Of a DNA stretch of 41,894 nucleotides, positions 1 to 41,894 are shown in pieces. Location of the stretch: contig CAZWPQ010000001.1 in assembly GCA_964636085.1 (NCBI GenBank), positions 137,437 to 179,330 on the forward strand. The letters run 5' to 3'. The first letter of the stretch is position 1, and every line of letters starts with the position of its first letter. The notes under the pieces are model-generated. The model searched no databases and had not been told where the DNA came from. It saw only the letters and a list, made by a program, of their open reading frames with translations. The translations under genes and the position numbers were made by a program. This stretch comes from an uncultured Nitrososphaerota archaeon (lineage in GTDB: Archaea; Asgardarchaeota; Njordarchaeia; Njordarchaeales; Panguiarchaeaceae).

Positions 1-2
1 CA

Positions 3-335
3 TCTATTGTTACTGCCAACCTCCTTTCTAGACAACAAAGAAAGGTATCCGAGATCTACGACGAATATGGACACATTCACGTTATCCGCGAAAATATTCC
101 TGTAGATGATAAGGTCAAATTCCACGTAATCGATAAATTTAAGGAATGGGCATCCCAGAACTATGATAATGTCAGCACTTTGGATGGAGTAAAAATATAC
201 TTAGATCGGGCTAGTTTCTTGGCTAGGCCCTCTAATACTGAGCCTCTCATAAGAATTATGGCGGAAGGGGAAAATGCCGAAGAAGTTGCTCGGTACCTGA
301 AATATTTCAAAAAGAAAATTATTGACCTAATGTGA
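3..335 (+). CDS. Phosphomannomutase/phosphoglucomutase family, C-terminal fragment (5' end outside window)
   Basis: Hand translation of frame 3: ...NVSTLDGVKIYLDRASFLARPSNTEPLIRIMAEGE...DLM*. This carries the domain IV motifs DGVK and RxSxTEPxxRI. Confidence 0.9.
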   Translation, partial: SIVTANLLSRQQRKVSEIYDEYGHIHVIRENIPVDDKVKFHVIDKFKEWASQNYDNVSTLDGVKIYLDRASFLARPSNTEPLIRIMAEGENAEEVARYLKYFKKKIIDLM

Positions 336-1271
336 TCACTTCTCTGCGGTTTCTTTAATCTTAAATCTGAAATCTACCTTTAATTCGCCTCTCAATGCCA
401 TCTCTGCCCCTTCCAATATCTTCTCAGATAACTCAGCGATAATCTTTTCCTCATCACTGAGATCTATCTTTCCTGCCGATAAATCCTTGTAAAAGTCAAA
501 GAATGTCTTACCAATATATTTAGCGAATTGGGTGTTTCCTCTGCCCTTTATAATCGGTTTCACCACGTTAATTATCAATTTTTTGCCCTTTTTTAGGACA
601 CCTATCCCCACATCAACACTTAGTTTTTTCACAAAGTCATCACTAACGCCCAGCTCTGATAGTTTATCAACAAGTCTAGATACACCATCTTTGGATGCAA
701 ATTTTACGCGATACAAACCATTCTTTAGTATTGCTAGCCCAAGTTTTTCGACGAGAGGGGACAGTATCCTATCCGATAGTATAGACTCCTTGGCCATTTC
801 TTTAATGCTTCTACCCCTCCTAGAGATTATTACTAGGTTTATTTGTCTTGTTTTGTCTCCTATGATATTACCCCTTACAGTTTTCTTTCTAGGTATCCCT
901 CTTAAATCCACAAGTTTGTATCCCTTATCTCTTTTCTCTATCCTATATCTTGAAAAACGTATCCCAGGTGGCGAGGATAATAGTACTGACCTGAGCTCAG
1001 TACCCTCTACGCCGGGGTGATGCATAAAGCCGTACTTATCGGTTCCACCAGTTATCTTAAATATGTATCCTGGTAAGTCTATCTCCTTCCCATCGAATAT
1101 TTCTCCTATCCTTTTGCCTTCTAGATTTCTCTTGTTTTTTTCATCTGTTACATACATTTGGAATGCAAGTCCTGTACCAAGAAACGAGCGACCATCACTT
1201 ATAACTAACACCATAGCATCGGCAGGTTTTTTCTTTTTTTCTGTTGACTTTTTCTTCTTTCTATGGGTCAT
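336..1271 (-). CDS. rps6e: 30S ribosomal protein eS6 with long C-terminal extension
   Basis: GKRIGEIFDG, KITGGTDKYGF-M and RKKTVRGNII..RQINLVI eS6 motifs; about 165 extra C-terminal residues. Confidence 0.9.
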   Translation of the reverse strand: MTHRKKKKSTEKKKKPADAMVLVISDGRSFLGTGLAFQMYVTDEKNKRNLEGKRIGEIFDGKEIDLPGYIFKITGGTDKYGFMHHPGVEGTELRSVLLSSPPGIRFSRYRIEKRDKGYKLVDLRGIPRKKTVRGNIIGDKTRQINLVIISRRGRSIKEMAKESILSDRILSPLVEKLGLAILKNGLYRVKFASKDGVSRLVDKLSELGVSDDFVKKLSVDVGIGVLKKGKKLIINVVKPIIKGRGNTQFAKYIGKTFFDFYKDLSAGKIDLSDEEKIIAELSEKILEGAEMALRGELKVDFRFKIKETAEK

Positions 1272-1281
1272 ACTAAAACAC

Positions 1282-1881
1282 CTACAAGAATACCATAAAA
1301 GCTTCTACGGGATCCTCAATGGTCTCATCGGGTTCTATTGTACCGCGCTCTCTAAGGACTTGATTCGCTATTAGCCAGTACACTAAAGCTAAAGACTTTC
1401 TTCCACGGTTATTACATGGAATTACAAGATCTACATCATAAGGCTCATTTGAAGTATCCGCAAGCGAGATTACTGGCACACCGACCATATTTGCCTCTTT
1501 GATTAGGTTCGCCTCTTTTATGGGATCAGATACAAATACGACTTCTGGTTCAATATATTGGGGAAGTGATGGATTCGTCAGAATACCCGCGTAGTATTTA
1601 CCTATCCTCGCCACTATACCTGTCCACTTTGACATCATAAGTAGTGGCTTCTGGGCATATAAACGCATAGCAAAGCCTAGGACTTGATCTGCTTCAAATT
1701 CTGCAATCATTTTCGCTGCTATCCTTATTCGTTCATCTGTTTTCCTTATGTCAATTTGATAGACCCCAGCTTTTTTTCCATGTACAAATTTTCTCATAGA
1801 TTCAACAAGACTATGCGTTCCTATATGAACTCCAAAACGCATATACATACTAGCTGGAATTAGAAGACCATCACCAGACAT
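1282..1881 (-). CDS. rps2: 30S ribosomal protein uS2
   Basis: GVHIGT, TNP..EP, PCNNRGRKSLAL motifs. Start moved to the ATG at 1881, which follows a GGTGA SD. Confidence 0.95.
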   Translation of the reverse strand: MSGDGLLIPASMYMRFGVHIGTHSLVESMRKFVHGKKAGVYQIDIRKTDERIRIAAKMIAEFEADQVLGFAMRLYAQKPLLMMSKWTGIVARIGKYYAGILTNPSLPQYIEPEVVFVSDPIKEANLIKEANMVGVPVISLADTSNEPYDVDLVIPCNNRGRKSLALVYWLIANQVLRERGTIEPDETIEDPVEAFMVFL

Positions 1882-1885
1882 TAAA

Positions 1886-2104
1886 TCACCATTCCACGCT
1901 TCTGAACCAATTATGTTGATATTTGATAAGTCTATCAATAAGTTCTATATGACTTAGTAAGGATCTCCTACAACATTCCTTACGCACACCGAGAGCATCT
2001 AAAACTTTTCCTGGGTCTTCGCCTCTCGATACCCTCTTAGCAAATTCCTCCCACAAGTGTCCGATCACTGCACCACAACTAAAACATCTTACAGGTACAA
2101 TAAT
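1886..2104 (-). CDS. rpoN: DNA-directed RNA polymerase subunit N (Rpo10)
   Basis: (M)[10 protein letters not shown]...CCRR. The frame extends past the ORF-track GTG to an ATT at 2104, behind GGAGGTGA and an in-frame TGA. Confidence 0.95.
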
Positions 2105-2296
2105 TCTAGTTCACCTCCCATCCCTAGCGAACTCATCATTTTTTCCAAAATTTGAATTCTTAAAATCTATCTTTATATCTAAAAAAAGTCGGTAAAAAGT
2201 GAAAAATATGTTCGAGGAAACGGAGCCAATATATTGATCGTTTTAATACTCTTATCTATATGATAAAAAGGATTAAGTCGTTAGAAGGTCTGTGGC

Positions 2297-2980
2297 ATGA
2301 AAATCACAAAAATTGAGGCACTAGAGAAACCATTAAAAGATGCTATTAGCAAAGCTATTGAGACAGCACCGGCTAGAAATTTTGAGGAGAGCGTAGAGTG
2401 TATTATAGTAGTTAGGGACATAGATCTTAGGAGACCGGAAAACAGGTTTAGAATGTTTGTTACGCTACCCCATGACGTAGCTCTTAAGGATCGCATTGGT
2501 GTGTTCGCAGACGGTAGGCATCTCACTGAAATACAATCAGCAAAATTTGATGATATTATTTTAGAGATAATAGATAGGGCAAAGCTAGAGGTAATTAGAA
2601 GCAAGCCCAGAGCGGCTAAAAAATTGGCTAAAAAATACAGAATCTTCGTCGCAAGCGCCCCTTTAATGGCTATTGTTGCTAGGTACATTGCGAAGTACTT
2701 GGCATCTAGGAATAAAATGCCTATTCCAGTCCCCCCAGCTAGGAATATGGTGGAGGCTGTTAGGGAGGCGAAAAAAACAGTCGCAATAAGATTATCCTCA
2801 GCTCCCCAAATTGCTACGAAGATAGGATATAGATCGATGAAAGTAGATATGCTCCTTGAAAACGCCCTTGCATTAGTTAATAGTGTAGTGAATAAGTTAC
2901 CTAATGGCTTTCGTAATATTAGTGATATTTACGTGAAGACTACTATGGGGCCAGCATTTGGTGTAAGGGTTTTTAGGTGA
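2297..2980 (+). CDS. rpl1: 50S ribosomal protein uL1
   Basis: RNFEESVE, LPH, KMPIP, YVKTTMGPA motifs. Confidence 0.96.
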   Translation: MKITKIEALEKPLKDAISKAIETAPARNFEESVECIIVVRDIDLRRPENRFRMFVTLPHDVALKDRIGVFADGRHLTEIQSAKFDDIILEIIDRAKLEVIRSKPRAAKKLAKKYRIFVASAPLMAIVARYIAKYLASRNKMPIPVPPARNMVEAVREAKKTVAIRLSSAPQIATKIGYRSMKVDMLLENALALVNSVVNKLPNGFRNISDIYVKTTMGPAFGVRVFR

Positions 2981-2986
2981 AGTAAA

Positions 2987-4009
2987 ATGGCACAAAAACT
3001 AGTTTATAGACGAGAAAAGTCATATCCTCTTAGAAAAACATCAAAAATCCAAGAATTAACTGAGATTCTCAGGAAATACTCAAATATTCTACTATTAAGC
3101 ATAAGAGACGTCAATGCAAACCAGATGAAAATGCTAAGAAAAAAACTTTGGGGAAAAGGTCTAGTCAAGGTTGTCAAGAATTCTCTTCTAGAGTTAGCTA
3201 TCGACAAGATTAAACACGAAAAACCTATGCTCGATAAACTTAAAGATTTGTTAACGGATATGCACGCACTTGTATTCACTAACGATGACATATTTGAGGT
3301 CGCGAGAATTATTAACTCTATCAAAGAAAAAAGAGCACTTAAGCCAGGCAAAATCTCCCCTGTAGACGTGGTCCTAAAGAAGGGATTCACTGGATTTAAG
3401 CCTGGGCCGGAAATGAGCGAGATGCGTATGGCTGGTGTCCCAGTGCGTATTTTTGATGGCGAAGTTTTTATACAACAAGACCACATCCTTGTGAAGAAGG
3501 GGCAAGTTGTATCTCCTTATGCTGCACGTGTTATGGCTCTCTTAGACATAAAGCCACTTGAAATAGGACCAGAAGTAATTATAGGGATCTCAGACAGATA
3601 CATGATAAGCAAAGAAACTCTCCTTAAGCCTCTGGAGTCATATTTGGAGGAACTACAATACGCCATATCCGAGGCCACGATATTATCGCTTCAGGCATTA
3701 ATACCCATGCCCGACACAATTGGGGACATACTCACCCTACCTGCTAGAGAAACATTCTTGCTTGGTATAGAAATAGCACTAGTTACGACCGATACCCTCC
3801 CACATCTCCTAAAAAGAACATTTTCTGAGACCCTCGGTCTTCTCACATCAATTGCTGATAAGCTTCCAGAAATTCCAGAGGATCTGAAATCTCTTGTCGC
3901 TACACAGCCTGCCGAGGAGAAGGCCCCTAGTAAAGAGGGGGCCCCGAAAGAGGAAAAACCGGAAGAAAAGGAAGAAGAAGGACTAGCTGGCCTCAGCCTA
4001 CTGTTTTGA
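2987..4009 (+). CDS. rplP0: 50S ribosomal protein uL10 (P0)
   Basis: KNSL, TGFKPGP, acidic tail EEKEEEGLAGLSLLF; follows uL1. Confidence 0.95.
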   Translation: MAQKLVYRREKSYPLRKTSKIQELTEILRKYSNILLLSIRDVNANQMKMLRKKLWGKGLVKVVKNSLLELAIDKIKHEKPMLDKLKDLLTDMHALVFTNDDIFEVARIINSIKEKRALKPGKISPVDVVLKKGFTGFKPGPEMSEMRMAGVPVRIFDGEVFIQQDHILVKKGQVVSPYAARVMALLDIKPLEIGPEVIIGISDRYMISKETLLKPLESYLEELQYAISEATILSLQALIPMPDTIGDILTLPARETFLLGIEIALVTTDTLPHLLKRTFSETLGLLTSIADKLPEIPEDLKSLVATQPAEEKAPSKEGAPKEEKPEEKEEEGLAGLSLLF

Positions 4010-4355
4010 TCACATCTTTTATCTTTTCTATAATATCATTGATCTCCTCAGTTCCTACTCGTTCAGTTTTTGCTACCAAAACAAGGCCATATTCGTTATA
4101 TTTTACTACTAGGACAACGACATTATTTTGTAGGTATATTGTAACATAGTTGACTTCACCCGTCATTTCTGGCAACTTTTTAAGGGATTCCTCGGCTTTC
4201 TTAAATATCTCGCCAGCGAAGTTTATAAATTGTTCTGTTGTTGAGTCATCTAGATTTGACTTTATTACTTCAGAATCTTTATATAGAAGCACACCATGAA
4301 TACGTTTATCGCTAAGAAGATTGCCATAGAATTGTTCTATTATCTCTTCACTCAT
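3993..4355 (-). CDS. Roadblock/LC7 (profilin-like fold) protein #1
   Basis: 120 aa with a helix - GVLLY..SEVIKS - helix - three beta strands - helix pattern. Confidence 0.65.
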   Translation of the reverse strand: MSEEIIEQFYGNLLSDKRIHGVLLYKDSEVIKSNLDDSTTEQFINFAGEIFKKAEESLKKLPEMTGEVNYVTIYLQNNVVVLVVKYNEYGLVLVAKTERVGTEEINDIIEKIKDVIKTVG

Positions 4356-4908
4356 TTTTTACACCTAGTTGCTTTGTAATTCTACATATAAATTCCAGTA
4401 ATTCAAAGGCCTCTTTTATATCAAGCTTTCCAAGCTCATAATCGATATCCTCTAGAATTTTAGATATAATTTTAACCATAAGCCCATACATCAATCTTTT
4501 TAATTCGTCTACTTGAGTTTCCTTCAGTTCAACTTGAAGTTTAGCCTCTTGTTGTTTTGTCCTAGCTCCTAACTTTGGAGCAGCAACAATTTCTTTATCT
4601 TTATATTCTATAACTCTGCCACCCGCATATTCCCCTACTATGTTAATACTACTCCTATCCAATTTATTTAGTTCCTCAGGAGTCGCTAGAAATATGTCAC
4701 AATTAGGACAATACCTAAGGTTCACATCTTTCCTCAAGAATAATATTGCATCACATCTTGGACATACTTCATCTAGCATCCTATGGCCCTCTTGGAGAAG
4801 CTTTGCCATCTTTTTGATTAGTCTCTCCTTCTTCTTTAAATCCGTCTTCCACTCATCATACTTTTCCACTTTCAATCCCCAGTTCAAATTGTATAGCCAT
4901 AGCGTCAT
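4348..4908 (-). CDS. UPF0148 / Auto_anti-p27 (SSSCA1-like) zinc-ribbon protein
   Basis: KMAKLLQEGHRMLDEVCPRC...YCPNC. The true start may lie a little downstream. Confidence 0.85.
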   Translation of the reverse strand: MTLWLYNLNWGLKVEKYDEWKTDLKKKERLIKKMAKLLQEGHRMLDEVCPRCDAILFLRKDVNLRYCPNCDIFLATPEELNKLDRSSINIVGEYAGGRVIEYKDKEIVAAPKLGARTKQQEAKLQVELKETQVDELKRLMYGLMVKIISKILEDIDYELGKLDIKEAFELLEFICRITKQLGVKNE

Positions 4909-4956
4909 GTTTTATTCGATATACCTTTCGTCACCAGGAATGCATATAGTGGCTTC

Positions 4957-5472
4957 CTATACACTGAATGGAACTACCTCAACATGGGCATCTATCCCGA
5001 GTTTATACATGGCTAATTTCGCTGCTCTTTTGGCATGCAGTAAATCTTTAGCCTTTACCCAAATTTCAATTATTATGTCCCCTATATCTACGACAGCTGC
5101 ACGGTCAGTCGGTTTTCCATAGGCCCGCCTCATACCTTTCTGTATCCTATCCGCCCCCGCCATCCCTAGGAATTTTCGCTCTCTGATTATATGATGCGGA
5201 ACGGGTCTTGTCCTAAGGAAAAACTTTCCTTTTCCTACAGTTTCATTGAGATATCTATTAGCAGTAACCCTCATCGCCTCTAGTGCCCTTGACAATATCA
5301 TTGTGTATTGCTCGGATACTATCATTACTTTGTAATCGTATTTCTCGTTCTGATTTCCGACATTGTAGTGTCTTATTTTCGACGGAGGGATACTCTTGAT
5401 ATATTCCTTTCTTGTATACAAATGATTGGGCACCTTCCTGTAACAGGATGCGTCTCGCTTTGTGGGCAACAA
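4957..5472 (-). CDS. rpl10e: 50S ribosomal protein uL16 (L10e)
   Basis: ALEAMRVTANRY, PHHIIRE, AGADRIQKGMRRAYGKP. Confidence 0.96.
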   Translation of the reverse strand: MLPTKRDASCYRKVPNHLYTRKEYIKSIPPSKIRHYNVGNQNEKYDYKVMIVSEQYTMILSRALEAMRVTANRYLNETVGKGKFFLRTRPVPHHIIRERKFLGMAGADRIQKGMRRAYGKPTDRAAVVDIGDIIIEIWVKAKDLLHAKRAAKLAMYKLGIDAHVEVVPFSV

Positions 5473-5553
5473 GGATCACCATTCAACTTTTTTATGGCAT
5501 AATAGCATTGTTAATTACTCAATTCTCTATTCTTTAATTTTATAAAATACTTG

Positions 5554-6747
5554 CTATATCCAATCACCAGTTTCTAACTTGGAAGGAAGATATTTCTGAG
5601 TCAAAAATCTAAATCCTTTTGAGGCCAAGGCTTGAATCTCAGCCTTCTCTTTTGTCTTAAGCATCAACTTTATTTCCTTTACATATTCTGGTCTAACCTG
5701 TATGAAGGGTTCATTTAATAATTGTTGGGCCCGCGTTTTGTCGCGTGGTGTTAAGGGTATTCTAACATCCTTAGGTACTTGGTATTTGTCGAGATCACTA
5801 GGTCTAACACCTAACCACTTAATATCGGGTGTGACTAGGAATTGTGATTCATATGAAAGTCTTTTAGAGCCTACAGCATATACAAGTAGAATATGGAGAC
5901 CATACGGATCAGAATCAACTAGCCCGAATACAGGAAGTTTCAATTCCTTTACGAGTAATTTCAGGAACGCTCTTGTCCCTATATCTGCCTGACCTTTACC
6001 AGTAATTATTATACATGGATACTTCTCATAGAAGCGATCCTCAGATAGCCTTATAAACGCTGCCTCCTTCTCAACAACCAGTATAAACTCTGCATCGGAA
6101 TCCAAAATCTCAACAGTATCAATCAACGGCGTTATTGCCTTCCCACCAGTACCCATTTTTGTACAGTCAATTATATCCCTTCCTTCCCTAAATCTTAGTC
6201 TACCTATAACTGCCCCTTTGGCGCTTGCCACTACATGTATTGACCACCTATCAACACCCATCATTGCTGCAACATCCTCTAATGCCTCGTCGCTATCCTT
6301 CTGGTCTTCAAAGAGCACCACGTCATTGTAGAAAACTTCTCGCTTTGTTGCATGTATACCCTCCTCCAATAGCTCGTGCACGATATCCAGTATTCTGGCC
6401 AATATAGTGGCTTTTCTAACGGATTGGAGCGTTCCTAGTGAGCTTCTCCTATATACTTTTCTTAGGAATATTACATCTTGAATTGGATCATATATCACAT
6501 TCTTGTGGTCTCTTGATGGGTAAATGAACTCAGGTATTCTTTCGTTAATAATGTCATCGTATATTTTCGCCATGAGAACATGAATCTCCTTGTGGAGTTC
6601 ATCCTTAGTTTTTCTCCTCACCCTAATTGCGTCTTCGGGTATGACAACTTTATGTGCCTCTATTCTTTTTAGGAGAACCTTTCGAAGTTGCCTGATCTTC
6701 TTTAGAACTCTGGATGCACCCTTATTAGTCCCCTTATTCATTCTCAT
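5554..6747 (-). CDS. top6A: DNA topoisomerase VI subunit A
   Basis: TKREVFY catalytic Tyr region, VEKEA, ITGKGQ, DSDPYG, KAEIQAL. Start is likely the ATG at 6747 or 6741. Confidence 0.96.
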   Translation of the reverse strand: MRMNKGTNKGASRVLKKIRQLRKVLLKRIEAHKVVIPEDAIRVRRKTKDELHKEIHVLMAKIYDDIINERIPEFIYPSRDHKNVIYDPIQDVIFLRKVYRRSSLGTLQSVRKATILARILDIVHELLEEGIHATKREVFYNDVVLFEDQKDSDEALEDVAAMMGVDRWSIHVVASAKGAVIGRLRFREGRDIIDCTKMGTGGKAITPLIDTVEILDSDAEFILVVEKEAAFIRLSEDRFYEKYPCIIITGKGQADIGTRAFLKLLVKELKLPVFGLVDSDPYGLHILLVYAVGSKRLSYESQFLVTPDIKWLGVRPSDLDKYQVPKDVRIPLTPRDKTRAQQLLNEPFIQVRPEYVKEIKLMLKTKEKAEIQALASKGFRFLTQKYLPSKLETGDWI

Positions 6748-6889
6748 CACATCGTAGCATAACATAATATAATTGTGCGAATATAAAACTGCAAAAAGTA
6801 CGTCGACCAAAACAGTGTTAGACTTACTCTAGCCAATTTTTTTGATTTTTAATCATATAATTTTGTATTGTTTTAAGCACATAATCTAG

Positions 6890-8491
6890 GTGACAACATT
6901 GGTTAGGTACTTCGGGAAGGTTGTTATTGAGGCCTCACACGAAATACCTCAAGACTTCCACAAAATTATGAATGAAATCATAGACAAACTTAATAATGAT
7001 ATACTCCTCCGGGGCGCAAAAAATAAGTCTGAGGCGGCCAGAATAATCGAATACAATGTTGGTGATAAATATTTAGAATTCACCATAGAAGCTGGAAAGA
7101 AAATTGGTGCTCATGTGGCTGCTCTTAGGATAAAAAATTATCTCTCTCCAATACTTGGACAAAGATATAAGATAGGTATCCGAGATGTTATCCTCAGAAA
7201 CGGAGTAATAGAACTAAGTGGTTCGCACACGGTTAGTATAGAAGTACCTATAATCGACAAAATCGTCACTAAGGCCGATAAAACTTTGATATACCTTCGT
7301 GATCTCCATGAAAGTGCTCTACAAAAACCTCTTCTACAACGTCTCATCGCCTTAGTGGGGGAAAAAGAGAAAAGAAAGCTGTGGGGAGGAAAAATTGAGC
7401 ATTGGGTTAAAATTAAGGAAAGTGCTACCAAGGATATAAAGTATTTTGAGGATCCAAACATTATCCTAGAGAACATAGGTTGGATAAGAAATTTTGCGCC
7501 GGGACAATGGATATATACTCCACCCCTCGCATATATGCTTAGAAAGTTTGAGGAAATGTTAATAGATTTCGTTCTTAAACCTATCGGCTTTCAGGAGGCA
7601 ATATTACCAAAATTAGAGCCGCTTGATATAGGGCTTCAAACAGGACATCTTAAGGGTACGCCTAACCAAATGATTTTTGCTTGTCTACCCATTTCCTACG
7701 ATATAGAAGCTTTTGAAGAGTGGCAGGACTTTCTAGGCATATATCATGAGGCAGATTCTACAAAACTAGAGAAGTTTCTTGAGCCACCAAACTATTATCT
7801 TTGCTTTGCTCAATGCCCACCATTCTATAGATTCCTGTCAAAGATTATTTTCACCGATAAAAACCTACCAGTCAAATGGTTTGATATGTCCGGTCCTTCT
7901 TTTAGATGGGAGGGGACAGGAGGCCTAAGAGGATTAGAAAGACTCATTGAGTTCCACAGAATAGAAATAGTTTGGCTGGGCACCCCTCAACAGGTTATTG
8001 ATATCAGAAATCAATTATTAGAACGATATGAATTTTTCATGGATAAAATTCTGGATCTAGAATGGAGGTGGGCATGGGTTACACCATGGTTTTTAGTTCA
8101 TGCTGGCGAGACTAAAGAAATGGAAGAAGAAATCGACGTAAATCAGCCAGGTACCATCGACTTTGAGGCATATTTACCATACCGCGGGGATAGAAATGAA
8201 ACTAAGAATTGGCTAGAAATAGGCAACATTTCGATACATGGCGCTAAATATACTAAAGCATTTAAGATTAAACATGCGGCTGGTAAAACCCTCTGGACTG
8301 GATGCAGTGGCTTTGGGGCTGAGCGTTGGCTTCTTGCATTCCTCGCCCAAAAGGGATTTAGTAGGGATGACTGGCCCCCAACCGTGAAAGAATACATAGA
8401 GGATATTCCAATCGGACTTGAGGCCTCAAACTACCCCAAACCCCATTATTTAGAGCTAAAAAGATCTATAGAAGAGAGAATAAAAGCATAA
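6890..8491 (+). CDS. serS: Seryl-tRNA synthetase, methanogen-type (type 2)
   Basis: AQCPPFY, SGPSFRWE, EFHRIE, WTGCSGFG (Cys/Glu/Cys Zn ligands); mixed alpha/beta N-terminal domain with H..ALRIKN. Confidence 0.9.
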   Translation: MTTLVRYFGKVVIEASHEIPQDFHKIMNEIIDKLNNDILLRGAKNKSEAARIIEYNVGDKYLEFTIEAGKKIGAHVAALRIKNYLSPILGQRYKIGIRDVILRNGVIELSGSHTVSIEVPIIDKIVTKADKTLIYLRDLHESALQKPLLQRLIALVGEKEKRKLWGGKIEHWVKIKESATKDIKYFEDPNIILENIGWIRNFAPGQWIYTPPLAYMLRKFEEMLIDFVLKPIGFQEAILPKLEPLDIGLQTGHLKGTPNQMIFACLPISYDIEAFEEWQDFLGIYHEADSTKLEKFLEPPNYYLCFAQCPPFYRFLSKIIFTDKNLPVKWFDMSGPSFRWEGTGGLRGLERLIEFHRIEIVWLGTPQQVIDIRNQLLERYEFFMDKILDLEWRWAWVTPWFLVHAGETKEMEEEIDVNQPGTIDFEAYLPYRGDRNETKNWLEIGNISIHGAKYTKAFKIKHAAGKTLWTGCSGFGAERWLLAFLAQKGFSRDDWPPTVKEYIEDIPIGLEASNYPKPHYLELKRSIEERIKA

Positions 8492-8594
8492 TTTATGGAT
8501 ACTTCTAGTTGTCTTGGTTTTTATATTTTTATCAGAATTTTATGGTTGATGTTCAGTAATAAAAATATGGGTAGTATAAGGTTCTGATGTTCAG

Positions 8595-9767
8595 ATGTCT
8601 AGGCTTAAGGCGCCAAGACTTTCACTTAAAGACCTATTAGTCAGGATAAAGGATCTCGTTGAGATACAACTCGATCTTGCCTATACCTCCGTTATATATG
8701 AGGATAGAGAGGCCGCCCAGCAAGCAATAAAACTTGAGGATCAAATAACAGAATATTTATGTCATGCAATCTTACGCGCACTGATGGCGGGGAGAGATAT
8801 AGAACTTGCAGAGAAACTTTTGGCGTTAATCAGATTTGCTAGTTCTTTAGAGGATATTTCAGACGCTGCGGCAGATATAGCAAAATTAACTATTGAGAAT
8901 ATCTCACTAGGCGCATTTAAGGATCTACTTATGCACGCTGATGAAGTTACAATTAGGGTTAGTAACCTAAGAGAGCATATACGGGGAAAAACAATTGAAG
9001 AAATTGAAGACATCATTGGAATGCGAATTGTTGCGGTAAAACGAAGAAAAAAGTGGATACTAAATCCGCCTTCGGATCTTGCCATATGGAATGATGACGT
9101 ATTATACATTAGCGGTCCCGAAGAGCGTATAGAACAAGCATTATTCCTACTCTCGTTGGAGTCTGAAAAAAGAGAGGAATTAAGCATCTCCGAGCATATG
9201 AAAACGTTCTTTGATTTCCTAATTTCTATGAAGTATATCGCAGAAACTAGTCTAGCGTTAAGTTATTATGCCTTGTTAACTGGCGATATTTCGCTCGCGA
9301 GGGAAGTGGAGCATCTTGAACAATGGGTTGACCATATGCGAGATATCCTAGATGTCTATGCGCTCAAAGTCAGTAGGCATTTTAATGAAACAGAAAGTCT
9401 AAGAGGGTTCTTCAGATTGATTGATTCTACTGAGGAAATAACTGATGCCGCATACAGACTGGCCCAAATAGTTTTGAAAGGGATAGATGTGTCATCATTA
9501 TTTAGGATAATATTGGACGAGTCCGATGAAAAAATTATCTCCTATATCATAAACAACAAATCAAAACTTGTCGGAAAAACCATAGAAATGGTTAACCTAG
9601 AGAAGACTTATGGGCTCTTTCTAATGGGTATAAGAAGAGGAAAAACATGGTATTTTAGCCCAGAAGATACGATGAAACTCCTACCTGATGACGTCCTCAT
9701 AATAAGGGGAACACGAACCTCCATACAAAAGTTCTTGTCTGACTATCCCCCAACCAATAATGACTAG
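8595..9767 (+). CDS. Tandem (PhoU-like + TrkA-C)x2 regulatory protein
   Basis: Two repeats of DLAY...LE.I.DAA..IA, each followed by a TrkA-C domain (GKTI..G..IVA.RR..W..NP...L..DDVL.I.G). Confidence 0.85.
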   Translation: MSRLKAPRLSLKDLLVRIKDLVEIQLDLAYTSVIYEDREAAQQAIKLEDQITEYLCHAILRALMAGRDIELAEKLLALIRFASSLEDISDAAADIAKLTIENISLGAFKDLLMHADEVTIRVSNLREHIRGKTIEEIEDIIGMRIVAVKRRKKWILNPPSDLAIWNDDVLYISGPEERIEQALFLLSLESEKREELSISEHMKTFFDFLISMKYIAETSLALSYYALLTGDISLAREVEHLEQWVDHMRDILDVYALKVSRHFNETESLRGFFRLIDSTEEITDAAYRLAQIVLKGIDVSSLFRIILDESDEKIISYIINNKSKLVGKTIEMVNLEKTYGLFLMGIRRGKTWYFSPEDTMKLLPDDVLIIRGTRTSIQKFLSDYPPTNND

Positions 9768-10564
9768 TCCGTTCGTAGGGGATATATCAGGAATTCCCCA
9801 TCCGCTATGTATTTTATCCGTATTTTGCCTGCCTCTCTTTCAAATAATATAGGGTATTTCTCTAGGACTTCTTTAAACTCTTTTAATTCCTCTACATCAT
9901 ATTCTGCCTCATGACAGTAGCCATCCCGAATAGCCTTGGCCCATAAGTCTGCCAATTGGGCACATTCCATTACTATTTCCCCCTCCCTCAACATTTCTAT
10001 AACAACTCTTTTTATGGCGCACATGTCAATCCCTAATGTTTCTGAAAACTGCCGAACCAATTCCCCTACACTCAGCGCGCCTCTTGAAAAAAGGTATGAC
10101 TTTATCATCGATTTTACATCAACACCTAGTTTGGTTGGCCTAATCTTTTTCTCATAAATTATTACATTGAGTGATCTTAGTATTCTTACAATATTTCTCA
10201 GTTTCCACAGACTTATCTTTGCACCTTTCTTATCTAAAAAATACCTAATTAATTTTATTGAGTTCGAAAAAGGGGCATTATACGTCTCTGTAATTGTCTC
10301 TATAATTACTGGATCTATCTCATCTAATATTTCTTTCCTTATAACGTCCAGAAATTCCTCTAGGGATACCTTTTTACACTTTAATTCATCATTACCAATA
10401 ATAAACCCCCAACTTTTCAAGGCTCTCATATATAATTTCGCTGTCAAAAGACTCATACCTTCATTCATTAACATTGCTAATGCATCTTCGCGGCGGATAT
10501 ATGGAGGTAACTTTTGCAGAATCTTGTATGCTTTAGTTACACTAATGGGATATATTTTCGTCAA
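9764..10564 (-). CDS. Hypothetical protein, possibly multiple winged-helix domains
   Basis: 266-aa ORF with repeated wHTH-like endings (LKSWGFI, LRSLNVI, MLREGEI). Confidence 0.55.
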   Translation of the reverse strand: MTKIYPISVTKAYKILQKLPPYIRREDALAMLMNEGMSLLTAKLYMRALKSWGFIIGNDELKCKKVSLEEFLDVIRKEILDEIDPVIIETITETYNAPFSNSIKLIRYFLDKKGAKISLWKLRNIVRILRSLNVIIYEKKIRPTKLGVDVKSMIKSYLFSRGALSVGELVRQFSETLGIDMCAIKRVVIEMLREGEIVMECAQLADLWAKAIRDGYCHEAEYDVEELKEFKEVLEKYPILFEREAGKIRIKYIADGEFLIYPLRTD

Positions 10565-10657
10565 ATAAGCACCCTTGCACTAATAGTTTTAAATCCCTCA
10601 ACTCTAAAGAAAAAGCTTATAAATAGAAATCCTTTTTTGGTTGATAAGGTGATATTA

Positions 10658-11197
10658 TTGAACCCAAAAGCTAACAACAAGAAGGATCTAATTAAGGTTG
10701 TATCTGTTACACCCCTATTCCCAGTAGGCTTTTCGCGAGCACCAATACCCCCTATCGCAGAGTTACATGAACAATTAAGTCGCCCCATAATCGAGCTTAA
10801 ACTTGAAAACAATGATAACTTTAGGTTAATGGGCATACCATATGATATAGCCCTAGAGATATGGAGCTTGCTACGTAGAAAAAGTGGATACAGACGGAGG
10901 CGAGACCCTCGACTATCAATATCGGAATTATTCTGCGAAATCGCCGAAGTCGAGTATATCGTGATAACGGATATCTTGCCAGAATTGGGTGTTTACGTAG
11001 CCGATGCATACATAAAAATTAGGGATTCCAATAATTCTGGTCGCATAGTTAAGTATAAGATGATACCCTCCCATGCGATATTACTTGCCCTCCTTAATAA
11101 TGCGGATATTTATGTTGACAAAAAACTTTTGGTCGAGGAAGAAGGAGAAAAAAGTGAAGATAACGAATTTGACCTTGAGGACATAACTTATTGGTGA
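10658..11197 (+). CDS. DUF151 / bifunctional nuclease domain protein
   Basis: V.ITD....GVYVA...IPSHAILLAL...ADIYV pattern; start assigned to a TTG after GGTGA. Confidence 0.7.
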   Translation: MNPKANNKKDLIKVVSVTPLFPVGFSRAPIPPIAELHEQLSRPIIELKLENNDNFRLMGIPYDIALEIWSLLRRKSGYRRRRDPRLSISELFCEIAEVEYIVITDILPELGVYVADAYIKIRDSNNSGRIVKYKMIPSHAILLALLNNADIYVDKKLLVEEEGEKSEDNEFDLEDITYW

Positions 11198-11763
11198 TAT
11201 CCATACACAATTCTTAATAGTTCTAGATCCCTATACTTCGCTATATTCTTGGGCAGTATCGCATCGTCACCAACATCCCCTTCCTTTGCCCTCAGTATCC
11301 TATTTTTTGTAATGATATAAACATGGCCCCGGCCTATTGGAGATAATATCAGATTGTTATTGCTTCTAAAGGCATTCATATCTAACAGATGTTTCCCAAA
11401 GATGTCTATACACCAGCTATCCATAAGAGATTTATCGAGTCTTTCCATAAGTCCCTTCATCAACCCTTTTGCCATTATTATTCTTGCAAAAATCCCTCCT
11501 TTGTATTGATCTATACCCCCCCATTTTGGATTTTCTCCGTTACATATCAATCCAGAACTAGACTGATCAACTCTTAAACTATACACTATGTTAACGGATA
11601 TGTTTTTTACCCCCTTGATAATTGTAGAAGCTATGAAAAATACTTCATTTTTATCTTCTTTAAAGATTACCTTTGGGGCGGGGTTTATATAAAAATCCCA
11701 TTCTAACACCTTACACATATCCATGATATTATCTAGGATGAATTTGATTACGTATTTCATCAT
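11188..11763 (-). CDS. Hypothetical protein
   Basis: 191-aa ORF co-oriented downstream of uS4; no motif recognised. Confidence 0.6.
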   Translation of the reverse strand: MMKYVIKFILDNIMDMCKVLEWDFYINPAPKVIFKEDKNEVFFIASTIIKGVKNISVNIVYSLRVDQSSSGLICNGENPKWGGIDQYKGGIFARIIMAKGLMKGLMERLDKSLMDSWCIDIFGKHLLDMNAFRSNNNLILSPIGRGHVYIITKNRILRAKEGDVGDDAILPKNIAKYRDLELLRIVYGYHQ

Positions 11764-11805
11764 TAATCAAAATCAAAATATAGGAATTATTAGAAGAGGC
11801 AGAAA

Positions 11806-12330
11806 TTATTGGCTTGAAGACTCAGCTTCTTCCATTTTCTTTTCTGATAGCATCTTGGCAAATGGCGATCTCGGAGACAATTCCACTATATCATCTCTCC
11901 TAACAAGGTATGATGGCGACGTAACGATGCGACCATTCACCATTATGTGCCTGTGGACCACCATTTGTCTGGCTTGATGAGGAGTTTTTGCTATCCCCAA
12001 TCTCCATACGACTGACTGTAATCTTCTTTCGAGAATGTCTTCAACTTTAAGTCTAAGTACGTCATCTAGAGTCGCATCCTTATCTAATATGCCTAGCTTG
12101 TATAGCTTATCAATAAGAGCAGCCTCATCTTGGACTCTTTCTTCGGGGGGTATAGCCAATAGTCTTCTAGCTCTTCTTCTAAATTCCGATAGTAATGTTT
12201 TAGCTCTCCATAGCTCCCTCTTATTCCTAAGCCCATAATACCCAACTAATTTTATTTCTTCTATGAGTCTATCTCTTTCAAATGGCTTTCTCGGCGTTTT
12301 ATACTTCTTTCGTAGTCTTCTCATAGCCAC
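11806..12330 (-). CDS. rps4: 30S ribosomal protein uS4
   Basis: YGLRNKRELW, LERRLQSVV, ARQMVVHRHI, PSYLV. Confidence 0.97.
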   Translation of the reverse strand: MAMRRLRKKYKTPRKPFERDRLIEEIKLVGYYGLRNKRELWRAKTLLSEFRRRARRLLAIPPEERVQDEAALIDKLYKLGILDKDATLDDVLRLKVEDILERRLQSVVWRLGIAKTPHQARQMVVHRHIMVNGRIVTSPSYLVRRDDIVELSPRSPFAKMLSEKKMEEAESSSQ

Positions 12331-12831
12331 CTACCTCTTTAAGTGGTGTATTATGGCTCTGGGTCTTGTTCTACCTAGTCTCTGCCCCCTTACTTTTAGG
12401 CCCTTAGAGTGTCTTATTCCCCTCCAGCTACTTAAATTTATCATCTGCTCAATATCTCTCTTTATTTGAAGCGTTAAGGAACTAGCTATTAGATGCTTGT
12501 CCTCCCCCGTGGTGCGATCTCTTCGTCTATTCACTAGCCAGCTGGGCACACCATACTTAGTGGGATTTCTTACGGCATCATCAATTTTTGCTATTTCTTC
12601 ATCATCGAGTTTTCCCAACAGAATGCGTGGATCTAGCCCAAGTTTCTTTATAATAGCATTTGCTAGAGTTACGCCTACTCCAAGGACTTTCTTCAATGCA
12701 TATAGCAACGGTATATCGCCAGGAATGTCAGTATCACCTACCCTTACGATCTCCCTGAAGCCTTCTGGTTTTAGGAATTCCTTTATGAATGTCTCTGGAA
12801 CCTTGTATTTTCCTTTCTTTTTAGGCATCAT
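12331..12831 (-). CDS. rps13: 30S ribosomal protein uS13
   Basis: VRVGDTDIPG, PSWLVNRRRD, SWRGIRH.GLKVRGQR. Confidence 0.96.
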   Translation of the reverse strand: MMPKKKGKYKVPETFIKEFLKPEGFREIVRVGDTDIPGDIPLLYALKKVLGVGVTLANAIIKKLGLDPRILLGKLDDEEIAKIDDAVRNPTKYGVPSWLVNRRRDRTTGEDKHLIASSLTLQIKRDIEQMINLSSWRGIRHSKGLKVRGQRLGRTRPRAIIHHLKR

Positions 12832-12956
12832 GCTACACCATAATTACTAAAACCAAATTCCATGTTTGTCTTCCATAGATTAAATTTATATTTATATTTA
12901 AGCATTACCCTAGAGATCATTGTTACATGGTTATCACGTGATGTTGCATACTCATC

Positions 12957-13613
12957 TTATAGAGCTTCAATCTTATGTGACAATTTAGATACATGTCTAA
13001 TTAAGACTATCGTCAAAAGAACTTGCAACAACACCTCCAACATTACTAGATCTATCTTACCCGTAATCAATATAATCTGGGAAAATCCCAATGGGATGAA
13101 AAACAGGGCAAAAATCATTATGCTTATATTTTCCTCGAGCCTAGATGTGATCATATTAATTATATCTATAGTCTCCTCACACTTTCTAGAGGTAAATTCT
13201 GAGATAAATTCTGACGATTCTAAAACAATTCGACCCTCCAGAGCGTCGCGGATAGGTTCTATTCGATTAATTATCATCTTGGATTTTTGATTATTAATTT
13301 TATTTATCCGCGCACCATGCAGGATATATAAGTTTATTTCCTTTATGATTTCTCTAGCCACCCTCGAGTCCCTAGCTAGTTCTTCTAGGACTTTAAGTGA
13401 TAAATCCATAGAATAGGTGCCTGCAACTATAGCATAAAAAATGTAACCTATTATTTCACACTCAATGTTACTATTGATTTTTTCTGCGATATCATTTACC
13501 CTCTCTTTGTACATATTTATCAAATATAGATCGAAGCAAAGTAGCATTATGATTATCAATGCTATTATTGTATATGACAATTTTCCATTCTCCTTCGTAC
13601 ATTGATATTTCAT
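12957..13613 (-). CDS. Membrane protein, TadB/TadC (T2SSF)-like platform candidate
   Basis: N-terminal TM, helical soluble middle, two C-terminal TMs (IMIFALFFIPLG). ATG overlaps the upstream stop (TGATG). Confidence 0.5.
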   Translation of the reverse strand: MKYQCTKENGKLSYTIIALIIIMLLCFDLYLINMYKERVNDIAEKINSNIECEIIGYIFYAIVAGTYSMDLSLKVLEELARDSRVAREIIKEINLYILHGARINKINNQKSKMIINRIEPIRDALEGRIVLESSEFISEFTSRKCEETIDIINMITSRLEENISIMIFALFFIPLGFSQIILITGKIDLVMLEVLLQVLLTIVLIRHVSKLSHKIEAL

Positions 13614-13918
13614 CACGGCAACGATGGTGCCGTCGACACCAACAGCAGTATTATACCTTTGACTATATTTTTCTTTCCGCCATGTTCGTTCCATCCTGTC
13701 ATCCACTCGATCACCCCCCATATTATTAGAAACGCACCTATAAACATTGCGACATAGACGAGATACAAAAAAGCTTTCTTAAGGATATTAAGTAAATATG
13801 ACGGTAGTGACTTCCATGATTCTAATATTTCATCAACATCTTCATACTCCGTATTTTGACTCGTGGTCCTTGATCTGTAATATAAGACCATCAACAAAGT
13901 TTTGGTGGGGCTTAACAA
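13613..13918 (-). CDS. Small two-TM protein, TrbC/VirB2 (T4SS pilin)-like
   Basis: VAMFIGAFLIIWGVIEWMTG-WNEHG-GKKNIVKGIILLLV helical hairpin with a basic loop. Confidence 0.55.
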   Translation of the reverse strand: MLSPTKTLLMVLYYRSRTTSQNTEYEDVDEILESWKSLPSYLLNILKKAFLYLVYVAMFIGAFLIIWGVIEWMTGWNEHGGKKNIVKGIILLLVSTAPSLP

Positions 13919-13940
13919 TTTTATCTACCAATCTAATTTT

Positions 13941-14114
13941 TTATGGCAGTTCTTCCGCCAAGCTATTTATCCAGTCTATTATCTGACCAACGATTGAGAC
14001 AATCACAACAAATATTATAATAGCCAGGCCTATCAATAAACCTTCCTCAACCAATGGCGACCCACGTCTATCCTTGATGAACTCAATTAGCTTCCTCTTA
14101 ATTTGGTTAATCAT
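13941..14114 (-). CDS. Flp-like type IV pilin with class III signal peptide (57 aa, absent from ORF track)
   Basis: Hand translation: MINQIKRKLIEFIKDRRG/SPLVEEGLLIGLAIIIFVVIVSIVGQIIDWINSLAEELP*. Glu at +5; SD GGAGGTGGTGA upstream. Confidence 0.85.
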   Translation of the reverse strand: MINQIKRKLIEFIKDRRGSPLVEEGLLIGLAIIIFVVIVSIVGQIIDWINSLAEELP

Positions 14115-14302
14115 TGATTTCTCACCACCTCCCTAAACTAATAGTTTCACTTAACACAATAAGCATGCATATTCCACTAAGAACCGCTAATGAAATCCTA
14201 ATTGGCACGATCAGATATACTTTCTCCCTGCCTTCACATAAATAATTAGTCTTAAATACCTTGATTTCTATCTACCATAGCGGAATATTTGGTGATGAAT
14301 CT

Positions 14303-15949
14303 ATGGCTGCTGAGAAGAGACAGGCTATCCCAGTATTGGTGTTGAAGGAGGGGACAAGACGTGCATATGGTAGCGAGGCCCTTAGAAATAATATCCTTGC
14401 CGCAACTACTTTGGCTCGAATGATGAAAACGAGCCTGGGGCCTCGAGGCCTCGACAAAATGCTTGTCGACCAATTTGGCGACGTAGTTATTACAAATGAT
14501 GGAGCAACGATACTAGACGAAATTGATATTGTTCACCCAGCAGCCAAATTCCTCTCGAAATTATCCAAGACACAAGACATTGAAGTGGGTGATGGAACAA
14601 CATCTGTTGTTGTTTTAGCTGGTGAGCTTCTCAATAAGGCTGAAGATCTATTAAACAATGATATCCATCCAACGAAAATAATAGATGGCTATCTAATGGC
14701 TTTTAACAAAGCCTTGGATATTCTAAATGAGCTAGCAATCCAAGTTGACCCAGAAAATAGAGAACAAGTATTAAAGGTTGCAAAAACTACAATAGCGACA
14801 AAATCAATTGCGCCATATGCGGATCATTTTGCCAATGTGGCTTATGATGCTATAAAAGCCATCACATACGTTGAGAATGGTAAGAAAAAAATCCCAATAG
14901 ACGACATAAAAATTGAAAAGAAAGAGGGCGGCACCCTCACAGATACCGAGTTAATTTATGGCATCGTATTAGACAAGGAAATCGTGCATCATAGGATGCC
15001 AAGGAAAGTTGAGGATGCAAAAATAGCTCTGATTTCGTATCCATTGGAGCTGGAAAAGAGCGAATTCGCAGATGTTCACATACTGGCTGCTAAACAATCA
15101 ATAGATACCCTTCTACGTTGGGAAAAAGAAAAACTGCAAGAGATGGCCCAAAAAATCATCAACACCGGCGCCAATGTCGTCATTTGCCAAAAGGGTATTG
15201 ACGATATTGTTCAACATTATCTTGCGACACATAGAATACTAGCTGTTCGAAGAGTCAAAAAGAGTGATATGGAGAAAATCGCACGGGCGACTGGAGCAAA
15301 GATTATCCAAAATGAGGACTTCCTCAGCTCTGATGCCCTAGGATACGCCAGGATTGTTGAGGAACGCAAGGTTGGAGATGAAACAATGATATTCATAAGA
15401 GGAGCTAAGAATCCTAAGGCGGTCTCTGTTCTTATTAGGGGTGGATCCAAACTAATTGTAGAAGAAGCTGAAAGGAACTTTAAAGATATGCTATACTCCA
15501 TCCGAAACGTTGTCCTCGAGCCAAAAATAGTCCCTGCAGGTGGAGCTCCAGAGATGGCTCTAGCAACCAGACTTAGAGAATATGCTGAAAAGGAACTAAG
15601 TGGTCGACCAAGCCTTGTCGTCAAGGCCTTTGCCGATGCACTAGAAATAATACCAAGTACACTAATTGAAACGGCTGGACTAGACCCCATCGAAGACCTT
15701 AACAAACTTAGAACATATCATGCCCAGGGTAAACATACATACGGCGTAGACGTTATAAATGGCCGCCTTGCCGATATGACAACCCTAGGGTTTTATGATC
15801 CATTCATAGTTAAAAAGAACGCACTTGCATCCGCAGTAGAGGCCGCCGTGATGTTACTTCGAATAGATGACATCATAGCTGCCAAGGAAGCATTTGAATT
15901 AAAGGGAGAGAAAGAATCAGAAGTAGAAGAGAAGGAAGAAGAATTCTAA
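14303..15949 (+). CDS. ths: Thermosome (group II chaperonin) subunit
   Basis: [30 protein letters not shown]. Start set at the ATG 14303 after GGTGA. Confidence 0.97.
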
Positions 15950-15992
15950 ATTAAAAACTTTTTGCAACCAAATTTTTTTCTAAATAATTTTT
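15950..15992. terminator. Oligo-T tract terminator region between convergent genes
   Basis: T7, T8 and T5 runs right after the thermosome stop. Confidence 0.5.
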
Positions 15993-16478
15993 CTAAGGAG
16001 CTACCTCGCTTATCTTCTTTGCCAAGAGATCCGAGTACATTCCCAAATCTCTCAGCACCACACCTAACCTAGCACCTGGCCTAGCTATAGCCGCAAGCGC
16101 ATGACCTTCACCGCACCTAGTTATACATAAGAAACCATTTGAGGTTCTAGCTATGACCTGCCTGACATGACCTAAGTTTAGACCTATACTCTCCCGCTCA
16201 GATGCTGCAAATAGTCCCCAGATATTAGCACTAGCAACTATTAAAAATTCCTCCGAGGCCGATTTTTCTTCCCTAGTTACATAATCAACTGGCATTCCTG
16301 CAGAATCAACTAGAAAACATGATATTAAATCTGGATTCTCGTTAACCAATTTCTCTAAGTGCGGATGAACAATAAGTTGCAGTTCCTCTGTAGGTCCTGC
16401 AGATATTTCCTTAAAGAACACAGCCCTAAGTGCCTCTAACTCCTCAGGACTTAATTCTTTTAACTCCTCATCAGACAT
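15993..16478 (-). CDS. Roadblock/LC7 (MglB-like) protein #2
   Basis: LVDSAGMPV...LGHVRQVIART.NG...LAAIARPGARLGVV; acidic N-terminal extension. Confidence 0.9.
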   Translation of the reverse strand: MSDEELKELSPEELEALRAVFFKEISAGPTEELQLIVHPHLEKLVNENPDLISCFLVDSAGMPVDYVTREEKSASEEFLIVASANIWGLFAASERESIGLNLGHVRQVIARTSNGFLCITRCGEGHALAAIARPGARLGVVLRDLGMYSDLLAKKISEVAP

Positions 16479-16558
16479 CTAATCAACACCAGACTCTACA
16501 TTATTAGTCATCGTATTATATGCGAATAAATATTTTATAATAATAACTGTATGTAAGG

Positions 16559-16607
16559 GTGATGAAGGAACGACCGGTCTGATAATGATGACAGCCTGGA
16601 GCTCTGA
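16559..16607 (+). ncRNA. Box C/D guide sRNA 1
   Basis: C GTGATGA 16559, D' CTGA 16579, C' ATGATGA 16585, D CTGA 16604; guides of 13 and 12 nt; intergenic. Confidence 0.9.
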
Positions 16608-16649
16608 TAACATTAGTTCCATTCATACTGTTAATTTATTTAGATGTAT

Positions 16650-16706
16650 ATGATGATAACCCGGCAAGCCAGAGCCTTAGGCGATGAAGAATCATAGTTA
16701 CGCTGA
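16650..16706 (+). ncRNA. Box C/D guide sRNA 2 (23S H69/H71 region)
   Basis: C ATGATGA 16650, D' CAGA 16670, C' ATGAAGA 16684, D CTGA 16703; guides complementary to the conserved CUUGCCGGGU and GUAACUAUGA. Confidence 0.9.
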
Positions 16707-16828
16707 TCCGTCTACGACATCATTTAATCCTACTGGTGTATATATACCTAGGGCACCATAATAGGATTAATATAACATTAAAAATATTCCTTTGATATCT
16801 ATATTGGAGACGATAGTATAACTTAATC

Positions 16829-16919
16829 GCCCCGGTGGTGTAGACGGCCAAGCATTCCGGCCTTTCAACAGAGAGAAGCCAGCCGGGGATCGCGGGTTCA
16901 AATCCCGCCCGGGGCACCA
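16829..16919 (+). tRNA. tRNA-Glu(UUC), 13-nt intron at 37/38 (16868-16880), encoded CCA
   Basis: Cloverleaf with GCCCCGG/CCGGGGC acceptor, CCGGC-CT-TTC-A[intron]A-GCCGG anticodon arm, TTCAAAT loop. Confidence 0.93.
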
Positions 16920-17004
16920 TAACTACAATCCTAGAGACCTCATTTACTTTAGGGTAAAGAAACCTTTAGAGTAAAAAGCATCTAGCCTATAATGGCGTTT
17001 AGTT

Positions 17005-17994
17005 ATGTTTAAATGGCTACTTGAATTCCTCGATATCGATATCAATGATGTGTTTGTCGGTAAAACGGTCAACGAGGAGATTTATGGCGGGTACATCATT
17101 TCGAGATCTTCTAGATATTACATCAATAAAGGAATCTTAGTCTACTTTAATAAACGCAATTATGCCAAATATAGAAGAATAATTATAGCCTATAGGCTCA
17201 TCCCACCTGACTTCTGGAGAGAGAATAAAAGTGATTGGTATATACACCTAAGGAAATTCCACAAAACAATTCTGTTAGAAGGGATCAAGAAATTAGACAA
17301 AACCTCCTTGAATATTCTCTCTATTGGCTGTGGGTCAGGTTGGGAAATATGGACTTTATCTAAATATCTCCAAACCCTCAGTAAGGACTATAAAATCATT
17401 GGATGCGATATTGCACTTAAACCACTACAAGTGGCTTGGAATAAAGCACGAAGACAAAAACATAATAATATTGATTTCATCTGCTGTTCCGCAGAGACAT
17501 TGCCTTTTAAGGATAATACTTTTGATTTAGTCACAGCAATTTTCGGCGCACTAGATCACTCAATCAACTATGTTAGGTCATTCATAGAGGCCGCAAGAGT
17601 TCTTAAGAGTGGTGGCATTTTTGTTGCCACTGTAATAAATAGATTTGCTCTAGAATGGATTTTAAAAGTGATACGAAACCCCAGATTGTTCATCAAGACA
17701 ATAAAATTTGCAGGGCATACCCACGCTCGAATACGAATACCACTCGGGGGGCACTATATAAGCATCCCTACGCATTTCTATAATGCTCTAGAAATCAAGC
17801 AAATATTAGATAGAGCAGGTCTGCAGAGGAAAAAATTTTTAGGCGTTTTTATAATTTTACCACTTAACTTTAAAAGAAAGAAATTTTCAAGACTGGATCA
17901 ACTACTATCCAAAATCGATAAACATTGTTGGAACATCCCAATACTCAACTATCTTGGGAGATACATTGGGATCATCGCGCAGAAGGTTTCCTAA
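17005..17994 (+). CDS. Class I SAM-dependent methyltransferase
   Basis: ILSIGCGSG, GCDIA, AETLPFKDNTFD, RVLKSGG. Confidence 0.9.
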   Translation: MFKWLLEFLDIDINDVFVGKTVNEEIYGGYIISRSSRYYINKGILVYFNKRNYAKYRRIIIAYRLIPPDFWRENKSDWYIHLRKFHKTILLEGIKKLDKTSLNILSIGCGSGWEIWTLSKYLQTLSKDYKIIGCDIALKPLQVAWNKARRQKHNNIDFICCSAETLPFKDNTFDLVTAIFGALDHSINYVRSFIEAARVLKSGGIFVATVINRFALEWILKVIRNPRLFIKTIKFAGHTHARIRIPLGGHYISIPTHFYNALEIKQILDRAGLQRKKFLGVFIILPLNFKRKKFSRLDQLLSKIDKHCWNIPILNYLGRYIGIIAQKVS

Positions 17995-17998
17995 TTAA

Positions 17999-18841
17999 TC
18001 ATTCGATTTTTATTACCTCCTCGGAGGATACATCATAAATTTTCATAATATATAGCTCCTCCTCCTTGAAATACCCCTTCAAAACAACCTGTCTATTCAC
18101 AATGGACTCATATGGCAACTCCTTGAAATATACTGCTGGAAATACTCCCGACGCATCGCTTAGCATAAATCTCCATATTTTCTCCGATTTTGGCATATCT
18201 ATTTCGCCATGCTCTGGGCAAATCCATCTATCATCAACCATATCAACCGCTTTACCACATAATGGACATGCTGAGTACTCAGTTTTTGTTTGATCTAGCA
18301 CTATAGCTCTTACCAACCATGCCCCCTTACTTTCTTTTAGACTTTTAAGGGAAGACGCCCACGCAGGGTTTAACTCCTGGAGAGGAGGAATTGTAGAATC
18401 GTCCAATATTTTAATTGTAGATCTCTCAGTTATTTTTATCCCAGAGTACTTTTCCAATTTAGCCCGCGTATACCCCCTAATAAGTAAAGGCTTATCCTCA
18501 TTAGCTCTTAGCAAATTTACGTGATGCTCGCCAAAAGCTACTCCTTGTATCCTTTGATTCTCGTTAACAACTGCAAAAAGCACAAATGGTGTTGTGCCTG
18601 AAGGGCTCTTTGCCTTTCTAACAGGACCCACCTCTATCAAGCGTCCAATAATTGGTGGATACATTATGTCTAGTGTATCTACACCGAATTTTTTAGCTAC
18701 TAAAATGGCGGCGGCTCTTCTATTTATTCTTCCCTCATTTAGCTCGTATATTCTCTCTACAAGCTCCTCAAATTCATCCCTACTCAAACCAGCACTCGAT
18801 CTAACCAGCTCATAAATATCGTCATAACTCTCTTGATTCAT
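17999..18841 (-). CDS. RPA-like OB-fold ssDNA-binding protein with Zn ribbon
   Basis: N-terminal helical AAAILVAKKFGV, OB fold, CPLC...CPEHG, LSDASG. Confidence 0.75.
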   Translation of the reverse strand: MNQESYDDIYELVRSSAGLSRDEFEELVERIYELNEGRINRRAAAILVAKKFGVDTLDIMYPPIIGRLIEVGPVRKAKSPSGTTPFVLFAVVNENQRIQGVAFGEHHVNLLRANEDKPLLIRGYTRAKLEKYSGIKITERSTIKILDDSTIPPLQELNPAWASSLKSLKESKGAWLVRAIVLDQTKTEYSACPLCGKAVDMVDDRWICPEHGEIDMPKSEKIWRFMLSDASGVFPAVYFKELPYESIVNRQVVLKGYFKEEELYIMKIYDVSSEEVIKIE

Positions 18842-18945
18842 ATCAAATCAACCATCTAAGCCTATCAACCCATGAAAAATAATTAAAGGAATTACTTAAT
18901 TTTATTCAGGAAAAACGTATTATCAATGAACTACGTGATATACCG

Positions 18946-20043
18946 ATGCCTGACTCTAGGCCTGGGAGACCATTAATTATATATTCCGATGAGTATCTTA
19001 AACTTAACTTCGGCGATCATCATCCCTTCCAACCAACAAGATTCAAGACAACAATAGAACTAGTTAAGAAATATCTAATCCACGAAACTATACCGCCAGT
19101 TCGACTCCAGCCTAGCATTCTTATAAAACTTAATGTTCACTCTAAGGACTACATCAATAAGGTAAGGCGTTGTTCGGAGTTAGTTATACCATACCTATCG
19201 GAATACTCTGCTGATACACCTTGTTTTCAAGAAATTCTAGACTGGGGTCTCACATATTGTGGAGGCGTTATTTTGGGTTGTGATCAGGTAATTAGTGGCG
19301 ACTATGAAGTCGTGTTTAATGTTGCGGGTGGGTTTCATCATGCGAAATATAATGAAGATGGAGGATTTTGTGTTTTTAACGATTGTGCCCTAGCATTGTC
19401 CTATTTGGTTAGTAAGGGATTGAGACCCATCTATATCGATATTGATGCCCATGCAGGAGACGGAACTTACCTCATACTATATGACAAACCCATACCTAAA
19501 ATATCTATCCACGAGGATCCCAGATTTCTTTATCCAGGAAGGGGATTCATACATGAAATGGGTGCCGGCGAGGGGTATGGCTACACCCTAAATATCCCAC
19601 TTCCACCGCATTCTGGCGATAATGACATACTCTCTGTGTTTAGGGATCTAGTATTGCCCGTAATCAATATATACTCGCCCAACGTAATAGTATTTCAATG
19701 TGGTGTCGATGGGTACTTTAGGGATCCCCTAACTCACTTAAGTTATACGCATAGATGCTATATAGAAATTGCAAAGTTACTTAGAAAACTTAAATTGCCC
19801 TTAGTTTTATGTCCTGGGGGAGGATATTCAAACGATGCCCCTCTCTTACACCTATTAATTATTGCATACCTATCATACCAAGAATCTCGCATTAGCGATA
19901 TAATTAAGTACCTCGATGAAAATACCCCCGCAGAGCTCTATAAAGCTTATAACAGCCATACTGACACGCTAATACAAAGAATTACTAACATGCATCCAAT
20001 ATTCAAAATAGTAGATTCGAAAAGCTTTAGGCAAAGAGTTTGA
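18946..20043 (+). CDS. Zn-dependent deacetylase (HDAC/AcuC family)
   Basis: HPFQP.R, GGFHHA, GFCVFND, DIDAHAGDG, YPG.G, GVD..DPL, GGGY. Confidence 0.95.
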   Translation: MPDSRPGRPLIIYSDEYLKLNFGDHHPFQPTRFKTTIELVKKYLIHETIPPVRLQPSILIKLNVHSKDYINKVRRCSELVIPYLSEYSADTPCFQEILDWGLTYCGGVILGCDQVISGDYEVVFNVAGGFHHAKYNEDGGFCVFNDCALALSYLVSKGLRPIYIDIDAHAGDGTYLILYDKPIPKISIHEDPRFLYPGRGFIHEMGAGEGYGYTLNIPLPPHSGDNDILSVFRDLVLPVINIYSPNVIVFQCGVDGYFRDPLTHLSYTHRCYIEIAKLLRKLKLPLVLCPGGGYSNDAPLLHLLIIAYLSYQESRISDIIKYLDENTPAELYKAYNSHTDTLIQRITNMHPIFKIVDSKSFRQRV

Positions 20044-20061
20044 CATAGTTCCCATTATCAC

Positions 20062-20685
20062 TTAGATTCCAAGTTTTCTCCGAGTCTCTCTCGCCAATAT
20101 TTCAACTTCTCTCTTATAAGTATCGGGGAAGACCCTAGCGAGAACCGCTAATCTTGTCGCTTCTTGAAATACTCTTTTGACACCTAATCCCTCTATAGCA
20201 ACTGTCTTAAAGACAGGGAAGGGACCGTCAAGACGCAATACTCTAAGCATAACAACCTCAGGTAATGCATCGGGGAGATCTCTCTTATTTAATGCAACAA
20301 TTATTGGGATTTTCCCCCACTCGGAACCCAAAAAAGTCCTTAGTTCCTTTATACTATAGATGTTCTCCTCTAAGGCCTCTGGGTCCGAGTCGGCAACAAA
20401 GACGACGGCGTCTGCACCCTTAAGAATAATTCTGCGCTGTGTCTTATGCCTTCTTTGTCCTGGAACCGTATATAGATCGAAGAATATGTTTCCAGATGTC
20501 CCTAAGGGTACATAATCAAAATAAATAGTCCTCCCACTCTCGTCAGCAACCATCCTTAATTTTCCTTTTCTAAGACCCCTTATTTTGTTGTACAGCGCCT
20601 TCAACATTGTTGTTTTTCCGCCTAGTGATGGACCATAAAGTACGATTTTGAATCTATAGTGCCCGTACTTGTCCTTAAAAACCAT
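20062..20685 (-). CDS. Small GTPase, MglA type
   Basis: KIVLYGPSLGGKTT, GRTIYFD, YTVPGQ, LKGADAVVFVADS, NKRDL, TVA..G.GV. Confidence 0.92.
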   Translation of the reverse strand: MVFKDKYGHYRFKIVLYGPSLGGKTTMLKALYNKIRGLRKGKLRMVADESGRTIYFDYVPLGTSGNIFFDLYTVPGQRRHKTQRRIILKGADAVVFVADSDPEALEENIYSIKELRTFLGSEWGKIPIIVALNKRDLPDALPEVVMLRVLRLDGPFPVFKTVAIEGLGVKRVFQEATRLAVLARVFPDTYKREVEILARETRRKLGI

Positions 20686-20792
20686 GAAGTCCCACCAAAT
20701 TTCCTCGTATATGATAAAAACAACTCATAATAAAAAAATTACATTTAATTTGGGCTCTTGTTACAATAAAATTAAAAAAAGAGGATTTAGAT

Positions 20793-21956
20793 CTATAGCG
20801 TACGAAGAACAGAGTCTGGACCTACTTCTGACCACTCCTTCCTAGTAACCACTATTTTTCTGAAGGCAGGCAAGGATGCCAGGATCGAACCCCCTATGAA
20901 TACTCCATAGATGCGCTCCTCTGGGGCCTCAATTGCTACCTTATCCCTAGCACGCTCAGGCACTATTTCTTTCAGTTCTTTCTCCAGCCTTTCAGCAAAG
21001 TTTGGAATCATCGTATTACCTCCAGAAACAACAATATTTGAATACATCGCTGGTCTAACATCGATATCACATGCGAATATGGCATCCAATACTAACTCAT
21101 CTAATGGCTGTGCCTCTAGACCGATCAACATGGGCTTATACATAATCTCTGGAGCCATGAATCTTTCCTCTACGAGCTCGACTATTCTACCATCAGGAAG
21201 CTCATACGAGCCCGCAACCGCCTTAGGGATTTTCTTTGCCTTCTCTAGCTCAGCCTTATAATCTAGGGCAAAATAGCATAGCTTCTCCTTTATATCCCTT
21301 GCAATTTCCATCTCTGCGGAAGATGTGAAGTAGAGTCCACGCTTCGTCAATAATTTGGCTAAGTATCTAGTAACGTCTCTACCAGCTAAATTCAGACGCC
21401 TAACTGCGTGGGAAAGCAAGTAGCTTTCTTGTACTGGAACTATGTGTGTAACACCGTCTCCCGAGTCTATAACAAGTCCAGTAACACGACCAGCCGCGTA
21501 AAGGGACAGAATAGCCTGCGTTGCAACATAGATTCCTGGAACACCAAAGGTTTCAAACAATATTTCTGCCATTCTAATCCTATTGTCCTTTGGGCTTAAA
21601 GGAGCCTCTGTAACCAGAATGGCTTGATCCTGAGGATTGACTCGGAGCTCCTTATAGTATAGATGATAAATCAATTTTTCCCAAGCATCCCAATCTGCAA
21701 CTATTGCATGCTCCAGAGGCCAGACTAGCTGAAGAACTCCTCTCATGTGAACCGCGTCCCTACCGACATAATATTCTAGTGTCTCGGCTTCTGGCATTAC
21801 AACAGCATATTTTGGATAACCTACAACCGTTGGAAATACACTTCTCGGGTATTCGTCCCCCGCAAAGCCACATTTTGTGAACCCTGTTCCTAGGTCTGCT
21901 ATCACGGCGGGTCTTTCTAATTCGGGCATTTTATGGGGTGGAGTAGCACCTGCCAA
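20793..21956 (-). CDS. Actin (eukaryote-like, Asgard-type)
   Basis: DLGTGFTKCGFAGD.PRSVFP, TEAPL.PK.NR, DSGDGVTHIVPV, AGRD, DIKEKLCY, YELPDG, SGGNTM, GGSILASL; colinear with eukaryotic actin. Confidence 0.97.
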   Translation of the reverse strand: MAGATPPHKMPELERPAVIADLGTGFTKCGFAGDEYPRSVFPTVVGYPKYAVVMPEAETLEYYVGRDAVHMRGVLQLVWPLEHAIVADWDAWEKLIYHLYYKELRVNPQDQAILVTEAPLSPKDNRIRMAEILFETFGVPGIYVATQAILSLYAAGRVTGLVIDSGDGVTHIVPVQESYLLSHAVRRLNLAGRDVTRYLAKLLTKRGLYFTSSAEMEIARDIKEKLCYFALDYKAELEKAKKIPKAVAGSYELPDGRIVELVEERFMAPEIMYKPMLIGLEAQPLDELVLDAIFACDIDVRPAMYSNIVVSGGNTMIPNFAERLEKELKEIVPERARDKVAIEAPEERIYGVFIGGSILASLPAFRKIVVTRKEWSEVGPDSVLRTL

Positions 21957-22161
21957 TTTTCACACCTCTTGTTGGAAACCTCAATTCTAATTAAAATTTC
22001 GCAATATAATACTTAAATACTCCATTTATAAATGAGTTGATGCCAGAATAACCTGATTTTTGAAACAGTATATTCTTGCATTGCTTAGAAAAATTTTATT
22101 CTCAGTGCCAGTAGAATCTATATGTTTTGTGTTTGTACGACTCTACATGCTACTACCTTAG

Positions 22162-23847
22162 TTATATTCGCGCAATCGTTTTCCTTATTTCACTTGCTAT
22201 ATCTACCGTTTCCGCCATAATTATTACATTTTTTCCAATACGCCTTATCCTTATTAGCTTCCCCATATAATTTATTCTCTCATTTGTAGATTTGTCAAGT
22301 ACTTTTTCAACGACATCTACTGGTACATCATAACTCAATAGAATTTTTTTAAGAGGTGCAATATCCAAGATTGCCTCAAGGTTAAACGCAATCCTGAAAT
22401 TCTCCATTTTCCGTTTTATACCCTCTATGAGATCTCTAATTAATTCCCTTGGATGGGATTCAAGTTTTTTATCAAAGTCCTCTAATTGACTTAGGGTTAT
22501 GCCTGTTCCCTGTATGATTTGATAATATTCATCTTCTAGGATCTTCCTCTTGTTAGCCATTATTGAGGCGACTTCTTCCTTGACATATTCATATAATTGT
22601 TGAACTACTAGATCACCTCTTCCAAATTCGCCGTATGCTGAAGATTCAAGCCTTCTCAATGCATCCATATGCGATAATTTAGCTGCATTAAAGTTGGAGA
22701 GACTTGATAAACTCTCAAGAGGCTTTATTCCAAGAGCCCTACATGCTAAAAGCAGGGATTCCGCCCAAACACCTAGTTCACCATCAGTAATCCATTTTGT
22801 TTCTATCACTTCTCTTATAGTTTGTTTTATCAATACCCAAGGATTAGGAACTCGACTTTTAACTAACGGCTTTAATTCAAGTCTATGTGCCAATATATAA
22901 GGCGCGGCCCATGTAACGTCACTATAATCCACATAATCCCTCTTATGGAGCCATGCTCTGGCCCTCGCATATAGTAGTAATGCCAAATTTGCTCTTTCGT
23001 CTGGTGGTTCTTGGACAAAGCTACAGGGCTCATTTGAATATTCACACTCTGTGCACTTGAGGCGCATGTAACCAATTATGCCCCTCTTATATTTGCATAC
23101 TCTGAACATTGATACAATCATTAGACTAAAAATCCTAACGTCTTCAGGAATCTTCACATTGACTACGTCATCCCAAATTTCTAATAATTCTGCTATAGAA
23201 AGAACTCGAGGCATTGTTTTTACCAGATCAGGATAACTCTGAGTTTCTACTTCACTCGCTATTAGTGAATCGATAATTTTCTTAGAGCCGCTCAGATCTG
23301 GCAAATCTATATAGCATGACCCTAGGAACCTTGCCTTTAATGCTCTATCCATATCCCCTCTAAATGGATTCATATCGGCAAAGCATAAATACTCAGGCGT
23401 TCTAAAGATCTTGCCACCATATTCTAAATATCCCTCCTCTAGGAGACTAAGTAAAGCATCCTGTATACTCTTGGAGAACCTATTAATTTCATTGATGAAC
23501 TTTATCCTAGCCATAACTATTGGTCTAACAACTATTTCTTCCTCCCCTGTTGATAATAATTTCACAATGTTAGTGGAGATAAGCACCTTCTGCAATGTCT
23601 TTTCAGGAGCCCCAATTGCCATTCCAAATATCATACCAGAAGAATCCTTAGATAAACCCCTAGCTATAAGCCGTACAAGCGTAGATTTGCCCGCGCCTGG
23701 AAATCCTACTAACAGGACCTTATTATTTCTTATTAATATTGAAGTAATAATGAACTCCTTTAGCTCTTTATCGCTACATACCCATCTCCTGAACAGTTCT
23801 TTTTCTAATTCCTTAATCTTATCCCAGTATACAAATTTTGGTTGCAA
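22162..23847 (-). CDS. MoxR/RavA-like AAA+ ATPase
   Basis: GFPGAGKS, variant Walker B FINEINR, QDALLSLLEEG, MNP, D.ALKARF, LAHRL. Confidence 0.88.
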   Translation of the reverse strand: MQPKFVYWDKIKELEKELFRRWVCSDKELKEFIITSILIRNNKVLLVGFPGAGKSTLVRLIARGLSKDSSGMIFGMAIGAPEKTLQKVLISTNIVKLLSTGEEEIVVRPIVMARIKFINEINRFSKSIQDALLSLLEEGYLEYGGKIFRTPEYLCFADMNPFRGDMDRALKARFLGSCYIDLPDLSGSKKIIDSLIASEVETQSYPDLVKTMPRVLSIAELLEIWDDVVNVKIPEDVRIFSLMIVSMFRVCKYKRGIIGYMRLKCTECEYSNEPCSFVQEPPDERANLALLLYARARAWLHKRDYVDYSDVTWAAPYILAHRLELKPLVKSRVPNPWVLIKQTIREVIETKWITDGELGVWAESLLLACRALGIKPLESLSSLSNFNAAKLSHMDALRRLESSAYGEFGRGDLVVQQLYEYVKEEVASIMANKRKILEDEYYQIIQGTGITLSQLEDFDKKLESHPRELIRDLIEGIKRKMENFRIAFNLEAILDIAPLKKILLSYDVPVDVVEKVLDKSTNERINYMGKLIRIRRIGKNVIIMAETVDIASEIRKTIARI

Positions 23848-23900
23848 ATTTACTCCTCCCTAAATAACTTCAACCAAAGAACGAATAATTGTGTAAATAC

Positions 23901-25544
23901 TTATAAAATGTTGTCCCTTACCAACATAGCTATTCTCCCAATCATGTCTTCCATGGGTTCTTTTGGAGGTATCTTAATTATCGATATGCCAGTACTCTCT
24001 ATCGTATCTCTCGATCTGCTCCATATATTGTCCGTGATGGCAAACATTATCACTTTTATTCTACCACTCAGATCACTAAGTCTTTGCTGAACTATCGGGT
24101 AATTTATATCATATATCATTGTATCCGTTATTATGGCTAACAAAACCCTCTCCGACACCATTGAAATATGCTTCTCAATCGTATCAAATACAAATCTTAT
24201 GTTTGTGCCTCCAGCAGCATCCAAACGCAGTATTATCTCTTCTACTAAATCATAGTTTTGTGTTGGTTCTACCCCCCGCCATGCACCAGACGAAAAAGTT
24301 GTGAGCCCTATCGTTCTTTCGTATTTTTTAGCGACCTCTACCATTGCAACCCCTAACTCCACAGCTCTTTCTATGCTTTCCCCTTGCATTGAGCCACTTG
24401 TATCTATACATAATTCCAAATGCCCTATCCCTGCGGAAAATAGGGGGCCGCTTCTAGACTCATAGATGTTTTTAAGAGTAGATAGGTTAGGAATCACTAA
24501 CCCAAAATTCTCTGCAGAAATTTCAACATCCAAATCATCCTCATCGTCTCCTAAGTACCAATTGTCATACCCATACTTACTTCTGGTTAAACTTTTTTCC
24601 ATTAAAATTGTCTCTACAATAGATAGAAGTCTCCTTATACGAGCTCTTCTAACAGCTGCAAGATATCTTTTTTCTTCGAGCAACTTTTGTATCATTTCCC
24701 TTTGGTTAGAGTAGGCTGGTATTCTACCACCACTTTGCATTTGATCCAGCCTCCTAGCCAAGTTCTTTGCCAAGTCTTCATCCAACTCCGCGACGTATTC
24801 CATCTCCTCATGTGTAAGTTTTGCCTTTTTATACGACCTTGTAGATTCTAATCTATAGTCATCGCATGCTACTGGTACAATTATCCTCCTTAAATCTCTC
24901 TCGTGATAATCCCAAGGGTCAAAATTTTTGCACATTCGCCTTATCATTTCAAAGAAAAGTCTCGATTTCAAGTATATGGGTATTTTGGAGAAAAATAGAG
25001 CTTTCAATTTTTCGAGAGTTTCTGTATCTCCAACTTTTTTCCCGCAGATACAATAGTCTATGAAATCGCGGACGAACCTGCCTAACTTTGTCTTAGGCTT
25101 ATATCGATTAAGGACACATGCCAATGTCTCTTTTACCATCCATTTCCATTTCTTCTTTCTTAGTAATTCTAGCAACATATAAAACATCGAAAAAAGTGAT
25201 ACCATAAAACCATGGATTTTGGACTGACCAAAATCGCTAAAAACTTTTCTTGAAGCTATCCAAATCAATAATCTATTCAACTCAGTAGCGGGCATTATTG
25301 CATGAAAACTTAGGCCCTTCAGTAATAAGTATTTATCGAAACATGAAAGACGATCGATTGTTGGTATATCAGACATATATATTGTTCCCCACCGATCATA
25401 CCACGCCTCCCTCATATCACATATGATAACATCAAAACTTGGAAAAATCCCAAAGTCCTTAGCGAAATTTTTTAGTATCAACTCAAACTCATCACATCTT
25501 ATCCTACTGGAGTGCAGAACACACCGTATCGCCATTAATTTCAC
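23901..25544 (-). CDS. VWA-domain protein (MoxR partner)
   Basis: MIDAS motif DTSGS, GGTN, ITD in the C-terminal domain. Confidence 0.88.
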   Translation of the reverse strand: MKLMAIRCVLHSSRIRCDEFELILKNFAKDFGIFPSFDVIICDMREAWYDRWGTIYMSDIPTIDRLSCFDKYLLLKGLSFHAIMPATELNRLLIWIASRKVFSDFGQSKIHGFMVSLFSMFYMLLELLRKKKWKWMVKETLACVLNRYKPKTKLGRFVRDFIDYCICGKKVGDTETLEKLKALFFSKIPIYLKSRLFFEMIRRMCKNFDPWDYHERDLRRIIVPVACDDYRLESTRSYKKAKLTHEEMEYVAELDEDLAKNLARRLDQMQSGGRIPAYSNQREMIQKLLEEKRYLAAVRRARIRRLLSIVETILMEKSLTRSKYGYDNWYLGDDEDDLDVEISAENFGLVIPNLSTLKNIYESRSGPLFSAGIGHLELCIDTSGSMQGESIERAVELGVAMVEVAKKYERTIGLTTFSSGAWRGVEPTQNYDLVEEIILRLDAAGGTNIRFVFDTIEKHISMVSERVLLAIITDTMIYDINYPIVQQRLSDLSGRIKVIMFAITDNIWSRSRDTIESTGISIIKIPPKEPMEDMIGRIAMLVRDNIL

Positions 25545-25554
25545 TTAGTGTAAA

Positions 25555-26730
25555 TTATCTAACAGGTTTATCACTTATACCAACGGTATTGCCTATCCCT
25601 AAGATTATAACTTTCCCCCCCTCGGGCACCTCCTCGACGATTAGTCTTCTAATAATCTTGTATGCCTCGTCCACCGAGGATAAAAGCTCCTTCCTTAGAG
25701 GCGTCAAAGACTCCAGATAATTTTCTTTTATCGCAACGGCAAATAATGGTATCTTGTATTTTGCAGTCCATTTCTCTATTCTGAACTTTTCAGGCCCTGG
25801 ATCGCCTATGGCTGCACCTACACCAACGTCAACATGGCCTGGCTCCTCTGATTCTAATCTCAGGGCAGCATCAACAGTGATAACAGCATCAACATTCCCC
25901 TCAATTTTCTGTAATATCTTTTCAAGGAACCTCCCGGGTCGTCCTACTTCACTACCTGGCCCCACAGCTTTTACCGCCAAAATATAGCGCCCATTATACT
26001 CTATGGAGCTATAAGCAATCCTCATTTCCTCATCGACATCCACCACTTCTCCAAAAAACTTTTGAGCCACCATAGCACCTACAGAATCTCCTACAGGAGC
26101 CCCAACAACAAAACTCTTTATCGCATCATAAAAGCTTAGACATAATTCGCGGAAGAATGGAACCCAGAATTTAAGCTGAAAGAGGTAAAATATATTGTTT
26201 GTCCTAATACCAACTTTATAAAGGTGCACTGAGATTTTCCATAAATACCTTATAACTGCTGCTGCCTCTAAAGCACTCTCCAAATTTTTATTTACAAAAG
26301 AAGGCGCCTCAGGGAGAATCTTTAGAGATATCCCCTCAAGCCTTCTCCTTCTAACATCTATTAAATGCTCTAGTCTCTCTATAATGCCAGTTGGATCCAA
26401 TGTTACTGGGTATATTAGAAAACTATTTATGATTTCATCAATTCGTTCCATCATTTTTTTAAACTCATCAAGCGCCATTATCCTTTTAGCAATTGCATCT
26501 GGGTTCTCATCCGTCAGATCTTTCACTATATCCTTTCTATATTTTAATATCAAACCGACAAATAATCGTTTAGAGAGCTTCTCATAAATCGTTATCTCGT
26601 TTATGAAGGATCTAAGACTATACCTAAGCATTAATGCTTGTAGCTCATTTAGGAATAGTATAAATAGTATGAAGATTATCATCGATACTAAATAATCTAA
26701 ACTACCTTGCATTATGACCATTAGGTACAC
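25555..26730 (-). CDS. DUF1512 family membrane-anchored protein
   Basis: N-terminal TM, PVTLDPTGII.RL.H, PVGDSVG, VDAALRLE.E, GAAIG.PG.EK, GIGNTVGI. Confidence 0.85.
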   Translation of the reverse strand: MYLMVIMQGSLDYLVSMIIFILFILFLNELQALMLRYSLRSFINEITIYEKLSKRLFVGLILKYRKDIVKDLTDENPDAIAKRIMALDEFKKMMERIDEIINSFLIYPVTLDPTGIIERLEHLIDVRRRRLEGISLKILPEAPSFVNKNLESALEAAAVIRYLWKISVHLYKVGIRTNNIFYLFQLKFWVPFFRELCLSFYDAIKSFVVGAPVGDSVGAMVAQKFFGEVVDVDEEMRIAYSSIEYNGRYILAVKAVGPGSEVGRPGRFLEKILQKIEGNVDAVITVDAALRLESEEPGHVDVGVGAAIGDPGPEKFRIEKWTAKYKIPLFAVAIKENYLESLTPLRKELLSSVDEAYKIIRRLIVEEVPEGGKVIILGIGNTVGISDKPVR

Positions 26731-26801
26731 CGAACCCTCGACTTCTAATATCTATTTTTGTAGAATATATTAAATGGAGAAATTATACTAGGGAGACAGT
26801 T

Positions 26802-27848
26802 ATGGGCGTAAAATTTGGGCCTCTATTTAGGGAGAATGAAATCGAGGGAATCCTTATAGACAAAATCAATATTTTAGAGGGAAAATATATTGCCATCGAC
26901 GGTCTCGTTACGCTTTATGAAATGACGACAATCATTAGGGATAGAACTGGAAAACCGCTTAAGGATTCTAAGGGAAGAATCACATCACATCTTGTCGGTC
27001 TTTTCAATAGAACTTGTAGAATGTTATCCATAGGCATAAAACCCATATATGTATTTGATGGCCCCCCTCATCCACTTAAATTAAAGGTTCTCCAAGAAAG
27101 ACACCTCCGAAGAGAAGACGCGGAGCAAAAGTACATTGAGGCACTTTCCCGAGGAGATTACGAGGAAGCAAAAAAATATGCCAAACAAGCTGCCAGAATA
27201 GAGGATTATATGGTTGAAAGCGCAAAAACTCTTCTCGGGTATCTAGGCGTTCCTATAATCACTGCACCGCATGACGGAGAGGCACAAGCCGCATACTTAG
27301 TTAAGAAGGGAGATGCCTATGCCGTTAGCTCCCCTGACTATGACTCATTCCTATATGGTGCTCCTAAGGTTATACGAGGGTTACGGATAACAAAGAGTGG
27401 GGGGAGAAAGGGAGAAGAAGAAATTAGGGAATATGATCTTAGTGATGTCCTTTCAAAACTAGGAATTAGTTATGAGCAACTAGTAGATCTCGCAATTCTT
27501 ATTGGTACTGATTATAACCCAGAAGGTTTTCGTGGAATTGGACCTAAAAAAGCATTTAACCTCATTAAACAGCATAGATCTCTCGAAAGAATAGTAAAGC
27601 TTAGTATAGTAAAGTGGACATACCCATTCTCAATTGATGACATTAGATCTATCTTTCTTAAACCACCAATAACGGACAATTACGACATTAAGTTTAGGGA
27701 GCCCAATAGAGAAAAAATACTGGAGTTTCTAGTTGAGGAACACGATTTTAATCCGGAGAGAGTCAATAAAGAGCTTGATGAGGTCTTCAAAAGAATTGAA
27801 AGGGAAGAAAAAGCTGGAAGACAGGCTAGCCTTTTTGATTTCTTTTAG
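26802..27848 (+). CDS. fen: Flap endonuclease 1
   Basis: TSHL.G, VFDG, GEAQAA, DYD..LYG, GTDYN, PIP box QASLFDFF. Confidence 0.97.
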   Translation: MGVKFGPLFRENEIEGILIDKINILEGKYIAIDGLVTLYEMTTIIRDRTGKPLKDSKGRITSHLVGLFNRTCRMLSIGIKPIYVFDGPPHPLKLKVLQERHLRREDAEQKYIEALSRGDYEEAKKYAKQAARIEDYMVESAKTLLGYLGVPIITAPHDGEAQAAYLVKKGDAYAVSSPDYDSFLYGAPKVIRGLRITKSGGRKGEEEIREYDLSDVLSKLGISYEQLVDLAILIGTDYNPEGFRGIGPKKAFNLIKQHRSLERIVKLSIVKWTYPFSIDDIRSIFLKPPITDNYDIKFREPNREKILEFLVEEHDFNPERVNKELDEVFKRIEREEKAGRQASLFDFF

Positions 27849-27851
27849 TAA

Positions 27852-28118
27852 TTACTCTGCATACGGTCTGTACTTTTTTGTTTCCAATCGTTTTAAGGAT
27901 TCTCTTATAACTTTTTCTACATCAACCTTTAGTAATGTTGCTATGATAAAAATCTCCAAAATAGCACCCTCAATATATTGCAGGATTGACTCTGCAGTAT
28001 TTGCTTCTCTCAACAATTCTAGTGTTATTATCTGGGCATCATGTAGCAGATCTACTATGGTGTCTGATCCTTCGCTTATTAGTTTTTTAATAATACGTTG
28101 AAATTCCCCGATCCTCAA
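27852..28118 (-). CDS. Small helical protein, degenerate MazG-like
   Basis: M.I.EFQ..I N-terminus and IA..L.VD.E C-terminus; acidic catalytic motifs missing. Confidence 0.5.
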   Translation of the reverse strand: MRIGEFQRIIKKLISEGSDTIVDLLHDAQIITLELLREANTAESILQYIEGAILEIFIIATLLKVDVEKVIRESLKRLETKKYRPYAE

Positions 28119-28227
28119 TAATGACCCCCGACTTTTATAGGATGATGCCCTATAAAAAGTATCGATATCATGCTAATAGTATCTTAGCCCATAGCTACGT
28201 AGTGCTAGAAGACATACATGTGAAATA

Positions 28228-28794
28228 CTATATACCTCTTGACTTTCTCAACTTTATGCTTACCTGAAACTTTAAGGCTGTGTCTACCTTATAATAGACT
28301 ATATCGCCATCTTGATCGACTATAGCTAACACGAGATCTTTATCATCCCGCTTGGCCATTTCTAATGCAGTACTTAATGTTTCTATCCCTATGCTTTTTT
28401 CTGCATGAACGACCATAAGATACCTCCTTGAAGTTTCAACACTCACATCTGCACCTCTGTCGTATACCTCAAAAACTATGGGGCTAGGGCCTGACACTTT
28501 TATGGGAAAGCCTCTCTCACGTAGGTCTAAATATGTTATGAACTTTGTCATAAATTCCTTATCTTTTGTACATTCTGCATATATAATCTCCTCTAGATCT
28601 AACCTCGTGTGAGATTCATCGACCCGCCTTTTCAATATTAGATAGCTTACCTCAAGAGGATGCAACCTAATAATCTCTCCCTCCTCTTTCCCCATTCCCT
28701 CCGCGATAAGTAATCTCCACTTTGGATTTTCCCGTTTGTTTAGTACATAACACCCATTCTTGATGTTTATCTTGAATTTACCCACACATATCAC
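28228..28794 (-). CDS. tRNA-splicing endonuclease, structural (non-catalytic) subunit
   Basis: LHPLEVSYL, Y.DLRERG, LVLAIVD..GDIVYY; the catalytic KYG..F/His motifs are absent. Confidence 0.85.
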   Translation of the reverse strand: MICVGKFKINIKNGCYVLNKRENPKWRLLIAEGMGKEEGEIIRLHPLEVSYLILKRRVDESHTRLDLEEIIYAECTKDKEFMTKFITYLDLRERGFPIKVSGPSPIVFEVYDRGADVSVETSRRYLMVVHAEKSIGIETLSTALEMAKRDDKDLVLAIVDQDGDIVYYKVDTALKFQVSIKLRKSRGI

Positions 28795-29377
28795 TCGAAG
28801 AGATTTTCCTTAATACATATCCTAGAATCTCTGCATGTATTTCATCTGGACTTTTTGACGCATCTATGATATATACATCGCAACATGGTATATTGAGAAT
28901 GCTTGGGATCCTCAAGTATATCTCTCTCACAGTATTCAGAAATTCCAGTACCTCAAATGTGTCCTTGGTCTCCAATCTAGCTAAAGCCGCTTCTGGTTTT
29001 ATGTCTAGTATAAATACTAGATTGGGTTGAGGCATATTTTTGTGGTCGTTTATTATTCTTTCTATCGAAATACCTTGAGCACCTTGATAGGCTATTGTTG
29101 AAATATAATACCGATCGAGAATCACAATATAGCCCTCCTCAAGAAACATTTTTATTTTTTTTGAATTTAACGATCTATCCCTCAAGAACAAACCATACAG
29201 CTCCTCGGGAGTATAATTGCCACTTTTCAATTTTTGTCGTATAGCATTACCATATATACTATCCGTTGGCTCATATAGTAACACCGTTTTGTACCCCCTT
29301 CTAGCCAGTGCACCATTCAGCATCTTTGCTTGTGTTGTCTTGCCACTACCATCGATCCCCTCCATAACCACCAACAT
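28778..29377 (-). CDS. tmk: Thymidylate kinase
   Basis: EGIDGSGKTT, EP, DRY..S..AYQG. Confidence 0.96.
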   Translation of the reverse strand: MLVVMEGIDGSGKTTQAKMLNGALARRGYKTVLLYEPTDSIYGNAIRQKLKSGNYTPEELYGLFLRDRSLNSKKIKMFLEEGYIVILDRYYISTIAYQGAQGISIERIINDHKNMPQPNLVFILDIKPEAALARLETKDTFEVLEFLNTVREIYLRIPSILNIPCCDVYIIDASKSPDEIHAEILGYVLRKISSSDMCG

Positions 29378-29462
29378 TTTTTCGACCTAACTTCTGAACC
29401 AATTAACTAATCACAAAAGATTATTGAAATAATAATTTGTCTATAATGGGCCAAGTGAAAAT

Positions 29463-30680
29463 GTGATTCTTATGGTCGAATATTTGGATGAAACTATTCG
29501 ATTCAGGAATCTGATACTTCGAAGGATTAGAGAAGGAGTGACCAAATATTGGGTGCCTGACCCCCATATTTATTCGTCTCCTGGCAGGTATGCTCCAGCA
29601 GATTTGCCTGTATTTTACAACCCGCTCATGGAGATAAATAGGGATCTCTCCCTTTTAGCCATAGCCACATATTCAGAATTATTCGACGTTCCATTAGAAT
29701 ACCTTTGCTATGTTGAGGCTCTTGCTGGATCAGGTATTAGGGGCTTCAGAGCCTTAAACGAACTTGGGGGCCTGGATGTTGTTGTTAATGATATAAATCC
29801 TACGTGCATAAAACTTATATACTTTAACTCTAGGTTCTTTCCCAGCGATATACGCTCACGTGTCATCATTTTTAATTATGACGCAAATTACCTCCTTTCT
29901 AGCTTGAGGTTTTTGAATAGACAAATCGACATCATAGACATAGACCCTTTTGGTAGCCCAGCACCATTTATTGATTCTGCCTTGAGGGCCATCAAGAAAA
30001 AAAATGGATTACTCCTCGTCACAGCAACTGATACAGCCCCACTAATAGGAAAATTTGAGAACTCATCCCTAAGAAAATATGGCGTTATGCTACAAATGTC
30101 AAATTTTTGCAATGAGATCGGCGTACGGGCACTGATCTATTATATTCATAGAGTAGCCACCAAATATCGTATCGGGCTCAAACCAATCTTTGGCTTTTTC
30201 CTCAGAAACTTCATTAAGGTTGGGTTTCTATCAATACCTGGTAGAAAGACTGCCGATGCTTTCTGGAGGATGGTGGGGTGGATAGCGATAGAGGACGACT
30301 TTGAATTTGAAATTTTGCCTCTTAAATCTCCCAAAAGAGGAAAAAAAAGCCTAATTGGGCCCCTCTGGATAGGGGCGATCTATGATATGGAATTCATAAA
30401 AATTGCCACTAAAAAAGCACTAGTATTGCCCTTTGACAAAAGCTCTAAAAGAGAATTAGCGAAATGGTTACCATCAATAATTTCAACCATCAATATCCCA
30501 TTCTACTATAACCTAGAGAAAATAGCTAGTCTCTTGAGAAAACCATCACCAAAGGTCGAATCCGTTATCAAAGTATTAAGACAACACGGCTTTATAGCAG
30601 AAAGAACACATTTTGATCATAAGGCTATAAAAACAAATGCGCCCTATGAAAAAATTGTCGAGATTCTAAAAGAGTTTTAG
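29463..30680 (+). CDS. trm1: tRNA (guanine-26-N2)-dimethyltransferase
   Basis: VFYNP.M..NRD, SGIRG.R, IDPFGSP, TATDTA, GPLW.G, RTHF...KTNA. Confidence 0.95.
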   Translation: MILMVEYLDETIRFRNLILRRIREGVTKYWVPDPHIYSSPGRYAPADLPVFYNPLMEINRDLSLLAIATYSELFDVPLEYLCYVEALAGSGIRGFRALNELGGLDVVVNDINPTCIKLIYFNSRFFPSDIRSRVIIFNYDANYLLSSLRFLNRQIDIIDIDPFGSPAPFIDSALRAIKKKNGLLLVTATDTAPLIGKFENSSLRKYGVMLQMSNFCNEIGVRALIYYIHRVATKYRIGLKPIFGFFLRNFIKVGFLSIPGRKTADAFWRMVGWIAIEDDFEFEILPLKSPKRGKKSLIGPLWIGAIYDMEFIKIATKKALVLPFDKSSKRELAKWLPSIISTINIPFYYNLEKIASLLRKPSPKVESVIKVLRQHGFIAERTHFDHKAIKTNAPYEKIVEILKEF

Positions 30681-30694
30681 GAGATAGTAGGGGC

Positions 30695-30744
30695 TCAGAC
30701 TGCCCATCGCCGATCAGCAACTCACACAAGGCTGAAATCATCAT
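30695..30744 (-). ncRNA. Box C/D guide sRNA 3 (16S h27, possibly h26)
   Basis: Minus strand ATGATGA-TTTCAGCCTTGT-GTGA-G-TTGCTGA-TCGGCGATGGGCAGT-CTGA; first guide complementary to the conserved CAAGGCUGAAA. Confidence 0.85.
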
Positions 30745-30765
30745 CGCTCAATAGCGATACTAGCA

Positions 30766-30999
30766 TCACTCGAATACTTGTATCATCAGTACAGTGGATC
30801 CCCTCAATAATAGGGTGCCCCATTTACGTACGGTCTCGCCCTCTTCATTTAATTCTTTTGCGTCCACAAGCATTATGTTCATTACCTCATCCGTTGAAAT
30901 CACTGTTCCTTCCAATATTGTTCCGTCCTTTAACCACACTTTTATTCTCTTATTAATAGACTTCCGCAATGTAGCGAGAGGCAAATTGGATGACGCCAT
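30766..30999 (-). CDS. Sm-like (Lsm/SmAP) protein
   Basis: V.LKDG..EG...D..MNI.L.DA.E and LLRGS motifs. Confidence 0.93.
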   Translation of the reverse strand: MASSNLPLATLRKSINKRIKVWLKDGTILEGTVISTDEVMNIMLVDAKELNEEGETVRKWGTLLLRGSTVLMIQVFE

Positions 31000-31021
31000 C
31001 TTGTAACCCCAGTAACTCCAT

Positions 31022-31357
31022 TCATCCGAACAATGCAGCTAATCCAGCAAGCGCCTCCTCTTCTTTCTTCTCCTCTTTCTTCTCCTCTTTCTTCTCTTCT
31101 TCTTTTGCCGCTTCTTCAGGTGCCGCTGCTGGTGCAGCAGATGGGGCTACAGTTGCAGTAGGTGCTTGTTTCGCCTGTTGTATTATTTCTTCCAAATTAA
31201 CACTACCCACGGCACTGACAACCGCTTTTATGTAGGCGTCTTCATAGTCGCTAACACCAGCAGCTTGGAGTATATTCTTTATATTATCCTCATTGATTTC
31301 CTTGCCTGCATAATGCAACAACATGACTGCATGGAGTATTGCCATACCCGATACCAT
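31022..31357 (-). CDS. rpl12p: Ribosomal stalk protein P1 (archaeal L12)
   Basis: [11 protein letters not shown], Ala-rich hinge, [13 protein letters not shown]. Confidence 0.96.
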
Positions 31358-31501
31358 GTCAACACACCTTTGCTTCTATCACCAACCCAATATATTAAGC
31401 AAATAGAAATATAAAGGATTACTTCATTTTTTAAACCTTATTCTCCATGTCCTATCTCTGACATATTATCGTGATATTCTTGCCCTTTTTAATGCCGTGT
31501 C

Positions 31502-31522
31502 CACATTTCATATTGAAATGTG
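31502..31522. repeat. Perfect inverted repeat CACATTTCA-TAT-TGAAATGTG at the integrase start
   Basis: 9-bp arms read directly from the sequence. Confidence 0.7.
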
Positions 31523-32488
31523 ACGATGATCTATATGGATGACATCAAGCTTTTAAGATGCGAAAGCGTCGATGACGTATTAAGATGTATTAAAGAGGCA
31601 GACATACTCAGAGAGCAAAAAGATGCAATACTACTATTTATAAATGAACTTAGGATGAAGGGCTTCAGCCCCTTTCGCTTGATGTCTTATGCCTTTACAT
31701 TACTCGAACTCGCACGTTTTTCGAACAAGAGTTTCCATGAACTCCGCGATTTAGACCTCAGGAGTTATGTCTCTTACCTTCTGACCGATAAGAACAATAG
31801 GCATAGTACAATTAAGGAAAAAATGATGAGAATACGTGTTTTTCTCCGTTGGCTACTTAATTTGCCACCCAGAGTAACACCAGAGTCTTTACGTTGGTTC
31901 TTCACAATTAAACCAAAATCAACAAAGGGAAATAAGGCCCTAAAAATCCTAGAGAAGCTAATATCATATGACGAATATCTGCGACTACTAAATTTTGCAA
32001 ATAATCCTAGAGATAAAGCCCTGCTACAATTTATGTACGAAAGTGGCGCCCGAATCCTAGAGATTCTGAAGGTTAAAATTAAGGATCTGCATCTTGACGA
32101 TAGATATGCCATAGTAGGTGAAGGAAAGAGGCTCGTACCCCTCGCCAACTTTGACCATATCAAGAATTGGCTGGAGATTCATCCCAAGAAGGATGACCCC
32201 AACGCCTACATATTCTGCAACCTGAGAGACCCATCAAAACCACTAAGTTATCCCGCAGTACGTAGATTATTGACCAGATTATGCAAAAAGGCCAAAATAA
32301 GTAGAAAAATTACACCACATATGTTCCGGCATTCAAGAGCAACCCTGCTTGCAAAGCACGGTGTATCGCCATACGCAATGAACCAAGTTATGGGCTGGTC
32401 ATCAAGTACAAGAATGTGGCAAGTATATCTCCATATAACCCAGAGAGATGCTCTAGATGAGGTACTGAAGAAGATAGGGGCGAGGTAG
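31520..32488 (+). CDS. Tyrosine recombinase/integrase (Xer-like)
   Basis: YESGAR..E, TPHMFRHSRAT, MGW, C-terminal catalytic Tyr (VYLH). Confidence 0.93.
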   Translation: MTMIYMDDIKLLRCESVDDVLRCIKEADILREQKDAILLFINELRMKGFSPFRLMSYAFTLLELARFSNKSFHELRDLDLRSYVSYLLTDKNNRHSTIKEKMMRIRVFLRWLLNLPPRVTPESLRWFFTIKPKSTKGNKALKILEKLISYDEYLRLLNFANNPRDKALLQFMYESGARILEILKVKIKDLHLDDRYAIVGEGKRLVPLANFDHIKNWLEIHPKKDDPNAYIFCNLRDPSKPLSYPAVRRLLTRLCKKAKISRKITPHMFRHSRATLLAKHGVSPYAMNQVMGWSSSTRMWQVYLHITQRDALDEVLKKIGAR

Positions 32489-32505
32489 ACTACGTTGATC
32501 CACGG

Positions 32506-32967
32506 TTATTGTATTCCAATGGGAGCAACTTCTTTCACTAATTCTTCTCTCATAAGCTTCATTTGTGCTTCTTCGAGCTTCGACAATAGATCATTTATGT
32601 ATGGGATATAACTCTTCACAATAGCTCTAACTGTACCAAGCAATGCTGGCTTTCTCACTTTAATTGCCATTGATGCCTTCTCTAATGGAACCAGCACAAA
32701 TATGTGGTCTCGCGTCTCTAGCAGTACCACCTCCTCGTTTTGGTGAGCTATTTTTAGTTCATCTAGAATAACTTTTAGGCCCTCTCCAATACTCCCGAGC
32801 AATGCGGATAGATCAGATACGGTGCTTTCGTCTATTTTTTCTGGACTATAATAGGATATCGGATGGCCTTCCGAGGTACTAATAATCACTATATCCACGC
32901 TTCCTATCTTAATGCTTATCTCTCTTAGGATCCTCTCTATCCTATCAAATATTTCCTCAACCGACAT
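32506..32967 (-). CDS. Roadblock/LC7 (MglB-like) protein #3
   Basis: ISTSEGHPI, LSAL, VLLET, KPALLG; C-terminal helical extension. Confidence 0.88.
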   Translation of the reverse strand: MSVEEIFDRIERILREISIKIGSVDIVIISTSEGHPISYYSPEKIDESTVSDLSALLGSIGEGLKVILDELKIAHQNEEVVLLETRDHIFVLVPLEKASMAIKVRKPALLGTVRAIVKSYIPYINDLLSKLEEAQMKLMREELVKEVAPIGIQ

Positions 32968-33084
32968 TTAAATAACCACTTATCAATTATTCACACTGAT
33001 AGTTATCAATATTAAATATCCCCAGAATATCTATGTATAGCTAAATTTTTAAAAAGCCACCATTAGGTCTCGCACCAATATTAA

Positions 33085-33167
33085 TGGGCCGGGGCGGACT
33101 CGAACCGCCGACCTTCCCGTCTCCCATCCATGTGAGCGGGACGCCATAGCCACTAGGCCACCGGCCC
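33085..33167 (-). tRNA. tRNA-Val(CAC), 10-nt intron at 37/38 (33121-33130), no encoded CCA
   Basis: GGGCCGG/CCGGCCC acceptor; TCCCG-CT-CAC-A[TGGATGGGAG]A-CGGGA. Confidence 0.9.
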
Positions 33168-33170
33168 AGC

Positions 33171-33275
33171 TGGTGCGGGGGGCGGGATTTGAACCCGCGA
33201 AGGCATACGCCACGGGATCCTAATTTGGGCGCTCAAAGGCGTGTCCCGCCCGTTTGACCACTCCGGAACCCCCGC
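33171..33275 (-). tRNA. tRNA-Leu(UAG), 19-nt intron at 32/33 (33224-33242), encoded CCA
   Basis: GCGGGGG/CCCCCGC acceptor, long variable arm, CGGGA-C[intron]T-TAG-GA-TCCCG. Confidence 0.88.
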
Positions 33276-33370
33276 AAGCAACCTTGAGTTGCTTTCATTT
33301 AATATCTGGGTATACATATCCAACAATAATTCAATTTGTATTAGATTAAAAAAATTTAGATATCGAATAG

Positions 33371-33958
33371 TCACTTAGGTTTATGAATCTCCTCTACCTT
33401 GACTCCACATTTTTTGAAGGATACGAAATTTTCCTCTGGAATAAATATAATTGCTCCTTTCTTTATCCCCTTATAAATCATCAGATCGAATCCAACAAAG
33501 CTACCTATATCTACTAACGAGACACATAACACTCTTTTTCTTTTATCAATAATATTGACATTATCAAGCTTGTACGCATCGATTATGGATGTCATTTTTT
33601 TTGCTATCTCTGTAACATTGGTCATCAGTTTGGTTATTCCTTTTAAAACATATCTCTCCTCTGGCAGTATGTCTCTTGGGAGATCCCTTGTTTCCAGCCA
33701 ATTATACAGCAGTTTAAGTATCCTTTCGCATTTTATATCATTTATCAGATACTCCAATACATGCTCTATACTCTCAAGAATATCCTTTTCTACCCCCGAG
33801 TCTAGTTTGTTTTTCTCTTTTTTTATCTCGTCCAGAACAGCATGCACCATATCCATAAAATTGTAGTCTAGTTTTTGTAGCTTAGGTTCGCTTATCTCGT
33901 TCCGCCAAATGTGTACAACTTTGTATAGAAAATCAATTATTGTTTGCTTTTCCTCCAA
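33371..33958 (-). CDS. GINS subunit (Gins51/Gins15-like)
   Basis: Helical A domain (W.NE...L.KL..NF, ER..KL, LPEE) followed by a beta B domain (D...FVG.D...Y...KG....P..N). Confidence 0.75.
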   Translation of the reverse strand: MEEKQTIIDFLYKVVHIWRNEISEPKLQKLDYNFMDMVHAVLDEIKKEKNKLDSGVEKDILESIEHVLEYLINDIKCERILKLLYNWLETRDLPRDILPEERYVLKGITKLMTNVTEIAKKMTSIIDAYKLDNVNIIDKRKRVLCVSLVDIGSFVGFDLMIYKGIKKGAIIFIPEENFVSFKKCGVKVEEIHKPK

Positions 33959-33970
33959 CTCCTTCCAAAC

Positions 33971-34780
33971 CTATGTTATTCCGAATTCCTCTAATTCTTC
34001 CGTTTCTTCAACTCTACGACGCCTTTCCCTTTCTTCTAAAATGCGTAAAAGCCTCTTAGCCTCGATCTCTTGTACCCTTTCTTCTATTAACGACAATTCT
34101 ATGTTTAACCCGAATACCTTTACTATTCTTTTCGCTAGTTTTAGGGACGCCTTATAATCCAAATATCCTGTCCTAGCAATCGTAGGGGTAAGCAGACTAA
34201 CAGCAGGCACGCCTCTCCTGTCGGCATACATCAGAATTAATGCTATTCCCCCAGACACCACAATTTCTGCTGGCGACTTTTTTATATCCCATACATTCGT
34301 GTTTATATATTTCTCCTCAAAAGCCCTATTACATACATATACCACATCCGCCTTCTCTGCTTCCTTATCGGTTAATGCATTTATGTCTATTCCACCACAT
34401 AGAATTAGGGTAAATCCATTTTCCTTTGCCAATTCGGTTAACTTATCTGCAATTCCAACTTGCATATTAACAGATGGTTGATACCTAAATAATAACACAG
34501 CTGTAGTATCATCAACCATATGCATTTCTATAGGATACTTAAATTTTCCAGTATTATCAACCTCCACGACAGGGGGGAGGGAATATGACCATATTATTGC
34601 GAGCCTCTGAGCCCTGTCTACTGCATATGCTGCATCATACAAGAATTTCGTAGTTAGATAACCACATAGACCCAATCCATAAAATCCAGTAATAACATAC
34701 CTAATTCTGTTCAAAACATCAGGATGCTCTATAATTATATTTACATCGTTTATATCTCCATTATCCAAGTGCTGCACCAA
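33971..34780 (-). CDS. PAC2 / Pba proteasome-assembly-chaperone family
   Basis: ITGFYGLGLCGYL, LPP.V, CGG, G..AL.L, D..A. Confidence 0.85.
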   Translation of the reverse strand: MVQHLDNGDINDVNIIIEHPDVLNRIRYVITGFYGLGLCGYLTTKFLYDAAYAVDRAQRLAIIWSYSLPPVVEVDNTGKFKYPIEMHMVDDTTAVLLFRYQPSVNMQVGIADKLTELAKENGFTLILCGGIDINALTDKEAEKADVVYVCNRAFEEKYINTNVWDIKKSPAEIVVSGGIALILMYADRRGVPAVSLLTPTIARTGYLDYKASLKLAKRIVKVFGLNIELSLIEERVQEIEAKRLLRILEERERRRRVEETEELEEFGIT

Positions 34781-34781
34781 A

Positions 34782-35399
34782 CTATGCTATCTCGAGTTCA
34801 GATAACGCCTTAAGTATGTCCTTCTCTTTCTTTTTCAGTTCCTCAGAACTTACAGGTTTTGTTTCCTCTCCCGATTCCGGAGTCATCTCCGGGATTGGTG
34901 CTTCTACTGCCGATGGGGCCTCCACAGGCGGAGCCTCTGGGATCTCCAGCTTATCTAGTTTCTCCAGATATTGATCTAAATCAAAAAGTTCTTCCCCTGA
35001 TTGCGGAGATGGTGCAGATGTTTCTTCCGATGGTGCCGGAGGTGATGGTGCAGGTGTTTGTGCCTCAGCTGGAGGAGTCACCTCTACAGGCTCTGTGGGC
35101 ATTTCACTAGGTGGCGGTGCTGGTAGCTCTGGTAGTAGTGTATCTAAATCCACCGATACCTCCGAAGGTTGGGGGGTTACTGGCGGTTTTTCGGCTCGTA
35201 TGACCGCTCCCTTCACCTTTTGTTCTATACTAAATATCCTCGCCTTTAATGTATCAACCTCAGACTTGATACCATTTACCGTGGATTCTAGTCTCTTTAT
35301 AGTATTTTTCTGGGCTTTCAATTCTGTCAGTATCGCCCTAAGGTATTTTTTGACTCTACTAACAAATTCGTCAAATGAAATGGATTGTTTTTTTGGCAT
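34782..35399 (-). CDS. Hypothetical protein: coiled coil + Pro/Glu-rich disordered region + C-terminal helix
   Basis: Heptad-like N-terminus and a long P/E/S/A-rich tract; start likely the ATG at 35399. Confidence 0.75.
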   Translation of the reverse strand: MPKKQSISFDEFVSRVKKYLRAILTELKAQKNTIKRLESTVNGIKSEVDTLKARIFSIEQKVKGAVIRAEKPPVTPQPSEVSVDLDTLLPELPAPPPSEMPTEPVEVTPPAEAQTPAPSPPAPSEETSAPSPQSGEELFDLDQYLEKLDKLEIPEAPPVEAPSAVEAPIPEMTPESGEETKPVSSEELKKKEKDILKALSELEIA

Positions 35400-35457
35400 A
35401 ATAACATCCCCATAATTATCAATACTCAAAAGACGAAAATACTATATATAAAAATCC

Positions 35458-35718
35458 CTAAAATCTCTCAAGAATATCCCATATTTTAATGACCAATTTT
35501 ACTGCGAATAAATAATCATTCAAAGTGTTTCTTATGGTCCATATTTTTTTGTTGTTAACATCGACTGCAGTTATTTCATAAAATATCTTATCCTTCCCTT
35601 TATGATGCCTAATCTTTATAAAATCTGGCACGGATTTATCCTCGGGGCATGTGGCTGAATATAACATATGTGGATTTTCAAAGGGGATTTCAACTCTTAT
35701 ATGGATGTTAATACGCAA
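35458..35718 (-). CDS. pcc1: KEOPS subunit Pcc1-like
   Basis: 86 aa, LY....PE, I.A.D, IRNTLNDYL; directly downstream of RecJ as in the conserved archaeal gene order. Confidence 0.75.
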   Translation of the reverse strand: MRINIHIRVEIPFENPHMLYSATCPEDKSVPDFIKIRHHKGKDKIFYEITAVDVNNKKIWTIRNTLNDYLFAVKLVIKIWDILERF

Positions 35719-35723
35719 CTTTG

Positions 35724-37181
35724 TTACCCTTTAAGCTCATCAGCAAATTCTTGAATAAATCTATCAAATTGGTTTTCATGTACATATGCTCCCGCCGCGG
35801 ATTCGTGACCCCCACCTGATATGTTCTCTATTTTCTTTATACATCTTTGCAGGATTTCATGTATATCCTTAATTCTAGCCCTAGATGTTTTTCTTATAGA
35901 GACCTTTATTATATCATTTACACTATATGCGGCTACCATGACAACTTCACATTTGTCGGACAGAAGCGAGGATAAAACACTAGCTATTGTACTCGTTAAT
36001 TCTTCATTAATATTCTTTCCAAGCTCTAAAATGGCGATATTATCAATATATCGAATTTTTTCCTCTACTTGCCTAAGGATATTGGCTATTATTGCACGAT
36101 ATCTGTCATATAACCCAATCAGTTTATCTAACACTTGCCTGTCCGACCTATCCACAATAGATTTTACTGCTAGGTATGGTTTCCTCATTTTTCCACAAGC
36201 ATTAAACAATATTGCTGTATCCCTTGCATACTTTAGGGGCCTTCTTGTCTCATCATTAAATATGTATGTCTCGCCTAGGAGAATATTCTCTACATCATCT
36301 ATAGTAAATTTTCCTGGGTAGCTAGTCATCACAATTTCTATTAATTTTCTCTTGAGGAAGTCCTTCTTTCTATCTGTTAAATCGTCAAGGTAAATATTCT
36401 CAACCTCTTCCTTATCTCTTATTATGCCTATCCTCGTTAGAAAATGAAGCGCACCATCATAACTGCCTGATATCCCTGGTATATTAATGAAATAAATTTC
36501 CGCTAGTAGCCTATACAAGGGTTTTATCCCCCTCCCATAAAGAATAAAATCCTTTTTCTTGAAGACATATCCATTTTTGATGGCTTCTTCTAATATTATT
36601 CTGTTTAACCCTATTAATGATCTATCGGGGCCAATATCCTGTGCATCCCCTATCGCACCAACTATAGCTAGCTTTGACAATTCTTTCACATCTGATATTA
36701 TTTTGGAAAACATATTTGCTATTAAGTAGGATACCCCCGAACTACTAATCTCAACCCCCCCATCTATACCTTGTACTCGAGGATTTGCAACATATATCTT
36801 CACATCACTAGAAACGGCTACACGATTTATATGATGATCTACAATCAATCCGGCGGCGAGCTGAGGCGAATTCTTCATAATTTCAAGAGGCTTATCTGTT
36901 CCTAGGTCGATAAAAATAGCATATCTAGGCTCCATCTCAAGCCATAACCCCTCGAAGTCATCAGGAATTATTTGGGGGAGAAAATTTAGCACAAATGGTC
37001 TATTTAGATGCATTAATAACTTTACAATTATACCCGTCGCCGAGATACCGTCTGCGTCGGAGTGCGAGAATATATATATGGGGCTATCCTGCCCCATTAA
37101 GCTGATTATATAAGCACTTTTCCTTATCTGTTTCATAAATCTGTCTAAAATAACCCCCTCGGAGTGCTCCAGAACCAACAA
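35724..37181 (-). CDS. RecJ-like DHH phosphoesterase (GAN/Cdc45-like)
   Basis: HSDADG, DLG, DHH, GAIGD.Q, KVSIR, GGGH..AAG. Confidence 0.92.
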   Translation of the reverse strand: MLVLEHSEGVILDRFMKQIRKSAYIISLMGQDSPIYIFSHSDADGISATGIIVKLLMHLNRPFVLNFLPQIIPDDFEGLWLEMEPRYAIFIDLGTDKPLEIMKNSPQLAAGLIVDHHINRVAVSSDVKIYVANPRVQGIDGGVEISSSGVSYLIANMFSKIISDVKELSKLAIVGAIGDAQDIGPDRSLIGLNRIILEEAIKNGYVFKKKDFILYGRGIKPLYRLLAEIYFINIPGISGSYDGALHFLTRIGIIRDKEEVENIYLDDLTDRKKDFLKRKLIEIVMTSYPGKFTIDDVENILLGETYIFNDETRRPLKYARDTAILFNACGKMRKPYLAVKSIVDRSDRQVLDKLIGLYDRYRAIIANILRQVEEKIRYIDNIAILELGKNINEELTSTIASVLSSLLSDKCEVVMVAAYSVNDIIKVSIRKTSRARIKDIHEILQRCIKKIENISGGGHESAAGAYVHENQFDRFIQEFADELKG

Positions 37182-37261
37182 ATCACTCTACCAGTTTTTC
37201 CATCTTTTATTGTTTTAATTTCTTGAAATTTATTTTATAGATAGATTACGTGGAGATTTAT

Positions 37262-37603
37262 ATGCCTAAAAAAAAGAAAAAACAGGTAGAGAAGGATATT
37301 AAAATCGAAAATGGAGATCTCTTTGGTCTTGTACTTAGGCTTCTAGGCGGAAGTTGGATTGAGGTTTATTGTAGCGACGATATTGTCCGTAAGGTTAGAA
37401 TTCCACGATCTAAAAGATCTGTGAGAGTAAAAGATAATGATATCATTATCATTAGACCATGGTATGGGATCGATGAAAGTAGAGCTGATCTTAAGGACAA
37501 GCTTAGTCCTAGGCATATAAAGAACCTCCTTCAGACAAAACATAGGGACGCTATAATCAAAATTTTGACTGATGAATTAAAAGAGATTTATGGTATAGAA
37601 TAG
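37262..37603 (+). CDS. eif1a: Translation initiation factor aIF1A (divergent)
   Basis: Basic N-tail, G.V.RLLG...V.C.D...R..RIP, D..I.PW, RAD. Confidence 0.8.
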   Translation: MPKKKKKQVEKDIKIENGDLFGLVLRLLGGSWIEVYCSDDIVRKVRIPRSKRSVRVKDNDIIIIRPWYGIDESRADLKDKLSPRHIKNLLQTKHRDAIIKILTDELKEIYGIE

Positions 37604-37671
37604 GTACTTCTGGAACCCGCTTCTCAATTTCAATTAGAATATTGATTATTAGAGAGCCTGAGGGTTGATAG

Positions 37672-41894: not shown

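Follow-up and report, generated by a model that had tools for sequence, protein, structure and literature searches.

Actin and MglA-Type GTPase Genes as Neighbors in One Genus of Njordarchaeales, With Roadblock Proteins as the Likelier MglA Partners

Introduction

Does an actin gene lying directly upstream of a gene for an MglA-type GTPase mark a functional module, or are the two genes neighbors by descent? The locus that raises this question lies in a 41,894-nucleotide stretch of DNA from an uncultured archaeon of the Njordarchaeales (hereafter the window). The way in which actin came under the control of small GTPases is unsettled in accounts of how the eukaryotic cell arose, and a true module of MglA and actin in an Asgard archaeon would give a direct, testable handle on it. 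An earlier note, made from the sequence of the window, proposed such a module. Myxococcus supplies a bacterial precedent, as GTP-bound MglA binds the actin homologue MreB there. Both families, Asgard actin and MglA, are already known in Asgard archaea. The locus comprises:

20793..21956, minus strand: eukaryote-type (Lokiactin-like) actin, 387 aa, TTG start
20686..20792: spacer of 107 bp
20062..20685, minus strand: MglA-family small GTPase, 207 aa, ATG start

The open reading frames bear out the adjacency, shared orientation and 107-bp distance that the earlier note had described. Below, G000 denotes the metagenome-assembled genome that contains the window, and G001 to G004 the other species genomes of its genus.

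A Eukaryote-Type Actin and an MglA-Family GTPase

The actin matches the Pfam actin family (PF00022) along its full length (residues 14-385, 367 bits, E 1.4e-109). A search of the PDB returned "HC1 actin" (9wc4) at E 1e-128 and eukaryotic actins at E ~1e-124 to 1e-126, while scores against models of other families fell far below their cut-offs (32 of 630 bits for crenactin, 40 of 400 for MamK and 45 of 530 for BeeR). By these sequence matches the protein is nearer eukaryotic actin than any of crenactin, MreB and MamK. Its nucleotide-binding motifs (phosphate-1 DxGTG, phosphate-2 DSGDG and the adenosine GG) are intact, and the ATP-site residues D21, G23-G25 (T24 included), D164, G166-G168 (D167 included) and G312-G313 are invariant among 36 Asgard actins, this one included. 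It is the one actin found in G000, which is 83% complete.

The neighboring protein carries the motifs of a small GTPase, including a P-loop GPSLGGKT (residues 18-25), R52 within GRTIYFD, a switch II of T73-V-P-G76-Q77 and NKRD (133-136). Residues G23, K24, T25, R52, T53, T73, G76, Q77, N133, K134 and D136 do not vary among 45 family members, so that the MglA-specific arginine and the TVPGQ motif pointed out in the earlier note are present and conserved. R52 aligns with the RT of Thermus MglA that forms the intrinsic arginine finger in switch I, and TVPGQ aligns with TVPGQ of Thermus and Myxococcus MglA, with threonine in place of the canonical G3 aspartate (DxxGQ). The role of Arg53 as the intrinsic arginine finger of Thermus and Myxococcus MglA is described by PMC10933270, which cites Miertzschke (2011). 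The protein is 46% identical to Thermus MglA, which is also its best match in the PDB (3t12, E 5e-42); Myxococcus MglA follows at E ~6e-34, and the best non-MglA match (Arf-like) reaches 1.4e-8. The GTPase is thus placed, on sequence grounds, nearer MglA than any other Ras-superfamily group, and Pfam and PDB matches together confirm the identities that the earlier note had assigned to both genes. Its family has more than 7,000 members at E<=1e-20, with source names that include "gliding-motility protein MglA", and it clusters with MglA-like proteins of the Jord, Frey, Thor, Heimdall and Loki lineages at 43-52% identity. G000 also encodes a recent paralog (84% identity) and has 17 Arf-profile small-GTPase loci in all.

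Transcription Signals and the Question of an Operon

The arrangement in G000 invites the reading that actin and MglA form a bicistronic operon, with read-through of a weak T-tract coupling their dosage. The two genes are on one strand and 107 bp apart, and they share a strand likewise in G001 and G004 with spacers of 131-134 bp. The signals around the pair are as follows:

22025..22032, minus strand: TTTATAAA, a TATA-box-like element and putative promoter ~69 nt upstream of the actin start, kept in 5/5 genus genomes
21963..21968, minus strand: Shine-Dalgarno-like GAGGTG, 6 nt ahead of the actin TTG; G002, G003 and G004 keep GGAGGTG or GAGGTG
20774..20780, minus strand: T7 tract resembling an archaeal oligo-T terminator, 13 nt past the actin stop, a putative site of termination
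20728..20738, minus strand: AT-rich TTTTTTTATTA element upstream of MglA, a candidate promoter
20692..20696, minus strand: Shine-Dalgarno-like GGTGG, 6 nt before the MglA ATG

In each of the five genus genomes a T-run of at least five comes after the actin stop, GGTG stands 6-8 nt upstream of the MglA start in 6/6 genus copies, and a motif resembling the AT-rich element, TTTTTTAT..GAGT, lies ahead of the inverted MglA of G002 and G003. The Shine-Dalgarno site and AT-rich element of MglA thus move along with the gene upon inversion. Against an operon stand the T7 tract past the actin stop, MglA's own AT-rich element and Shine-Dalgarno site, and the convergent orientation of the two genes in the nearest relatives, G002 and G003, which excludes an operon in those genomes. 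We consider co-transcription in G000 highly improbable. Actin and MglA are instead inferred from these signals to be transcribed separately, and the suggestion in the earlier note that a T-rich tract may uncouple the two genes is strengthened by the recurrence of T-runs across the genus and by the signals that MglA carries of its own. A search of Rfam gave no match to an RNA element in the spacer or its surroundings.

Upstream of actin, Pfam matches identify three further genes on the same strand:

22162-23847, minus strand: MoxR-like AAA+ gene
23901-25544, minus strand: VWA gene
25555-26730, minus strand: DUF1512 gene

By gene order, these three are members of a genus-wide syntenic block, outside any actin/MglA unit.

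Adjacency Within the Genus

Actin and MglA are adjacent in all five species genomes of the genus (G000-G004), and also on extra metagenome contigs of the G004 type, in four different arrangements. The pair is in tandem in G000 and G001. It is inverted as a 1.9-kb unit in G004. In G003 the MglA coding sequence alone is inverted, which leaves it convergent with actin at a distance of 88 bp and places the breakpoint inside the spacer, and in G002 the gene order has changed and the two genes are again convergent. With four arrangements in a single genus, co-transcription of actin and MglA is not conserved. Inverted repeats were considered as the cause of these inversions, and the region ~19800-22400 contained just short, chance-level matches.

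A second reading does away with the operon and holds that MglA was captured beside the single actin, that MglA-GTP regulates actin-based polarity or protrusions directly or via an adaptor, and that proximity itself was selected, for example through shared local regulation. The pair is contiguous in every genus member examined, although rearrangements have struck both outer junctions and the inner spacer, and such persistence through at least three local rearrangements might be a sign that proximity was selected. The genomes have moreover diverged considerably, with coding-DNA identity of 72-80% (20-28% divergence) against protein identity of 82-97%, so that actin and MglA are both, by these values, under strong purifying selection. 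However, one- and two-gene inversions leave neighbors adjacent by construction, and the breakpoint in G003 lies inside the spacer between the two genes. The surrounding genes, which are unrelated and include housekeeping genes, are equally syntenic, forming a block of ~13 kb across the genus (thermosome - Roadblock - methyltransferase - (OB) - (HDAC) - MglA/actin - MoxR - VWA - DUF1512 - FEN1). Plainly unrelated genes thus keep their adjacencies at least as well as actin and MglA do.

Adjacency Outside the Genus

The adjacency was not seen beyond the genus. It is absent from the other three families of Njordarchaeales, where MglA orthologs (63-75% identity) adjoin PCNA, rpL11, L7Ae, S28e, L24e, UPF0147 or rpL2, and it was not seen in the other 36 of 40 relatives searched, some of which yielded only one or neither of the two genes. 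In closed genomes, 21 kb to 1.5 Mb separate actin from the nearest MglA-like gene. A wider survey by tblastn (E<1e-5), covering up to 10 kb around Asgard actin loci, turned up MglA-like genes at none of 77 further loci; 55 of the 80 loci had at least 3 kb on both sides. The synteny comparison across Asgard genomes that the earlier note had suggested is thus negative beyond one genus. The note had also held that an adjacency unique to this genome, together with a lack of interaction and of GAP stimulation, would refute its proposal; the pair is not unique to G000, being present in all five genus genomes, but it is confined to that genus.

How readily might such a pair arise by chance? With ~2,400 genes assumed, 17 GTPase loci and one actin, a rough estimate puts the chance that some small GTPase abuts actin at ~1-2%, which is not negligible across many scanned windows. 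Together, these observations point to the actin-MglA neighborhood as a lineage-specific accident of gene order.

Is MglA Linked to Actin?

A biochemical observation in L. ossiferum also bears on coupling. Co-immunoprecipitation with Lokiactin enriched an "ARF GTPase" there (PMC13716822; bioRxiv 10.1101/2025.11.30.690169), and the co-precipitated small GTPase (UYP48373.1; GNAMCCOK_04696) has a listed mass of 30.4 kDa. In the closed 6.0-Mb genome that we presume to be that of L. ossiferum (G180), the MglA ortholog occupies a 213-aa frame and lies 1.48 Mb from actin. Given the mass of the co-precipitated protein and the size and position of the ortholog in this presumed genome, the GTPase that associates with Lokiactin is probably a different one from MglA. 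A prediction of the complex of actin, MglA and GTP from family alignments returned a score of 0.00, which amounts to "no answer" and speaks neither for nor against binding. Weighing the precedent of MglA and MreB in Myxococcus, the persistence of the pair and the selection on both proteins against its restriction to one genus, we regard selected, functional proximity as unlikely.

A broader version of the idea takes in the second MglA of G000. Myxococcus has both an MglA-MreB and a SofG-bactofilin link, in which small GTPases of the MglA type act on cytoskeletal polymers, and in G000 one MglA paralog lies directly downstream of the actin gene and the other directly downstream of a bactofilin gene. 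MglA might have been recruited beside the sole actin and, in its GTP form, guide Lokiactin-type filaments, either directly or through a Roadblock adaptor, with the bactofilin-side paralog doing likewise for the other polymer. If true, such steering would make MglA a forerunner in prokaryotes, or a parallel, of the control of actin by small GTPases. We judge the idea quite unlikely. The two adjacencies of G000 are not conserved: actin-MglA occurs in one genus only and bactofilin-MglA in G000 only. Bactofilin and MglA were rejected as a conserved pair, as bactofilin turned up in none of the other genus members and lay near no MglA-like gene in 40 relatives; nor was bactofilin found on the sole other MglA2-type contig.

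Roadblock Proteins as Candidate Partners

Gene order elsewhere suggests a different partner. MglA is flanked by Roadblock genes in Jord and Frey genomes (Robl-Robl-MglA-Robl), follows one in Thor genomes (Robl-MglA) and follows MglB in Thermus (MglB-MglA). By these gene orders, it is Roadblock, not actin, with which Asgard MglA has a conserved genomic association. The window encodes two candidates:

15993..16478, minus strand: Roadblock/LC7-fold protein of 161 aa (Robl161), 3.6 kb from MglA and within the genus-conserved block
32506..32967, minus strand: divergent Roadblock-fold protein of 153 aa (Robl153), 11.8 kb from MglA

Robl161 scores slightly below the Pfam Robl_LC7 cut-off (21.4 bits, cut-off 23) and matches Roadblock proteins in the PDB at E 7e-6 to 3e-4. 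Its AF2 model (pLDDT 64) matches MK-D1 Roadblock3 and MglB in Foldseek at E ~1e-6 to 1e-7. An HMM of those Roadblock genes that immediately precede MglA in Thor, Jord and Frey genomes has Robl161 as its sole match in G000 (E 1.5e-4). A profile comparison of its family with Thermus MglB (hhalign) was not significant (probability 0.6%), and its assignment relies instead on the fold match and the HMM. Robl153 had no match in a Pfam search. It is similar to the Roadblock gene that follows MglA in Jord- and Freyarchaeia (HMM E 1e-6), and its AF2 model (pLDDT 88) aligns in Foldseek with MK-D1 Roadblock3 (TM 0.86) and with Myxococcus and Thermus MglB (TM 0.77-0.84, rmsd 2.0-2.9 A). Robl161 and Robl153 are therefore likelier MglA partners than actin, and by analogy with MglB may act as its GAPs.

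Discussion

We favor, with a probability of roughly 0.78, the explanation that actin and MglA are independently transcribed genes that are neighbors by descent in one genus of Njordarchaeales, and that Roadblock-fold dimers are most likely the off-switch of MglA. The actin is the single Lokiactin-type cytoskeletal actin found in the genome, and the GTPase is a group-1-type MglA nucleotide switch that would use its own residues, Arg52 and Gln77, to hydrolyze GTP. To judge by MglA/MglB of Thermus and Myxococcus, and by how the genes are ordered in other Asgard archaea, this switch is most likely turned off by Roadblock-fold dimers, for which Robl161 (15993-16478) and Robl153 (32506-32967), dispersed in the window, would be the likeliest candidates. 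We infer that MglA has no dedicated link to actin. A functional link is biologically plausible, because Myxococcus MglA binds MreB and a small GTPase co-precipitates with Lokiactin, but the locus offers little evidence for one. The earlier note's proposal of a module coupling MglA to actin finds no support here, in that the adjacency belongs to one genus, its orientation varies even there, and the conserved partner is Roadblock. The evolutionarily conserved partnership of Asgard MglA would accordingly be with Roadblock, as in bacteria, and bench work is best focused on MglA and the two Roadblock proteins of the window. One compact actin and one compact MglA nonetheless make a cheap, well-defined pair for a direct binding test.

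Comparison With Known Systems

Like Lokiactin and other Asgard actins, the actin is full-length and eukaryote-type, with 52-57% identity to other Asgard actins and similar closeness to eukaryotic actin. It differs from them as the Njordarchaeales version, with 70-75% identity inside the order, and in having an MglA gene as its neighbor in this genus only. Lokiactin and Asgard actin have profilin and gelsolin regulators (Akil and Robinson, 2018, via PMC10933270; PMC13716822), and neither a profilin nor a gelsolin gene adjoins actin here.

Asgard MglA-group GTPases have been divided into MglA1 and MglA2-5 groups (Klinger, 2016; Vargova et al., bioRxiv 10.1101/2024.02.28.582541) and described as "MglA bacterial-like GTPases" (Tran et al., 2024, PMC10933270), and the GTPase at 20062..20685 belongs to the same family. 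Whereas MglA sits amid Roadblock genes in genomes of the Jord, Frey and Thor lineages, this cluster is dispersed in Njordarchaeales, one genus of which has MglA beside actin.

With Thermus and Myxococcus MglA (PDB 3t12, 3t1q, 6izw, 6h5b) the GTPase shares the intrinsic arginine R52, TVPGQ, the catalytic Gln77 and NKRD, although its beta2-beta3 hairpin is 4 residues shorter. Unlike Thermus and Myxococcus, the window has no mglB-mglA operon, its Roadblock genes lying 3.6 and 11.8 kb from MglA, and the host, in contrast to those bacteria, is an archaeon with a true actin. In common with the MglA/MglB system, the window that encodes the GTPase also has genes for Roadblock-fold proteins whose C-terminal helix is MglB-like.

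An actin gene beside an MglA-type GTPase gene

An earlier note interpreted a neighboring actin gene and MglA-type GTPase gene as a candidate actin-coupled polarity module. Both open reading frames (ORFs) lie where it placed them and are co-oriented, with the GTPase gene downstream of actin across a 107-bp spacer:

20793..21956, minus strand: actin, ORF of 387 aa with a TTG start
20062..20685, minus strand: small GTPase (MglA), ORF of 207 aa

The actin matches Pfam Actin over its full length (367 bits), and the note's reading of it as eukaryote-like is confirmed. The closest solved structures are 'HC1 actin' (9wc4, E 1e-128), ordinary eukaryotic actins score at E about 1e-124 to 1e-126, and models of crenactin, MamK, and BeeR fall far under their cut-offs on this protein. 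The gene is single in the source assembly (2.41 Mb, 102 contigs, 83% complete); its most probable role is housekeeping, as a cytoskeletal actin of the Lokiactin type.

Among solved structures, Thermus MglA (E 5e-42, 46% identity) and Myxococcus MglA (about 6e-34) are the best matches of the GTPase, the nearest Arf-like protein reaching only 1e-8. As the note had read from the sequence, the MglA-specific arginine (GRTIYFD) and the TVPGQ motif are present, and 45 aligned relatives show no variation at R52, T53, T73, G76, Q77, the P-loop, or NKxD. The protein would thus work as a switch of the MglA type, with Arg52 and Gln77 as its own catalytic residues.

The source genome encodes 17 Arf-profile small-GTPase loci and two MglA paralogs. 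The second paralog, 84% identical, lies on contig C17 (locus L016, 7767-8390, minus strand) immediately downstream of a bactofilin gene (8636-9271, minus strand; PF04519, 48 bits), so both MglA copies trail a cytoskeletal-polymer gene. Bactofilin was not found in other genus members, near an MglA-like gene in any of 40 relatives, or on L106, the only other contig with an MglA resembling the second paralog, and a conserved bactofilin–MglA pair is therefore rejected.

Transcription signals

The following promoter and terminator assignments are predictions from sequence:

22032..22025, minus strand: TTTATAAA, about 69 nt before the actin start; kept in all five genus genomes; predicted role only
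minus strand, 6 nt before the actin TTG: GAGGTG; kept in all five genus genomes; predicted role only
20780..20774, minus strand: T7 tract, 13 nt past the actin stop
20738..20728, minus strand: AT-rich element upstream of MglA
minus strand, 6 nt before the MglA ATG: GGTGG

T-runs follow the actin stop in five of five genus genomes, and a TTTTTTAT..GAGT-like motif precedes MglA in the two species (G002 and G003) where its orientation is reversed. Separate signals for the two genes support uncoupled transcription, in line with the note's side remark that the T-rich tract may have this effect. A bicistronic operon of the two co-oriented genes in the source genome is accordingly very unlikely, and actin and MglA are probably transcribed separately.

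Gene order within and beyond the genus

Both proteins were searched against the whole genomes of 40 relatives (26 genera, 20 families), all MAGs, many of them fragmented, and non-independent as samples. Only the window's genus, in all five of its genomes, was seen to place actin and MglA side by side on one contig. Coding DNA within the genus is only 72-80% identical against 82-97% for proteins, indicating well-separated species. Comparison of the regions and DNA alignment (window 19900-22100 against L001-L004, the corresponding loci) revealed four arrangements in the five species.

Arrangement of actin and MglA in the source genome (G000) and the other four species (G001-G004)
G000, G001: MoxR> actin> MglA>
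G004 and four independent assemblies of its type: 1.9-kb actin+MglA block inverted whole relative to MoxR
G003: MglA CDS inverted alone, convergent with actin, 88 bp apart; breakpoints at CDS ends
G002: HDAC-actin-MglA order, actin and MglA convergent; MoxR/VWA gone from the site

In this alignment each inversion breakpoint is at most a few bases from a CDS end, and inverted repeats flanking the inversions are not detectable. Upstream of actin, genes for a MoxR-like AAA+ ATPase, a VWA-domain protein, and a DUF1512 protein are closely packed in one orientation (22162-26730, minus strand), a grouping kept in four of the five genomes, G002 being the exception. An HDAC-family gene (18946-20043, plus strand) converges on MglA (20062-20685), with stop codons 18 bp apart (20043-20062), and is missing from the MglA-side position in G001 and G004.

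The pair has remained contiguous across at least three rearrangements, and in Myxococcus MglA-type GTPases act on actin-like and bactofilin polymers. Both points favor a functional actin–MglA link whose proximity is maintained by selection. We consider this improbable; nothing in the locus requires such a link. Small inversions preserve the adjacency of neighbors by construction, and an entire block (thermosome - Roadblock - methyltransferase - (OB-fold) - (HDAC) - MglA/actin - MoxR - VWA - DUF1512 - FEN1) is syntenic across the genus, so the pair is conserved no better than plainly unrelated neighbor genes.

Elsewhere in the order, in its three other families, neither actin nor MglA is accompanied by any of the window's neighbor genes; the MglA ortholog there (63-75% identity) has PCNA and ribosomal-protein genes, or rpL2, as its neighbors. 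MglA-like genes (tblastn, E<1e-5) were also sought around the 80 best Asgard actin loci, in flanks reaching as far as 10 kb (both flanks of 3 kb or more in 55 of the 80). Three loci gave a match, all from the window's genus, and the other 77 gave none. The distance from actin to the nearest MglA-like gene in closed genomes is 21 kb to 1.5 Mb. Across the Asgard genomes and actin loci compared, the adjacency is thus confined to one genus.

Roadblock proteins as candidate partners of MglA

In Thermus, the MglA gene comes after mglB, a Roadblock gene. Jordarchaeales and Freyarchaeia encode a co-oriented Robl(100-105 aa)-Robl(154-155 aa)-MglA-Robl(121-123 aa) cluster (L107 2702-5041; L108 2262-5065; MglA identity about 47-51%), and a thorarchaeote encodes a co-oriented Robl(168 aa)-MglA pair (L109 3395-4615). 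Roadblock genes flank MglA in all four groups, so the conserved gene association of MglA in Asgard archaea, as in bacteria, is with Roadblock. Two Roadblock-fold ORFs lie in the window:

15993..16478, minus strand: 161 aa; sole source-genome match of the upstream-Roadblock HMM (E 1.5e-4), built from Roadblock genes directly upstream of MglA
32506..32967, minus strand: 153 aa; matched by the downstream-Roadblock HMM (E 1e-6)

The 161-aa ORF is slightly below the Pfam Robl_LC7 cut-off and matches solved Roadblock proteins in sequence; its predicted structure (pLDDT 64) resembles MK-D1 Roadblock3 and MglB. A Pfam search of the 153-aa ORF gave zero matches. Its confident model (pLDDT 88) has a predicted long C-terminal helix; superposition gives TM 0.86 with MK-D1 Roadblock3 and TM 0.77-0.84 (rmsd 2.0-2.9 Å) with MglB of Myxococcus and Thermus. 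The components of an MglA/Roadblock switch are therefore present within about 17 kb, but dispersed. Dimers of these Roadblock proteins would most likely switch MglA off.

The 153-aa ORF adjoins a phage-integrase/Xer-family recombinase gene (31520-32488, plus strand). The window also holds a tRNA-intron endonuclease gene (28228-28794), the 3' end of a 23S rRNA gene at its edge (41655-41894, minus strand), and three tRNA genes (16829-16916, plus; 33085-33167 and 41342-41432, minus) that, at 83-91 nt, exceed the standard length and are possibly intron-containing or class II.

With adjacency limited to one genus, orientation varying within it, and Roadblock as MglA's conserved partner, the polarity-module proposal is not borne out. 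We favor, at a probability of roughly 0.78, a housekeeping actin and an MglA switch with a nearby Roadblock off-switch, separately transcribed, whose adjacency would be an inherited gene-order feature of one genus. On this evidence the locus looks like an ordinary neighborhood rather than a candidate new module.

Comparison with known systems

Earlier work already recognizes both MglA-group GTPases (bioRxiv 10.1101/2024.02.28.582541; PMC10933270) and Lokiactin in Asgard archaea; we found no literature link between MglA and Asgard actin. Co-immunoprecipitation (co-IP) with Lokiactin in Lokiarchaeum ossiferum is reported to enrich 'an ARF GTPase' (Nature 2026, PMC13716822), listed in the preprint tables as GNAMCCOK_04696 / UYP48373.1, with 30.4 kDa in a column that we read as mass. 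MglA proteins match Pfam Arf, and some carry the annotation 'ADP-ribosylation factor-like', raising the question of whether this GTPase could be an MglA. The one 6.0-Mb single-contig genome of the relevant family (G180), which from its size we take to be L. ossiferum, encodes actin at 3.92 Mb (C1:3924777-3925883), an MglA ortholog 1.48 Mb away at 5.40 Mb (C1:5403378-5403914), and 80 Arf-profile GTPase loci. The ortholog's 213-aa frame is too small for 30.4 kDa, and the locus-tag number predicts a position closer to other genes, which match the Arf profile more strongly and have frames of 290-330 aa; the MglA ortholog is therefore unlikely to be the co-IP GTPase.

Both families being known in Asgard archaea, the genes described here are their Njordarchaeales version. 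Modestly new are the genus-specific actin–MglA neighborhood with repeated micro-inversions, the dispersed Roadblock partners, one invisible to Pfam, and the Roadblock-Roadblock-MglA-Roadblock cluster in Jord- and Freyarchaeia. The bactofilin–MglA pair of the source genome recalls SofG–BacP in Myxococcus.
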